This document shows positions 1-64,000 of a DNA stretch of 64,000 bases, one piece after another. Location of the stretch: assembly GCA_965218585.1 (NCBI GenBank), contig CBDCLE010000017.1, positions 1 to 64,000 on the forward strand. The letters are read 5' to 3'. The DNA is from Terriglobia bacterium (lineage in GTDB: Bacteria > Acidobacteriota > Terriglobia > 20CM-2-55-15). Position 1 is the first letter of the stretch; each line of letters starts with the position of its first letter. Position numbers and translations under genes: made by a program. The notes under the pieces are model-generated. The model ran no database searches. It saw only the letters and a list, made by a program, of their open reading frames with translations, and was not told the origin of the DNA.

Positions 1-2
1 CC

Positions 3-895
3 CGCTTCCGCGTCAACATCTTCACCCAACGCGGCCACTACACGATCATCCTCAGGAGATTGTCGACCGAAATACCGTCGCTGTCGCAGTTGAACCTTCC
101 TCCGGTGTTTGGAGAGATGGCAAGAGAAAAGACGGGGCTCGTTCTGGTTACCGGCGCCACCGGCAGTGGTAAATCGACGACGCTGGCGGCATTGTTGAAC
201 GAATTCAACGAGACCAAGTCGATTCATATTGTGACGCTCGAAGACCCTGTCGAGTTCGTCCACCCTCAGAAGACAGCGACCTTCAACCAACGTGAAATGG
301 GAGGCGACTACGACACCTTCGCCTCTGGACTCCGTGCGGCCCTCCGCCAGGCCCCTAAAGTGATTCTCGTTGGTGAAATGCGCGACCGGGAAACAGTCGA
401 GATCGGCCTTTCGGCCGCAGAAACGGGCCACCTTGTTTTGAGTACCCTGCACACCATCAACGCCGGACAGACGATCAACCGTATCGTGGGTATGTTCGAA
501 CAGGAGGAGGAAAAACAGATCCGCATCCGGCTCGCTGAAACGCTCCGGTGGATCGTCGCTCAGAGACTTCTGCCCAGAGTTGGCGGAGGGCGTGTGGCCG
601 CTCTGGAGGTCATGGGCAGCAACCTGCGTACGCGGGACTCGATTGAGAACGGAGAGTCGGAAGGCAAAACGTTCTACGAGATCCTCGAGGCTTCCGCCTC
701 CTTTGGCTGGAAAAACTTCGATATGACAATGATCGAGTTATTCACGGAAGGCCTCATTACCGAAGAGAGTGCCATGCTCTACTGTACGAGCAAGGGCGTC
801 ACCTCCGCGGCATCGACAGAATCAAGAAGGAACGGGGCGAGAGTACAAGCGATCTCAGTGGCCTGTCTTTGGACGCAGAATACGGAAAGAAATGA
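3..895 (+). CDS. pilT: PilT/PilU-family type IV pilus retraction ATPase, 5'-truncated by window edge, with apparent 1-nt frameshift near 805
   Basis: RFRVNIF, Walker A GATGSGKST, TLEDPVE, LRAALRQAPKVILVGEMRD and STLHT motifs. A plausible C-terminus (RGIDRIKKERGE...YGKK*) lies in another frame after ~805 and ends at TGA 893-895. Confidence 0.85.
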
Positions 896-896
896 A

Positions 897-1361
897 ATGA
901 GTACTGAACAAAACGAAATATTAGAGGTTGGAGATAAAGCCGGACTCATTTGCGATGATGGGCCTTCCGCCGAGCAACTGACGAGCACACTGCGGGAACT
1001 GGGTTTCAAATGTCACACTGCGGAGACCTCGGACCGGGCGATCGAACGCATGAAGTACACGCCCTACGATGTCATCATCATTGCGGAAACATTCACGGGA
1101 TCGAATCTGGAAACGAACGGTGTTCTCAATTATCTCTCACCCCTGCCGATGGCTCAACGTCGGAACTCCTATGTCGTCGTCGTGGGGGATTCATTCAGAA
1201 CTCTAGACGCCATGCAGGCGTACGCACAAAGCGTCCACCTCGTCGTCAACCCGACAGACATTTCCAACCTCGGAGCTATCCTCAAGAAGGGTCTCGCCGA
1301 CTTCGAACTCTTCTATAGGGTCTACAGGGATGTTCTGGCGGAGACAGGAGAGATTGCCTGA
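897..1361 (+). CDS. Receiver-like (CheY-fold-like) hypothetical protein downstream of pilT
   Basis: Own ATG at 897, just after the restored pilT stop; alternating beta/alpha pattern (GLICDD...YDVIIIAE...YVVVVGD). Confidence 0.65.
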   Translation: MSTEQNEILEVGDKAGLICDDGPSAEQLTSTLRELGFKCHTAETSDRAIERMKYTPYDVIIIAETFTGSNLETNGVLNYLSPLPMAQRRNSYVVVVGDSFRTLDAMQAYAQSVHLVVNPTDISNLGAILKKGLADFELFYRVYRDVLAETGEIA

Positions 1362-1386
1362 AAAAGTGGGGACAGGTCACTCTTTT

Positions 1387-1758
1387 TCAGCGATTCTCAA
1401 AAGCGGCGGCGTGCTGGAATTCTTTTCGATACGCTATGTCGGTAAGTAGCGGGATGTCGATCTCAACCGCGTAAGCCACCGTCAGCCCGAGCGTGTCGAC
1501 TTCGTCCTGAAGGTCAAAGCTGATCGTCTCTGTCGGTATCTCAAGCTCACGCGCCTTCGCACTGACCAGCTGCACCAATTCGTCCCCGCTACGGCCCTGC
1601 GAGCCCGCCAACTGCACCGCAAACTCGATGTAGTCGCCGAATTCGTTGTCTCGCATGACTGCACTGATGTAACCCGAGGCCAGGTAGGTGTAGAGAATCG
1701 CAACGAACAGCCAGAGCAAGAGAACGATTCGCCCACGGCCCGACTTCTCTCTTTCCAC
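1387..1758 (-). CDS. Hypothetical protein with a single N-terminal TM segment (pilus-associated-like)
   Basis: Basic N-terminus followed by hydrophobic IVLLLWLFVAILY; 123 aa. Confidence 0.6.
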   Translation of the reverse strand: MEREKSGRGRIVLLLWLFVAILYTYLASGYISAVMRDNEFGDYIEFAVQLAGSQGRSGDELVQLVSAKARELEIPTETISFDLQDEVDTLGLTVAYAVEIDIPLLTDIAYRKEFQHAAAFENR

Positions 1759-1789
1759 TGGTTGCGTTCCCCGAAAAGCTTGCCCAGAG

Positions 1790-2056
1790 TTATTCGTCGG
1801 TATCGGATTCCAAGGACTGGCTGAAATCGAGTTGGTCGGAATTCTTACTCAAATGTCGAACATAATCGAGCACTTCCTCTTTCTGCATGCTCGAAAGCTC
1901 CCCCAGCCGGTCCAGGATCTCGAGAACGGTCCGGTCTCTGGATGCACCATTGCGGGAACGTCCGTTTCGACGGCCGTTTCCATTCAGCTTCGTCAGCCGT
2001 TCGAAATGCTCGTCGATCCCGTCTAAGAAGTCATTGTCCATTTCGCGGTGCTCCAC
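1790..2056 (-). CDS. Small hypothetical protein
   Basis: 88-aa ORF co-oriented with neighbours; charged, helical-looking composition. Confidence 0.5.
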   Translation of the reverse strand: MEHREMDNDFLDGIDEHFERLTKLNGNGRRNGRSRNGASRDRTVLEILDRLGELSSMQKEEVLDYVRHLSKNSDQLDFSQSLESDTDE

Positions 2057-2121
2057 TACACATTATCGAACGGGGACTTCGGACCTTTCAAGAACTGAGC
2101 AAACGATCAGAACGCATCACC

Positions 2122-2306
2122 CTAGGTCTTTACGTAAAAATCGTCCTTCGGACAGACCCAGTACATTCCACCCGGCATACGTGCCGACTTGATCACCTTG
2201 GTGGCAACCATGGGAGTTTCACACTGGGGACAAGGCTTTGCAAATGCGCCTCCCTGTCCTTTCCCAAGCTGGCACGCGCCGTCTTGCTGAGCTTTCCACC
2301 TGCCAT
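2122..2306 (-). CDS. Small Zn-ribbon-like protein (61 aa if one A is restored at ~2238); frameshifted in this sequence
   Basis: GGAGGAG RBS then ATG at 2306. Restored reading: MAGGKLSKTARASLGKDREAHLQ/KPCPQCETPMVATKVIKSARMPGGMYWVCPKDDFYVKT*. Confidence 0.6.
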
Positions 2307-2401
2307 ATCGCTTCGAACTCCTCCGATTCTCTAGAAGTCGCTAACTGGTAATGATAACTGAACTTCCAGTATCCACCAACATTAGCGAGGGCCGAACTCA
2401 T

Positions 2402-2977
2402 TCAGCGTTCCCGAATTAACCTCCGGTAATCCTCCGGAGTGTCCACATCGACCAGAACCCCTGGGTCATCGACCCTCACCTCGACGATTCGCTCGGGATG
2501 AGCCCGCACAACAAGATTGGCCCCGGCCCCGTGTGGGAGACGGAGAACCTCGTCAAGTGCAGCCCTCCCGAAAAGAACGGGGTGCCCGCGACGCCCATTG
2601 CAGACAGGGAGGACAATGGACCGGGCGGAGGCTCGTGCAACTAGTTTCTCAATCGTATCCAGAGTGAAGATCGGGTGGTCGACCAGAAGAAGCATCGCCG
2701 CTATGACGTCATCGGACAGCTCTCGGATACCCGCCTGAAACGACGTGGCCATTCCCTCTTCGTAGTTGGGATTGTAAACCCATGCGGAAATATCGACTCT
2801 CCTTAGGATCTCCTCCTGATCGCGGCCCAGGACAACGACGGTCTCTCTTCTAATCGACGATTCAGCAATGGTGGCAAGGATACGCTCGAGAAAAGTCTGT
2901 CCCTCGTACTCCAGAAGAGCCTTGGGTCGGCCCATCCTTTCGGACTTTCCTGCAGCAAGAACGATAGATGCGATCAA
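2402..2977 (-). CDS. MocA/MobA-like nucleotidyltransferase (molybdenum cofactor cytidylyltransferase-like)
   Basis: IVLAAGKSERMGRPKALL, LVDHP, GRRGHPVLF and DVDTPEDY motifs. Confidence 0.85.
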   Translation of the reverse strand: MIASIVLAAGKSERMGRPKALLEYEGQTFLERILATIAESSIRRETVVVLGRDQEEILRRVDISAWVYNPNYEEGMATSFQAGIRELSDDVIAAMLLLVDHPIFTLDTIEKLVARASARSIVLPVCNGRRGHPVLFGRAALDEVLRLPHGAGANLVVRAHPERIVEVRVDDPGVLVDVDTPEDYRRLIRER

Positions 2978-3780
2978 TGCGTAAGCGCGTAAACGACGAA
3001 GTTAATCGCCAGCCGGTAGGCGAACCCTGAAAAGTAGTGTGGGTACAGGGGGTGGTCCGCGTGCTCGTAGGCGTCACCCAAATCCGTATTGTGGTTGATA
3101 ACGACCATGAGTCGCCCGTTCTCGTCCCAGATCCCCTTGCAGTAAGCTTCGAACCCGTCCTGTTCGATGACCACGCCCCCGAAGATGTAGTTCAGGCTGG
3201 GGACCTGGATGAGTTCGTCGATATCGTAAACGGTGTGGAAGATGGGGTGATCTCTCGGGATATCCCTGATCTCTGATCCGGGAAGAATCTTCTCCATCTG
3301 GGACTGGAAATTTCCCCACTCGAAACTTCCCCAGAAGTCATCCAGAACCCAAAATCCTCCACGATTCAAATACTCACGCATGATCAGGGCGTCGGAATCG
3401 CTCAGCACCATCTGGCCCGGTTCGCTCGTGTAGAGGAAGGGATACTGGAACAGATTCGGATCGTTCAACGGAACCACACGTTCGTTGTCGGCTATGTTGA
3501 CGTTAGACAGTCTCTGGAGACCCATGATCAGCTGCCGGTCTGACTTCGGCCAGTCCGTGTACCAGTTCTTGATGTGGTGGGGGATCAGGCCGTTGTAGAC
3601 CAGCCGGGTAAAAACGAACTGGTTCGTCGGCCCCGAATCCTGGACGATGCGCTTGATGTCTTTGTAGTTGCCTTCGTAGAACAACTGGGGCTGGTCGGGG
3701 TTGAAGCTATATTGACCGAGCAGGGCAGCCGCAAAAATCAGGCAACCGACGAAGGCTATCCCCACGCGTGGGCGAATCAC
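2974..3780 (-). CDS. DUF4159-like secreted protein
   Basis: Signal peptide; WYTDWPKSD, YPFLY, EYLNRGGF, DHPIFH and NTDLGDAYE motifs. Confidence 0.75.
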   Translation of the reverse strand: MIRPRVGIAFVGCLIFAAALLGQYSFNPDQPQLFYEGNYKDIKRIVQDSGPTNQFVFTRLVYNGLIPHHIKNWYTDWPKSDRQLIMGLQRLSNVNIADNERVVPLNDPNLFQYPFLYTSEPGQMVLSDSDALIMREYLNRGGFWVLDDFWGSFEWGNFQSQMEKILPGSEIRDIPRDHPIFHTVYDIDELIQVPSLNYIFGGVVIEQDGFEAYCKGIWDENGRLMVVINHNTDLGDAYEHADHPLYPHYFSGFAYRLAINFVVYALTH

Positions 3781-4058
3781 CCGCCCTCCTGCAATTCGGC
3801 CTGGTATGCCAGATAGAGCGTCTTCGCCGTGTAATAGACAGGGATCAGGAACATCAACAGCAGTGCAAGAGCGACGGCACGCATGATCAGTTTCTTGAAC
3901 GGATGTTCCTCAACTACAAGCTCATCGTCCACAACATGCATGTCGGCATGGTCTTCACAGAAATCGTCCCCAGGGAACGCTTCCCTTTCGCACTGCTGGC
4001 CGGAAAGATAAAGATGGATGCAACGCTTCATTTTTTCAGACACGCTTAGGGCTATCAT
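3777..4058 (-). CDS. Small membrane protein with Cys/His-rich N-terminus
   Basis: C-x9-C-x10-C-x2-H pattern followed by a TM helix; stop overlaps the next start. Confidence 0.55.
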   Translation of the reverse strand: MIALSVSEKMKRCIHLYLSGQQCEREAFPGDDFCEDHADMHVVDDELVVEEHPFKKLIMRAVALALLLMFLIPVYYTAKTLYLAYQAELQEGG

Positions 4059-4085
4059 AAATAGAACCGACTGCCATCTTCAACG

Positions 4086-4538
4086 ATGAAACCACTTATC
4101 CGTACAGCCACACCAGATGATTTCCCGACGCTTGTCGCAATCGACCAGAGCTGTTTCGAAGAAAACATTGCCTATGACGCTTACGAGCTGAGGTACTTCA
4201 TGTCCGGTCGCGGTGCGACGACACTCATCGCCCAAGTCGATGGGGATATCGCCGGATTTCTCTTAATGGACGTTAAACCCAGGCGCAGCCGGGCCGTCCT
4301 GGTGACCCTCGACATTCTCGAAATCTATCGCAGGCAAGGAACCGGATCGGAACTCCTCCGACGTTCGGAACAGATGCTGGCCGCCTCCGATATTGCGACC
4401 TACCAGCTACAGGTAGACGTATCTAACAGCGTCGCTATCAGGTTCTACGGGGCACACGGATTCCTCACGATCCGGACCCTCCGGCACTACTACGCCAATG
4501 GTGCGGATGCATACCTAATGGAAAAAGGCCTTCTGTAG
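4086..4538 (+). CDS. GNAT N-acetyltransferase (RimI-like)
   Basis: YRRQGTGS acetyl-CoA motif, N..AIRFY..GF, HYYANGADAYLM. Confidence 0.85.
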   Translation: MKPLIRTATPDDFPTLVAIDQSCFEENIAYDAYELRYFMSGRGATTLIAQVDGDIAGFLLMDVKPRRSRAVLVTLDILEIYRRQGTGSELLRRSEQMLAASDIATYQLQVDVSNSVAIRFYGAHGFLTIRTLRHYYANGADAYLMEKGLL

Positions 4539-4591
4539 GTCCGGTCTATGAGGGCACGTTCGATTATTGTGCCGAGAGACCGTACCTATAG
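4533..4591. repeat. Degenerate inverted pair of GTAG-type REP units
   Basis: ctGTAGgtccggtctatga...gaccgtacCTATag aligns with the 28899-28953 copy. Confidence 0.5.
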
Positions 4592-4627
4592 CCTGATGAG
4601 AGGTATAATCATGCCCTTGGGGGGCCC

Positions 4628-5281
4628 ATGATTCTGAGTCTGGTTCTTGTATTAGGCCTGCAAAGTCCCGTACCCGCCGAGCACGAATATTCAGACCTCC
4701 TGCAGATTCGTGCCTCAGACGTCTTTCGGGAGTACCTGGACGAAAATCCCGTAGCCGGCGAGGACGAACTCGAAGAGCTGAGGCAACTATTCAGGTTCCG
4801 GGATTTCGTCGGGACGTCTTTGGATGGAAGGACCGTCAACTTTCACCTGCCCTCTGAGCCCGACTATACGCCTGCCCGGATCCTGTTCCTGTCCTATACA
4901 GCCGAATGGTGTGAGAACTGTAATTACGAAGCGCCCTATCTGGGAGAAATCTACGACAAGTATCACTCAAGAGGTCTGGAGATCGTCACGCGGACCGAAT
5001 ACAGTGAAGTGGACAAGGTCTCCGAGTTCATTGCGCGTCATGACATGCAGTATCCCGTCATGATCGGAAGCGTCGTGGCCTACGATGACCGGGAGACGAT
5101 CCGGATGGAAACGTTCCAGTATCTGCTGCGAACCGCGCTGGCTGACGCCCGGAAGTGGGGCACGCCTTTCAACATCATCATCGTGGACGGCGACATAGAG
5201 AATCCCTACATCGTTACCGGTGAGATGAAATCGGATCAGGTCAATGACCTGATCGAACGCGCCCTTTCGCCGACTCGCTAG
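4628..5281 (+). CDS. TlpA-like thioredoxin-fold redoxin, exported
   Basis: Signal peptide; AEWCENC CxxC motif; WGTPF cis-Pro loop. Confidence 0.8.
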   Translation: MILSLVLVLGLQSPVPAEHEYSDLLQIRASDVFREYLDENPVAGEDELEELRQLFRFRDFVGTSLDGRTVNFHLPSEPDYTPARILFLSYTAEWCENCNYEAPYLGEIYDKYHSRGLEIVTRTEYSEVDKVSEFIARHDMQYPVMIGSVVAYDDRETIRMETFQYLLRTALADARKWGTPFNIIIVDGDIENPYIVTGEMKSDQVNDLIERALSPTR

Positions 5282-5307
5282 AAGAAGCCCTGGCTTTCGA
5301 TACCTTC

Positions 5308-5958
5308 TTATCCACCCAGGCTCTTGACCGCCTCCAACGTATCCAGTGGTTCGGGACGATGCGTGTAGTCGGGATCAAACTGCGCGTATCGTATCGACCC
5401 GGTGCGATCGACAATGAAACGCGCGGGCATGGGGAGCGTCCAACTGTCGTCCCCGTTGGCCTCGGCAAGGTCGATGTTGAAACCGCCATACAGCGTTTTC
5501 AGATCATCTGGAAGCGCCCACCTCAGCCCATATCCATGGGCGACTTCGTTGCCGGGATCATGCAGGATTTCGAAATCCAGATTCTTCTTCTCAATGAGAG
5601 CCCTGTTGTGCTCGGTTTTGCTCGGGGCGACGGCAACCAGCGTCGCATCCAGGCCGTTGAGGTCGTTGACGATTTCGTTCAGAGCTTCCAGCTCTGCGTT
5701 GCAGTAGGGTCACCAGTGTCCCCTGAAAAACGTCACGACGGCCGGACCCTTTTCCAAAAGCCCGCTGAGGCTGACCTGCTGGCCACGGCTGTCGGCAAGA
5801 TCGAACGACGGCGCCCTCTGCCCGATCCCCGGCACACGATCGGTAATCCCCGAATCCCGTAGATCGTCCGTGACCCGATGGATCAGGGCGACCGCTTCAG
5901 GCGGCATTCGCTTTGCAGAACCCTCCCGAATCGTCTTCAGTTTTTCTTCTAAACTCAT
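5308..5958 (-). CDS. AhpC/TSA peroxiredoxin-like protein, probable selenoprotein (216 aa; UGA at 5710-5712 read as Sec)
   Basis: FFRGHW-TGA-PYCNAEL matches the family WCPYC motif. The frame stays open for 133 codons (…WTLPMPARFIVD…DPDYTHRPEP) to TAA 5308-5310. Confidence 0.85.
5680..5696 (-). promoter_or_regulatory. Candidate bacterial SECIS element
   Basis: Perfect hairpin CAGAGCU-GGA-AGCUCUG beginning 13 nt 3' of the UGA, with a G-led apical loop. Confidence 0.7.
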
Positions 5959-5983
5959 GTCTGAATTTCCCCTCGACTCGAAT

Positions 5984-6008
5984 GTGCGCTCTTACAGCGC
6001 ACCTACAG
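5984..6008. repeat. GTAG-type REP unit overlapping the HIT stop codon
   Basis: gtgcgctcttacagcgcacctacag vs gtgcgctcatagagcgcacctacag at 28929-28953. Confidence 0.65.
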
Positions 6009-6533
6009 TTTTCCTTCGTCACTCAAATCATCGAACAGCGTACGCAGCTTCCTGTAGGAATCCTTTAAGTCCTCAGGCAGTACCCGCGTCTCTCCGGTCA
6101 CAGTCACAAAATTCGTATCTCCCGACCAACGCGGAACGATGTGGAAATGCAGGTGGTGGCGTATACCCGCGCCTGCAGCCTCCCCGATGTTCATTCCGAG
6201 GTTGAAACCATCCGGATGATACGCCTCTTCGAGAATGCGAACCGCCTCCCGGGTCAAGGCCATCATCTCATTCATCTGTTCCGAATCAGTGTTACCGATC
6301 TTACCGACGTGAGTATAGGGGGCCACCATGAGGTGCCCTGAGGCATAGGGGAGCAGGTTCATGATGACGAAATTGAGTCGAGCGCGGTGAAGCACGAGCC
6401 GATCGGCATCACCCTCCGGTGACTCACCGATGCAGAAGACGCACTGGCCCGAGTCCGGGGCGGACGACACATACGTGTACCGCCACGGACTCCAAAGAAA
6501 ATCCACGCTAGAGGGCGGGTGGGGCGGACTCAC
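6003..6533 (-). CDS. HIT-family hydrolase (Ap4A phosphorylase-like)
   Basis: LWSPWR, CVFC, GHLMVAP, GFNLGMN, AGAGI and HLHFHIVPRW motifs. Confidence 0.9.
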   Translation of the reverse strand: MSPPHPPSSVDFLWSPWRYTYVSSAPDSGQCVFCIGESPEGDADRLVLHRARLNFVIMNLLPYASGHLMVAPYTHVGKIGNTDSEQMNEMMALTREAVRILEEAYHPDGFNLGMNIGEAAGAGIRHHLHFHIVPRWSGDTNFVTVTGETRVLPEDLKDSYRKLRTLFDDLSDEGKL

Positions 6534-6831
6534 CTACAACCGGATCCGGATCGGTCTTCGGGTTGATGAGGTCCTTCAGCTCTTTGCTGGGCTTGAAATA
6601 GGGCACCCGCTTGGCCGGAACTTCGACTTTCTCTCCGGTCTTGGGGTTCCGCCCAACCCGGGCGTTTCTCTGCCGAACCCTAAAGCTTCCGAAGCCCCGG
6701 ACTTCAAGTTTATCTCCGGCTTTGAGAGCCTTTATGACGCTCTCGAAGAGGGTATCCACGATGACTTCCGAGTCCTTGCGCGTCAAGTCCGTTACCCGGG
6801 CCACCTCTTCAACCAGGTCTGCCTTGGTCAT
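6508..6831 (-). CDS. ihfB: Integration host factor beta / HU-family DNA-binding protein
   Basis: MTKADLV, RGFGSF, GRNPKTG, PYFKPSKELK; located downstream of rpsA-sppA. Confidence 0.85.
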   Translation of the reverse strand: MTKADLVEEVARVTDLTRKDSEVIVDTLFESVIKALKAGDKLEVRGFGSFRVRQRNARVGRNPKTGEKVEVPAKRVPYFKPSKELKDLINPKTDPDPVVGESAPPAL

Positions 6832-6856
6832 TAACCTTTAACTCCTTACCGTTTTT

Positions 6857-7753
6857 TCACTTCCACAAGTACTGAAATCGTATCTGCGACCCCGCAACTC
6901 CTCCACTGAAAGGAAAAATACGCGATATGTCGCCTGTGAAAAGATCCAGCAGCGTAACGCGTTCTTGTTGGAGCTCAATCAAACGTGGCTCCCCGACAAT
7001 TCCGGCAAGCCGTGCGGTCAGATCGATCGCATCTTGCAGGTTCCCAGTTTCGTCGATCATGTTCAAGTTTTTTGCCTCTCGGCCTGTAAATACTCTCCCA
7101 TCGGCAAACTGGCGAACCTCGTCCACATCCAGACCACGCCCTGAAGCTACGGCCTCAACAAATTGGACATACATGTCGTCGATCAATCCCTGGAAATACT
7201 CTTGTTCTGCGGGAGTCAAATCCCTGGTCGGTGTGCCCGTGTCTTTGAATTCTCCGGTCTTGAGGACGACACTCGAGAGGCGCGCCCACTCTAATAGCTC
7301 ACCATAGTTCAACCATTGGGCGATGACCCCGATGCTGCCGACGACTGTGCCTGGACTGGCAACAATCTGGTCCGCCCCACAGGCAATGTAGTATGCGCCC
7401 GACGCCCCGACCGAAGAGAGATAGGCGACAACGACCTTCCCCTTTTCCTCCCGAAGACGCCGAACTTCAGCATACAGTTCCTGGGAAGTGGCAACCCCGC
7501 CGCCCGGCGAATTGATGTTGAGCAGGATCGCGCGAACCGACTCCGTGTCTTCATAGCGCTTCAACTGGTCAATGAGATAACGGGAGTCCGTCAGTTCCCC
7601 GTCTATGTTCACGACCTGAATTCGATCGCCAAATGCGAACTCTCCACCACCGTCTCCCGAACCGACGGTAACGACCAGCGCGGCAGCGGTCACCAGAAAA
7701 AGCACAAAGGCTCCCCCGCCCAGGAGGAGCCAGATAAGCGTACGGTTGCGCAT
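6857..7753 (-). CDS. sppA: Signal peptide peptidase SppA (S49)
   Basis: INSPGGG, GASGAYYIA, GSIGVI and DGRVFTG motifs. Confidence 0.92.
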   Translation of the reverse strand: MRNRTLIWLLLGGGAFVLFLVTAAALVVTVGSGDGGGEFAFGDRIQVVNIDGELTDSRYLIDQLKRYEDTESVRAILLNINSPGGGVATSQELYAEVRRLREEKGKVVVAYLSSVGASGAYYIACGADQIVASPGTVVGSIGVIAQWLNYGELLEWARLSSVVLKTGEFKDTGTPTRDLTPAEQEYFQGLIDDMYVQFVEAVASGRGLDVDEVRQFADGRVFTGREAKNLNMIDETGNLQDAIDLTARLAGIVGEPRLIELQQERVTLLDLFTGDISRIFPFSGGVAGSQIRFQYLWK

Positions 7754-7794
7754 AGAAGCCTCGCCTCTATCTGCCGGTCATTCTGCTGATGTCC

Positions 7795-9549
7795 CTACTG
7801 ATCCGCATCCTTTGCCTGGAACAAGTCGGCGAGCGTTGCACTGCCATCGTCATCCCCGCGATACGGCTCTTCCTCTTCCTGATGACGTTCAGCCTCTTCC
7901 GGCGTCGCCTTCCAACTTAACCCAATCTTTCGCTCATCGGGATTCAGCTTGATGATCCGAAGTTCAATCTCGTCACCGACTTTGAATCGGGATTCCGGGT
8001 CGTCGCGATCTACCTCATCCAGTTCCGAAACGTGGCACAGACCTTCGATGCCTTCCTCGAGTTCTACAAAAATACCGAACGGCGCGTGGCGGATCACCTC
8101 ACCCTTAACACTTTCGCCCACCTTATGCGTTTCGAAGAATTGATCCCAGCTGTCAGGCTCCAACTGCCGGATGCCTAAAGACAACCGATGGTTGTCCACA
8201 TCGATGTTGAGGATGACCGCGTTCACAAGGTCGCCCTTCTTCAACACCTCGGATGGGTGTTTGATTCGGCGTTGCGAGATGTCCGACACGTGGACCAGGC
8301 CATCGATTCCCTCTTCAACTTCGATAAACGCACCAAAGTCCGTCAGATTGCGAACGCGTCCCGATATCACCGAATCCACGCTATACCTCTCGCCAAGAGT
8401 ACTCCAGGGGTCTGGCTCGATCTGCTTGAGACCCAGTGAAATCCGGCGACTCTCACCGTCCAAGTCGAGAACTACGGCCTCGACCTCCTGCCCTGCCTCA
8501 AGAACCTTCGACGGGTGTTTGACGCGCTTGCTCCACGACATTTCTGAAACGTGAATAAGGCCTTCGACGCCCGTTTCCAATTCCACGAAAGCTCCGTAAT
8601 CGGTGATGTTCACCACTCGGCCCTGAACCCTGGATCCGACCGGATAACGCTCCTGGACGACAGTCCAGGGGTCGGGAGACAGCTGCTTGAATCCCAGCGA
8701 CACCCTTTCTTTTTCACGGTCGAACTTCAGTATCTTCACGCTCGTTTCATCACCCACCTTGAACACCTCTGAGGGGTGGCTCACACGTCCCCACGAAAGA
8801 TCGGTGACATGGAGCAACCCGTCGAGACCACCGAGGTCGACGAATACGCCGTAATCGGTGATGTTCTTGACCACACCTTCGATGATGGCTCCTTCTTCGA
8901 GATTTTCCAGGGTTTCAGATTTCCTCATGTCCAGCTGCTCTTCGAGAACGAGCTTGCGGGACAGGACTATATTGCCGCGCTTGCGATTGAGTTTGATCAC
9001 CCGACACTGGATCTCCTGACCTCTGAGCGAATCCAGATTCTTGATCGGCCGCACGTCGATCTGTGAACCTGGCAAAAACGCTCGCACGCCGATGTCCACA
9101 CTCAGCCCACCCTTGATCCGTTCGACAACGCGGCCTGTCATGACCGCGCCTTCGTTGTAGGCCTTTTCGACGTCCTCCCAGACACGGACTTTTTCCGCCT
9201 TTTCCTTGGAAAGAACGATATGTCCGTCGCGGTCTTCAGTCTTTTCTATGAAGACATCGACCGTATCTCCTGCAGCGACCTCGACTTCGCCGGACTCATT
9301 CTGAAACTGGGCGATCGGAATAAGTCCCTCGGACTTGTATCCGATATCCACAATGGCGTCGGTGGCTGTGATTTTCAGGACTGTGCCTTTGAGAACTTCA
9401 CCTTCTTCAAATTTTCGAAATCCGCCGTACTGATCTAAAAGATCCTCGTAACTCTGTTCCGCTTCGTCTCCTTGGGAAGTGTCGAATTGACCGCTTCCTT
9501 CGTCTTGCTCGGAAGGGGCGTCGGCCAATTCTTCGGGTTTGTTAACCAT
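7795..9549 (-). CDS. rpsA: 30S ribosomal protein S1
   Basis: Six S1 repeats (DYGVFVDLGG, GLIHVSE); RBS aggaga upstream. Confidence 0.97.
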   Translation of the reverse strand: MVNKPEELADAPSEQDEGSGQFDTSQGDEAEQSYEDLLDQYGGFRKFEEGEVLKGTVLKITATDAIVDIGYKSEGLIPIAQFQNESGEVEVAAGDTVDVFIEKTEDRDGHIVLSKEKAEKVRVWEDVEKAYNEGAVMTGRVVERIKGGLSVDIGVRAFLPGSQIDVRPIKNLDSLRGQEIQCRVIKLNRKRGNIVLSRKLVLEEQLDMRKSETLENLEEGAIIEGVVKNITDYGVFVDLGGLDGLLHVTDLSWGRVSHPSEVFKVGDETSVKILKFDREKERVSLGFKQLSPDPWTVVQERYPVGSRVQGRVVNITDYGAFVELETGVEGLIHVSEMSWSKRVKHPSKVLEAGQEVEAVVLDLDGESRRISLGLKQIEPDPWSTLGERYSVDSVISGRVRNLTDFGAFIEVEEGIDGLVHVSDISQRRIKHPSEVLKKGDLVNAVILNIDVDNHRLSLGIRQLEPDSWDQFFETHKVGESVKGEVIRHAPFGIFVELEEGIEGLCHVSELDEVDRDDPESRFKVGDEIELRIIKLNPDERKIGLSWKATPEEAERHQEEEEPYRGDDDGSATLADLFQAKDADQ

Positions 9550-9782
9550 TGGACTTGTCTTCCTCCTGCATTAATTGCGAATCCGTTACGGTACCGGATT
9601 TCACCTACTATTGCAACCTCAGCCAAGCGTCCAAGTCTCTCTCAGCTATCTGATATTCGGGGATTTATCGCGTTGGAGACTCCCCCGGCCGGCCGGGTTT
9701 AGCGACGGAAAACGGAGGTGGAAATTCCCTCCCTCGACTCCGATCTTGTTCAGATTATGCGGGCCACTTATAATGGGTGGTT

Positions 9783-9989
9783 ATGAAAGACGGTATCCAT
9801 CCAGAATACGTCGAAGCGGTCGTCACCTGTGCCTGCGGTGAAACGTTCCGCACCCGATCGACGAAGCCCGAGATCCATCTGGAGATCTGCTCTAAGTGCC
9901 ATCCCTTCTTCACCGGCAAACAGAAGTTGGTCGACACGGCTGGCCGGGTTGAACGATTCCAGCGAAAGTACGCTAAAAACAAGAAGTAG
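9783..9989 (+). CDS. rpmE: 50S ribosomal protein L31 (Zn-binding C+ type)
   Basis: [29 protein letters not shown]. Confidence 0.97.
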
Positions 9990-10055
9990 GTGGCCCGCGG
10001 AAATTCTTCCCTACGTGAAGTGTATCTGTTTGAGACCACAGACCAGGATTGAGCG

Positions 10056-11144
10056 ATGAATGACGAACTTCTTGTCGAAAAACTGGCAACGTTGGAACAG
10101 CGCTACGAGGAACTGACCACCGAACTCGGCGATCCGGAAGTCGTGGCCGATAATCGCCGCTACCAGAAGACCGCCAAGGCCCACAGCGAGCTCAGCGAGA
10201 TCGTCTCCAGGTTCGACGAATACAGAACCCTCCGGACTAGGCTTGCTGAAACGCGGACCATGGTCGCCGACGCCGACTCGGATCCGGAGATGCGTGCCAT
10301 GGTGACCGAGGAACTGGAGGCTCTTGAAACCAGCCTGGAAACCTGCCGTCAGGACCTGAGACTCCTCCTGCTGCCAAAGGACCCCAACGACGAGCGAAAT
10401 GTGATTCTCGAAATCCGAGCGGGTACAGGTGGAGACGAAGCTACCCTCTTCACGGCCGACCTGTTCCGGATGTACTCCCGCTATGCCGAGCGCCAGGGCT
10501 GGCGAATCGAGATCATGTCCTCCAACCCTACAGGGGTCGGAGGCTTTAAGGAAGTCATCCTTCTGATCGAGGGCAAGAAGGTCTACAGCCGCCTGAAATA
10601 TGAAAGCGGCGTTCACAGGGTCCAGCGAGTGCCTGCGACCGAAACCAGTGGCAGGACGCACACCTCTGCCGTAACTGTTGCAGTTCTTCCCGAAGCCGAT
10701 GAAGTGGAGGTCGCTATCAAAGAAAAGGACATCCGGATCGATACGTTCTGTTCCTCGGGACCCGGAGGTCAAAGCGTCAACACAACCTACTCGGCCGTTC
10801 GCATCACCCACCTTCCCACCGGACTGGTCGTTTCATGTCAGGACGAAAAATCTCAGATCAAGAACAGAGCCAAGGCACTTCGTGTGCTGCGCTCGCGCCT
10901 CTTCGACCTTGAGCTGGAGAAACAACAGCAGGCCGTGGCGGATGAGCGACGCTCTATGGTCGGCACGGGAGACCGGAGTGAAAAAATCCGGACCTATAAT
11001 TACCCCCAGAACCGGGTGACCGACCACAGAATAGGCCTGACTCTGCACCGGCTGGAAACTGTAACCTCCGGGGAACTCGACGATATCCTGGAAGCACTTA
11101 CCACGCACTATCAGGCGGAACGACTGAAGAAAGAAGTGGCGTGA
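10056..11144 (+). CDS. prfA: Peptide chain release factor 1
   Basis: GGQ motif, PAT tripeptide (RVPATE), RSEKIRTYN. Confidence 0.97.
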
Positions 11145-11971
11145 CGCTGGGCGAAACTCTCGCGGCCGCAACCGGGTCCCTCGAAGAGAACCGGATTCCT
11201 TCCCCGCGCTTGACCGCCGAAGTCTTACTCGCACATTGCATGCAAGTCGAGAAGGCGCGGCTTCACTCTCACAGCGAGGATCCCCTTAGCAATGAGAAAG
11301 AGATGGCTTTCAACTCGATGCTCGCCCGCCGGATCAAAGGCGAACCGCTTCAATACATCACCGGCGTTCAGGAATTCTATGGAAGAACCTTTCATGTAGA
11401 TCCTTCCGTGCTCATTCCCCGTCCAGAAACCGAGTTCGTCATCGAGACGGTTCTTGAACAAATCACGCGGTCCAGTTCGACGATCGTCGATATCGGAACC
11501 GGTTCGGGTTGCATCGCCTGTACGCTGGCCCTGGAATTGCCCGACGCTTCGGTATCGGCATCGGACGTGTCACCCGAAGCAGTACAGACGGCAAGAAGAA
11601 ACGCTCACGCACTGGGTGCATCTGTAAATTTCGTGTGTCTGGAGTCGCTCGACGCCTGGTCGGGTCCGTTCGACGCGGTTGTTTCCAACCCACCCTACGT
11701 GAGAAGTGACGAACACGGCGGGCTCCAACGTGAGGTCCGTGACTTCGAACCCGGCATAGCTCTGGTCGGGGACCCAAACCCCTTCAGCCTCTACCGCCAT
11801 CTCTGCTCCCAGGCCCTGGAACGACTCGTCGAGGGCGGCATTCTCGTTTTTGAAATCGGGTTTTCGATGGAAGAGGCTATACGAGGATTATTCGGTAGTG
11901 GCTGGGAACTGTTGCCGACGCGCTGTGACCTTCAGGGAATCCCCCGTGTCATAGCTGCCCACAAGCGATGA
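11141..11971 (+). CDS. prmC: Release factor glutamine methyltransferase
   Basis: [15 protein letters not shown] and NPPY motifs; directly follows prfA. Confidence 0.95.
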
Positions 11972-12143
11972 CCGAACCCGTCAGGAAACTGCAGAACACG
12001 TTATGCTAAGAGAAGTACCCGCCCTCTGAAGATCTTACGGGGTTTTTGTCTAGACGAAGTTTTGACAACTGAGCTAAGATTCGACCCGCGCCTCCGAAGC
12101 CATACCGATTGCTGCAGTCTTTGACTTCGGAGCGAGGATTTTT

Positions 12144-13361
12144 ATGAAACGGCTCCTCCTCATCGTCCTCCTGGGAAGTCTCGCAGATCCACTGTTTGCT
12201 CAAGACGATCAGGAACAGGCGAACCGCATGAGCCGCATTTCCAAGATCGGTGCAACCACATCGGGAGATCGCGGCACGTTCACGGTTCCAGCCGTTGAAA
12301 CCCTGAACCGAAACCAGCTTTCCTTTGGCTTCGGCTGGAACAATTTCGACCGCACCCCCCGGGACCTGGACATTAACTCCGTGCCGGCGTTCATCTCCTA
12401 CGGTCTCACCGGCCGTATTACAGTCACCGGAACCTTTGAAACCCAAAAGCAGATCGCCGCACGCAACCTGTCTCAGCCCGGCTTCTTCACTCGGCTGCCT
12501 TTCATCGACAGCCGATACTCGGAAGGTTTTGGCGATACGATCCTCAGCGCGAAATACCGCATTCAGAGAAGGCCCGACAACGTTGGTGGCATCAGCCTTT
12601 CCGGCTTTGTAAAACTTCCGACGGCCGACGAAACACAAGGGTTGGGAACGGGTAAAGTGGACGGGGGTATCGACCTTTTGTTCACTTCTGTTCTGCCACT
12701 GGGTTTCCTGCTGCATTCAAGCATGGGACTGGTGGCGACCTCGGACCCTGAAGTGCCTGTACCTGTCGGATTGAAGGACGAAATGCGGAGCGGTATCGGA
12801 GTGGCCTGGCCTTCGGCCGGTATCCAGCTACCGGGGAACGAACGCTTCATTCAGGCGATCTTCGAATATACGACTGTCACGTTCATCGGCGCCGGATCGG
12901 TCAACGACGTCATTCAGAGTCCGTCCGACCTCACAATCGGCTTCCGGTATTCGAGCCTCGGACAGGGCTTAGCCATCAATACAGGCTATCGACGTAACTC
13001 AAATTTTGACTTAGACTTTCCTAGCAATACTGAAAGTGATGGCTTTATTTTTGGAGTGACCTATACCCAGCCGGTCGAGCCTATCCTGACGAACAACTTT
13101 CCCCTCGTCGTCCTCGAAGCCCCCTCCGATGAGGTGGCATCGGGCGACTCCCTGGAGATCACCGCAACAGCTTTCGATGCTGATGGTGACGATCTCACCT
13201 ATACCTGGAATACGACCGGAGGGCAGGTGGTCGGTACCGGGGACACGGTGACGTTTGACCCGTCAGGCCTTGGGCCCGGGCCCTATACCGTTCGGGTTGT
13301 CGTCTCCGATGGGCAGGGTGGAACCAGTCAGGCCGAGGTGGTTGTGACCGTCACGCAGTAA
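12144..13361 (+). CDS. Secreted/outer-membrane beta-rich protein with C-terminal PKD/Ig-like domain
   Basis: Signal peptide; amphipathic strands (GFGDTILSAKY, GLGTGKVDGG); C-terminal DADGDDLTYTW...YTVRVVVSDGQGG. Confidence 0.65.
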   Translation: MKRLLLIVLLGSLADPLFAQDDQEQANRMSRISKIGATTSGDRGTFTVPAVETLNRNQLSFGFGWNNFDRTPRDLDINSVPAFISYGLTGRITVTGTFETQKQIAARNLSQPGFFTRLPFIDSRYSEGFGDTILSAKYRIQRRPDNVGGISLSGFVKLPTADETQGLGTGKVDGGIDLLFTSVLPLGFLLHSSMGLVATSDPEVPVPVGLKDEMRSGIGVAWPSAGIQLPGNERFIQAIFEYTTVTFIGAGSVNDVIQSPSDLTIGFRYSSLGQGLAINTGYRRNSNFDLDFPSNTESDGFIFGVTYTQPVEPILTNNFPLVVLEAPSDEVASGDSLEITATAFDADGDDLTYTWNTTGGQVVGTGDTVTFDPSGLGPGPYTVRVVVSDGQGGTSQAEVVVTVTQ

Positions 13362-13366
13362 GCCAG

Positions 13367-14314
13367 TTATTTCTCACTCGACACTTCTTTCCTGTACCAG
13401 TCGATTGTTTGTTCAAGCCCGGCCTTGAAGAGGACCGAAGGATTCCAGCCCAGGGTTTCGCGCGCATTGGAAATGTCAGCCAGGGAGTGGCGAATGTCGC
13501 CGATTCGTGGATCTTCATGAACGGGTTCAACCTGACTCCCGGTCAGAGAAAGCGTCTTATCCAAAACCTCCTGGACTGTTGTCTCTTTTCCGGAAGCCAC
13601 GTTGAACGCTCTCCCCGGGGCACCCTCTGCCTCTGCGGCACGAAGGTTGGCGCGAACCACATCATCAACGAAGACGAAATCCCGTGTCTGAAGGCCGTCT
13701 CCGTAGATCGTGGGGGGACGTGCATCGAGAACAGCGGGGATAAACCTCGCAAAGACACCGCTGTACTCTGAAGAAGCGTCCTGGCGTGGACCGAACACGT
13801 TGAAATACCTCAGGGAAACGGTTCCGAGACCGAAGCTCTGCCCGAAAACGTGCGCGTAGACTTCCCCGAAATACTTCTGGGCGCCGTATGGAGACGTAGG
13901 CTCGGCCACCATGTCTTCACGTTTCGGAAGCGTCGGGTCGTCGCCATAGACGGCTGAAGACGAAGCGTAGACAACCCGGCCGACACCCGCGTCCCGGCAG
14001 GCCACCAGGAGCCTCAGCGTTGCTGTGATGTTGGCCTGATGGGATGCCAGCGGCTCACTGATCGATCTTGGGACTGAAGGAATCGCCGCCTGGTGAAAGA
14101 CGGTATCGACTCGGGCCAGGTGCCGCTCGAGATTCGTCTCGGTGGCAAGATCCACCTGTCGGAGGTCAACGGAAGGTCCAGCGCCGGAAAGGTTCTCTGC
14201 CTTTCCCGTGGAGAGATTGTCGAGAACGATGACATTGTCTCCGCGGGCAATGAGAGCGTCAGTGATGTGCGAGCCGATAAACCCGGCTCCACCGGTGACG
14301 ACATGAACAGCCAA
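13367..14314 (-). CDS. NAD-dependent epimerase/dehydratase (UDP-sugar 4-epimerase-like SDR)
   Basis: TGGAGFIG, YASSSAVYG, YGAQK, RYFNVFGP; TTG start at 14314 after GGAGG. Confidence 0.9.
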   Translation of the reverse strand: MAVHVVTGGAGFIGSHITDALIARGDNVIVLDNLSTGKAENLSGAGPSVDLRQVDLATETNLERHLARVDTVFHQAAIPSVPRSISEPLASHQANITATLRLLVACRDAGVGRVVYASSSAVYGDDPTLPKREDMVAEPTSPYGAQKYFGEVYAHVFGQSFGLGTVSLRYFNVFGPRQDASSEYSGVFARFIPAVLDARPPTIYGDGLQTRDFVFVDDVVRANLRAAEAEGAPGRAFNVASGKETTVQEVLDKTLSLTGSQVEPVHEDPRIGDIRHSLADISNARETLGWNPSVLFKAGLEQTIDWYRKEVSSEK

Positions 14315-14344
14315 CGCACCTCCGTGACGGTCTTCTTCTGAAAA

Positions 14345-14752
14345 TCTGCTGCGGGTGGACTGTAAGCCGAATTCTGTTCCCCAGCCTAAGCCGGGGCGGC
14401 AATCATTCATCTGGGTTCCGGATTTCGCCGGAACTCGAGCAGCCTACCCGGAAGCTCGGACGGGCCGTCCTCCGACGCGCCAAAGCGCGCCTCACTTCCC
14501 TATTTGGCCTTGCTCCGTGTGGGGTTTGCCAAGCCGGCCCGTTACCGGACCGCTGGTGCGCTCTTACCGCACCTTTTCACCCTTACCGCTTGGGAAATAG
14601 GGCTCTGACCCCAATTTCGAACAGCGGCGGTATATTTTCTGTGACACTTTCCGTCCCTCTCGGGCCCCCGAGTTACGGGGCACACTGCCCTGTGGAGTTC
14701 GGACTTTCCTCTCCCTTAACGGAAGCGATTGCCCGCCCACCCGCACTGCAGA
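14345..14752 (-). ncRNA. rnpB: RNase P RNA (type A)
   Basis: GAGGAAAGUCCGAACUC, GGAAAGUGUCACAGAAA, GGUAAGAGCGCACC and ACAGAAUUCGGCUUAC; ends pair as P1 (GCGGGUGGGC/GUCCACCCGC). Confidence 0.96.
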
Positions 14753-14807
14753 CAGTTCCAATATAGCAAACAGCCCTCGGCTATCGGCCTCGAGCTCTCA
14801 GTCATCA

Positions 14808-15728
14808 CTAATTCTTGATCCGTTCCCAGAGCTGGGCGAGTTCACCGGGCATCCCGGAATGAAAAGCCATCGTGTTCCCGGTCGCCGGATGAGGAAACTC
14901 GAGGTCGGAAGCGTGCAGGTAATAACGATCGAATTCACCCCATTTACGTACAAATGCCCCATGACGTTTCTCGCCATATGTCGTGTCGCCGATCACGGGA
15001 TGCCCGATCGCGCTTAAATGAACTCGAATCTGATGGGTCCGCCCTGTACGTATCCTGACCTCGAGCAGCGAAAATGAGGCGGATCGTTCCAATACGCGAT
15101 AGTCCGAATGTGCAGCCCGTCCACCACGGGGCCGAACAGCCATTCGCGTTCGCTTGCCCGGATGCCTCCCAATGCTGAAATCTATTGTTCCCGTTTCATC
15201 CCGCAGGCGACCGTGAACAAGCGCGATATACGACTTTCGAACCTGCCGTTTTTCGAAACTCTGTGAAAGCCTGTAATGTGCATCGTTGTTCTTCGCAACC
15301 AGAATTAAGCCCGATGTCCACCTGTCCAACCGGTGCACGATGCCCGGACGGGAAGATCCTCCCGCATCCGACAGATCCGGGAACCGGGCCTTGAGCGCGT
15401 TCACGAGCGTACCCTGTCGATTGCCCGCACCCGGATGCACAACCATGCCTGCAGGTTTTTCTATGACTGCCAGCGATCGATCTTCATAGTGAACCTCCAG
15501 GGGAATCGATTCGGCCTCCACCGTCAGGGGTTCGGGAGCCGGGGGTTCAACCTGGATCAGGTCTCCGGCCTGAAGGCGATACCCTGCCTTTTCAGTTTCG
15601 CCGTTCACCAGAATGGCACCGCGACGATTCATAGTCTGGAGCCGGGACCGGGTCAGGTCTTCAAAAAAACGAGTCAGGAAGATATCGAGCCGCGTACCGC
15701 GGTCCTCAGGCCCGGCTTCGAATCTCAT
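14808..15728 (-). CDS. rluD: RluA-family pseudouridine synthase (RluD-like, with S4 domain)
   Basis: KPAGMVVHP, HRLD and TGRTHQIRVH motifs. Confidence 0.88.
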   Translation of the reverse strand: MRFEAGPEDRGTRLDIFLTRFFEDLTRSRLQTMNRRGAILVNGETEKAGYRLQAGDLIQVEPPAPEPLTVEAESIPLEVHYEDRSLAVIEKPAGMVVHPGAGNRQGTLVNALKARFPDLSDAGGSSRPGIVHRLDRWTSGLILVAKNNDAHYRLSQSFEKRQVRKSYIALVHGRLRDETGTIDFSIGRHPGKRTRMAVRPRGGRAAHSDYRVLERSASFSLLEVRIRTGRTHQIRVHLSAIGHPVIGDTTYGEKRHGAFVRKWGEFDRYYLHASDLEFPHPATGNTMAFHSGMPGELAQLWERIKN

Positions 15729-16218
15729 CTCGGATGACTTCTATGGCGAGTACCCCCACACCGATCGATATGGCTGTGTCCGCTATGTTGAATGTGGGCC
15801 AGGAGTACGACCCCAGGTAAAATTCGAGGAAATCGACAACGTACCCGTATACCAGACGGTCATAGAGATTGCCCAGCGCACCTCCCAGTATGAGTGCAAG
15901 GGCGGTCTGGAGGAGACGTTGACTGACCGGACTCTGAACGCTGTAGATGACGACGATCACGGCGGCGGCAACGGCGAAACCCGAGAGGAGGACAACCCTG
16001 AAGGGAGACCCGGATGAGGCAAACAGCCCGAACGCCACGCCCGTGTTCTGAACGTAGTTCAGATCAAAGAAACCGGGAACGACCGTCAGGCCCTCTCCCA
16101 ACCCGAAACGCTGATCGATGAAGAACTTTGTCAGCCGGTCGATGATGACCACACCGGCACTCAAAGCGAGATAAGGCAATCTTTCGCTGACAATGGAACT
16201 GGTCGGTGTAGACGTCAT
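15706..16218 (-). CDS. lspA: Lipoprotein signal peptidase II
   Basis: NTGVAFG, GALGNLYDR, VVDF and FNIAD motifs. Confidence 0.95.
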   Translation of the reverse strand: MTSTPTSSIVSERLPYLALSAGVVIIDRLTKFFIDQRFGLGEGLTVVPGFFDLNYVQNTGVAFGLFASSGSPFRVVLLSGFAVAAAVIVVIYSVQSPVSQRLLQTALALILGGALGNLYDRLVYGYVVDFLEFYLGSYSWPTFNIADTAISIGVGVLAIEVIRDEIRSRA

Positions 16219-16299
16219 ATGATAATCGGTAACTATGGTATTCTTGAAAACGTAAACCATAGTATAGACAAGTCAATTCGAGGTTATTGGCGCGATCGC

Positions 16300-17394
16300 A
16301 TGAAGGCTCCCGAAAAGAAAGACTCGACTCCGAGTTTTGGATCGGTTCCGTCCGATTCCTGGATCGTCTCCCTCGGCAGAAACCTCAGCCAACTCGCCGA
16401 GGAACGCAAGAACCCACCGGCCAAACCCGAGCTGTCTGCCGAGAGTGATCCTTCAGCCCTCGACAACCTCGTTGACATGCCCAGTCCGTTCATCTCTTTG
16501 ATCGAACAGGTACGCACGGGCATCGACGACATCCTCCATCCAAAGGAAAAATTTGAAGCTTCGGCTGAACCGGTCGAAGTGGAGGAAGTCTGGTCCGCAC
16601 ACAGCCTGACCACACCCGGGGCTATCTCCATGGCAGCCCATGTCCTGGTGGTTGTACTGATGCTGGTTCCCCTCTTCGGGTCGGGGCGTGACGGATTCCA
16701 GGTCACAGAAACATTTATTCCCCTGGTAACACCACCGTTGATCCTGAACCTGCCCGAAGAAGACGATCAGGCCGGGGGTGGCGGAGGTGGTGGACAGCTG
16801 GAAGAAACCCCACCGTCCTTGGGAGAGTTGCCCGAACCGGATGATCAACAGCTGGTCCCCCCGACTCCTGAGATACTCAACTTCGACCCGATTCTCGTGG
16901 CGGCGCCCACAGTGGTCGCCCCGCAGTTGGTCGATCCCGATGAAACATTCGACCTGGCAATGCTCGGAGATTTTCAGGGTATTCCAGGACCTCCCTCAGC
17001 CGGTCCCGGAGTGGGCGGGGGCATCGGAACCGGACAGGGACGTGGCGTCGGCGAAGGTGGTGGTCCCGGAGTGGGCGAAGGCGAAGGTGGCGGTTTCGGC
17101 GGTGGAGTCTTCAGCGTCGGGGGCGGTGTGACAATACCCACCCTTCTTTCACAGATCCTGCCCGAGTACTCGGAAGAGGCCCGCAAGGCAAAATACCAGG
17201 GAACGGTCATCCTGGAGACCATAGTACGCAGAGACGGAACGGTCGAAGTTGTCAGAGTGAGCCGGAGCCTCGGATTTGGTCTCGACGACAAGGCTATTGA
17301 AGCCGTGACCAAGTGGCGGTTCCGGCCCGGAATGCGCAACGGCGAAGCCGTCGATGTTGCACTAAAGATCGAGGTCAACTTCAACCTCAGATAG
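16300..17394 (+). CDS. TonB-family energy transducer with Gly-rich linker
   Basis: TM helix with S..AH, Pro/Gly-rich linker, TonB C-terminal domain (PEYSEEARKAKYQG...WRFRPG). Confidence 0.85.
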   Translation: MKAPEKKDSTPSFGSVPSDSWIVSLGRNLSQLAEERKNPPAKPELSAESDPSALDNLVDMPSPFISLIEQVRTGIDDILHPKEKFEASAEPVEVEEVWSAHSLTTPGAISMAAHVLVVVLMLVPLFGSGRDGFQVTETFIPLVTPPLILNLPEEDDQAGGGGGGGQLEETPPSLGELPEPDDQQLVPPTPEILNFDPILVAAPTVVAPQLVDPDETFDLAMLGDFQGIPGPPSAGPGVGGGIGTGQGRGVGEGGGPGVGEGEGGGFGGGVFSVGGGVTIPTLLSQILPEYSEEARKAKYQGTVILETIVRRDGTVEVVRVSRSLGFGLDDKAIEAVTKWRFRPGMRNGEAVDVALKIEVNFNLR

Positions 17395-17404
17395 CTTTTC
17401 CCCT

Positions 17405-17558
17405 GGGGACTGACACCTCTGTCCCCAAGCCTTACCTTCCAGTCCAGGACAAACATAGCAGTGTGGACTGAAGGTGTCTGTCCCCCCATCTCCACTTCCC
17501 CCAAGCACCACTTTCAGATCAAGCCAAACGTGGCAGTGTGGACTGAGGTGTCTGTCCC
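17405..17558. repeat. Cluster of GGGACAG/CTGTCCC-type REP-like repeats
   Basis: Imperfect palindrome ggggactgacacctctgtcccc plus two ~35-bp direct repeats (17450-17484, 17525-17558) ending ggtgtctgtccc. Confidence 0.65.
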
Positions 17559-17582
17559 GTTTTTTGTGGTAACTTCACCCCC

Positions 17583-18761
<1,179 letters not shown>

Positions 18762-18773
18762 GCAGAAGAATCA

Positions 18774-19625
18774 ATGCCAACAATAAAATCAGTCGGTGTC
18801 ATCGGTGCCGGAACGATGGGAAACGGCATTGCGCATGTCGCTGCGCGCCGAGGCCTGTCAGTCGTTCTTTGTGACGTGGATACGGAGTTTTTAGATCGCG
18901 CTTTGTCCACGATTTCACGAAATATGGATCGAGAAATCGGCAAGGGCAAACTCACCGAGGCCGGCAAGAAGGCAGCCCTGGACCGAATTGCTCTCACAAC
19001 GGACTGGGAACCTCTGAAGGAAGTCGACTTTCTGATTGAGGCCGTCAGCGAAGACCTTGAGGTGAAATCGGAGATTTTCAGGAAAGCCGATCACATCACA
19101 AAACCCGACGTCGTTCTGGCATCCAATACGTCATCGATTTCGATCACGGAGATCGCTAGTGTTACCCGGCGTCCGGAAAAAGTCATCGGCATGCATTTCA
19201 TGAACCCGGTACCGATGATGCAGCTGGTCGAAGTCGTTCGGGGCCAGAAGACCTCGGAGGACACGATCGCCCAGACTCATGGTCTGGCCGAGGATCTGGG
19301 GAAGAAACCTGTCGAGGTCAATGACCGTCCCGGATTCGTGTCGAACCGAATACTGATCCCCATGATCAACGAAGCGGCATTCTGCCTGATGGAAGGCGTG
19401 GGAACGGCCGAAGCGATCGACACGGTGATGGAGCTGGGAATGCGGCACCCTATGGGTCCACTTGCCCTGGCCGATCTGATCGGTCTTGACGTCTGCCTGA
19501 ACATCATGGAGGTCCTCCACGAAGGCCTGGTGGACTCCAAATACAGGCCCTGTCCCCTGCTCCGGGAGATGGTCGATGCCGGTCATCTTGGGCGAAAAAC
19601 AGGTCACGGCTTCTACAGTTATTAA
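18774..19625 (+). CDS. hbd: 3-hydroxybutyryl-CoA dehydrogenase
   Basis: GAGTMG, SNTSS, GMHFMNP and HPMGP motifs. Confidence 0.92.
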   Translation: MPTIKSVGVIGAGTMGNGIAHVAARRGLSVVLCDVDTEFLDRALSTISRNMDREIGKGKLTEAGKKAALDRIALTTDWEPLKEVDFLIEAVSEDLEVKSEIFRKADHITKPDVVLASNTSSISITEIASVTRRPEKVIGMHFMNPVPMMQLVEVVRGQKTSEDTIAQTHGLAEDLGKKPVEVNDRPGFVSNRILIPMINEAAFCLMEGVGTAEAIDTVMELGMRHPMGPLALADLIGLDVCLNIMEVLHEGLVDSKYRPCPLLREMVDAGHLGRKTGHGFYSY

Positions 19626-19676
19626 GAGTTCGGGCAAAGGGACCTCAACTGGCCCACCCCTTAAGGATTCTTAGGC

Positions 19677-20828
19677 ATGATCCACTGCCAGAATTGCACC
19701 ACGCGAAATGAAATGTCGCGCCAGTTCTGCTGGAAATGCGGAACGAAACTCCTTGTGGCATCAGGGACAGCGCCGTCTGAAACACCGATGACTTTCATGG
19801 ATGAACACGTCCTGGAAAGAATCAGCGCAATGGAATACGCCCTGTCGGTCATGAACAAGCGGGTGGAGTCTTTGGCCGAAACGGTTGAGCGGGTGGCGGC
19901 GAACAATTTCATCGACCACACGATGATCGAAACGCTGACCGATTCCCTGGAATCGGCCGGGATAAACCTCACGAACCTCGAAGCAGAGTGGCGAGACCGC
20001 ATCAGCTCCCGACTGACTGAGAATGAAGAGGTCGACCGGCTGGGGTCCCGGATGGAGCGGATCATTGAACTCTACAAGGGCTCCCAACGTAAGCAGTTCA
20101 TGCTCTGGATTGAACGGGCCTATGAGCACATCGCGTCGGACCGACCTACAGAAAGCCTGGGCTCACTGCAATCCGCATTCGAACACGATCCCTCCAACTG
20201 TGAGCTCGGGATGCTTCTGTCTGAAGTTTTTTTCCAGATACAGGACTTCACCGCCTCTCATGCTTGCCTGTCCAAGGTCCTGGGAACAAAACCGGATCAT
20301 TTCGAAGCAACTCTGCTGATGGGACTGATCGAAAAGCGACGCGGGAATTGCAGCGAGGCACAGCGGTTGCTCGAGGTCGCGGTACATCTCAGGGACAACT
20401 CTCCATCGGCACACGCCACCCTCGGTTCCCTGCTCATCGACAACGGCAACCGCGAACGGGCGATGGATCACCTGAATCGAGCACTCGAGCTGAAGCCCAG
20501 TGCACCCGCCCATTTCATGGCGGGAGCGATCTGCTACCAGGACGGACGCCAGAGGCGAGCCATCAGCCACCTGAAGCAGGCCACACAGCTGGACCCCGAA
20601 TTCGGTGAAGCCTTCTATCAGCTGGGGCTGTTGTGCCTTGAAATGAAATGGAGACGTAAGGCTCAAGAGTGTTTCAATCATGCTCAGCGCCTCAATCCCC
20701 GGGAAGACCGGTACCGTCAGAAGGCACGGAGCTATTTCGAGGGGAACGTAACCCCGGACCAATTGAGCGGCCTCGTCCGCGACGAACTACACCTGACGAC
20801 TTGCTGGGGCGAGGAGCGCTCCAAATAA
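19677..20828 (+). CDS. Zinc-ribbon + coiled-coil + TPR protein
   Basis: CQNC...CWKC, heptad-like segment, multiple TPR-like repeats. Confidence 0.75.
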   Translation: MIHCQNCTTRNEMSRQFCWKCGTKLLVASGTAPSETPMTFMDEHVLERISAMEYALSVMNKRVESLAETVERVAANNFIDHTMIETLTDSLESAGINLTNLEAEWRDRISSRLTENEEVDRLGSRMERIIELYKGSQRKQFMLWIERAYEHIASDRPTESLGSLQSAFEHDPSNCELGMLLSEVFFQIQDFTASHACLSKVLGTKPDHFEATLLMGLIEKRRGNCSEAQRLLEVAVHLRDNSPSAHATLGSLLIDNGNRERAMDHLNRALELKPSAPAHFMAGAICYQDGRQRRAISHLKQATQLDPEFGEAFYQLGLLCLEMKWRRKAQECFNHAQRLNPREDRYRQKARSYFEGNVTPDQLSGLVRDELHLTTCWGEERSK

Positions 20829-20923
20829 AAGGAAGTACAGGGCACATAACAGCCCGCAGCCCTTATGATCATGAACCCTGGGGGTTCGTGACCGACCGGC
20901 CCAACTAACGAAAAAGAGGAACC

Positions 20924-21991
20924 ATGGCAGAAGAAACAAACAAAGAAAAAGCCCGGGCACTGGACCTGGCTGTTTCGCAGATTGAAAAACAGTTCGGAAA
21001 AGGCTCAATCATGCGCCTCGGTGGAGAGCATGACATTCCCGCGATGGAATGCATTCCTTCGGGCTCCATCGCATTGGATTCCGCGCTCGGCATCGGCGGC
21101 TTCCCGCGAGGCCGAGTCATCGAGATATTCGGGCCCGAGTCCAGCGGCAAAACCACGTTGACACTTCACGTGATCGCAGAAGCCCAGAAAGCGGGCGGAA
21201 CGGCTGCCTTCGTAGATGCTGAGCACGCACTCGACGCAGCCTATGCACGCAATCTGGGTGTTGATATCGACAACCTGCTTGTGTCTCAGCCCGACAGCGG
21301 CGAGCAGGCCCTTGAAATTACGGAAGTACTAGTCCGCAGCGGTGCGGTCGACGTCGTTGTCGTGGATTCAGTGGCCGCCCTGGTCCCACGCGCTGAGCTC
21401 GAAGGCGAGATGGGAGAAGCGCAGATGGGCCTTCAGGCCCGACTGATGTCCCAAGCGCTCCGAAAACTGACCGGTGTTGTTTCCAAGTCGAAAACCAGCC
21501 TGATCTTCATCAATCAGATTCGGGAAAAGATCGGGGTCATGTTTGGCAGTCCGGAAACCACGACAGGAGGCCGGGCCCTGAAATTTTATTCTTCCGTACG
21601 GGCAGACATTCGAAGGATCGGCGCCATCAAGGATGCCGACAAGATCGTCGGGAACCGAACCCGGGTCAAAGTGGTTAAAAACAAGGTCGCACCTCCCTTC
21701 CGGGATGCAGAATTCGACATCATGTACGGGGAAGGTATTTCCCATGAAGGGGAGCTGCTCGATCTGGCTGTCAGAGAGAAGATCGTTGACAAGAGCGGCT
21801 CCTGGTTCTCCTTCGATGGCGAACGGTTGGGGCAGGGCCGTGAAAATTCCAAGCAGTTCCTCAAGGAAAACACCGAATACTATGCACGCATTGAGGAGGC
21901 CGTCCGGGACGCCCTCGGCCTTGGCGTCGCGGGGGCTGCAACAGCCGCTGCAGCTGGGGTTGCTACGCCAAGTAATGGAAAAGACAGATGA
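20924..21991 (+). CDS. recA: Recombinase A
   Basis: [14 protein letters not shown] and GGRALKFY motifs; no intein. Confidence 0.98.
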
Positions 21992-22118
21992 TGTGGAAGT
22001 TGTAGGTCATGGGTGGTGAATGACGGGTGAAAGATGCTACCGGGAAAAAGGGCTAATGTAAAAACCCAATCCTACCGATAATGTGAGTATCTCACTCAGT
22101 TCTCACAACTCGTTGCGC

Positions 22119-22150
22119 AAGGCTCCACTTCGGTGGGGCCTTATTTTTTT
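22119..22150 (+). terminator. Rho-independent terminator downstream of recA
   Basis: aaggctccac-TTCG-gtggggcctt followed by a T-run. Confidence 0.85.
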
Positions 22151-22154
22151 ATTC

Positions 22155-22207
22155 TTAATGAAGGGACAGTGAGCAAATTCAGAATTTGCTCACTGTCCCT
22201 TCATTAA
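22155..22207. repeat. 53-bp palindrome (GGGACAG-type REP-like)
   Basis: ttaatgaagggacagtgagcaaattc-a-gaatttgctcactgtcccttcattaa; perfect 26-bp arms. Confidence 0.85.
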
Positions 22208-22208
22208 A

Positions 22209-23573
22209 GAGGTCGTTCCAATCGGTGTGTAAAAAGAGAAGGCGGTGTACGCTTTCGGTGAATTCGAAACCGTAAGCAATCCCGGCAGCAATCGGGAGAA
22301 AGGTACACCACCCATGAAGAAGAAGAACATACCGGCATCAGTGGCGTCAACGAACGCGTATGAAGGTTTGGAGGACTGGGCGCGATCCCGGGTCCAAGTC
22401 TGGCTACAGGAGCTGCTCGAGGACGAAGTCACTCAATTTCTGGGTCGGGAAAAGTCGGAGCGGAGTCCGAATCGACGAGGATACCGGAACGGTCACGGGA
22501 AGCCGCGACGCTTCGCAATGATGAACGGTACGATGGAGGTTCGACGACCTCGGGTTCGAAACACCGCCGAGCGGTTCGAGAGTCAGATCCTGCCGTATTT
22601 TCGACGGAAATCGAAACAGCTGGGCGAGCTACTTCCCGATCTCTACCTCCACGGTCTGGCCACAGGGGACTTCGAGCAGGCCATGCGCGGACTGCTTGGC
22701 GCTGGCGCTCCGTTGTCGCGAGCATCGATCCAACGACTGAAATCGACCTGGCAGTTGGAGTATGACGAGTGGGTCCAGCAGGACCTGTCCGGCATCGAGG
22801 TCGTGTACCAGTGGGCAGACGGCTTGTACGTGAAAGCGGGGATCGCGAAAGAGCGAGCGGCATTGCTGGTGATCATCGGAGCCTTGTCAGACGGGCGCAA
22901 AGTGGTGTTGGCCTGTGAGAGCGGGCAGCGGGAAAGCAAGGAGTCCTGGAGCCGCATTCTGCGCAATCTCCAGAGACGGGGCCTGAAGCTGGGACGGCTG
23001 ACTGTCGCGGACGGTCACCTGGGCATCTGGTCCGCGCTGGCCGAGCAACAGCCCCAGGGCCAGGAACAACGCTGCTGGAACCACAAGTCGATCAACGTGG
23101 TCGATCATCTGCCGAAGACCGAGCAGCCCGCGGCCAGACAGCTGCTCCATGGGATGGCCTTCGCGAACTCCCGCGCGGCCTGCGAACGAAAGCGGGATCA
23201 GTTCGTCCGCCGATATGAGAAGAACTATCCCAAAGCGGCTGAGACGCTGTTGCGGGACTGGGACCGGATGATCACTTTCTATGAGTTCCCGAAACAACAC
23301 TGGGTGCATCTGAGAACGACCAACATCGTCGAATCGCCTTTCGACATGGTTCGCCTCCGTACCAACGCCGCTCGCCGATTCAAGCGTGTCGAGAATGCAA
23401 CGGCAATGATCTGGAAGCTACTACGTGTCGCTGAGAAGGCTTGGCGACACTTAAAAGGATCCGAACTCTTACAAGAGGTCTATGATGGTCAGCAATTCGC
23501 TGACGGCATCAGAGTCGTGATGAAATCGAAGGCCGCCGCCTGATGACTTTTACACACCTTTTGTAATGACCTC
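22209..23573 (+). mobile_element. IS256-family insertion sequence (1365 bp)
   Basis: 26-bp TIRs with 4 mismatches (GAGGTCgTTcCAAtcGGTGTGTAAAA); 8-bp direct repeat TCATTAAA at 22201-22208 and 23574-23581. Confidence 0.93.
22314..23543 (+). CDS. IS256-family (Mutator-type DDE) transposase
   Basis: GYRNG, WADG, ADGHLGIW, QRCWNH and LRTTNIVES motifs; intact ORF. Confidence 0.93.
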   Translation: MKKKNIPASVASTNAYEGLEDWARSRVQVWLQELLEDEVTQFLGREKSERSPNRRGYRNGHGKPRRFAMMNGTMEVRRPRVRNTAERFESQILPYFRRKSKQLGELLPDLYLHGLATGDFEQAMRGLLGAGAPLSRASIQRLKSTWQLEYDEWVQQDLSGIEVVYQWADGLYVKAGIAKERAALLVIIGALSDGRKVVLACESGQRESKESWSRILRNLQRRGLKLGRLTVADGHLGIWSALAEQQPQGQEQRCWNHKSINVVDHLPKTEQPAARQLLHGMAFANSRAACERKRDQFVRRYEKNYPKAAETLLRDWDRMITFYEFPKQHWVHLRTTNIVESPFDMVRLRTNAARRFKRVENATAMIWKLLRVAEKAWRHLKGSELLQEVYDGQQFADGIRVVMKSKAAA

Positions 23574-23686
23574 TCATTAAATCCACTGTCCCCTAATTAA
23601 GAGATCTCTCCGGCCAATTCACCGACGCGAAGCTATAGCGGATAAAGCACTGATAGCGCATAATGGCCCAATCCCCAGGAGGAACC

Positions 23687-24973
23687 ATGAAAGCTCTTAT
23701 CAGCGCCATATTGGCAACAGGTCTCGTTTCCATCCCCGCGTTCGGGGAAACCCTCTTGCAATGCGGCAGACTTGTCGACGTTCGTGCGGGGCAGATCCTG
23801 ACGGAAATGACGGTTGCCGTAGACGGTTCCACGATACGGGGGGTGGAACAAGGGTTCACCACGGGAAATACAACCGACACCGTCATCGACCTCCGAACCC
23901 ACACGTGTATGCCCGGACTGATTGACACGCACGTGCACCTTACAAGTGAATACAGCGCGCAGTCCGACATCGAGCGCTTCCGGCTGAATCCGTCCGACTA
24001 CGCCTACCGCAGCGTTGCCTTTGCCCAGGACACGTTACTGGCAGGGTTCACGGCGGTACGTGATCTGGGTGGAAGTGCGAATGTGAATATATCGCTGCGC
24101 AACGCGATCAACAGCGGACTCATCAATGGACCACGCGTTTACACGTCTGGCCGAAGCCTCGCGACTACCGGTGGTCATGCGGACCCGACAAACGGCATAC
24201 GCATGGACCTGTCGGAGAACCCGACTCCTGAGGACGGCGTAATAAACGGCCCAGAAGATGCTTTGCGGGCCGTTAGGCAACGCTACAAGGACGGCGTCGA
24301 TGTCATCAAGATCACGGCAACTGGCGGAGTTCTCAGCGTCGCATCGAGCGGACAGAATCCTCAGTTCACCGAAAACGAGATTCGAGCTATCGTCGAGATT
24401 GCTGAAGACTACGGGTTTCGGGTAGCAGCTCACGCACATGGCGCGGAGGGATTGAAACGAGCGGTGCGTGCGGGTGTCGCTTCGATCGAGCATGGAACCT
24501 ATTTGGACGACGAAGGCATCGAACTGATGAAGGAGCACGGAACATATTACGTCCCGACGATCATGGCGGGCCGGTGGGTCGTAGAACAGTCCCGGATCGA
24601 CGGTTTCTTTCCGGAAGTGGTCCGCGACAAGGCCGCCGCGATCGGCCCCCTCATTCAGGACACGTTTCAAAGAGCATATTCCGCCGGCGTCAAGATAGCG
24701 TTCGGAACCGACACCGGTGTCTCCGCTCATGGCGACAACGCGCGGGAGTTCGAATACATGGTCGAAGGCGGCATGTCTGCGCTTGAGGCCATCCGCGCCG
24801 CCACACTTGAAGCTGCGACGTTGCTGGGTGTCGAAAATCAGCTTGGGACCATCGAAGCAGGAGCTTTCTCAGACGTCGTCGCCGTGCCGCAAGATCCGAC
24901 GAGGGACATCACGACGATGGAGCGCGTCAGCTTCGTCATGAAAAACGGCGTGATCTATAAACAACCCGATTAA
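23687..24973 (+). CDS. Exported amidohydrolase-family protein (Xaa-Pro dipeptidase-like)
   Basis: PGLIDTHVH, IKITATGGV, AHAHG, IEHG and FGTD motifs; signal peptide. Confidence 0.9.
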   Translation: MKALISAILATGLVSIPAFGETLLQCGRLVDVRAGQILTEMTVAVDGSTIRGVEQGFTTGNTTDTVIDLRTHTCMPGLIDTHVHLTSEYSAQSDIERFRLNPSDYAYRSVAFAQDTLLAGFTAVRDLGGSANVNISLRNAINSGLINGPRVYTSGRSLATTGGHADPTNGIRMDLSENPTPEDGVINGPEDALRAVRQRYKDGVDVIKITATGGVLSVASSGQNPQFTENEIRAIVEIAEDYGFRVAAHAHGAEGLKRAVRAGVASIEHGTYLDDEGIELMKEHGTYYVPTIMAGRWVVEQSRIDGFFPEVVRDKAAAIGPLIQDTFQRAYSAGVKIAFGTDTGVSAHGDNAREFEYMVEGGMSALEAIRAATLEAATLLGVENQLGTIEAGAFSDVVAVPQDPTRDITTMERVSFVMKNGVIYKQPD

Positions 24974-25002
24974 CGGCTCTGGGAATTCGCAGAGAACCTG
25001 TC

Positions 25003-25401
25003 GTGACATTGAAGCTGGGACATCTACGTCAAGTCAACTTAGGTGTGAGTGATCTCGGCAAGTCCGTCGAGTTTTACCGTGACACGCTCGGCATCGATCT
25101 GATCGCCCAGTACGATCCCCCGGGCATTGCCTTCTTCCAACTTGTAGAAACACGGCTACTGTTGGAAGGGTCCTCCTCGGTAAAGGGAAGCATCCTGTAC
25201 TTTGAGGTTGAAGATATCGAAGCCGCACATTCTGCCCTCAAAGCCAAGGGAGTGGAATTCGATTCTGATCCACACTCGATTTTCCAGGACAGTGAGGGGA
25301 CGTTCGGACCCGCTGGTGGAGAGGAATGGATTGCTTTCTTTCGAGATCCCGACGGTAACGTGTTAGCACTGGCATCCAGAGCCGACCCTTCCGTTCCCTA
25401 G
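25003..25401 (+). CDS. VOC/glyoxalase family protein
   Basis: FYRDTLG, LYFEVEDIEA and FFRDPDGN motifs. Confidence 0.88.
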   Translation: MTLKLGHLRQVNLGVSDLGKSVEFYRDTLGIDLIAQYDPPGIAFFQLVETRLLLEGSSSVKGSILYFEVEDIEAAHSALKAKGVEFDSDPHSIFQDSEGTFGPAGGEEWIAFFRDPDGNVLALASRADPSVP

Positions 25402-25675
25402 AGCAGCCCGTGGCAGAATTCTGCAGGGTCGCGTTACGAGCGCCGTAGAGCCAGATGCAAGGCGGCACGACGACGGCGATGCTTCCCTATCGGTGAGGAG
25501 TGGCAACGCGGCAGATGGCCCGACGCCGCCGTAACCCTGTGGGCGCAGGGGGGTTCGGGCCGCAGGCTTTGTCCTTCGGCGATCACGATGAACAAACGTC
25601 GTTCCGCTCCTCACTCCGCGCCTGCAACCCAAAGACCCCTGCGCGCGACCCTGCAGAGTTCTGCCACGGGCTGCT
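25402..25675. mobile_element. MITE-like element with 32-bp terminal inverted repeats
   Basis: agcagcccgtggcagaa(t/c)tctgcagggtcgcg at 25402-25433 and inverted at 25644-25675 (1 mismatch); CTAG at both borders. Confidence 0.75.
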
Positions 25676-25707
25676 AGACCCGACTACGCCATGCTAAATT
25701 AAAGGGG

Positions 25708-28700
25708 ATGTTCAAGCGACTACCCGACAAACTCGAGTTCCCCGCACTGGAAGAAGAAGTCCTCAGTTACTGGAAGGATCACCGGATCTTCGAACAGAGC
25801 CTCGAGCGCGAAAACGCACCCGACTTTACCTTCTACGAAGGTCCCCCGACAGCGAACGGCAAGCCCGGAATTCACCACGTTTTCCCCCGTACTGTCAAAG
25901 ATCTCGTATGTCGTTACAAGACCATGCGCGGATACCAGGTGCACCGAAAGGCGGGCTGGGACACCCACGGTCTCCCTGTCGAGATCGAAGTCGAGCGTCA
26001 GCTCGGAATCAAGCATAAAGAACAGATCGAGGAATATGGTATCGACCGCTTCAACGCGGAATGCCGAAAGAGTGTCTTCGAATACAAAGACGTATGGGAA
26101 GATCTCACCCACCGGATGGGCTACTGGGTCGACATGGAACGGCCCTACATCACGTGTGAAAACGACTATATTGAATCGGTCTGGTGGGCGCTCGACTCCT
26201 TCTTCAGGAAAGACCTGATCTACCAGGGCTTCAAGGTCCAGCTCTACTGCCCACGTTGCGGCACGCCGCTTTCCTCGCATGAGGTGGCCCTCGGCTACCG
26301 GGACGTCGATGATCCTTCAGTCTACGTCAAGGCACGGCTCAAAGATGAGACAGACACGTTCTTCCTGGTCTGGACAACTACGCCCTGGACACTGGTTTCG
26401 AACGTTGCGCTGGCAGTAGGCACCGATATCGACTACGTCAAGGTTCGTCTGAAAGATGAATTCCTGATATTGGCTAAAGAAAGGATGGGGGTTCTTGGCG
26501 AAGACGCGGACATTTTAGAGTCGTTCAAGGGGAGCACTCTCCGCGGTAAGGAGTACGAGCGCTGGTTCGACTTTTTCCCCGTGGAAGAAAAAGCCTGGTA
26601 CGTGATCGAAGGCGATTTCGTGACCACCACCGATGGTTCGGGCATCGTCCATATGGCGCCGGCATATGGCGAGGACGACTACCAGGCAGCCAGAGAGCAT
26701 GGTCTGCCGATAGTCCAGGCTGTCGGTCAGGAAGGCGAGTTTGGTCCCCATGCCGGACCGTTCGCCGGGATGTTCTTCAAAGAGGCCGATCCGGTGATCA
26801 CGCGCGACCTGAAGGACCGCGGACTCCTGCACTCCAGGGAGACTTATCACCACAGTTATCCCCACTGCTGGCGTTGCGACACGCCCCTCATCTTCTACGC
26901 GCGCAAGTCCTGGTACATCCGAACCACGGATTTCGCCCCGCAGATGATCGAACAGAACCGCAGGATCAACTGGCATCCGCCAGAGGTGGGGGAGGGCCGG
27001 TTTGGAAACTGGCTGGAGGAGAACAAGGACTGGGCAATATCGCGCAACCGCTATTGGGGCACACCGATACCGATCTGGGTTTGCGAATCCTGCGAAGTGC
27101 AGCGTTCGGTAGGGAGCGTTGCCGAGCTACGCGAGCACGGGCACAACCTGCCTGAGCCGCTGGATCTGCACAAACCGTTCATGGACGAGGTGACGTTGGA
27201 TTGTGACTGTGGCGGTGTGATGAAACGAATCCCTGAGGTGGTGGATGCCTGGTTCGACTCCGGATCGATGCCCTTCGCCCAGTGGCACTATCCGTTCGAG
27301 AACGAAGACGTCTTTAAGCACGCCTTTCCGGCGGACTTCATCGCGGAAGGGGTCGATCAGACACGGGGATGGTTCTACACGCTGCACGCCATCAGCTGCC
27401 ATCTCTTCGGCCAACCGAGTTTTCAGAACGTCATCGTCAACGACATGATTCTGGATCGCAACGGACAGAAGATGTCCAAGTCGAAGGGGAATACGGTCGA
27501 TCCGTTCGAAGTCATCCGCCAGTATGGTGCCGATACCGTCCGGTGGTTCCTGATCTCTGCCAGCCCACCTTGGAAGCCGAAGAGCTTCGATCCGGAAGCG
27601 ATCGCCGAAATCCAGCGGAAGTTGTTCAGCACACTTCTGAACACCTATTCGTTCTTTGCCCTCTACGCCAACATCGACGGTTTCGAAAACAAGGAAGAGA
27701 ATGTTCCGCCCGAAGACCGCCCGGACATCGACCGCTGGATCCTCTCCGTGCTTCACTCAACGGCTGGGGAGTACACGAGCGCCATGGACGGATACGATCC
27801 GACCCGGGCCACACGACTCGTGGCTCACTTCGTCACCGAGGAACTCTCCAACTGGTACGTGCGCCGCAACCGGCGGCGTTTCTGGAAAGGCGAACTGAGC
27901 AGGAACAAGGTCGCAGCTTATCAGACGCTCGTTGAGTGCCTCGTTGGCGTCATCAAAATGATGGCTCCGATTGCACCCTTTGTTTCCGATGAACTGTATC
28001 GGCGTTTGATCGAAGGAACCCACATCGAAGACAGTGCGTCTGTTCACCTGGCACCGATGATTACGCCCCGGGAAGAATGTATCGACATCGAACTTGAACG
28101 CCGAATGGAAGTAGCCCAGCAGGTTGTTTTTCTAGTCCGTTCGATGCGATCCCGCAGCAGACTCAAAGTGCGCCAACCCCTGGCCCGAATATCCATTCCG
28201 GCCTCGGAGGAACTCAAGAATCTCGTCCTCGAGAGTCAGGATGTCGTATTGGACGAAATCAACGTCAAACAGATCGAGTTCGTGGAAGAAGACTCTCCAT
28301 TGATCGAAAAAACTGCAACGCCGAACTTCCGGCAGCTTGGACCCAAGTTCGGTAAGAGCGTCAACAAGGTTGCAGCCCGTATCCGGGAAATGACCGGCCC
28401 TGAAATCGCCAGCTTCGAACGCAACGGACGGTTCGAAACCGATCTCGACGGATCCATTGTTGTCCTGGAAAGAGAAGATCTCTCCACGGCCACTAAAGAC
28501 ATCGAGGGGTGGATCGTAGAATCCACGAATGACATCACGGTCGCGTTGGACACGACACTGACCCAGGCGCTGGTCGATGAAGGTTTCGCCCGCGAGTTTG
28601 TCAATCGCGTCCAAAACATGAGGAAGGACGCAGGGTTTGAAGTCACCGACCGTATCCGGATTGGATTCAAAGCTGACGAAAGACTGAGTGAGGCCATTCA

Positions 28701-28857
28701 AAACCTGTCCGGCTACGTCAGAAGCGAAACCCTCGCGCTTGCCCTGGAGTCGATGGAGTCGACACCACTGGAAACCGAGCACCTGTCCGAACACGAAATA
28801 GACGGCCGGGCCTGCGAAATTGGTATCGTCAGGGTGTCGGGTAGTGGGTCCGTTTGA
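25708..28857 (+). CDS. ileS: Isoleucine--tRNA ligase, type 2 (IleRS2)
   Basis: EGPPTANG, GWDTHGLP, WTTTPWT, YPHCWRC, SRNRYWG, KMSKS, long C-terminal extension (REFVNRVQ). Confidence 0.96.
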   Translation: MFKRLPDKLEFPALEEEVLSYWKDHRIFEQSLERENAPDFTFYEGPPTANGKPGIHHVFPRTVKDLVCRYKTMRGYQVHRKAGWDTHGLPVEIEVERQLGIKHKEQIEEYGIDRFNAECRKSVFEYKDVWEDLTHRMGYWVDMERPYITCENDYIESVWWALDSFFRKDLIYQGFKVQLYCPRCGTPLSSHEVALGYRDVDDPSVYVKARLKDETDTFFLVWTTTPWTLVSNVALAVGTDIDYVKVRLKDEFLILAKERMGVLGEDADILESFKGSTLRGKEYERWFDFFPVEEKAWYVIEGDFVTTTDGSGIVHMAPAYGEDDYQAAREHGLPIVQAVGQEGEFGPHAGPFAGMFFKEADPVITRDLKDRGLLHSRETYHHSYPHCWRCDTPLIFYARKSWYIRTTDFAPQMIEQNRRINWHPPEVGEGRFGNWLEENKDWAISRNRYWGTPIPIWVCESCEVQRSVGSVAELREHGHNLPEPLDLHKPFMDEVTLDCDCGGVMKRIPEVVDAWFDSGSMPFAQWHYPFENEDVFKHAFPADFIAEGVDQTRGWFYTLHAISCHLFGQPSFQNVIVNDMILDRNGQKMSKSKGNTVDPFEVIRQYGADTVRWFLISASPPWKPKSFDPEAIAEIQRKLFSTLLNTYSFFALYANIDGFENKEENVPPEDRPDIDRWILSVLHSTAGEYTSAMDGYDPTRATRLVAHFVTEELSNWYVRRNRRRFWKGELSRNKVAAYQTLVECLVGVIKMMAPIAPFVSDELYRRLIEGTHIEDSASVHLAPMITPREECIDIELERRMEVAQQVVFLVRSMRSRSRLKVRQPLARISIPASEELKNLVLESQDVVLDEINVKQIEFVEEDSPLIEKTATPNFRQLGPKFGKSVNKVAARIREMTGPEIASFERNGRFETDLDGSIVVLEREDLSTATKDIEGWIVESTNDITVALDTTLTQALVDEGFAREFVNRVQNMRKDAGFEVTDRIRIGFKADERLSEAIQNLSGYVRSETLALALESMESTPLETEHLSEHEIDGRACEIGIVRVSGSGSV

Positions 28858-29012
28858 AAATCTGCGTAGTCGCTGACCGTAGTGAAAGTCGAATCCAATG
28901 TAGGGGCGGTCTGTGACCGCCCGTTGTTGTGCGCTCATAGAGCGCACCTACAGATCTTGTCGACTTTCACGAACTGACTGGTACTCGATCAGATTTCAAA
29001 CTGACCCACTAC
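28840..29012. mobile_element. 173-bp MITE with nested inverted repeats, inserted in the 3' end of ileS
   Basis: TIR gtagtgggtc(c/a)gtttgaaa; 9-bp direct repeat AGGGTGTCG at 28831-28839 and 29013-29021; internal IR gtgaaagtcga/tcgactttcac; central GTAG REP pair 28899-28953. Confidence 0.8.
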
Positions 29013-29095
29013 AGGGTGTCGACGTAGTCGGAACTTTACGGTATCTTAAGTGTTTGTCAGGAGCGCGGAAGGTCCAACCGACAGCGCTTCAGTGA

Positions 29096-29168
29096 GCCTA
29101 GGTAGCTCAGTCGGTAGAGCGCGGCCCTGAAAAGGCCGGCGTCGGCGGTTCAATTCCGTCCCTAGGCA
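29096..29168 (+). tRNA. tRNA-Phe (GAA), CCA not encoded
   Basis: Acceptor GCCTAGG/CCTAGGC, D-arm GCTC..GAGC, anticodon arm CGGCC-CTGAAAA-GGCCG, T-loop TTCAATT. Confidence 0.95.
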
Positions 29169-29193
29169 CTTCCCCTCTCTGGAAAGGAAACAC

Positions 29194-29952
29194 GTGTCCA
29201 GTCATACTCCCAATTCCGACTGGTGGAAGCTCTTCTTTGCCGACACCTGGGCTGACATAATCCCGTATTTCAAGCCCGAAGAGGTCACCTCCGAAGAGGT
29301 CAGTTTCATCACGACTGTTTTGGATCTGGAAAAAGGGAGTCACATCCTGGATGTCCCCTGCGGGAACGGCCGCCTTGGCATTCCATTGGCCATGGCCGGT
29401 TATGAAGTCACCGGCATCGATTTTCAGCAACCGCTCCTCGAACAAGCCACGCTTGACGCCGAAAAGCGCGGGGCCCACTTCAAGACGCGACAGGCGGACA
29501 TGCGCGATCTTCCATGGTGGGACGAATTCGACGGTGCACTCTGCTACTGGTCGAGCATTGGATACCTGACCGAGGAGGGAGATCGGGAATTTATCGAGGC
29601 CCTCTGGCGCTCGCTGAAGCCGGGCGCTCCCCTTCTCCTGGAAACCCTGACACTGGAAACCGTACTTCCGACATTTATCGAAAAAGACTGGTTCCGGCAC
29701 GATGAATGGCTCGTGCTGGAAGAGCGTTCCTTCGATCCGGAAACCAGCCGCCTCAACGTCGAATGGACCTTTGTCAGAGACGATGTCGGAAAAGTGAGAC
29801 AGTCGTCGGTCCGGCTCTACGCCTACCGCGAGTTGCTGGGACTCCTACGGTCCTGTGGTTTCAATGATTTCGTGGGTTTGGATGCGGCAACCGGAAATCC
29901 GTTTTCAGCCGACGCTTCCCGCCTGTGCCTCCTTTCGAGGAAACATTCGTGA
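29194..29952 (+). CDS. Class I SAM-dependent methyltransferase
   Basis: ILDVPCGNGR, GID, DMR and LKPG motifs. Confidence 0.88.
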   Translation: MSSHTPNSDWWKLFFADTWADIIPYFKPEEVTSEEVSFITTVLDLEKGSHILDVPCGNGRLGIPLAMAGYEVTGIDFQQPLLEQATLDAEKRGAHFKTRQADMRDLPWWDEFDGALCYWSSIGYLTEEGDREFIEALWRSLKPGAPLLLETLTLETVLPTFIEKDWFRHDEWLVLEERSFDPETSRLNVEWTFVRDDVGKVRQSSVRLYAYRELLGLLRSCGFNDFVGLDAATGNPFSADASRLCLLSRKHS

Positions 29953-30509
29953 AAAAGCGTTGTGAATGGGCGGGGGAAGATCCGCTGATGATCGCCTATC
30001 ACGACAAGGAATGGGGCGTGCCCCTCCACGACGACCGGGACCTCTTCGAATTCCTCAACCTGGAAGGGGCCCAAGCCGGCTTAAGCTGGTCGACCATTCT
30101 TAAGAAGCGCGAACACTACAGGAAGGCCTTCGACGCCAGGAAAATGGCCCGATATACGGAAGCGAGAGCCGAGAGGCTTCTCAAGAATCCGGGAATCGTG
30201 CGGAACCGGCTCAAGGTGGCAGCCGCCAGCGGGAATGCAAGAGCTTTCCTGGAAATTCAGACCGAGTTCGGTTCCTTTGACGCCTATATCTGGCAGTTCA
30301 CCAAAGGTAAGACCGTGCAGAACAGACGGAAGAACCTGTCGGCAATTCCAGCAACGACTTCCGCCTCCGATTCAATGTCCAGGGATCTCAAAAAGAGAGG
30401 ATTTAAGTTTGTGGAATCCACGATCTGCTACGCCTTCATGCAGGCAGTCGGAATGGTGAACGACCACTCAATCGACTGTTTCCGCCACAACCAGATTTCG
30501 GGTCTCTAG
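29949..30509 (+). CDS. tag: DNA-3-methyladenine glycosylase I
   Basis: YHDKEWG, LEGAQAGLSW, IVRNRLK, FMQAVGMVNDH..C; GTG start overlaps the upstream stop. Confidence 0.92.
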   Translation: MKKRCEWAGEDPLMIAYHDKEWGVPLHDDRDLFEFLNLEGAQAGLSWSTILKKREHYRKAFDARKMARYTEARAERLLKNPGIVRNRLKVAAASGNARAFLEIQTEFGSFDAYIWQFTKGKTVQNRRKNLSAIPATTSASDSMSRDLKKRGFKFVESTICYAFMQAVGMVNDHSIDCFRHNQISGL

Positions 30510-30528
30510 CTATCCCGTGGTCCGGAAT

Positions 30529-30616
30529 AAACACAGAGGCGCAAAGCTCGCAGAGGACGCAGATAGAAAGAGTCTGAGAACAGGATTCCCGTTCCGCGTC
30601 TCTGCGTCTCTGCGTT
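30529..30616. repeat. Inverted octamer repeat arms (CGCAGAGA-type) between convergent genes
   Basis: acacagaggcgcaaagctcgcagaggacgcaga ... ccgcgtctctgcgtctctgcgtt. Confidence 0.55.
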
Positions 30617-30642
30617 AAATCTTCTTCCGACCAACGTCCAGA

Positions 30643-32028
30643 TCACTGGATCAGTTGTGTTTCTGGGAACTGAGCGTACCAGCCAAACCAGAATGCGCGG
30701 TTTGCGGGAAAGCGGGGTAGCTCGAGGCCTGAACCGTCTCGAGCGATAAGGGCATCTTCTTCTAGTGTCCAGGTTCGTCCCGCGAGGTCGACGATACTGT
30801 CTGCCTGAGCCTGCTGGTCGAAGCGGACATCTCCTGTGTCATAGACTCGGTTCGCGCCGCCCGGCGAGGTGATCGCTACGAACGAACGCCCCGCTGCTTC
30901 AAAGGGATAGATCGGACTGCTCTCGAGGAAATCCATGGCGATAGCTATAGGGACTCGACCTTCTCCTCCGGAATCGACCCGCATCACGAGGACTTCGTCT
31001 TTGTTCAGGAGCCTTGTGTCCACGCTCGGTACTTGGAACATGAGCTGGTCGGTCGCGAAATAGTTTCGATAGGCTGCACCTTCCGAATAGTCGCGTTCGA
31101 ACCCTGTCTCGAGCGACAGAACCTGTGTGTCGGGATGCTCTCGTCTCCATTCTCCCCAGGTCGTCGTGACGGACGAACGCAATCGAAGTGTGAGGCCACT
31201 GCCGGCAAGCCTGCCTATCACAGGTCTGCCCTCGAGAGTGGACCAGAGGCTCATCGTAGTTTCGTCGAAGAAGAGTTTGTTCGAGCGATACAAGAGACCG
31301 CTGGTTCCGAATTTCCGTAGCTCACCGCCAATTTCGCTCTCGTACGGGAGAACCGTTCCGCACAAGGTGCAGTAAATGACCGTCATCTGGACGCCGCCGA
31401 TTTCATCGAGAGCCATCTCATGCCAGGCAAGAATCCGTTTGGGATAAGCCCGAGCATCCCCGTTGACGACAACGCCGAATACGATATGGTCGTCCTCGAG
31501 GTAGCCAGCTTCCGACGCCGGAATGTGGACTGGATGGTCCAGCGGAGGAATACCGTTAACAGAGACGCCACCCCAATCCACTTCGTCCAAACGGATGTCT
31601 GCTCGAGTCCCCGGGGGGAAAAACTCTCCCATCCGCGGATCGATCTGCCAGTAGAGAAGACCCTTGAACAGACCATAGTCGGGATGCAGCTGGTCGGGAA
31701 GCATCCACATCCAGAGCTGCCACGCGACCAGGTCCTGTCCGAACTCTTCGCCCGTCTGCTGTTCCAAAAAACCGATCAGTCGCTGCCGAATGGCAGAATC
31801 AGGCGAGATCAGCCGTGCCAGGTCGATGAAAAACGGAGTGTAGCCATCACTCCAGCCGGCAGCGATTTCAGCCAGCGCCGGGTCCGCTATGGCGGGATCC
31901 GAGCTGGCCGCTTCAAAGAAACGACGAACATCCGGGGCTTCGGTCTGGGCTGCACTGGTGCCACACGCCGCGATTAAGGTCGTGAGCACGAGCAAAGGTA
32001 TGAATCGTGTTCTCATTCTCTTCCCCAT
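30643..32028 (-). CDS. DUF3179-domain lipoprotein (Cys form, CTLC)
   Basis: Lipobox IAAC; GIPPLD.P, ARAYP..L.WHE, YCTLCG, FGTSGLLY.SN and AFWFGW motifs. Confidence 0.82.
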   Translation of the reverse strand: MGKRMRTRFIPLLVLTTLIAACGTSAAQTEAPDVRRFFEAASSDPAIADPALAEIAAGWSDGYTPFFIDLARLISPDSAIRQRLIGFLEQQTGEEFGQDLVAWQLWMWMLPDQLHPDYGLFKGLLYWQIDPRMGEFFPPGTRADIRLDEVDWGGVSVNGIPPLDHPVHIPASEAGYLEDDHIVFGVVVNGDARAYPKRILAWHEMALDEIGGVQMTVIYCTLCGTVLPYESEIGGELRKFGTSGLLYRSNKLFFDETTMSLWSTLEGRPVIGRLAGSGLTLRLRSSVTTTWGEWRREHPDTQVLSLETGFERDYSEGAAYRNYFATDQLMFQVPSVDTRLLNKDEVLVMRVDSGGEGRVPIAIAMDFLESSPIYPFEAAGRSFVAITSPGGANRVYDTGDVRFDQQAQADSIVDLAGRTWTLEEDALIARDGSGLELPRFPANRAFWFGWYAQFPETQLIQ

Positions 32029-32246
32029 TCAACATCAGGAGGAGGTCGGACGTCTGTATTCTACAACCCGCTCGGCGAGACACCTATTTCCTTCGGTTCA
32101 CCGTGGAATGGGAACAAAACCGCCTCTTTCGGCAGCCGAGGTTGACTTGATCGCGCCATCCGGTTCAAAATTGGCGGTTCTTATTGCTGATTTCGACTCC
32201 AAACAGACTCGTGGCGTAATAAAAAGCGTAATCTGTCGAAGTACCA

Positions 32247-33575
32247 ATGCCCCCAGAACCCGCCCACAGCAAGTTCAGCAAGTTGCGCGAATCCCTGACC
32301 TTACGTCTTCGGGAGGCCCGCGCCTCGACGGACGCACTCTTTTCGATGCTGGACCCGGAGGCAATCTATGAAAGGCCGATCGCGGAACGGCACCGGATCA
32401 TTTTTTATCTTGGACACTTCGAAGCATTTGACTGGAACCTTCTGGCGCGTACCACACTGGGCCTGGACTCGTTTAACGAGTATTTTGATGACCTCTTCGC
32501 GTTTGGAATCGATCCAATTGATGGAAGACTGCCCAGCGACACGCCTTCGGACTGGCCAGCTGTCTCCGAGATCCATGCATATAACCTGCGCATCCGAGGG
32601 ACGGTCGACGATTTCCTCGGAAAAGCTGACTTTGAAGCTTCCGAAGACCTCAAGAACGGATTGGTTTTTGAAGTCGCGGTCGAACATCGTTTGATGCACG
32701 CCGAAACCCTCACGTACATGCTCCATTGGCTTTCTCTTGACAGTAAACACGCCCCATCCTCCGAACACGACATCTTTGGTCTTCAACAAAAGAAGCACCA
32801 GGTTGAAATTCCAGAAGGACTCGCCACCCTGGGACGAGAGAAGAATGGCGTTTTCGGCTGGGACAACGAGTTCGGCGAAGTAGGGATCGAGGTTCCACGG
32901 TTCCGGATCGACGTTCGGAACGTTACAAACGGACAGTTCCTGGAATTCATTCGCAGCGGCGGATACGATGACCGGGGCCTGTGGAGCAAAGATGACTGGG
33001 ACTGGAAATCGAAATCCGGTGTGACCCACCCGAGTTTCTGGGAACGTCGTGGAGAAGTGTGGATGCAAAGGAACATGTTCGACGTACGTCCGATGCCGTT
33101 ATCGTGGCCGGTTTATGTCAGTCACGCCGAAGCTGCTGCCTATGCTAATTGGGCGGGAGGATCGTTACCGACAGAGGCCCAACTGCATCGGGCTGCATAC
33201 GGAACACCGGACGGCGAGGAACGGGACTATGCGTGGGGCTCGAAAGCCCCCGGCTCCGAACACGGAAACTTCGACTCTCGCAGATGGAATTCCACTCCTG
33301 TCGGCTCGTTCCCCTCGGGCAACAGCGCTTTCGGCGTCTCTGATCTCATCGGCAACGGATGGGAGTGGACTTCGACTGTCTTCGAACCGTTTGAGGGATT
33401 CCAACGATTTCACTTCTACCCCGAGTACTCATCGAACTTTTTTGACGGCAAGCATTATGTGATGAAGGGGGGATCGGCGAGAACCTCCGCGTGCATGCTC
33501 AGGCGGTCGTTTCGGAACTGGTTCCAGCCGCACTACCCTCACATATACTCCTCTTTCCGCTGCGTGGAAGCATGA
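32247..33575 (+). CDS. egtB: EgtB/OvoA-family non-heme iron sulfoxide synthase (DinB + FGE-sulfatase domains)
   Basis: FYLGH and HRLMHAE His ligands, FGWDNE, LPTEA, GNGWEWT, RRSFRNW; overlaps egtD. Confidence 0.8.
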   Translation: MPPEPAHSKFSKLRESLTLRLREARASTDALFSMLDPEAIYERPIAERHRIIFYLGHFEAFDWNLLARTTLGLDSFNEYFDDLFAFGIDPIDGRLPSDTPSDWPAVSEIHAYNLRIRGTVDDFLGKADFEASEDLKNGLVFEVAVEHRLMHAETLTYMLHWLSLDSKHAPSSEHDIFGLQQKKHQVEIPEGLATLGREKNGVFGWDNEFGEVGIEVPRFRIDVRNVTNGQFLEFIRSGGYDDRGLWSKDDWDWKSKSGVTHPSFWERRGEVWMQRNMFDVRPMPLSWPVYVSHAEAAAYANWAGGSLPTEAQLHRAAYGTPDGEERDYAWGSKAPGSEHGNFDSRRWNSTPVGSFPSGNSAFGVSDLIGNGWEWTSTVFEPFEGFQRFHFYPEYSSNFFDGKHYVMKGGSARTSACMLRRSFRNWFQPHYPHIYSSFRCVEA

Positions 33576-34552
33576 GGCAGACCATACCGGCAGACCAGGG
33601 ACCCGACTCGGAGACAGGCCAGTTCATCGCTGCCGTTCGCAGTGGGCTCAAGGATCAAACACAAAAGACACTCGACGTCAGATATCTTTACGACGCCGTA
33701 GGCTCGGCGCTGTTCGAAGTCATCACACTGCTTCCCGAATACGGAGTCACGCGTGCGGACGAGCGCCTGATCGATCGCCATGCCGCTGAACTTGCAAACC
33801 ATCTGGGGCCCGACGTCGTCATAGCCGAACTCGGGAGTGGCACGGGTGCCAAGACACAGCGCATCATTTCGGCACTCAGAGGCACGAAACCTCTCATCTA
33901 CAGACCCATCGACGTGTCCGCCTCGGCGCTGGAGCGTTGCCAGCGGGAACTTCGGACTTTTGATCACGTCGAATTGGAACCCCTGCAGCTTTCGTTCTTC
34001 GAAGGTCTGGAGGCGGCGATGGCGCGAACGCCCGAGGACAAACGCCTTCTTCTTCTATTCCTGGGTGGGACGATCGGAAATTTCGACAGGCCTGCAGTTC
34101 CGGAATTTCTGAAGGACATCCGTGGAATCCTTCGACCCGGTGATGCCTTCCTGCTTGGAACTGATCTAGAAAAGGCGACGTCCCGTCTCCTCGCGGCCTA
34201 CGATGATGCTCTCGGCGTGACGGCGGCATTCAACCTGAACGTTCTGGCAAGAATCAACCGGGAACTTGGCGGCAACTTCGATGTCTCCCAATTCGAACAC
34301 GTGGCTCGTTACGATGAGGACGAACGCCGTATCGAAATGCACCTTCGAGCCCTCCGAGACCAGCAGGTCGGGATCACGGCTGCAGATATCGAGATCAGCT
34401 TCGAGGAAGGAGAAACGATCTGGACTGAGAGCAGCCACAAGTTCAACGCTGCAGAGATCGCAGAGTTAAGTGAGATGAGCGGGTTTCGGTGTGCCGCTCA
34501 GTGGGTAGACGAAGAATGGCCCTTCGCAGAAAACCTATTGGTCGCCGAATAA
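33572..34552 (+). CDS. egtD: L-histidine N-alpha-trimethyltransferase
   Basis: YLYD..GS.LFE.IT.LPEY, ELGSG, AYDD..GVTAAFNLN, RIEMHL and TESSHKF motifs. Confidence 0.92.
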   Translation: MRQTIPADQGPDSETGQFIAAVRSGLKDQTQKTLDVRYLYDAVGSALFEVITLLPEYGVTRADERLIDRHAAELANHLGPDVVIAELGSGTGAKTQRIISALRGTKPLIYRPIDVSASALERCQRELRTFDHVELEPLQLSFFEGLEAAMARTPEDKRLLLLFLGGTIGNFDRPAVPEFLKDIRGILRPGDAFLLGTDLEKATSRLLAAYDDALGVTAAFNLNVLARINRELGGNFDVSQFEHVARYDEDERRIEMHLRALRDQQVGITAADIEISFEEGETIWTESSHKFNAAEIAELSEMSGFRCAAQWVDEEWPFAENLLVAE

Positions 34553-34562
34553 ACAGGTCCCT

Positions 34563-35165
34563 TCAATAGGCCGTCTCGTACATCCGGCGCCGCAGGTCCA
34601 TCTGCCGCGATTCCAACTCTCGGATCTGACGCCGGTACCGTCCACGCCCGATGTAATCGTAGACACCCATCAAAGCCATCATCGCCCCGATCAGGGCAAA
34701 AAAACGGACGAAGGAGACGTAGAAGAACGTAATCGAAGACGGGGCTAATGTCCTCGACATCAGGATCACTGCAATTATCGAGAGTACGCTGACGACACTC
34801 CCGATCATGATCTTAATTCTGCAGTTGGAATATTTCCCGCTCAGATTCATGATCTCGACTGAAATGCGCGCATGTTCGCGCTGCAGCGCGTATTCCTGAC
34901 GCGGCGTGCGCCGGGGCCGAGAATGCACACCCCGCCTGTACTTGTCGATGAGCTTGTCGTATTCGGCACGTGTCTTTGAATCCAGCAGCGTCTCGACGAT
35001 GAAGTTCAACCGACTCATCTGCTCATGAGCCCAGTCCTTCTTGTCGGGAGGATTCATGTCCGGGTGATAGACCTTGGCCACGTCCTTGAACGCACGTTTG
35101 ATCTCCGGCGCACCTGCGTTCGGGCCCACGCCCAACTCGTCGTAGAAAGTACGTATCTCGGCCAT
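34563..35165 (-). CDS. J-domain membrane protein
   Basis: N-terminal J domain with HPD; two C-terminal TM helices. Confidence 0.8.
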   Translation of the reverse strand: MAEIRTFYDELGVGPNAGAPEIKRAFKDVAKVYHPDMNPPDKKDWAHEQMSRLNFIVETLLDSKTRAEYDKLIDKYRRGVHSRPRRTPRQEYALQREHARISVEIMNLSGKYSNCRIKIMIGSVVSVLSIIAVILMSRTLAPSSITFFYVSFVRFFALIGAMMALMGVYDYIGRGRYRRQIRELESRQMDLRRRMYETAY

Positions 35166-35353
35166 GGATATGCCTGATTATAAAACCGCAATCCCCCGAA
35201 ATCCAGCGGCCGGATCTCTATTCCCCAGGAGTGGTGGAGGCGCCGCTTAGGCTAGGAACCGAAGCATGGGCACCGCAGGCGTACGCCGTTAATACGTTGA
35301 GGATGAACATGCGCAGCGTGACAACGCCTACGCGGATGCATACACTACTCTAG

Positions 35354-36436
35354 CTACTTAAGGCGGGGGTCCGCTGCGTCTCTTAACCCCTCACCCACGA
35401 GGTTGTATGAAGTCACCGTGATGAATATTGCCAGACCTGGAAACAGCGTCAGCCACCAGCCACTGGGAAGGAAGGCGCGCGAGGTGGCAAGAATGGCCCC
35501 CCAGCTCGCTGTAGACGGAGGCACACCGAAGCCCAGAAAACTCAGCGTCGATTCGATTAGAATCGCCGAAGCCACGCCGAAGGTCGCGGCCACGAAGATA
35601 GGTGCAAGAGTGTTGGGCAGCACGTGGCGAAACATCGTCCTGAAATCGCTGGCGCCGAGGGCCTGAGCAGCCAGAACATAGTCGAGAGACTTTATCTTTA
35701 AGAACTCACCGCGGGTCAGACGGGCGACCGTCGGCCAGCTGGTCAAACCAATAACCACCATGATGTTGAAGATGCTCTGCGGCAGGAACGCGACAACCGT
35801 AATGATCAGGAAGAAGGTCGGAATCGTGAGCATCATTTCGATCAGACGCGATGCGATGATATCGGTAACTCCTCCGTAATATCCCGCAAGGGCACCTATG
35901 AACACTCCGATCAGGACGTAGATTGACACGGCAACAAAACCGACTGAGAGAGAAACGCGCGACCCGTGAACCATCCGGCTGGCTATATCACGGCCGATGT
36001 CGTCGGTGCCTAGCCAGTGAGTACCCGATGGCGGCAGGATCACCGAAAACAGGTCGGTCTCGGTTGGAGAGTATCGAATCGGTGGAAACAACGCCCAATC
36101 GTCATCTCCGAAATTCCTTTCGGAAAACTCCTTGTAGCGAACGTTCAGGAACTCCGGTTCCCATCGGGTCAAACCCAGCCAGACCCCGTAGCTGTTCATC
36201 ACCGGAAAGTAAGTATTCCCTTCGTAGTTCATTACCAACGGCATGTCGTTCGCTATAAAATCAGCGCCCAACGCAATCGCAAAGAGGAATAAGACCAGAA
36301 CAAGGCCGACGACAGCGACATGGTTACGTCTGAACTGTCGGCCTACTATCGACCAGTAATCCTGACGTCGATTGGAAGTGGCACCTACATCTTCCGGTTC
36401 ATTCCCGAGCTCTGTGTTATGCGGATTGCTGTTCAT
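35354..36436 (-). CDS. Peptide ABC transporter permease (OppC/DppC)
   Basis: HWLGTDDIGRD, EAA-like loop YVLAAQALGA, GEGLRDAADPR. Confidence 0.92.
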   Translation of the reverse strand: MNSNPHNTELGNEPEDVGATSNRRQDYWSIVGRQFRRNHVAVVGLVLVLFLFAIALGADFIANDMPLVMNYEGNTYFPVMNSYGVWLGLTRWEPEFLNVRYKEFSERNFGDDDWALFPPIRYSPTETDLFSVILPPSGTHWLGTDDIGRDIASRMVHGSRVSLSVGFVAVSIYVLIGVFIGALAGYYGGVTDIIASRLIEMMLTIPTFFLIITVVAFLPQSIFNIMVVIGLTSWPTVARLTRGEFLKIKSLDYVLAAQALGASDFRTMFRHVLPNTLAPIFVAATFGVASAILIESTLSFLGFGVPPSTASWGAILATSRAFLPSGWWLTLFPGLAIFITVTSYNLVGEGLRDAADPRLK

Positions 36437-37424
36437 ACCTGATTCTGGGATCGACAATCGTATAGAGAATGTCCGCAATCAAAATTCCCAACAGAGTCAG
36501 AAACGCACTGATCGTAAAGACAGCCATGATGACGGGATAGTCGCGCAACAGGACCGCTTCCCATCCCAGCTGACCCATTCCAGGAACCGAGAAGATTGTC
36601 TCGATCACGATGCTGCCGCCGATGAGCGTGGGCAATAGATTCGCCATGAGTGTCACAATGGGTATCAACGAATTCCTGAGGGCATGACGATAAATAACGA
36701 GTCGTTCGCTCAGACCCTTCGCCCGCGCCGTTCGAATAAAGTCCTGACGGACGACCTCCAGCATGCTGGAACGCATGTAACGAGACAAAGCCGCTAGCGT
36801 GTAATAAGTCATGCACGTAACGGGCAGGACGAGGTGCCACAAACGATCGGCAAACCGCTCCCAGAACGTCCAGTTGTCCGACCCGATGGTCTCAAGCCCG
36901 AAAACGGGAAACACATCGAGGAAATCGCCGCCCCCCAGATAGACGATCGCCAGCGTTGCGATCCAAAAATTCGGCAGTGAGTACAACATGAAAAGAAACA
37001 CAGTTAACACTTTATCGGTCCGACTATATTGATGCGTAGCAGAATAGACACCGAGCGGAATGGATATCAGGTACGCAAGGATCAGTGAGATACCACCCAA
37101 CTGAATAGACACCGGCACCCGTTCCTTCAGCTTGTCCAGAACCGGTCTCTGATCGCGAATGGAATTGCCGAAATCGAACGTGACAATCCGTCCCAGCCAG
37201 CTAAGATATTGCTCGTGGAGCGGTCGGTCTAAGCCGTAAAGAGCCCGCGTTTCCCGGATGATCTGCTCTGCCAGAGCCTGATCGCGTACACCTTGTGTAG
37301 CATTGCCGAGTCGCATCGTTGCGGGATCTCCGGGAGCCAACTGTATTATCAGGAAGGAAATCACGGAGATCCCGATCAAAGTGGGTATCAGTAGCAGGAC
37401 TCGCTTGATAAGGTATCCGCGCAT
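36417..37424 (-). CDS. Peptide ABC transporter permease (OppB/DppB)
   Basis: APGDP, RTARAKGL, ETIFSVPGMG and DPRI motifs. Confidence 0.92.
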   Translation of the reverse strand: MRGYLIKRVLLLIPTLIGISVISFLIIQLAPGDPATMRLGNATQGVRDQALAEQIIRETRALYGLDRPLHEQYLSWLGRIVTFDFGNSIRDQRPVLDKLKERVPVSIQLGGISLILAYLISIPLGVYSATHQYSRTDKVLTVFLFMLYSLPNFWIATLAIVYLGGGDFLDVFPVFGLETIGSDNWTFWERFADRLWHLVLPVTCMTYYTLAALSRYMRSSMLEVVRQDFIRTARAKGLSERLVIYRHALRNSLIPIVTLMANLLPTLIGGSIVIETIFSVPGMGQLGWEAVLLRDYPVIMAVFTISAFLTLLGILIADILYTIVDPRIRYEQQSA

Positions 37425-37476
37425 GATGGGAGGGCGTTCCGCGGGTGTAAAATCCGTCGTGGGCCCTATCGGCTGT

Positions 37477-39231
37477 CTATTGCGGGCCCATCCCGTAACG
37501 CTGGGCGAGAGTTGGTACGAACCATGTCGTCAGATCGTAACCCGGCCTTACCGGGAGAAATTCCGCGTTCTGAAAGCGGCGATGATAGGCCCCTGATTCG
37601 TGAGGATACATCACGAAAGTGTAGGGCTGTTCCTCGTGAAGGATCTCCTGGAACTGCCAATACATGTCCTTGCGCGTCTCCGGATCGAACTCCAGACGGG
37701 CTTCATCGATGAGGCGATCGGCTTCCGGATTACTGAAACTGACGAAGTTCGAACCGCGATTTTCGGCCGAACTCGAATGCCATATCTGTCTGGGATCCTG
37801 TTGCAGATCCGCGACCCAGTTAAAACTAAGCGCATCGAACTGCTTGTCGGTCGCACTCTCGGTCACGATCGTGAACTCAACGCGGCGTTCTGTCATCTCG
37901 ATGCCGACCTTGTCGAGTTCGTCTCTCAGTATGGGAAGCAGCTGTTCAATGTATTGACTGCCGGTGTATCCCAGAAATTCAAAACTGAACTTTACACCGT
38001 CCTTGTCACGAATCCCGTCTCCGTCATGATCCGTCCAGCCGGCCTCATCTAGTAGTTCGACCGCGCGTTCAGGGTCGTAGGGATAGGGCTCGATGCTCGA
38101 ATTGAAATCGGGCGAACTGGGACTGAAAGGACCTATCGCGATGTCGGCCAAACCAAACCGCAAGTTATCGATGATCTGTTGGCGCGGCACCAACATCGTC
38201 ATTGCCTGACGGACACGTTTGTCGGCAAAAAAGGGTCGCATGGGATTCCAGGCGATAAAATTCATCTGTGGAATTGTGTAACTGCCTTTAGCGAATTGAG
38301 CGTCAAAGTCCGCGCCACTGGTCTGTTGTTCCCACTGCAACGGGGTCATGCGAGGGTAAAAATCCGTATCGCCGCTCTTGAGCGAGGTCAGCGCGGCCGT
38401 ATTGTCCGTAATGAAACGGAAAATCACACGATCCAACTGCGCAGGCTCGCCCCAGTAATCGTCGTTTCGAAGAAGTGTGATCTGAGACCCGCTCTCCCAG
38501 CTCTCGAAACGGTAGGGTCCCGTACCGAGGGGTTGACGGTTCGCCGGATGACGGTTAAAGGCCTCACCGAACTCACGCAACGTATCGTCGTCTCTGGCAC
38601 TCTCGCCAAGTATGTCCGAGAACGAGTAGGAATCTAGGATGCCTTCGGGATCGTAAACGTGCTTCGGAAGAATGGGCACGCCGGCAATGACAGAATCGTT
38701 CATCCAGAAAGGTTGACTGACGACGAACTTGACCTCGCGACCGTCAACCTCCACGTCCGAAAGATCACCAAAATAACCACGCAGGGGAGCCGAATCCACG
38801 AAAGGCACCATCATCGCCTTTGCCGAAAAGACGACGTCGGCGGCGGTGAACGGCATCCCATCGTGCCAACGCACTCCCTCTCTCAAGGTAAACGTATAAG
38901 TCAGATTGTCATCGGAAATCTCCGGATAAGACTCCGCCAGAAGGGGCCTCTCAACCCGAAAGGTCTCGGGATCGTAGCCAAGCAACCCCTCACCTACGAA
39001 CGAACCCAGCGAGCCGTAGTATATGGTTGTGGAGGTCTGGCTCGACGATGTGATCCTATTCATCGTATCAGCTTCACTCTGGAGCGACAGGATCATCCAG
39101 TCACCTTGAATCGGGTCCTGGTCGCCCGCACCTGCTATACCCTCAACGGCTCGATCGCCTCCCCCGCAACCGGCCAAACCGAGCGGCAGAAGAACCGTGA
39201 GCATGACTAAGTTTCTGAAGCGACACCCCAT
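37477..39231 (-). CDS. Peptide ABC transporter substrate-binding lipoprotein (family 5)
   Basis: Lipobox LAGC; WHDG.PFTAADV.FS, GTGPY and RVRQAM motifs. Confidence 0.9.
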   Translation of the reverse strand: MGCRFRNLVMLTVLLPLGLAGCGGGDRAVEGIAGAGDQDPIQGDWMILSLQSEADTMNRITSSSQTSTTIYYGSLGSFVGEGLLGYDPETFRVERPLLAESYPEISDDNLTYTFTLREGVRWHDGMPFTAADVVFSAKAMMVPFVDSAPLRGYFGDLSDVEVDGREVKFVVSQPFWMNDSVIAGVPILPKHVYDPEGILDSYSFSDILGESARDDDTLREFGEAFNRHPANRQPLGTGPYRFESWESGSQITLLRNDDYWGEPAQLDRVIFRFITDNTAALTSLKSGDTDFYPRMTPLQWEQQTSGADFDAQFAKGSYTIPQMNFIAWNPMRPFFADKRVRQAMTMLVPRQQIIDNLRFGLADIAIGPFSPSSPDFNSSIEPYPYDPERAVELLDEAGWTDHDGDGIRDKDGVKFSFEFLGYTGSQYIEQLLPILRDELDKVGIEMTERRVEFTIVTESATDKQFDALSFNWVADLQQDPRQIWHSSSAENRGSNFVSFSNPEADRLIDEARLEFDPETRKDMYWQFQEILHEEQPYTFVMYPHESGAYHRRFQNAEFLPVRPGYDLTTWFVPTLAQRYGMGPQ

Positions 39232-39319
39232 ATCGTCCCCCTCTGTCCTTACTGGTCGAAACCTATCGAAGCAACTGCCAAATTATGCCACGAAGCCTGA
39301 CCATTAGGCCCAGAATAGC

Positions 39320-40078
39320 TTATGCAATTCCAATCTTCCGTGCGACAAGATACAGTCCATTCAGAGTCAGATTTTCATCGGTCGTCTCGATCCACCTGGA
39401 CTCTTCCTGAACCAGACTGGCCATGCCGCCGGTGGCGATTACCCGGGCTTCGGCTCCAAGCTCACCCTTCATCCGCTCGATAATGCCGTCAACGAGGGAC
39501 ACATATCCCCAAAAGAAACCACTCTGCAGGCTTGCTACGGTCGACCGACCGATGAGTTCTTCAGGTTTCTTGATGTCAGTTCGAGGCAGACGCGCGGCCT
39601 GGTCGATAAGTGCGGCTGCGGAGATCTCGATTCCCGGACTGATCAGTCCACCCAGGTATTCGCCCTTCGCCGTGATGGCATCAAACGTCGTCGCCGTACC
39701 CAGATCTACGACGATCGCTGGTGCACTGTAATGCTCCAAAACGGCTACCGCGTTTACGATCCGATCGGCACCGACGTCCGCCGGTTCGTTATACAGAATC
39801 GGAATGCCGACATTCTCAGCAGTTGCAAACGTGGCGTCCAGGTTAAAACAGCGTCTGGAGACTTCTTCAAGGACGGCGTCCAGCGGAGGCACGACCGAAG
39901 CGATTATCACCGAAGTGATATCCATGCCTTCGATGGAAAGCAGATTTCTCAGCAGGATGATGTATTCGTCTACCGTCCGCTCCCGATGCGTCGAGAGGCG
40001 CCAGCTGTGGGAGAGCGACTCGCTGTCGTAGACACCGAACACCGTATTCGTGTTTCCCAAGTCAATTGCCAGCAACAT
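39320..40078 (-). CDS. coaX: Type III pantothenate kinase
   Basis: DLGNTN, GADR, DLGTATT and IATGG motifs. Confidence 0.95.
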   Translation of the reverse strand: MLLAIDLGNTNTVFGVYDSESLSHSWRLSTHRERTVDEYIILLRNLLSIEGMDITSVIIASVVPPLDAVLEEVSRRCFNLDATFATAENVGIPILYNEPADVGADRIVNAVAVLEHYSAPAIVVDLGTATTFDAITAKGEYLGGLISPGIEISAAALIDQAARLPRTDIKKPEELIGRSTVASLQSGFFWGYVSLVDGIIERMKGELGAEARVIATGGMASLVQEESRWIETTDENLTLNGLYLVARKIGIA

Positions 40079-40086
40079 GGCCCCTC

Positions 40087-41094
40087 CTATTCCCAATAGA
40101 CGACATCACCGCTGTAGACTTCTTCCACTCCGCCCTCATCCTGCCTGATCCTGAGCGCTCCCAGAGCATTCAATCCGTCCGTTGTCCCCTCTATCTGCCG
40201 GACTCCGTCATGGACCTTCAGTCTCCGTCCATGTGCAAAGCTGGAAAGTCTGGTCCATGGTTCGGTGATCGATACAGGGCCTTTTGCCACAAACCGGTCG
40301 TAGATCTTTTCGAAGGCGGCGAGAAAATCTACAAGGATCTCGATCCGCGAATGAAAACGCCCGGACTCGAGCCTCAATGAACTCCCGATGTCCTTGATTT
40401 CCTTCGGCATTTCACTATGGTTGACGTTGATTCCGACACCGACGATCATCGATCTGACCTGATCCAACTCACCATGCATTTCCGAAAGAATGCCGCACAC
40501 CTTCCTTCTCCCAACAAGAAGATCGTTTGGCCATTTGATATCGATCTGAAGTTCTGTTGTTCGTTCGATCGAATCATGAGCAGCCAGGGCTGCTCCGAGC
40601 GTCAGGAGCGGAGCGAGGTTAGACGATATGTCCGGTTTTAGAACGATGCTTATATACAGCCCGACGCCTGAACCCGAAATCCAATGTCTTCCCCGGCGGC
40701 CTCGGCCTGCTGTCTGCCTCTCCGCAACAACGGTCGTTCCGTGCGAAACGGAACCATCCGAGCTCACCAGGCTCGCTGCAAACGCGTTCGTTGAATCGAC
40801 CTCGTAGAGATGATAGAGGTTCTGCCCCATCGACTTCGTATGAAGCCGCTCGAGAACCAATTCGGGGATCAGGACGTCGGGAAGACGGGTCAGACGAAAT
40901 CCGGAAAACGGCTCACCAAGAATCTCCACGCCTTCGTTGCGCAGTTTGTCGACCAGCCGGAGAACCCGCGAATGAGAGATCCCGAGATCGGTGGCAAGCT
41001 TCTCCCCGGAAACGGGAACGGTCATGTTTCCGATCAGCGAATAGAGAATCGCATCCAGGTTCTGATCTGTTTCGCTGGTGCGTGACCTCGTCAA
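40087..41094 (-). CDS. birA: Biotin--[acetyl-CoA carboxylase] ligase with N-terminal HTH
   Basis: SGEKLA HTH, DSTN, GRGRRG, KWPND and GINVN motifs. Confidence 0.93.
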   Translation of the reverse strand: MTRSRTSETDQNLDAILYSLIGNMTVPVSGEKLATDLGISHSRVLRLVDKLRNEGVEILGEPFSGFRLTRLPDVLIPELVLERLHTKSMGQNLYHLYEVDSTNAFAASLVSSDGSVSHGTTVVAERQTAGRGRRGRHWISGSGVGLYISIVLKPDISSNLAPLLTLGAALAAHDSIERTTELQIDIKWPNDLLVGRRKVCGILSEMHGELDQVRSMIVGVGINVNHSEMPKEIKDIGSSLRLESGRFHSRIEILVDFLAAFEKIYDRFVAKGPVSITEPWTRLSSFAHGRRLKVHDGVRQIEGTTDGLNALGALRIRQDEGGVEEVYSGDVVYWE

Positions 41095-41936
41095 CCCCGT
41101 TTTACCTGAAGGTGAATGTCCGCCCCAACAACGGAATGGGTCAGAGCACCAACGGAAATATAGTCCACGCCCGCCTCGGCAAAACCCCGGATGTTACTGA
41201 GCGTTATTCCGCCCGAGGATTCCAGGGGCACACGTCCATCAACTACCTGGACGGCACTTCTTGTTTTCTGGGCAGTGAAGTTGTCCAGGAGGATCATGTC
41301 CGCTCCTCCGGCGATCGCTTCTTCGAGTTGGGCCGGGTCGGACACTTCGACCTCGATCTTCATCGAGCCGTTCGTCTGGGCACGCGCTGTCTGGACGGCT
41401 TCCTTGACGCTGGGTTGAAAAACAAGGTGGTTGCTCTTGATCAGGACGGCATCGAACAGGCCGACCCGATGATTCACTCCTCCCCCACAGGCAACCGCGT
41501 ACTTGTCCAGCGATCGAAGACCGGGAACAGTTTTCCGCGTATCCAATATCCGGGCCCGCGTCCCGGAGACAGCAGCGACGTATTCCTCGGTCTTTGTCGC
41601 GACACCCGAAAGTCGCTGCAAGAAATTCAGCGATGTTCTCTCCCCAGCAAGGATGGAACGTGCATTTCCGGTAATCCTGGCTAATTGATCTCCGGGTCCA
41701 ACCCCGGCACCATCACGGGAAATATGGTGGAATTCGATATCGCCGTCGAAGAGCCTTACCACTTCTTCAGCTACAGGGAGCCCACAGACGACTATAGATT
41801 CCTTTGCAACGTAGGTTCCGACGGCGGTTGCTTCCTGCGGAACGACGAACTGAGAGGTCACGTCTCCGCTCCCCAGGTCCTCTTCGATAGCGGCCAGAAA
41901 CCGGTCCTTCAACAGACTGAGGTCTGGAGATTTCAT
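41091..41936 (-). CDS. nadC: Quinolinate phosphoribosyltransferase
   Basis: ED..GDVT, DTRKT, HR.GL.D, LLDN and SGGI motifs; start re-placed at ATG 41936. Confidence 0.93.
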   Translation of the reverse strand: MKSPDLSLLKDRFLAAIEEDLGSGDVTSQFVVPQEATAVGTYVAKESIVVCGLPVAEEVVRLFDGDIEFHHISRDGAGVGPGDQLARITGNARSILAGERTSLNFLQRLSGVATKTEEYVAAVSGTRARILDTRKTVPGLRSLDKYAVACGGGVNHRVGLFDAVLIKSNHLVFQPSVKEAVQTARAQTNGSMKIEVEVSDPAQLEEAIAGGADMILLDNFTAQKTRSAVQVVDGRVPLESSGGITLSNIRGFAEAGVDYISVGALTHSVVGADIHLQVKRG

Positions 41937-41982
41937 CTTGAAAATGCCACGGTGTTTAGAGCCGAAAGCGGGAGCAATGATG

Positions 41983-44607
41983 TCATTGCAAACGTTCGAG
42001 TCCTTCGACCAGTCGAGCTTCCTTCGTCTGATAGTCGGAAAGACGCTGCCGATTCTCTTCGACAACCTCTTTGGGAGCTCGCTCCACAAACTTCCTGTTG
42101 GACAACTTCCCTTCCAGCGAGTTGATCTCGCGCCGAACCTTTTCCATTTCGCGGTTCAGCCGAACCTGCTCGGCTTCAAGATCAATAAGTCCGGCAAGAG
42201 GGACTTCCAGGGCAACACCACCGGCCACGGCCTGCGCCGCTGCCCCCTCCAAATCCAACTTCGGAACGATCTCTAAACGTTCCACCCTAGCCAGACGCTG
42301 CATGTAATCCTCGTGGCGGATCAGTACATCCCGAATACCGGAATCCCCGGTTCCAACACGGAGGGGTACAAATTGCTTGGCATCAACGTTTACCTCGGAA
42401 CGAATATTGCGGACCTTGACGATGATTTCCTGAATCAGAGCTGTGTCGCGTTCGACTTTCTCGTCAACGAAATCGGCTTCTAATTCCGGGTACGGTGCAA
42501 CGACGATCGATTCTCCCCTGTGGGGAATCCGTTGCCAGAGTTCCTCGGTGATAAAGGGCATAAACGGATGCAACGTCCGGAGCGCCTTTTCGAAGACATG
42601 AATCAGAACCGGTCTGGATTTCTCGGGATGGAGCTTGGCCATTTCCAGATACCAGTCGCAGAACTCATGCCAGAAGAACTGATAGATACTGCGAGCGGCT
42701 TCATGGAGGAAATAACGGTCCAGCGCCTTGTTCACATCGTCCACCGAACGCATCTGACGGGAAAGAATCCAGCGATCGGCAAGAGAGAGATCCGCATTGC
42801 GAATCTCATCCTCGGCAAGCAGCGTTCCAGAATTGTTCCCGGATCCTAGAATGAATCGGCCCGCGTTCCAGATCTTCGTCGAAAACGCCCGGTAACCTTC
42901 CAACTGGTCTTCGGTGAGGATAAAGTCCGAACCGGGAGCTCCGAGCCGCGCCAGAGTAAAACGTACGGCATCGGTGCCGTATTCATCGCAGACCAGCATC
43001 GGATCTCCTGCATTGCCTTTTGATTTGGAGAGTTTCTGTCTCTCGGCGTCACGGACAAGCCCGTGTATATAGACCTCGCTGAACGGGACATCTCCGGCAA
43101 ACTTGAGGCCGGCCATGATCATGCGGGCCACCCAGAAGAAAATGATGTCGAAACCCGTGACGAGGAGACTCGTGGGATAAAAAGCCTTCAGGTCGCTGGT
43201 TTCCTCGGGCCATCCCATCGTCGAAAACGGCCACAGCTGCGAGCTGAACCAGGTGTCGAGGACATCCTCGTCCTGGGTGATCTCATCTGAGCCGCACTTG
43301 GAACATGCCGTCGGATCGACCCGGGAGACAACGACTTCGCCACATTTGCAGTACCAGGCGGGTATTCTGTGTCCCCACCAGAGCTGGCGGGAAATGCACC
43401 AGTCCCGTATGTTGTACATCCACTCGAAATAGGTCTTAGCCCAGTTCGCCGGTACAAACTTGATGTCGCCTTCTTCGACGGCTCGAATGGCTTCGGCGGC
43501 CATTGGCCCGACATCGACGAACCACTGGGTCGACAACAACGGTTCCACGATGGTCTTGCAACGCGAACAATGCCCGACATTGTGGGCGTGCGACTCAACA
43601 CGGGTCAGGAATGTCTGCGCTACGAGATCCGACAGCAATCGTTCTCGCGCTTCAAACCGGTCCAGACCCGCGTACACCCCGCCCGCCTCGGTGATGTTGC
43701 CTTCTTCATCAATGACACTGATCCGTTCCAGTCCGTGGCGCTCGCCCATATCAAAGTCGGCGGGATCATGCGCCGGCGTCACCTTGACGACGCCTGTACC
43801 AAACTCACGATCCACGACGTCGTCGGAAATGAACGGCAGTCTTCTACCAACCAGAGGCAGCTGGGCACTTCTGTCTTTGAGGTGGGCATACCGCTCATCC
43901 TCCGGATGCACAGCAATGGCTGTATCTCCCAGCATCGTCTCGGGACGCGTGGTCGCAACCTCGACGAACTCCTCGTCCGCGCCTTCAACCCTGTAACGGA
44001 TGTGGTAGAGCTTTCCTTCAAGAGATTTGTATTCGACCTCCAGGTCCGACAACGCCGTCCGGCATCTCGGGCACCAGTTGATCAACCGCTCAGCCCGGTA
44101 AATCAAACCCTCCTCGTAGAGACGCACAAATACTTCCCGTACGGCGTCGGAAAGGCCTTCATCGAGGGTGAAGCGGTGCCGCGACCAGTCGCAGGAATCT
44201 CCGATCCGCCGAATCTGTTTCGTAATGAGATCTCCGTATTCGCTCTTCCATTCCCAGACCTTTTCAACAAATTTGTCCCGGCCAAGATCGTGACGGGTCA
44301 ACCCCTCCTCACGCAGCTGCTTTTCTACAACGTTCTGCGTCGCGATACCGGCATGGTCAGTCCCGGGCAACCAGAGAGTATTGAAACCTTGCATCCGCTT
44401 CCGGCGGATGATGACGTCGTGAACCGTATGATCGAGCATGTGCCCCATGTGGAGAGAACCGGTCACGTTGGGTGGAGGCATTACGATAACGAACGGCGGG
44501 GCAGAAGAATCGGCATTGGCACGGAAATATCCCCGGGTTTCCCAAAAGTCATACCAACGGGACTCCACTCGGTTGGCGTCGTATGTCTTCGGAATATCAG
44601 TCTTCAT
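41983..44607 (-). CDS. valS: Valine--tRNA ligase
   Basis: [31 protein letters not shown]-terminal coiled coil. Confidence 0.97.
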
Positions 44608-45208
44608 CGTGCTTCTTCAACTCTTCGTTGACCACCTTGTCTGCGATCTCCGGAACGATTTCCCATGCGATACCCTCGATGACTTCCCTCGACATTCTCT
44701 GGATCACCCGGTCCGCAATCGCATCGATCTCCTGTCCTGACAGCTCTCCAGGCCCACCGCCTTGGTCAACCTTCGGAAACAACTCCTCCAGACCGAGAAT
44801 GTCATCATCGGAGTCTTGTGCTGGCGCCGGGCCCACAAGGGGGTCATCGATCATTCCGGACACCATCTCCAGAAGCTCCTGAGGCTCAAAAGGCTTCTTG
44901 ATTCGACCATTGGCCTCGACGCGTTCGGCCTCTTCCTCATCAAAGGCTTCGAACGCTCCAACCAGTAAAACGACAGGCGTGGCAGCCAACACCGGATGTT
45001 GCTTGACGAACGAACACACTTCATAGCCGTTCTTGCCCGGCATGTAGATGTCGGCAAGCACAATAGACGGTCGAACTTCATCGAACTTGCTGAGGGCCGC
45101 CTCTCCGTTACTGACAGCGACAACGGTGTAGTTAGCGCCCTCGAAGGTCTGTGCCACGAGTCGCTGAATCGTTGGACTGTCGTCAGCAAGCAGAATTGTT
45201 TGTGTCAT
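44597..45208 (-). CDS. Response regulator receiver protein with acidic C-terminal tail
   Basis: LADD, ADIYMP and KPF motifs; tail ending [10 protein letters not shown]. Confidence 0.85.
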
Positions 45209-45388
45209 GTATTCTTCCGTGGGCTCCGGGCCCTCAGGAAAGCGTTCGGTGAGGAGTGATCGGCCGGATTCCCAGCATCGTCATTTCTGGCTGACCACTT
45301 CCCCGCTGGCATAAATATAGGCGGCCGAACGGCCGCCCTTTTTCGTCCAATTCTCTTTGGCCCGCAGGTTCTGTCCCACGGTTTATCC

Positions 45389-46390
45389 CTACTGTTCCCC
45401 TAACGACTCATCCGAACCAACCACAGCGCCCTCTACCTCAAACACGCCTTCCTCGTCACCGCCGGTCCCATCTTCACCAGGAATGATCGAAGCCGCTGTC
45501 GTATCCGTGGAAATATCAGGACGGCGGCTCCAGAGACCGAACATGCGAGCCAGCAATCCTTTTCCGTCGGGTTCAGGTGCGGCTTCAGCTCTTGCGAGTG
45601 CGACAGGGTTTGCACTTGGGATCGGCTGGTCCAACTCTGCCAGACGCTCCGTCGCATCCTCGACGACCTCTGCCAGTGGGTGGTCCCGGATGACCCGCGT
45701 GTAATAGAGAATCGATTCACCTTCGTCGTCGTTGGCACGCATGGTTTCGGCAAGCCGGAAGAGAGTTTCCGGCATCTGGGAAAAGTCTGGATACTTTTCA
45801 AGAATCTCCAAGTACCGATCGGTTGCGGCTATGTAAGAACCCACCGTCTCGTAGTAATTCGCTATCCTCAGAACGCCTTCAGCCAGCACTTCCTGGACGG
45901 CTCGAAGTTTTTCCTTGGCTTCGTCCAAAAGTGGGCTGTCCGGATAGGTGGACACGAAATTCCTCAACTCCAACTCCGCCATCAGGGCCTGAGTCGAGTC
46001 CCTGTCAGGCTTTTCCATCTGACGCACGTGGGTCATGGCAACCATTAGTTGCGCATCATCAGACAAGTCATCTGTCGGGAAAAAGGTAATGTAATCCTTG
46101 AATTCAGCCTCGGCCTGGATCATGTCCGAACTGGTACCAGCCCGATAGAAAGATTCGGCGACCGCGTATTTCGATTGCGGGAGAAATTCGCTGTCCGGAT
46201 ACGTATTGATGAGCGTGTTCAGTTCAAGCCGAGCCCTGACATAGCGACCCTGGTCGAGGTCGAACAACGCCCGGTTAAACAAAGTCCGATCCGGCTCATC
46301 GATACCCTCACCGATATCGATGTCTTCCGGATATCCGCCACATCCTGTGAGGAACAGAACGGCGAGTACAACCCAAACCTTCCGCTTCAT
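45389..46390 (-). CDS. bamD: Outer membrane assembly lipoprotein BamD
   Basis: Lipobox LTGC; TPR repeats; YPDS and DRDST motifs. Confidence 0.85.
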   Translation of the reverse strand: MKRKVWVVLAVLFLTGCGGYPEDIDIGEGIDEPDRTLFNRALFDLDQGRYVRARLELNTLINTYPDSEFLPQSKYAVAESFYRAGTSSDMIQAEAEFKDYITFFPTDDLSDDAQLMVAMTHVRQMEKPDRDSTQALMAELELRNFVSTYPDSPLLDEAKEKLRAVQEVLAEGVLRIANYYETVGSYIAATDRYLEILEKYPDFSQMPETLFRLAETMRANDDEGESILYYTRVIRDHPLAEVVEDATERLAELDQPIPSANPVALARAEAAPEPDGKGLLARMFGLWSRRPDISTDTTAASIIPGEDGTGGDEEGVFEVEGAVVGSDESLGEQ

Positions 46391-46425
46391 TCACCGACCT
46401 CTCAGATTCGGGGAAAACCCTTAAA

Positions 46426-47109
46426 TCATACGTACTTAGAATCATAACCGAGCAGGGTAGCCTTTTCCAACATTTCCTGAACCACCGCTGCCGGATCTGG
46501 GGCTTTAAAAATAGCAGAGCCGGCTACGATGACCTCGGCGCCGGCTCCGAGCACATCGCCCAGATTGTCCAGGTCGATTCCACCGTCAACCTCGATGGCG
46601 CACCCGACCCCAGCCTGGTCGATCATCTCGCGAAGCCGACGGATTTTCCGAATCGTATAGGGAATAAACTCCTGACCACCGAAACCCGGATTCACAGTCA
46701 TCACCAGGATCAGATCCACAAGATCAAGGACGTGCTCGACCTCCGTAAGCGACGTTGCCGGATTGAGCGCAACACCTACCCTGGCGCCGAAGGAGCGGAC
46801 CAGGGCAACGGTTCGGTCCAGGTGCTTCAAGGCTTCGACATGAACCGTAATGGTGCTGGCTCCAGCCTCTGCAAATGCGGGAACGAAGCGGTCCGCTTCG
46901 GCGATCATCAGGTGGACGTCGAGCGGAAGTTCGGTTGCATCACGAATCGATTTCACAACAGGGGGGCCGATCGTTATGTTGGGTACGAAGTGCCCGTCCA
47001 TGACGTCGACGTGAATCATATGAGCCCCGGCCTCCTCTACCGTTCGAATCTCCTCACCCAGTCGTGTGAAATCCGCGGAGAGTATGGACGGAGCGATTTG
47101 TACGTTCAC
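46426..47109 (-). CDS. rpe: Ribulose-phosphate 3-epimerase
   Basis: APSILSAD, HVDVMDGHFVPN, VNPGFGGQ and VDGG motifs. Confidence 0.97.
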   Translation of the reverse strand: MNVQIAPSILSADFTRLGEEIRTVEEAGAHMIHVDVMDGHFVPNITIGPPVVKSIRDATELPLDVHLMIAEADRFVPAFAEAGASTITVHVEALKHLDRTVALVRSFGARVGVALNPATSLTEVEHVLDLVDLILVMTVNPGFGGQEFIPYTIRKIRRLREMIDQAGVGCAIEVDGGIDLDNLGDVLGAGAEVIVAGSAIFKAPDPAAVVQEMLEKATLLGYDSKYV

Positions 47110-47885
47110 TGGCTCACTTCCAGGTTGATGACCTCGTTTTTCGACACTTTGTAGCCGGCTGCGGGTTGCTGGCCCACGACCAGGCCCGGTTCGAGTTCCG
47201 ACCCCTCGGTGTAGGCGATCTCCCCCAGTCGAAACCCCTCCCCTCGCATACGGGCAACCACATCGTCGGCCAATTGCTCGGTCAAGTCCGGCATAACGTA
47301 GTACTGCTCGATCGGGCCGAGGGAAACCAGCACATTAACAGCAGGATCGTCGTCGCCGATGTCCCCAGCTTCGGGTTTCTGATGCATCACGATGGACACA
47401 TCGCCATCCCCGGTATGTGAATAGACGGTGTTTCCAACCGAAAGGCCACGCTGATTCAGCATGATCTGCGCGCTTCTGAAGCTTGATCCGGCCAACTCGG
47501 GAACAGGAAATTGACGCTCTCCCAAACTCAACAGAACACGCACGCTTCGATCCCTCTTCACCCGTGTCCCCGCAGAAGGATTCTGATCCAGTATCTGGCC
47601 CTCCGGGATCGTGTCACTGAAACGGCGGCTGTCCAACTCCAGACCAAGTCCCAATTCCGCCAGTATCCGGCTCGCTTCGACCTCAGCCATACCGCCCAGT
47701 TCAGGAACCTCGACCTCCTGCCCCCGAATGGCAAACCGCATCGCTGTCATAGCACTGAGCATTCCCGCAGCCAGTAGGACGAGAATCATGAGTGTCACAA
47801 CCGAGAAACGAGCCCAGAAGCTATCCCCCTCCGAGGTTTCTTTTTCCGGTCGATTTCTAGGCGTGTGGTTGATCGTTTTAAGCAC
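47106..47885 (-). CDS. Membrane-anchored PASTA-domain protein (three PASTA repeats)
   Basis: TM helix followed by VPEL/VPEL/MPDL...Q.P..G repeats. Confidence 0.85.
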   Translation of the reverse strand: MLKTINHTPRNRPEKETSEGDSFWARFSVVTLMILVLLAAGMLSAMTAMRFAIRGQEVEVPELGGMAEVEASRILAELGLGLELDSRRFSDTIPEGQILDQNPSAGTRVKRDRSVRVLLSLGERQFPVPELAGSSFRSAQIMLNQRGLSVGNTVYSHTGDGDVSIVMHQKPEAGDIGDDDPAVNVLVSLGPIEQYYVMPDLTEQLADDVVARMRGEGFRLGEIAYTEGSELEPGLVVGQQPAAGYKVSKNEVINLEVSQ

Positions 47886-48227
47886 TATCTTCTCACGTGT
47901 TCAGCTTATAGTATCCCGTCCCATGGCAGCCGGTGTTTAAAGTCCGACGTGCGCTCACCAGTCGTCGATTTGATCTTATTCTTACACTGACGCCTCGGCT
48001 CCGCCTCGTTGTCCACCCGCACCGTCGAACCGGTGTGGGTCCTTTTGGGACATGTTTCAACATTCCGCAAATCCCTAGAGGCCTCGCCATCAGGAGAATG
48101 GCGAGGGTCGCCGGGCGTTCGGTCAGGATGGCCGCTTGAACGCCCGAGCGAAATCTTATGTTGCATATCGCTAACTGAGGACCCTAAGCACCCACTTACA
48201 GGACAGGGTACTTGTGTCCTGGCCCGA

Positions 48228-49175
48228 TCAGGACCTTTCCAGAGCCGTGAACCGGTCCCCGGGAACGAGACGAACTCCGTTGGCGAAATCCGCACCAGAC
48301 ACAGCGTTCTTGTTCTCCAACTGAAGTCGCTCGATCTCCAGCCAACGACCATCTCCGCAGCTCACCGTCAGTCGATTGGAATCAAACTCAACCGTTCCGG
48401 GCTCGCAGTCTTCGGCCGTATCACCCGTGGGACGGGAGCCGAGAATCCTGCATGCCTTACCCCGGAACCCAACAACGACCGAAGGCCATGGGAGAAAAGC
48501 ACGCACCTTATTATGTATCGCCTCCGCGGATTCGTGCCAGCCGATATAGGCGTCTTCTTTCCGTAGGCGTCGGGCCATGCTCGCCAACTTCTCCTCCTGC
48601 GGCGTCGGCTGAACTTCACCAGTCTCGATCGCTTCAAGTGTGCGGACCAAAAGCCGAGCACCCAACACTGCCAGGCGCCCTCCCAGCTCGGGCGCAGTCT
48701 CCTGCAGTCCAATCTGCGTGTCTTCGCAGTAGTAAACGGGCCCCGTATCCATCCCTTCATCGATCTGCATCGTACAGACACCGGTTCGCTCGTCTCCGCT
48801 CGCGATCGCCCAATTGATCGGAGCTGCGCCCCGGTACTTTGGTAACAGGGAGCCATGGACGTTCACGATTCCGAACCGTGGGAGGTCGATGAGCCAGGGA
48901 GGCAGAATCTTTCCGTACGCAACGACGACGATCAATTCCGGGGAGAGACCCTCGATCAAGGCTCGAACGCTGCCTGGTTTGAAGGACTTGGGCTGATGGA
49001 TCTCCAGGCCCAGGGACAACGCGGTTTCTTTTACCGGGGAAAAATGAACCCGTCGCCCGCGTCCGCTTGGCCGATCGGGCTGAATGAAAACGGCGCTGAC
49101 GCTATGTCCGGCAGAAACAAGCTCTTCCAACGACGGAACTGCGAAGGCCGCAGTGCCCATGAAGGCCAGGCGCAT
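48228..49175 (-). CDS. fmt: Methionyl-tRNA formyltransferase
   Basis: FMGT..FA, QPDRP.GRG and NVHGSLLP.YRGAAP motifs. Confidence 0.96.
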   Translation of the reverse strand: MRLAFMGTAAFAVPSLEELVSAGHSVSAVFIQPDRPSGRGRRVHFSPVKETALSLGLEIHQPKSFKPGSVRALIEGLSPELIVVVAYGKILPPWLIDLPRFGIVNVHGSLLPKYRGAAPINWAIASGDERTGVCTMQIDEGMDTGPVYYCEDTQIGLQETAPELGGRLAVLGARLLVRTLEAIETGEVQPTPQEEKLASMARRLRKEDAYIGWHESAEAIHNKVRAFLPWPSVVVGFRGKACRILGSRPTGDTAEDCEPGTVEFDSNRLTVSCGDGRWLEIERLQLENKNAVSGADFANGVRLVPGDRFTALERS

Positions 49176-49178
49176 GAC

Positions 49179-49688
49179 CTACCATTCATCCTGCTTGACG
49201 AGTTTCCGGATCTTCCGCCGAATGAGATCCCTCTTGATGAAACTCAAGTGTTCGAGGAAAAGGACGCCGTTGAGGTGGTCCATTTCGTGGCAGAACGCGC
49301 GCGCTAACAGATCGGAGCCTTCAAGGATCAGATCCCGGCCCTCCATATCGACCCCCTTTATGACGACTTTCTTTGGACGCCGGACCGGTTCGGTGAAGCC
49401 GGGGATGCTCAAACAACCTTCTTCCTCATACTGCTCGCCATCGGTAGACACGATCTCGGGATTGAGAATCACCAGGAGGTGATCTTCTTTTTCACCTGCG
49501 CTGGTGTCGGTCACCATGATCCGCTGGGAAAACCCCACCTGCGGCGCAGCCAGGCCAACACCAGGCGCTTTGTACATGGTTTCCACCATGTCGGCAACGA
49601 GCTTTACTTCCATGTCCGTGATGTTCTCCACGGGTGTTGCAATTTTCTGAAGAACCTCGGCACCAAACTTGACGATAGGTCTATTCAT
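49179..49688 (-). CDS. def: Peptide deformylase
   Basis: GVGLAAPQ, EGCLS and HEMDH motifs. Confidence 0.97.
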   Translation of the reverse strand: MNRPIVKFGAEVLQKIATPVENITDMEVKLVADMVETMYKAPGVGLAAPQVGFSQRIMVTDTSAGEKEDHLLVILNPEIVSTDGEQYEEEGCLSIPGFTEPVRRPKKVVIKGVDMEGRDLILEGSDLLARAFCHEMDHLNGVLFLEHLSFIKRDLIRRKIRKLVKQDEW

Positions 49689-49690
49689 GG

Positions 49691-50875
49691 TCAATCTGAT
49701 GTGCCGAAGTTCCTCAACTGCTCGAGATACCCGGCATAGTTCCTCAGGGCCTCCCCCATCGAATCACCGCCGAATTTTTCTGTCACGGCTTCGGCCAGGA
49801 CCAGCGCAACCATAGATTCAGCGATTACTCCGGCAGCTGGCACCGTGCAGGTGTCGGATCTCTCGTGGGCTGCCTCGAATGGCTCCTTCGAAATCATGTC
49901 GACGGAACGGAGAGCCTTCTTGAGCGTAGGAATGGGCTTCAGATACCCGATCACACGGACATCCTCGCCGTTGGTAATTCCGCCTTCTGTTCCTCCAGCG
50001 CGGTTTGACAGCCGGTCGAAACGTCCCGTTTCAGAATCGAATGAAATCTCATCGTGAGAAACTGAACCTCGTCGTCCGGCCGTACGGACGCCATCTCCAA
50101 TCTCCACGGCCTTGATCGCGTGTATCGACATGACAGCCTGCGCAAGCCGTCCATCGAGTTTCCGATCCCAACCCGTGTGCGATCCTAAACCCACAGGCGT
50201 GTTGCACGCTACGACTTCAAAAGTGCCCCCGATCGTGTCTCCGTCTTTCTGCGCCTTCCCGATCTCCTCGACCATACTCTTCGAGTAGTCTTCCAGTACG
50301 CATCTCACGACGTCGTCATTGCGAATTGATTCGAGCTGATCCCAGGAAACAGCGAAATCATCGGGAACCTTGACGGAACCTATAGACGTGGTGTGGCTCA
50401 GAATCTCCACATCAAAAGCTCGCAGGAATTCCTTTGCCACAGCTCCGGCCGCCACGCGCGACGCCGTTTCGCGAGCGCTCGAGCGCTCGAGAATGTTTCG
50501 TGCGTCGGACTGATCGAATTTCTGGGAGCCCACAAGGTCCGCATGGCCCGGCCTTGGGCGAGTGACTCGTCTCTTTTCTGCAACTTCGGCTGAGACAGGC
50601 TCAACCGACATCACTCCATCCCAGTTCGGCCAGTCCCGATTCTCGATCATCAGCGCGATCGGGCTCCCCAGCGTCCGACCGTGCCTCACACCTGAAAGGA
50701 CACGAACCTGGTCGGACTCGATCTTCATTCTCCCGCCCCGGCCGAATCCTCCCTGGCGTCGTTTCAGTTCTCCATTGATGAAGGCAATATCCAGATCCAG
50801 ATTGGCCGGAACACCGTCCACAATGATGACCAACGCCTGTCCATGGGACTCGCCGGCAGTCTTAAACCTAAACAT
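49691..50875 (-). CDS. aroC: Chorismate synthase
   Basis: TAGESHG, RPGHAD and RSSARET motifs; start at ATG 50875. Confidence 0.96.
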   Translation of the reverse strand: MFRFKTAGESHGQALVIIVDGVPANLDLDIAFINGELKRRQGGFGRGGRMKIESDQVRVLSGVRHGRTLGSPIALMIENRDWPNWDGVMSVEPVSAEVAEKRRVTRPRPGHADLVGSQKFDQSDARNILERSSARETASRVAAGAVAKEFLRAFDVEILSHTTSIGSVKVPDDFAVSWDQLESIRNDDVVRCVLEDYSKSMVEEIGKAQKDGDTIGGTFEVVACNTPVGLGSHTGWDRKLDGRLAQAVMSIHAIKAVEIGDGVRTAGRRGSVSHDEISFDSETGRFDRLSNRAGGTEGGITNGEDVRVIGYLKPIPTLKKALRSVDMISKEPFEAAHERSDTCTVPAAGVIAESMVALVLAEAVTEKFGGDSMGEALRNYAGYLEQLRNFGTSD

Positions 50876-51011
50876 TCGCCCAGTATAGCAGCCCGGGAAC
50901 CATGTGGCAGGGCCCTGGGGCCAGCCTTTGAACGAGGCGTCCAACTTGAAATTTACGAGTTACTTCGGCCGATCACTACCGTCGTTGACGCTAAAAGGGT
51001 CTTCCGATACG

Positions 51012-51779
51012 ATGACCCTTATGTTGTTCAGCCCCAAGACCGTGGTCATCGAGGTACAGGAACTCTCGCTCCTCATCGTCCGTGCGACCAGGGGCGCGTT
51101 TCGACGCCCCTTCTACTTTCGTGACATTCTGATTCAAATGGACCACGTCGGAGTCCAGTCGATGACCATCATCATGCTGACCGGATTTTTTACCGGAGCG
51201 GTCCTTGCCCTCCAGACGTCATCAACACTGTCCACTTTCGGCGCCGTCGGTCTGACCGGGTCGTTGGTATCCATTTCCCTGGTTCGGGAATTAGGGCCCG
51301 TTCTGGCAGCCCTGATGGTGGCTGGTCGAGTGGGTTCGGGCATGGCATCGGAACTGGGCTCGATGAAGGTCACCGAACAGATCAACGCAATGCGAGCCCT
51401 GGGAACCGATCCGATCAAGAAGCTGGTTGTTCCCCGAATCTTTGCCACCGTGACGATGCAGCCGCTTCTGACAATAGTCGCAAACGCGCTTGGTGTCGTC
51501 GGTGGGCTGTTTATGGCGGTGCTCGTACTGCAGATATCTGCGAACCTCTATCTCAATTCAGCCTGGGACGCCCTCGACTTCAACGACATCCTTGGTGGCC
51601 TCCTCAAGCCAATCGTCTTTGGCGCGATTATCGCTACCGTCAGTTGTCATTGCGGCATGCGCACTGAAGGGGGCACACAGGGCGTCGGCCGTTCCACCAC
51701 ACAAGCGGTGGTTGCAACCTCGGTTCTCATTCTTGCATCGGATCTGCTTCTTACTCGCTTGATCCTGAGCTATTTATGA
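51012..51779 (+). CDS. mlaE: MlaE-family ABC permease
   Basis: RELGPVL.AL..AGRVGS and GGTQGVGRSTT motifs. Confidence 0.9.
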   Translation: MTLMLFSPKTVVIEVQELSLLIVRATRGAFRRPFYFRDILIQMDHVGVQSMTIIMLTGFFTGAVLALQTSSTLSTFGAVGLTGSLVSISLVRELGPVLAALMVAGRVGSGMASELGSMKVTEQINAMRALGTDPIKKLVVPRIFATVTMQPLLTIVANALGVVGGLFMAVLVLQISANLYLNSAWDALDFNDILGGLLKPIVFGAIIATVSCHCGMRTEGGTQGVGRSTTQAVVATSVLILASDLLLTRLILSYL

Positions 51780-52615
51780 AAACGCTGGATCAGAGTCATG
51801 AGAGTGGAAACAATCAACTCTCCAACGTTGTTCTCGAACTTCGAAATATCACCAAGTACTACGGCGATCTGCGAGTCCTCGATGACATATCGTTTCGTCT
51901 CAAGCGCGGAGAAACGAAGATCATTCTCGGCGGTAGCGGTTCGGGAAAGTCAACGATGCTCAAATTGATGATGGGTCTGGAATCGCCCGACGAAGGAACG
52001 GTGATGATAGACGGCGAAGACATCACGAACATGGACGAACGGACGCTTGGGGGGATACGACCAAAGGCAGGAATAGTGTTTCAGGAATCGGGCCTTTTCG
52101 ATTCACTTCCGGTCTTTGAAAACGTCGCATACCGCCTCTATGAATTGCACATCGAGGAGGACGAAATCGAGGAGCACGTACGGAGAGTTCTCGGTTTTGT
52201 CGGCCTGGAAGACGCGATCGAACTCATGCCTTCTCAATTGTCGGGTGGAATGAAACGGCGTGTTTCCCTCGCGCGGGCTCTGGTCTCCGAACCCAAGATA
52301 ATGCTTTACGACGAGCCTACGGCCGGCCTGGATCCGGTCACGTCACGACGCATCAACGAGCTCATCATACGACTGAGAGACACGCAGGGAGTATCGGGTG
52401 TGTTCGTTACCCATCGACTGAGAGATGCTTTCACGTTGGCAACCGAGTACGCCGCAGAATCTAATGGCGACCTTCAGTTCAGGAGGGAAGACGGCACCTT
52501 CTGCCTGGCACATACTCGTTTTGTCATGCTCAACATGGGTAAGATTATTTTTGAAGGACCCGACGAACTGCTCCGGGCTTCGACGGATTCTTACATACGG
52601 AAGTTTCTCGCATGA
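51776..52615 (+). CDS. mlaF: MlaF-family ABC ATPase
   Basis: GGSGSGKS, LSGGM and YDEPTAGLDP motifs. Confidence 0.9.
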   Translation: MKTLDQSHESGNNQLSNVVLELRNITKYYGDLRVLDDISFRLKRGETKIILGGSGSGKSTMLKLMMGLESPDEGTVMIDGEDITNMDERTLGGIRPKAGIVFQESGLFDSLPVFENVAYRLYELHIEEDEIEEHVRRVLGFVGLEDAIELMPSQLSGGMKRRVSLARALVSEPKIMLYDEPTAGLDPVTSRRINELIIRLRDTQGVSGVFVTHRLRDAFTLATEYAAESNGDLQFRREDGTFCLAHTRFVMLNMGKIIFEGPDELLRASTDSYIRKFLA

Positions 52616-52745
52616 AGGCCACGCATTCATGCTGCCTTTATTTTAGAAGTAGCGCGTAGACAAATTGGGATAAATTGGTCGTCAAACTGGACGGTTAGCA
52701 GCGGAACAGATCTTCCTGTCACACGCTGCCCGTGAAGGGGAAAAC

Positions 52746-53822
52746 ATGGCAACGCGTCAGTCAGTAGCCTGGATCGAACTACGTGTCGGTATCCTTGTCC
52801 TCGCCAGCTTCGTACTCCTGGCAGGGGCTATCTTTTATGTGACCGGCGAGACGGGATTCTTCACTCCAACCTACACGATTACGGCCTACTTCGAATCGGC
52901 GGTCGGAATGAACACGGGCGCCGAAGTCTGGTTGGACGGTGTCACGGTAGGCAATGTCAGGAGTACTCAGCTTACGAACCTGCCCGACCCGGCACGCTCC
53001 GTGGCTGTCGAGATGAGCATCGACCAGAGGTTTCAGAACCTGATCCTCTCGGACTCACTCGTCACCGTACAATCCATCGGCTTGCTTGGCGACAGTTACG
53101 TGGACATCGCGCGCGGCCTGGGAACCGGTGATCCGCTACCTGACGGGGGCACACTGCAGGGAGAAGGCACAGGTGACATTCGCGAGCTGATCACCGGGAC
53201 CAACGATGTCATCGCCAATCTGGGCGTTCTCAGCGACCAGGTGCAACAAATCACGACACAGATACAGGAAGGAGAGGGCACGCTGGGACGCTTTCTTACA
53301 GACACTGCCGTCTTCGACAACGCGAACAGCGTCGTCCTGGAAGCCAACCAGCTCGTCCGGGATGCCCGGACCGGTAACGGGACGATCGGCCGGCTGATGT
53401 CCGACGACATCCTCTTTACGCGCATGACCGATACGGTGGACAGCGTGGAAGCCATAATCGCAGAGGTAGAGAACGGCACGGGCACACTCGGGAAGTTCAT
53501 CCACGATCCGACGATCTATGACCAGGCCAGTGAGCTTGTTCAAAAAGCAGACAACGTCGTGGATCGCCTGGAGCGAGGGGAAGGCACGCTGGGTCGTCTC
53601 AGCCAGGACGACACGCTCTTCGTCGAAGCCCGGACGGCCATGGAAGAAATCTCAACCATGGTCTCAAACGTTGCCAACAGTGAAGGTACCGCGGGACGCC
53701 TGATCAACGATCCGTCTCTTTACAACAACGTCAATCAGGCAATCTCGGAGGTGTTGAAACTCGTCTACGATTTCAGACAGGATCCCGGAAGATTCCTCAC
53801 TATCAATTTCAGGCTCTTCTGA
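52746..53822 (+). CDS. mlaD: MlaD/MCE-family protein with helical repeat extension
   Basis: TM helix, MCE domain (GVTVGNV, GLLG), five G.GT.GR/K repeats. Confidence 0.85.
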   Translation: MATRQSVAWIELRVGILVLASFVLLAGAIFYVTGETGFFTPTYTITAYFESAVGMNTGAEVWLDGVTVGNVRSTQLTNLPDPARSVAVEMSIDQRFQNLILSDSLVTVQSIGLLGDSYVDIARGLGTGDPLPDGGTLQGEGTGDIRELITGTNDVIANLGVLSDQVQQITTQIQEGEGTLGRFLTDTAVFDNANSVVLEANQLVRDARTGNGTIGRLMSDDILFTRMTDTVDSVEAIIAEVENGTGTLGKFIHDPTIYDQASELVQKADNVVDRLERGEGTLGRLSQDDTLFVEARTAMEEISTMVSNVANSEGTAGRLINDPSLYNNVNQAISEVLKLVYDFRQDPGRFLTINFRLF

Positions 53823-53856
53823 AACGGATGATCCAGGCTTACCAGGGAGATCCGCG

Positions 53857-54321
53857 ATGTTGGAAGCAAAGAAAAAGATAGAAGAAGAAATCAAGGTACT
53901 TCAGAAGGAGTTGACCACCGAGCTCCCGCGCGCGCTCAAGACGGCCATAGCGATGGGCGATCTGAGAGAAAATGCGGAGTACCACGCAGCTAAAGAACGG
54001 CAAGATTTCGTCCGAGCACGGTTGGGCCAGCTCAAACAGCGGCTTTCAGACCTGGCAATGATCAACCTCGACAAGATCCCCAGAGACAGGATTTCTCTGG
54101 GCTCAACGGTCAAGCTCTTTGATATCGATAAGGAAGAAGAAATCATCTACAAACTCGTAACTACAGAGGATTCGAACGTGTCCGACGGGGCGATTTCCAC
54201 GACGTCCCCGATAGGCCAGAGTCTTCTCGGAAAGCAGGAGGGCGATACCGTCGATGTGAGGATCCCTTCCGGGGCCCGGTCCTTCGAAATCGTTAGCTTT
54301 AAGACGATTCACGATAAATAG
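53857..54321 (+). CDS. greA: Transcription elongation factor GreA
   Basis: GDLRENAEYHAAK and SPIG motifs. Confidence 0.93.
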   Translation: MLEAKKKIEEEIKVLQKELTTELPRALKTAIAMGDLRENAEYHAAKERQDFVRARLGQLKQRLSDLAMINLDKIPRDRISLGSTVKLFDIDKEEEIIYKLVTTEDSNVSDGAISTTSPIGQSLLGKQEGDTVDVRIPSGARSFEIVSFKTIHDK

Positions 54322-54348
54322 GGCGCATTACGATTGGGAAAGGACGAT

Positions 54349-54411
54349 TTGTCCAGAACCGGAAATTAGCGTAAAATCTCTTAGTTGGAAGGAGTATCCG
54401 CGGATACTCCT
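54349..54411 (+). promoter_or_regulatory. Sigma70-like promoter followed by a perfect 22-bp palindrome
   Basis: TTGTCC(54349-54354)-N17-TAAAAT(54372-54377); aggagtatccg|cggatactcct at 54390-54411. Confidence 0.5.
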
Positions 54412-54425
54412 AAACTAAAGACCTG

Positions 54426-55106
54426 ATGACATTTCACACGATCAGCGGGAAGATCGGCAAGGGCGGTAAGAAGGCACAGGACTTTCTCGTTAGACGCCTT
54501 TCAAAACACCGCGTCAATCCCAATTACCTCACATTCATTGGTCTCGGCGTGAACATCTTCGCGACCGTTCTCTTCGCCAAGGGCATGTTCTTCTGGGCAG
54601 GACTCGTCGTGCTGTTCGCCGGGGTCTTCGACATGCTCGATGGCGCCGTTGCCAGGGTCACACAAAAGGTCACAACATTTGGTGCATTCCTCGATTCGGT
54701 CATCGACCGCTACTCCGACATGCTGATGCTGTTCGGCCTGCTCATCTGGTACGCCAAGATGGACCGGATGTTCTACGTCGGACTCACCGCCATGGTGATA
54801 ATCGGATCGGTCATGACCAGCTATACACGAGCCCGCGCCGAATCGCTGATCCCGGCATGTAAGGTCGGTTTCCTCGAACGCGCCGAACGGGTCGTCCTTC
54901 TGATAATCGGCGCCCTGACCGACCGCATGGCCGTCGTCCTCTGGATCATGGCAATCCTCACCAACTGGACGGTTTTCCAGCGCATCTGGTACACCTGGAA
55001 GGAAGCGAGCCGACTCGAACGGCAGGAAATTTCTCTGGAGGTCGAAGAAGCAGAGGAAGTCGGGGAACAAGCCAAAGTCGGGGCCAAAGCCAGCCTGCAG
55101 ACCTAA
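54426..55106 (+). CDS. CDP-alcohol phosphatidyltransferase
   Basis: D..DG..AR and G...D...D motif, SYTRARAE, ERAER (PI-phosphate synthase-like subgroup). Confidence 0.9.
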   Translation: MTFHTISGKIGKGGKKAQDFLVRRLSKHRVNPNYLTFIGLGVNIFATVLFAKGMFFWAGLVVLFAGVFDMLDGAVARVTQKVTTFGAFLDSVIDRYSDMLMLFGLLIWYAKMDRMFYVGLTAMVIIGSVMTSYTRARAESLIPACKVGFLERAERVVLLIIGALTDRMAVVLWIMAILTNWTVFQRIWYTWKEASRLERQEISLEVEEAEEVGEQAKVGAKASLQT

Positions 55107-55123
55107 GCAATCGTGATCTTCAA

Positions 55124-55154
55124 CTGTAGGTACGGCTTGTGACCGCACCTACAG
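55124..55154. repeat. GTAG-type REP palindrome between convergent genes
   Basis: ctgtaggtacggcttgtgaccgcacctacag. Confidence 0.6.
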
Positions 55155-55184
55155 GTTACCGATTGATGACGAAGGGGTCCGTGA

Positions 55185-56432
55185 TCAAATTCGCCCCAAC
55201 CGATACGGCCAGGGATCGATGTGAGGTGTTTCACCTGTGACGCACTCCGCGATCAACTTACCCGTCGCCGTCGCCATACTCAGTCCAAGCATGTTGTGAC
55301 CTGCGGCAATTAAGACGTTGGTGAAGCGCGGACTGCTGCCGATAAACGGAACGCCATCATAGGTCATCGGTCGCCACCCGTACCACTCCTCTTCCACGCG
55401 TTTGGAATACGGTTCGCGGAGGTAATCGCCGGCAGACTCCTTAATCATCTCGAGTCGCCTTCGGTCGAGCGTCGTATCGTAACCCGCGAACTCCATCGTG
55501 GAACCCAACCGATATCCGGATTGCATCGGCGTGACAACTACTCTGTTCTCGGGAAACATCAGCGGCGTCCTGGGACATTTCGCCGGGCGAGGCATCGTGA
55601 TCGAGTAGCCTTTTCCGGGTTGAATCGGAATCCGGCAGCCAACTTCATGATTCAGGTGCGGCGTCCAGGCACCGGTTGCGACAATGAAGAAATCTGCCAT
55701 CAGTTCTTCCGCTGAGGTTGAAATCGCAGCGGCATAGTCACCTTCCTGAATGAAACGTGTGAACTTACACTGTTCGATGACGCGTACCCCGCGCGACTCA
55801 ATCAATCTTCGCCAGGACGACAACAGACGGTCCGGACGCAGATGAGCATCGCCTTCGTAGTACCAGGCACCCGCTATTCCATCTACCACGGCCGGCTCGC
55901 GCCTTACCACTTCGCTCGCATCGATACGGGTCCCGACAATCCCAAAGCGGTCGTGAATCAACCGGGCGGTTGCCACATATTTCTCGAAGATTTTAGCCGT
56001 CTTGAACACCACGTACAGGCCGCGTTCTTCCCATTCGCAGGACAGATCTTCTGTCCGAAACAATTCGGTGTACAGCTCTCGTGAAGAAGCCAGCAATGCA
56101 TAGCGGGCCTCGGCAGCTCCCAGCATGTCGCGCGTGTTGCACCGCCGGGCGAACTTGATCAGCCAACTCCACAAGTGCGGGTCCAGGCGGGGTTTGATGC
56201 GCAACGGAGCATTCTTCTTGAAAAGCGACCTGAGTGCATCACCGACTGCACCCGGCTCTGTCAGTGGAAGGAGATGGCTCGGGCTGACGAGCCCGCAATT
56301 CGCATGGGAACAGCCGCCCCCGAGGCTGCCTTTGTCAATAATCGTAACGTCAAGGCCCGCACTCCTGAGGTAGTAGGCGCAGGCGGTCCCGATCACTCCA
56401 CCACCGATAATAACAACGTGTTTGGCGCTCAT
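55185..56432 (-). CDS. FAD-dependent D-amino acid dehydrogenase family
   Basis: GGGVIG, KGYS, GWRP and AGHNMLG motifs. Confidence 0.88.
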   Translation of the reverse strand: MSAKHVVIIGGGVIGTACAYYLRSAGLDVTIIDKGSLGGGCSHANCGLVSPSHLLPLTEPGAVGDALRSLFKKNAPLRIKPRLDPHLWSWLIKFARRCNTRDMLGAAEARYALLASSRELYTELFRTEDLSCEWEERGLYVVFKTAKIFEKYVATARLIHDRFGIVGTRIDASEVVRREPAVVDGIAGAWYYEGDAHLRPDRLLSSWRRLIESRGVRVIEQCKFTRFIQEGDYAAAISTSAEELMADFFIVATGAWTPHLNHEVGCRIPIQPGKGYSITMPRPAKCPRTPLMFPENRVVVTPMQSGYRLGSTMEFAGYDTTLDRRRLEMIKESAGDYLREPYSKRVEEEWYGWRPMTYDGVPFIGSSPRFTNVLIAAGHNMLGLSMATATGKLIAECVTGETPHIDPWPYRLGRI

Positions 56433-56537
56433 TGGTGAGAGGTGCCCGCTCCGGTTCGCCTCACCCAGCACAATCGCATACTGCCCCGAGCAAGGACAAG
56501 TAGTGCAGGAACGTCCAGGATACTGAACGATCGGAAG

Positions 56538-57206
56538 CTAACGGTTCACGTCGCTCGGGAGATTCAATTCAAAGGTGCCGCCGGGGAGGCGGCCATTGAT
56601 AACGATATTGGAATAGTTGACGATCTGATAGTCGCCGGAAGCTTCGTAAATATAGAGTTGCACCGGAATCCACCGACTCTGATCGACCCACATTCGAATG
56701 GTCGGAAACATGCCGCGAACTCGCTCTGATTTCGATTCCAGTTCGAGGACCGAGGTTTCGATACCGTCGACGACTTCCTCACCCGTCAATACGACATCGT
56801 AATCATCCGGCAGTGTGTGGTTCGCGGGTCCAAAGCCGAGGACGAAGAATTCGGCAATATCCCGTCGCTCACCAAAATCGAATTCGTCGAGATGGTTGAT
56901 TCGGGGACGGTAGATCTGTGCTCTGCCTTCGGCCATGAGCAGGTGTTGTGGAGCCGGATCCTCAATCGTCAGTCGAACGCGGCTGTCGTCGCCGCCTCCC
57001 TGGAAATAGATCTTTCCGGTTTCTGTCGAGCGAAACTCGACGAAGACGACAACCTGAGTGCGCTCGACATCGGCTACCAGGTTACGAAACTCGCTCCCGG
57101 TCGCCGCCATCTCGGCCAGGACGGAGTCCAACGAAGTTCGCGTCTGAGCGCGGGCCGTTCCTGCGACCAGGAACAGAATGGTCAGCAGCGGAGCGAAACG
57201 TTTCAC
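56538..57206 (-). CDS. LolA-like periplasmic carrier protein
   Basis: Signal peptide; beta-rich LolA-like pattern ending F.L..P..V. Confidence 0.7.
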   Translation of the reverse strand: MKRFAPLLTILFLVAGTARAQTRTSLDSVLAEMAATGSEFRNLVADVERTQVVVFVEFRSTETGKIYFQGGGDDSRVRLTIEDPAPQHLLMAEGRAQIYRPRINHLDEFDFGERRDIAEFFVLGFGPANHTLPDDYDVVLTGEEVVDGIETSVLELESKSERVRGMFPTIRMWVDQSRWIPVQLYIYEASGDYQIVNYSNIVINGRLPGGTFELNLPSDVNR

Positions 57207-57568
57207 TCCGGAACAACCCAGAACGAATACGCAGCCAGCGTGCCTCGGGTATTGTCGATCGGTTCGGTGCGATAGATCTCGATCGGCTCGTCCGATCGAA
57301 GGAAAGCCTGCAGCTTGTCTCGAGCTTCCAGCTCCAGTTCTTCAGATGGATTCGAAAAGATCGATGCGTCCACCTGAACCCGGTAGACGACGTTTCCATC
57401 GTCGTCGAGAACTCTCTGGACCTCATCCTCGGAAGACAGTCTTCTGAAATCTGGACGGTCGTTAAAAACTGTGGCAGGGATCAGAAAAATCGCGATCAGA
57501 ATCAATCCACATAGGACGTTGTACTGAAAGGAGCCGCGACCAAACTTCCAGATGATCCAGTTCTTCAT
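57203..57568 (-). CDS. Hypothetical membrane protein
   Basis: W.F.RGS.QY..LC.LIL..IF..P pattern; overlaps both neighbours by 4 nt. Confidence 0.7.
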   Translation of the reverse strand: MKNWIIWKFGRGSFQYNVLCGLILIAIFLIPATVFNDRPDFRRLSSEDEVQRVLDDDGNVVYRVQVDASIFSNPSEELELEARDKLQAFLRSDEPIEIYRTEPIDNTRGTLAAYSFWVVPE

Positions 57569-58314
57569 CGTGCCCCCCCCTCGCTGCCTACGGACAGAAG
57601 TTCGTCATCCACATTTTCTCCTTTGGTGCCGTTACCAGACCCGTCGCTGTGGACCTTGCCGTCCCGCATCTCAATCACACGGTCCGTATAGGACGCGAGT
57701 TCGGGGTTGTGCGTCACGATAACAATCGTCTGTCCCATTCGCGTATTCAGTTCGCGAAACATTTTCAGGACAATCGCGGAATTCTTGGAATCCAGGTTAC
57801 CTGTCGGCTCATCGGCCAGGATGATGGCAGGTTCCTTCACTACGGCCCGGGCAATAGCCACTCGCTGCTGTTCCCCGCCGGACAGTTCTGAGGGACGGCG
57901 GCCCATCTTATCTTCCAATTCGAGAAGAGCGAGGGTCTGGGCCAGGCGTTGATCGACCTCGGGATCTCCGTGATCCCCATGAATTGTCCTGGCGATTTCA
58001 ATGTTCGCTCGTGCGGTCAGCGTCGGCAAAAGGTTGAACTTCTGGAAAACGAACCCGACCTTGTCCCGTCGGAAGGCAGTCCGCTCGAAATCGTCCATGT
58101 GCGCAACATCCTGCCCGCCGATCATCACGCGTCCGCCCGTGGGCTGGGTCATCGCACCCAGGATGTGCATCAGAGACGATTTGCCGCAACCCGACGGACC
58201 CATGATGGCGACCATCTCTCCAGCGTCGACACGAATACTCACTCCGCGCAGGGCTTCGACTTCGATCCTGCCCGTCTGATACACCTTCGTTAAGTCAATG
58301 GTTTCCAATAACAT
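57565..58314 (-). CDS. ABC ATPase (LolD/MacB-type)
   Basis: GPSGCGKS, LSGGEQQR and ADEPTGNLD motifs. Confidence 0.92.
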   Translation of the reverse strand: MLLETIDLTKVYQTGRIEVEALRGVSIRVDAGEMVAIMGPSGCGKSSLMHILGAMTQPTGGRVMIGGQDVAHMDDFERTAFRRDKVGFVFQKFNLLPTLTARANIEIARTIHGDHGDPEVDQRLAQTLALLELEDKMGRRPSELSGGEQQRVAIARAVVKEPAIILADEPTGNLDSKNSAIVLKMFRELNTRMGQTIVIVTHNPELASYTDRVIEMRDGKVHSDGSGNGTKGENVDDELLSVGSEGGAR

Positions 58315-58362
58315 ACGTATCTCTTCAGTCTACGCGCCAGTGGGTTTCGGTTCCACTAAAAA

Positions 58363-59466
58363 CTATTCGTACGCAAGGGCTTCGACCGGATCCTGACTCG
58401 CGGCGCGAAACGACGGGTACATCGCACCGAGAATCCCACTGACCAGGGCCAGGCCGATGGCCCTCAATACCCACTCAAACAGGATCACGATCGTAAGTCT
58501 GGGAATCTGCCACTGAACGGCGCCGGCAATTACGAAACTCAATCCGATTCCCATAAGAATGCCAATCACGCACAGCCAGAGAGTCTCCGTCAGGATCATG
58601 CGGACAACGAAACCCTTCGAAGCTCCAAGCGACCGCAGGATACCGATTTCACGGGTCCGCTCATTGATGGTCGTATACATGGAAAGAAAGATAACCAGTA
58701 CCCCTATCGTAACGGCAACCGACATGACGACTGTGAGGAACGGATCCAGCCAGGGAATGTTGGCGTTTGTCATCAACGAGACCATGTCCTTCAGGACCAC
58801 AACGGGATAGGTCGGCAACAACGTTTCCAAGCGTTCAGCAATCGCATAAGCTTCCTCAGGGTTGTCGATCCTGATGTAGAACAGCGACGCTCTATCAGGA
58901 GCGCCCATCATCTCCTGGGCCGCGTCGATGTCCATGTACAACCGGGCGCCCTTACCGTTCTCCACGACGCCGAACACCTCGAAACGATGATTCAACAACG
59001 AAAGCTCGTCTCCCACACCGATGCCCCTGCCATCCGCATAGAGATCGTCGATAACGATCTCATCATTCGACTGGAAGATTCGCCCGTCGATAAATGTCAG
59101 TTCACCGCCGACATCACTGAAGCTTTCGTACTCAATCCCATAAACGAGGTCAAAACCTCCCTGAGAATTGAATTGTGTTACGACCGGAGAAATAGACTGT
59201 AGACCTTCAACTTCATCCAGTAATCGCTCACCGATTGCAACCGGCATCGTGGCACTGTTCAAGCCGAGAAAAACCGAGCTGCCCGGCGCCTGCAACATGA
59301 TGTCGGCACCAACGCCTTGAGTGCGCTCCCCGGCTTCGATGTTGACCCCTGTGACGAGGCCCACGATAAGAAGGATGAGCGCAACCTCGATGGAAACGGC
59401 CAGAATAGTAACTGCGGTCCGGACTGGCCGCTTGGCGAGGTTGGCGAATATAATCTCTTTGTTCAA
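58363..59466 (-). CDS. ABC permease (MacB/FtsX/LolC-like, 4 TM)
   Basis: ERTREIGILRSLGA and YP..RA...DPVEAL motifs. Confidence 0.9.
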   Translation of the reverse strand: MNKEIIFANLAKRPVRTAVTILAVSIEVALILLIVGLVTGVNIEAGERTQGVGADIMLQAPGSSVFLGLNSATMPVAIGERLLDEVEGLQSISPVVTQFNSQGGFDLVYGIEYESFSDVGGELTFIDGRIFQSNDEIVIDDLYADGRGIGVGDELSLLNHRFEVFGVVENGKGARLYMDIDAAQEMMGAPDRASLFYIRIDNPEEAYAIAERLETLLPTYPVVVLKDMVSLMTNANIPWLDPFLTVVMSVAVTIGVLVIFLSMYTTINERTREIGILRSLGASKGFVVRMILTETLWLCVIGILMGIGLSFVIAGAVQWQIPRLTIVILFEWVLRAIGLALVSGILGAMYPSFRAASQDPVEALAYE

Positions 59467-59494
59467 GAAAACCTCAAGTAGAAGGATGGGTGAC

Positions 59495-60415
59495 TCAGTC
59501 CAATTGGTCCGATTCGGGTTCGTCCAAATCGACCAGTTCCGAACCTGCTGGAGCCGACCTCATGAAAACGCTTTCGTCTAAAGCGACGTTCAGTTCCGTG
59601 CTTTCAAAGTTAATTTCCAGGGAATAGTCTTCGATCGGCCGTTCGATCATGATCCTCCGAGGGAAGGCTGCTCCTTCCAGTTCCTGATAGAGCCCGTAGG
59701 AAACGTCCGTCTCACGGATTCCTTCCGCGCCAAAGACCTGTTTCCTCGACACGCGCAGATCGCGGCGATCGATCCATATTCTCTCGAGTATCCCGGGATC
59801 GTCGCGCGCACCGTCGATAAACTCAAAGACATAGAAACTGCGGCGCCCATCCACTTCCTCATAGAACACCGGGAGCACGTTGGAACTGTCCACGTACGGG
59901 TCGATATCCACGAAGAGGGAATCCATAATGTGCTGGGGTCTGAGATTCAGAATCGCATTCTCCGCCTGGGTTGTGCCGGAAGTATCCCCGACAAAAACCC
60001 GATTCTGAATCGGTACATTCACTTGAAAAGTCTCGCCATCGGACCACATATCAAACACGGTCACCAGCGCCAGGGGTGCGACGCCCCTCATCCGGATGCG
60101 CGACGGTCTCTCAACAACGATGAACCCCTGTGTTTCACGGTAGGTCGTTTCCTCTCCCGTGGTGAGGGCACCGACAGAGGCCGTAAAATTAACCGTCGCT
60201 CTCAGCGTCCTGATCGAACGGCTGATGTCTTCCAGGCCCTCGATCAGCTCCGATCTGGAAGCGTCCAGTGCAGGAAAGGGGAGCTCTTCAACGGGGATGA
60301 CGCGCGTTTGTGAAACCCCACAACCTGCCAACAGAAGGATCATTCCCAACCCGAATGAACATGGTAACCGCCTAACCGAACGGGTGTGTCTGGAACCTGA
60401 ATATGAGTCGTTCAA
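59495..60415 (-). CDS. LolA/LolB-fold-like lipoprotein (start uncertain)
   Basis: Lipobox LAGC; beta-rich body (RIWIDR...FPRRIMIERP). Confidence 0.6.
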   Translation of the reverse strand: MNDSYSGSRHTRSVRRLPCSFGLGMILLLAGCGVSQTRVIPVEELPFPALDASRSELIEGLEDISRSIRTLRATVNFTASVGALTTGEETTYRETQGFIVVERPSRIRMRGVAPLALVTVFDMWSDGETFQVNVPIQNRVFVGDTSGTTQAENAILNLRPQHIMDSLFVDIDPYVDSSNVLPVFYEEVDGRRSFYVFEFIDGARDDPGILERIWIDRRDLRVSRKQVFGAEGIRETDVSYGLYQELEGAAFPRRIMIERPIEDYSLEINFESTELNVALDESVFMRSAPAGSELVDLDEPESDQLD

Positions 60416-60426
60416 TGCCCTGCTCT

Positions 60427-61035
60427 TCAGATTTCGGCGCCACCCTCACGGCGCCGGGATAATACAAACACCAACGTAGAAACGATGATGACAAGCGAGA
60501 GGACCACTCCGATCATGGGGTAGTTCTCTTCTACAAACGCAATTGCGGCCGCTCCGTAAATGACCGCCAGAATCCCCTGAGAAAAATACCTGATACCGCG
60601 TCCAATCAGGACCGCGACCATGAAACGCGGCCAGGAAATCCCGAAAGTCCCTGCCGACAGAACAAAGACCTTGAAGGGTGTCGGAGGGGGCAACAGCGAC
60701 GGGACAATTACGGCGAGTAAGCCGTACCGGCCATACCATCCCCGAACCCGGTTCAACTGATGTTCGGAAAAACGCTTTCGAACCAGTGCCTCGCCGCCCT
60801 TGCGGCCCACCGCATAAAGCATGGCACAACCGATTATCGAGCCGAGAGTCGTCAGCCCGGCATAAACGATCATCTGGTCCGGCTGCCGAATCGAGAACGT
60901 CATCACAAGGATGTCGTTCACTTCAGGCAACGACAGGAACGATGAATCACACATCGCCAGCAACATCAAACCGACGCCGCCGTACGGAAGCAACACTTGC
61001 TCCAGCCACTCGGAGATCGTACTGAATATTTCCAT
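60427..61035 (-). CDS. DedA/YqaA (VTT) family membrane protein
   Basis: DSSF..LP, PPPTPFKVFVL.AG and GRGIRY motifs; start re-placed at ATG 61035. Confidence 0.85.
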   Translation of the reverse strand: MEIFSTISEWLEQVLLPYGGVGLMLLAMCDSSFLSLPEVNDILVMTFSIRQPDQMIVYAGLTTLGSIIGCAMLYAVGRKGGEALVRKRFSEHQLNRVRGWYGRYGLLAVIVPSLLPPPTPFKVFVLSAGTFGISWPRFMVAVLIGRGIRYFSQGILAVIYGAAAIAFVEENYPMIGVVLSLVIIVSTLVFVLSRRREGGAEI

Positions 61036-61325
61036 GCCTTCCGGCAGCTGCTCCTCGACGGAATTACCCTGGCAGCCCATCCCTGTCGAACAGGCCGCTA
61101 TCTTGCACAAAATCTTTATCTTAACACGCGTGCTGCCATTGCCGGCGGGCGTATTTGGAGCATCTCTCTTGGGAGGTCTCGGCCGTGTCCCTGCCGGCCC
61201 GTACCCGCTCAATAAACGTGTCGGATCGCCCGTGCCTGCCCATCCCTTCCTCACCGGGTTCATCTCATGTAAACTTCCCCGAACACAAATTTTCAGCCAA
61301 CTAATCTCAGTCATTGGGGGCTAGC

Positions 61326-61664
61326 ATGAAAAAGACTCTGTGTTTCGCGTTTGCTGCGGTTCTTCTCACGAGCGCCCTCACCCCTGCGGCTTCTTCTCAG
61401 ATCAGGGGGGGAAGACGATCGGACGCTCAAGCCAGAGTCCGGGCCGAAATCCAAAGGGAAAGACGCGTCGAAATTCAGGAAGAGCTGGAAGCTGCCACGT
61501 CCGAACTGGAAGGACTTACAAAAGTTCTGGTGGAAGAAGTTGCCGAAATTGACGGGTACACGATCTCCCTGCAGGTCCTCGAAGCGAGCGACCGAATCGA
61601 AGTCCTCGCCAAACAGATCGAAGAACTCGCAAAGACGATTAACCGCAGAGCTCAAGGTCGATAG
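61326..61664 (+). CDS. Secreted coiled-coil hypothetical protein
   Basis: Signal peptide followed by heptad-rich helices. Confidence 0.65.
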   Translation: MKKTLCFAFAAVLLTSALTPAASSQIRGGRRSDAQARVRAEIQRERRVEIQEELEAATSELEGLTKVLVEEVAEIDGYTISLQVLEASDRIEVLAKQIEELAKTINRRAQGR

Positions 61665-61893
61665 GAGTTCGGAGTTTGGCCGAACACCGCCGCTTCAAAA
61701 AAGCGGTACAGCCCCCCCGGCCAGAGAACCCCGAAAAACACCCCGGCCTGCCCAAAAGTCTGCCCGTTGGCGGAGATTCTTTTGCGCCCCCGCCAATACG
61801 TATTGTAGACTTACTCGCTCGCGGAGCGCTGTTCTCGCGAGAATGCCGGCCTAAATTCAAGATAATTGGTTTGTTAACGGAGGTTCAGTCACG

Positions 61894-63309
61894 ATGAAAC
61901 CTAAAGAGGTAGTTGAATTCGCCCGGGAGAAGGGTGTGAAAGTAGTCGACTTACGCTTTGTCGATCTACCCGGCGTCTGGCAGCATTTTTCGATCTCTGT
62001 CTCAGAGCTAGCGGAAGATATTTTCAAGGATGGCCTTGGATTTGATGGATCCAGCATCCGCGGTTTCCAGCAGATTCAAGAGAGCGACATGCTGCTGATC
62101 CCGGACCCGGAGACGGTTTTCATGGATCCCTTCACTGAAGTACCCACCCTGAACATGATCTGCAACGTGAAGGATCCGGTGACGGGTGAATCCTACTCAC
62201 GCGACCCACGCTACATTGCCCAGAAGGCCGAAAAGCACCTTGAAGCGACCGGCGTAGCCGACACCGTTTACATCGGTCCGGAACCGGAGTTTTTCATCCT
62301 CGACGACGTCCGTTACGACCAGGGACCGGGATTTGGGTACTACTTCGTCGATTCCGATGAAGCGTCATGGAATACAGGCCGTCAGGAAAACCCAAACCTG
62401 GGACATAAACCGCGTTACAAGGAAGGCTATTTTCCTGTTTCACCGGTTGATTCTCTTCAGGACGTCCGTACAGAAATGATGCTGACGATGGAAAGCATAG
62501 GCATTCGAGTCGAAGTGCATCACCACGAAGTGGCCACGGCCGGACAGGCCGAAATCGATATGCGATTCGATACGCTCACGCGGATGGGCGACAAACTTCA
62601 GATGTACAAGTACGTCGCCAAGAACGTCGCAAAACGCCGCGGCAAGACTGTGACGTTCATGCCCAAGCCTATCTTCAGCGACAACGGATCCGGCATGCAC
62701 GTCCACCAGAGCCTCTGGAAGAAGGGCAAGAACGTATTCTACGAACCCGGGAACTACGCCGACCTCAGCAAGGAGTGCCAGTACTACATTGGGGGTCTGC
62801 TCAAACATGCCCCTGCCCTGCTGGCATTTGTCGCTCCGACGGTAAACTCATTCCGTCGACTGGTTCCTGGATTCGAGGCTCCGGTCACGCTGATTTACTC
62901 TCAGAGAAACCGAAGCGCCATGGTGCGGATCCCTGCGTACTCCAAGAGTGAGGGCGCCAAAAGACTCGAACTCCGCGTCCCCGATCCGTCGTGCAACGGG
63001 TATCTGGCCTTTGCCGCGATGCTCATGGCAGGTCTGGACGGAATCGAAAACAAGATCATGCCTCCGGATCCGGTCGACAAGGATCTCTACGACCTCGCAC
63101 CGGAAGAAAAGGCTGACCTCAATCAGGTCCCGGGTAGCCTGGACGAAGTGTTAGACGCATTAGAAGCCGATCACGACTGGCTCCTGAAGGGCGACGTCTT
63201 CACCCAGGACGTCATTGACACATGGCTCGCATACAAGCGCGAGAATGAGTTGGATCCGTTGCGGCTGCGGCCCCATCCCTACGAATTCACTCTGTACTAC
63301 GACATCTAG
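61894..63309 (+). CDS. glnA: Glutamine synthetase type I
   Basis: FDGSSI, HHEVA, TFMPKP, NGSGMH, NRSA; adenylylation site DLYD. Confidence 0.98.
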   Translation: MKPKEVVEFAREKGVKVVDLRFVDLPGVWQHFSISVSELAEDIFKDGLGFDGSSIRGFQQIQESDMLLIPDPETVFMDPFTEVPTLNMICNVKDPVTGESYSRDPRYIAQKAEKHLEATGVADTVYIGPEPEFFILDDVRYDQGPGFGYYFVDSDEASWNTGRQENPNLGHKPRYKEGYFPVSPVDSLQDVRTEMMLTMESIGIRVEVHHHEVATAGQAEIDMRFDTLTRMGDKLQMYKYVAKNVAKRRGKTVTFMPKPIFSDNGSGMHVHQSLWKKGKNVFYEPGNYADLSKECQYYIGGLLKHAPALLAFVAPTVNSFRRLVPGFEAPVTLIYSQRNRSAMVRIPAYSKSEGAKRLELRVPDPSCNGYLAFAAMLMAGLDGIENKIMPPDPVDKDLYDLAPEEKADLNQVPGSLDEVLDALEADHDWLLKGDVFTQDVIDTWLAYKRENELDPLRLRPHPYEFTLYYDI

Positions 63310-63333
63310 AGATTCCAAGCCCGACCTCAACAG

Positions 63334-63368
63334 CGGTCTGCGTCCCAGGACGCAGACCGTGTTTCTTT
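63334..63368 (+). terminator. Hairpin/possible terminator between glnA and the P-II gene
   Basis: cggtctgcgtcc-ca-ggacgcagaccg followed by tgtttcttt. Confidence 0.55.
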
Positions 63369-63380
63369 AGAGAAGGAACC

Positions 63381-63713
63381 ATGAAGCTCGTCAAGACCAT
63401 CATCCGTCCAAACAAAGTCGAGGACGTCAAGGATGCCCTGGAGAAGCTCCACATATCGGGGATGACGGTTACAGAAATTCGCGGCCATGGACGCCAGAAA
63501 GGACACACCTCGATTTACAGGGGCGCCGAATACAGCGTAACCCTCCTGCCCAAGATCATGATCGACATCGTCATACCCGATGAACTGGTGGACGACGCGA
63601 TCAAGACAATCATTGAAGCCGCAAGAACCGGAGAGATCGGAGACGGACGGGTTTTTGTGTCGCCCATCGATGAAGGCTACAACATCCGTACAGGCGAGCG
63701 GGACATCAACTAG
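63381..63713 (+). CDS. P-II nitrogen regulatory protein
   Basis: IIRP, GRQKG, YRGAEY (Tyr51 equivalent), TGEIGDGR motifs. Confidence 0.95.
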   Translation: MKLVKTIIRPNKVEDVKDALEKLHISGMTVTEIRGHGRQKGHTSIYRGAEYSVTLLPKIMIDIVIPDELVDDAIKTIIEAARTGEIGDGRVFVSPIDEGYNIRTGERDIN

Positions 63714-63863
63714 CAGTCAGCGCACAAGAGGCAAGCAAAACGGCCAAGTTTCTAGACACGAGGTTTTCGTGACCCAGAAAACCGGTCTTCGTGAAACTCG
63801 TGCCCTTCGTGCCTTCGTGTTGAAACACAATTTCGCTGCTCAGTTCGGTTCTTCTTTGGAACC

Positions 63864-63998
63864 TTACCCGGAATAACCATCAAATGCTGCGCGGACACGG
63901 GACGTAACTTCGGCGTAGGTCGCCTTGAAGTCGGAAAGTTCCAGCATTGCTTCGAGCGCTGGAATGTCCTTCTCTTCGATCCGGCTACTCGACAGGCT
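63864..63998 (-). CDS. 3' end of a gene entering from beyond the window (possibly GlnE-like; uncertain)
   Basis: Open frame SLSSSRIEEKDIPALEAMLELSDFKATYAEVTSRVRAAFDGYSG*; identity guessed only from context and the helical tail. Confidence 0.4.
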   Translation of the reverse strand, partial: SLSSSRIEEKDIPALEAMLELSDFKATYAEVTSRVRAAFDGYSG

Positions 63999-64000
63999 CG

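Follow-up and report, generated by a model that had tools for sequence, protein, structure and literature searches.

A candidate selenoprotein gene of the UxxC peroxiredoxin-like family in an uncultured Terriglobia bacterium

Does the TGA codon that closes an 82-codon open reading frame in an uncultured Terriglobia bacterium end a short peptide, or is it read as selenocysteine (Sec) within a longer redox protein? The stretch of DNA analyzed here, 64,000 nucleotides in all and referred to as the window, carries the frame on its minus strand. Positions 5958 to 5308 of that strand very probably constitute one gene for a 216-residue peroxiredoxin-fold protein in which UGA-83 is read as Sec, yielding the active site W-U83-P-Y-C86. 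The evidence includes the continuity and conservation of the frame past the TGA, the pairing of the TGA with cysteine codons in homologs, and a hairpin that is shared by related genes. The features of the locus are collected in Table 1.

Table 1. Positions of the features at the locus, numbered from the first nucleotide of the window
Feature	Positions	Strand	Remarks
Predicted full selenoprotein gene	5308..5958	minus	ATG at 5958, TAA at 5310-5308; 216 residues when TGA is translated as U
In-frame UGA, putative U83	5710..5712	minus	W-U-P-Y-C redox motif, U being the first redox residue
TGC codon, Cys86	5701..5703	minus	Predicted resolving partner in UxxC, from homolog and 2ywn alignments
N-terminal extension, ~44 residues	5827..5958	minus	Outside the Pfam domain; AlphaFold2 helices
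AhpC/TSA (peroxiredoxin-fold) domain, residues 45-191	5386..5826	minus	Pfam; spans the UGA
Putative SECIS hairpin	5680..5696	minus	7-bp stem CAGAGCU/AGCUCUG, loop GGA; inside the A-E-L-E-A-L codons
Possible Shine-Dalgarno sequence GAGGGG	5969..5974	minus	10 nt 5' of the ATG; from reading the sequence
Convergent neighbor, TlpA/ResA-like CxxC (WCENC) redoxin	4628..5281	plus	Pfam, NCBIfam

Reading frame and fold of the 216-residue product

Under translation table 11, the open reading frame 5958..5710 (minus strand) comprises 82 sense codons with the C-terminus ...VVTFFRGHW, followed by the TGA at 5712-5710, which is codon 83 of the 216-residue frame. The earlier note on this DNA had placed the stop between RGHW and PYC and had described a continuation of 133 codons with family-typical sequence, and these claims hold on all counts. 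Past the TGA the same frame resumes as PYCNAELEAL... and runs for 133 more codons to the TAA at 5310-5308, the peptide across the TGA reading ...FFRGHW-U-PYCNAELEALNEIVNDLNGLDATLVAVAPSK. The start MSLEEKL lines up with homolog starts of the form MSLQ..., and the full-length homologs, at 215-235 amino acids, cover 98-100% of the 216-residue product. Most of the invariant columns in the alignment lie downstream of the UGA. Moreover, comparison with L001, one of the related loci, over 55 downstream codons reveals 15, 10, and 32 differences at codon positions 1, 2, and 3, respectively, and this excess at third positions, which is also seen upstream, points to coding selection past the TGA.

A single domain bridges the two halves of the frame. 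Pfam PF00578 (AhpC-TSA) matches residues 45-191 with E = 4.1e-27 (95 bits, cut-off 26) and runs through residue 83, while PF08534 matches the 216-residue product with E = 2.9e-20. The AlphaFold2 model (pLDDT 94.3) places residue 83 immediately N-terminal to a helix at 84-94. It also folds the N-terminal extension, which is common to the full-length homologs, into helices 3-17 and 20-35 with pLDDT of about 90 or more. Inspection of the N-terminus (MSLEEKLKTIREGSAKR...) revealed no hydrophobic signal-like run, the segment being modeled as two soluble helices, and the 216-residue protein is probably cytoplasmic.

The top Foldseek matches to the model are BCP1, Bcp4, BcpB, and AhpE, which represent the BCP/PrxQ and AhpE types, with TM scores of 0.84-0.91 normalized to the target and E values down to 6e-13. 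In an alignment to PDB 2ywn, C86 falls on the peroxiredoxin (Prx) Cys, U83 on the Prx Thr, and Arg79 on the Prx Pro. The conserved Prx Arg column is occupied by Pro178 in the HMMER alignment to the same structure, with an invariant Arg180 two residues further on. The structure model and the fold search confirm the Prx fold but do not discriminate between peroxidase and disulfide reductase chemistry. None of the NCBIfam selenoprotein models reached its cut-off, the best being SelL_rel_redox (NF040769) with 48.5 bits against 120.

Conservation of the UGA and of the adjacent hairpin

The alignment of homologs that the earlier note had proposed as a check on Cys/TGA pairing bears the pairing out. 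The column of U83 holds Cys in 116 of 120 protein homologs, the four exceptions being two Ser, one Leu, and one fragment, and the column of Cys86 holds Cys in all 119 homologs that cover it; the 120th, the fragment P0101, starts past this column. The homologs in the protein database are almost all Cys forms, and none exceeds 50% full-length identity. A search of reference genomes at the DNA level gave 562 tblastn-confirmed relatives, and among the best 80 of these, 79 carry TGA at the same codon and the remaining one carries TGC. Because tblastn penalizes stops, the ranking of these loci is without bias toward TGA. Judged by record title, the 80 loci represent 12 named phyla, 7 of the loci being unassigned, and TGA and hairpin together are conserved across about 80 species. 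As Cys forms fill the protein database while the best relatives at the DNA level carry TGA, surveys at the protein level undercount the family systematically.

According to a recent review, bacterial Sec insertion elements (bSECIS) consist of a 4-16 bp stem topped by a 3-9 nt loop that has a G among its first two bases (usually GG or GU); they show a spacing of 16-37 nt and fold with a minimum free energy no higher than -7.5 kcal/mol (PMC13188914, Fig. 2 legend). The perfect 7-bp stem and GGA loop reported previously at 13 nt past the UGA are both present, and the hairpin, which had been called SECIS-like, falls within all four of these published ranges. On the minus strand, CAGAGCU (5696-5690) and AGCUCUG (5686-5680) enclose the 3-nt loop (5689-5687), the gap between TGA and hairpin spans 5709-5697, the apical loop begins 20 nt past the UGA, and the centroid fold, at -9.6 kcal/mol, is this hairpin.

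Taken alone, the hairpin is only suggestive: of the 2159 TGA trinucleotides in the window, counting both strands, 19 (0.9%) precede a perfect stem of 7 bp or more in SECIS-like geometry, and the 66 nt past the TGA, folded as a whole, are no more stable than shuffled sequences (z = 0.33). The core motif of the family, GAGCTGKNNGCTCT, occurs once in the window against an expectation of 0.02. An Rfam scan of positions 5200-6100 with E values up to 10 gave no match; since no Rfam model matched this SECIS, the null result is uninformative.

Comparison with related genes raises the hairpin above chance. In a gap-free alignment of 45 nt from the window and 79 loci (n = 80), each of the five core pairs is present in 77-80 of the 80 sequences, and below the core, two further pairs have undergone compensatory double changes in 14 and 11 sequences, respectively. 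Paired cells amount to 81.4%, compared with at most 49.4% when the partners are slid. The resulting core, GAGCUG-[G/U]NN-GCUCU, is nearly invariant across the 12 named phyla: the first loop position is G in every sequence, and the second is divided between G (60) and U (20). Folded in isolation as 26-nt segments, only 58 of the 80 family hairpins get down to -7.5 kcal/mol.

The same conservation is evident in codon choice. The SECIS core dictates the peptide E-L-x-A-L, in which x is limited to residues with codons starting in G or U. Its stem codons are GAG for Glu (80/80), CTG for Leu (79/80), and GCT for Ala (77/80), whereas elsewhere in the 80 genes, which range from 39 to 72% GC, these codons are used at 53.5%, 36.6%, and 12.6%, respectively. 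Synonymous sites of the stem are thus frozen in the TGA genes. Eleven Cys-form controls (L070 and 10 plasmid genes) carry the peptide N-x-E-L-x-A-L as the TGA genes do, but with mixed codons and a hairpin that is weak or absent; the mean folding energy over 26 nt is -3.5 kcal/mol in the 11 controls versus -9.9 kcal/mol in the 80 TGA genes.

Alternative readings of the UGA

Judging from frame, homologs, and hairpin, the in-frame TGA most likely encodes Sec, and the uncultured source bacterium is likely a selenium user. The alternative that survives best, though still improbable, is that the organism has lost the Sec trait: gene and SECIS would be intact with the machinery gone, and the UGA would terminate translation or be decoded at a low level as Cys or Trp by near-cognate tRNAs in a decaying gene. 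This would agree with the window, where no selA, selB, or selD was found among the 54 large ORFs (NCBIfam), no tRNA-Sec was detected (ARAGORN yields only tRNA-Phe), and a search for frames of 150 codons or more that only one or two TGAs interrupt gave no second selenoprotein candidate. However, the lack of sel genes counts for little, as the window covers only a small fraction of the genome, and 64 kb cannot prove the machinery absent. Furthermore, the frame, the hairpin, and the conserved downstream residues are all intact, the hairpin is the exact family core, and the differences downstream of the TGA retain the third-position bias seen upstream. The preferred reading implies that selABCD would be present in the organism, outside the 64 kb analyzed. 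One relative (L059) has an ORF with a SelB domain and a tRNA-SeC gene (9846-9941) directly upstream of its family gene at 10001.

The search for further selenoproteins also returned frames that were set aside. An intergenic candidate at 1450-2334 on the plus strand consists of Arg-rich nonsense opposite real minus-strand ORFs, and the other TGA-open frames in the window are shadow frames of known genes.

Loss at this site does happen, as indicated by a FastTree tree of 151 rows that comprises 80 Sec loci, 11 Cys loci, and 60 proteins, the other 60 of the 120 protein homologs having been left out. On this tree the Sec state requires 6 changes, of which supported branches force at least 4, and Ser and Leu variants are nested within Sec clades. 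A single origin of Sec without reversals is thus unsupported. The copies closest to the gene come from Gemmatimonadota and Thermoanaerobaculia metagenome-assembled genomes, and its nearest relatives group in a supported set of 10 rows, all of them Sec; most Cys forms fall into a separate supported set of 49-54 rows. RecA from the window places the organism, though weakly, near Acidobacteria: among the 120 matches listed, the one row with an organism name is a metagenome-assembled genome of that label at 82% identity, and other matches reach 94%.

These relationships also bear on a second alternative, in which a Cys codon (TGC or TGT) became TGA through recent mutation or an error of sequencing or assembly, and the hairpin is a coincidence of encoding ELEAL. 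Either codon is one substitution from TGA, the protein database is dominated by Cys forms, and the hairpin by itself is statistically ordinary. A chance lesion is nevertheless very improbable given that independent assemblies have the same TGA in all but one of the 80 best loci, that the nearest relatives are without exception Sec forms, and that the stem codons of the window gene are those of Sec forms (GAG, CTG, and GCT) rather than the mixed set of Cys forms.

It is harder still to credit that termination occurs by design, with a functional 82-residue peptide and a downstream frame that is translated separately or never. Gene finders using table 11 would split the gene in just this way, and P0101 (120 amino acids, 69% identical) is such a downstream fragment called alone. 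Yet the thioredoxin/Prx fold and the Pfam domain require both halves, and the TGA splits the redox motif. The sole table 11 ORF in the downstream frame encodes 40 amino acids (5308..5430), leaving 93 of the 133 downstream codons without an ATG, GTG, or TTG start of their own. Finally, a genetic code such as table 4 or 25, with TGA assigned to a standard amino acid, would likewise keep the frame open but is effectively refuted: TGA ends 22 of the 45 family-confirmed genes in the window at expected lengths and is the commonest ordinary stop, indicating the standard code, and the release factor and housekeeping genes in the window look ordinary.

Proposed mechanism and relation to known families

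If UGA-83 is decoded as Sec, as the preferred reading holds, the established bacterial mechanism would have SelB-GTP-Sec-tRNA(Sec) occupy the hairpin, 13 nt further on, as a ribosome reaches UGA-83, and Sec would be inserted in place of termination. Sec83 would then lie at the N-terminus of helix 84-94, in the position of the attacking residue of thioredoxin-type CxxC proteins, and could act as the nucleophile on an oxidized substrate (a disulfide or, possibly, a hydroperoxide). Cys86 would resolve the intermediate to form a selenenylsulfide, which would be reduced again by a thioredoxin- or glutathione-type reductant.

Gene neighborhoods suggest no partner for this chemistry, in that the commonest cluster of neighbors is present at only 9 of 81 loci (ORFs within 4 kb). 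Neighbor types include an ABC ATPase, a sigma factor, and an SDR, and the flanking ORFs of the window belong to none of the 15 most widespread clusters. The gene converges, as had been noted before, on a TlpA-like CxxC redoxin, which is not a conserved neighbor in related loci and matches Pfam AhpC-TSA with 27.4 bits (cut-off 26) and NCBIfam ResA with 48 bits, below the cut-off of 170.

Kryukov and Gladyshev reportedly predicted Prx-like selenoproteins computationally in 2004. Further predictions came from Zhang and Gladyshev in 2005-2008. Prx-like thiol:disulfide oxidoreductase selenoproteins, named "Prx-like protein" or "Prx-like 1" (PF00578, UxxC), have entries in two earlier papers and in a 2026 review (PMC1088965, section 7; PMC2398784, Table 2; PMC13188914, Table 1). 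The description of the family gives it a thioredoxin-like UxxC motif, as opposed to the TxxU of Sec-peroxiredoxin (PMC1088965). The same sources substantiate the earlier note's statement that AhpC/Prx-like selenoproteins are known, with the UxxC Prx-like family among those catalogued (PMC1088965, PMC2398784, PMC13188914). No description of the biochemistry of the UxxC family was found in the selenoprotein literature consulted.

The window gene is a further member of this known UxxC family, which has been described from 2004 on, and is not a new kind. It shares the PF00578 domain, the UxxC motif (here W-U-P-Y-C), a SECIS just past the UGA, and widespread Cys homologs. The window form, with its 216 residues, two-helix extension, and WUPYC, may belong to the same subfamily as the listed representative WP_010940744.1 or to a sister subfamily. 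The Cys forms, annotated in RefSeq as "peroxiredoxin-like family protein", are of the same length with 39-47% full-length identity and have W-C-P-Y-C-N and N-x-E-L-x-A-L, but carry TGC or TGT where the window has TGA and lack the conserved hairpin. In the cyanobacterial literature the Cys forms go by the name PRX_like2 (cd02970) and are described as having a thioredoxin CXXC without typical Prx catalytic residues (PMC3514251). In the 2026 review, the selenoprotein entry for cd02970 gives only a UxxS motif (PMC13188914, Table 1), whereas the window protein is UxxC.

Other relatives are more distant. Canonical peroxiredoxins (BCP/PrxQ, AhpE, and AhpC, as well as the TxxU Sec-Prx) share the fold, and Cys86 lies on their peroxidatic Cys. 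However, the window protein has R79-G-H-W-U83-P-Y-C86 in place of their PxxxTxxC signature, and Sec is on the Thr position instead of the peroxidatic Cys. In TlpA, ResA, and DsbE, a similar W-C-x-x-C motif opens helix 1 of a thioredoxin-like fold, and 4nmu is a weak PDB match (1.6e-07). Nonetheless, their models score far below cut-off on the 216-residue protein (ResA 42.2/170, DsbE 26.4/123, and TlpA 19.5/230 bits), its fold is nearer Prx than ResA, and on inspection it has an amphipathic two-helix extension instead of a hydrophobic anchor or signal. As for the hairpin, the bSECIS consensus (the bSECISearch model and the Escherichia coli fdh elements) has the same placement within the coding sequence, 3' of the UGA, and a small G-[G/U] loop; the family differs in that its stem core is nearly invariant in sequence across 12 named phyla.

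Knowledge of Sec biology is unchanged by the finding. Gene finders routinely split selenoprotein genes of this kind, and a standard one would either reduce this conserved redox protein of 216 residues to a fragment of 82 or miss it altogether. The sequence-invariant SECIS core offers a simple and specific probe for further family members. Conceivably, though this is doubtful, the genes form a distinct and very widespread selenoprotein subfamily (~216 amino acids, two-helix extension, WUPYC) that is uncatalogued as such, because the "peroxiredoxin-like family protein / cd02970" entry in the table of the 2026 review is UxxS only. If that were true, it would point to an unusually strict code of SelB-SECIS recognition across phyla or to gene and SECIS having spread jointly by repeated horizontal transfer.

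A conserved reading frame across the TGA

The gene begins with 82 codons ending in ...VVTFFRGHW, where translation would halt at an in-frame TGA. The same frame resumes with PYCNAELEAL... and runs for 133 further codons, giving a protein of 216 residues. The earlier note had described a halt within RGHW-TGA-PYC, a 133-codon extension, a perfect 7-bp stem with a GGA loop and a convergent CxxC redoxin gene, and each of these is exact (see the table). Because the only table-11 ORF downstream of the TGA encodes 40 aa, 93 conserved codons there have no start of their own. Over 55 downstream codons, substitutions relative to the related locus L001 fall 15/10/32 at codon positions 1/2/3, and this third-position bias, also seen upstream, indicates that the downstream part is under coding selection. 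The Pfam AhpC-TSA domain (E = 4.1e-27) covers residues 45-191 and so spans residue 83.

Features of the selenoprotein gene and of other genes in the window
Feature	Position	Strand	Remarks
MocA/YgfJ-like NTP transferase	2402-2977	-	TIGR03310 148 bits (cut-off 186); DVU_1551-family 150 bits (cut-off 315)
Convergent redoxin	4628..5281	+	WCENC motif
Selenoprotein gene	5308..5958	-	ATG at 5958
Stop codon, TAA	5310-5308	-	
Downstream table-11 ORF	5308..5430	-	
SECIS hairpin	5696-5680	-	CAGAGCU 5696-5690, loop GGA 5689-5687, AGCUCUG 5686-5680; 13 nt past TGA; centroid fold -9.6 kcal/mol
In-frame TGA	5712-5710	-	Residue 83
Upstream hairpin	5984-6002	-	GUGCGCU-GUAAG-AGCGCAC; perfect 7-bp stem; 26 nt ahead of selenoprotein start
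HIT-family gene	6003-6533		
IS256-family transposase	22245-23543	+	Flanked by recA and an Xaa-Pro dipeptidase gene
Sulfoxide synthase, EgtB/OvoA/SenA-like	32247-34552	+	241-268 bits, under all three cut-offs

Homologues display both states of codon 83. A large protein collection yielded 272 matches, the best 120 of which comprise full-length proteins (40-50% identity) and a single fragment (P0101, 120 aa, 69% identical) that begins past the TGA position. Among these 120, the U column holds Cys in 116, Ser in two and Leu in one, the fragment accounting for the last, which bears out the Cys/TGA pairing anticipated in the earlier note; the second Cys of UxxC is kept in every homologue covering that column. 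A DNA scan of one genome per species gave 562 tblastn-confirmed relatives. The best 80, none from the source genome and the closest 60% identical, carry TGA at codon 83 in 79 cases and TGC in one (L070). Judged by record titles, they represent 12 named phyla (seven loci are unassigned), including Pseudomonadota (20), Thermodesulfobacteriota (13), Acidobacteriota (11) and Rokuibacteriota (10). Since a stop lowers the tblastn score, this ranking does not favour TGA. TGA forms escape gene callers, which is why the protein database shows Cys forms.

The SECIS element and competing readings

Published bacterial SECIS elements, as summarized in the Fig. 2 legend of a 2026 review (PMC13188914), have a 3-9 nt apical loop with a G among its first two bases (mostly G[G|U]), an upper stem of 4-16 bp, a UGA-to-loop distance of 16-37 nt and an MFE no higher than -7.5 kcal/mol. 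The window element, which the earlier note had called SECIS-like, lies within all four of the constraints in that legend (3-nt loop, 7-bp stem, 20-nt spacing, folding energy). Across the family, 58 of 80 hairpins reach -7.5 kcal/mol when 26 nt are folded alone. Taken by itself, the hairpin is weakly supported as more than chance: the 66-nt stretch after the TGA does not outdo its shuffled versions in folding (z = 0.33), and 0.9% of the TGA trinucleotides in the window (19 of 2159) precede a perfect stem of 7 bp or more whose geometry is SECIS-like. The window has a single copy of the core motif GAGCTGKNNGCTCT, where 0.02 would be expected.

The weight of the hairpin evidence comes from comparison with other genes. 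Starting at the TGA, a 45-nt alignment of the window and 79 loci needs no gaps, and its core pairs (columns 18-22 with 28-32) are intact in 77-80 of the 80 sequences. The two pairs beneath the core display compensatory double changes in 14/80 (C-G to U-A) and 11/80. Overall, pairing holds in 81.4% of cells and drops to 49.4% or less if the 3' partners are shifted by 1-3 columns, and none of 500 column shuffles attains the observed pairing or covariation score. RNAalifold recovers just five hairpin pairs, with weak energy. The synonymous sites give the strongest signal of a conserved RNA element. In the stem of the 80 TGA genes, Glu is GAG in 80/80, Leu is CTG in 79/80 and Ala is GCT in 77/80; elsewhere in those genes (GC 39 to 72%) the same codons are used at 53.5%, 36.6% and 12.6%, respectively. 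Eleven Cys-form controls (L070 and ten plasmid-borne genes), which share the N-x-E-L-x-A-L peptide, have mixed codons in this region and a mean fold of -3.5 kcal/mol versus -9.9 for the TGA genes.

All 80 loops open with G, followed by G in 60 and by U in 20. Between E-L and A-L the TGA forms have E, D, V, A, Y, S or L, with codons starting in G or U, and the Cys forms have Q (8), K (2) or R (1). The SECIS loop (columns 25-27 of the nucleotide alignment) constrains the protein sequence. The near-invariance of the element across many phyla might be the one aspect worth further study. Recoding of the UGA would most likely follow the established bacterial mechanism, with SelB bound to the hairpin. 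The upstream hairpin, directly 3' of the HIT-family stop and followed by no U-run, is possibly a terminator or processing site.

A nonsense mutation or sequencing error is excluded or made unlikely, as it leaves unexplained both the same TGA in 79 independent assemblies and the Sec-type stem codons. An altered genetic code was rejected: TGA is the commonest stop of the 45 family-confirmed window genes (TGA 22, TAG 15, TAA 8), and the code is standard. The feature is real and its interpretation as a selenoprotein gene is right.

Fold, chemistry and evolution of the Sec state

An AlphaFold2 model built from the protein alignment (pLDDT 94.3, pTM 0.91) has N-terminal helices at 3-17 and 20-35 followed by a thioredoxin/Prx core, with residue 83 immediately ahead of helix 84-94. 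Foldseek against the PDB places BCP/PrxQ and AhpE on top (E down to 5.9e-13, target-normalised TM 0.84-0.91), with ResA next (TM about 0.80). The closest solved relative by sequence is 2ywn, a Sulfolobus tokodaii Prx-like protein (1.6e-12), in alignment with which Cys86 matches the peroxidatic Cys, Sec83 the Prx Thr, Arg79 the Prx Pro and Pro178 the Prx Arg. The protein thus has the peroxiredoxin fold with a thioredoxin-type UxxC in place of the signature PxxxTxxC. Every curated NCBIfam model stays below its cut-off, the best being SelL_rel_redox (48.5 vs 120), BCP (44 vs 140) and ResA (42 vs 170). By inspection, the N-terminus lacks any hydrophobic run, which makes a cytoplasmic location likely. 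Sec83 would be the attacking residue, Cys86 would resolve the intermediate to a selenenylsulfide, and a thioredoxin- or glutathione-type system would re-reduce it.

A FastTree tree combining 80 Sec rows with 11 Cys loci and half of the best 120 proteins (60), 151 rows in all, a fast method only and with two long-branch joins flagged, clusters the Sec forms strongly, with 6 state changes versus about 50 in shuffles; supported branches force at least 4. The window gene falls in a supported, all-Sec set of 10 rows, nearest to Gemmatimonadota and Thermoanaerobaculia MAGs, and most Cys forms occupy a separate supported set of 49-54 rows. The three close homologues with Leu (P0001) or Ser (P0004, P0018) at the U column nest in supported, otherwise Sec clades (16/17 and 8/10 rows Sec). 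Leu and Ser have codons one base away from TGA (TTA, TCA), and our guess is that these three may have been converted from TGA.

Genomic setting and significance

No selA/B/D gene is present among the 54 large ORFs of the 64-kb window, nor any tRNA-Sec, its sole tRNA being tRNA-Phe. Because the window lacks sel genes and is ordinary housekeeping chromosome (rpsA, prfA, prmC, recA, ileS, valS, glnA), we only infer Sec use by this Terriglobia bacterium. At L059 (6447-10651), a gammaproteobacterial MAG locus, the family gene at 10001 is immediately preceded by an ORF with GTP_EFTU, SelB beta-barrel and SelB winged-helix 2 and 3 domains, with a tRNA-SeC gene (9846-9941) between the two. The SelB-domain ORF extends in frame into a beta-lactamase-type domain. 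No tRNA-Sec was seen at the other 79 related loci.

Plasmid Cys-form 'peroxiredoxin-like family protein' genes (L081-L085, L089) repeatedly adjoin genes for glutathione S-transferase, carboxymuconolactone decarboxylase (AhpD-like/CMD-family) and SDR oxidoreductase, and the L059 gene adjoins DJ-1/PfpI and GST-like genes. These neighbours hint at a role in oxidative or electrophile stress defence. No neighbour is conserved across the 81 loci, the top cluster occurring in 9.

Elsewhere in the window, the sulfoxide synthase overlaps an EgtD histidine methyltransferase scoring above cut-off, and the two resemble an ergothioneine-type pathway. For SenA (selenoneine synthase) the score nearly equals that for EgtB, which is of some interest, the organism being a likely selenium user. 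The family that the NTP transferase resembles has been tied to the maturation of molybdenum hydroxylases, selenium-dependent ones among them. An IS256-family transposase gene is also present.

A 'Prx-like protein' selenoprotein family was counted as known already in 2005. AhpC/Prx-like selenoproteins, which the earlier note took as known, are indeed tabulated as 'Prx-like 1, pfam00578, UxxC' with 225 selenoproteins in the GOS survey (PMC2398784 Table 2). Table 1 of the 2026 review (PMC13188914) includes 'Prx-like thiol:disulfide oxidoreductase, PF00578, UxxC/UxxU', predicted with high confidence, alongside 'Peroxiredoxin-like family protein, cd02970, UxxS' and 'Redoxin family protein, PF08534, UxxC'. 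Going by the description in that table, the window gene fits every feature of the first of these, and its subfamily may already be represented in the supplementary sequences of PMC2398784. The gene is a further example of an already known selenoprotein type and no surprise to a specialist; its value lies in annotation and in flagging selenium use.
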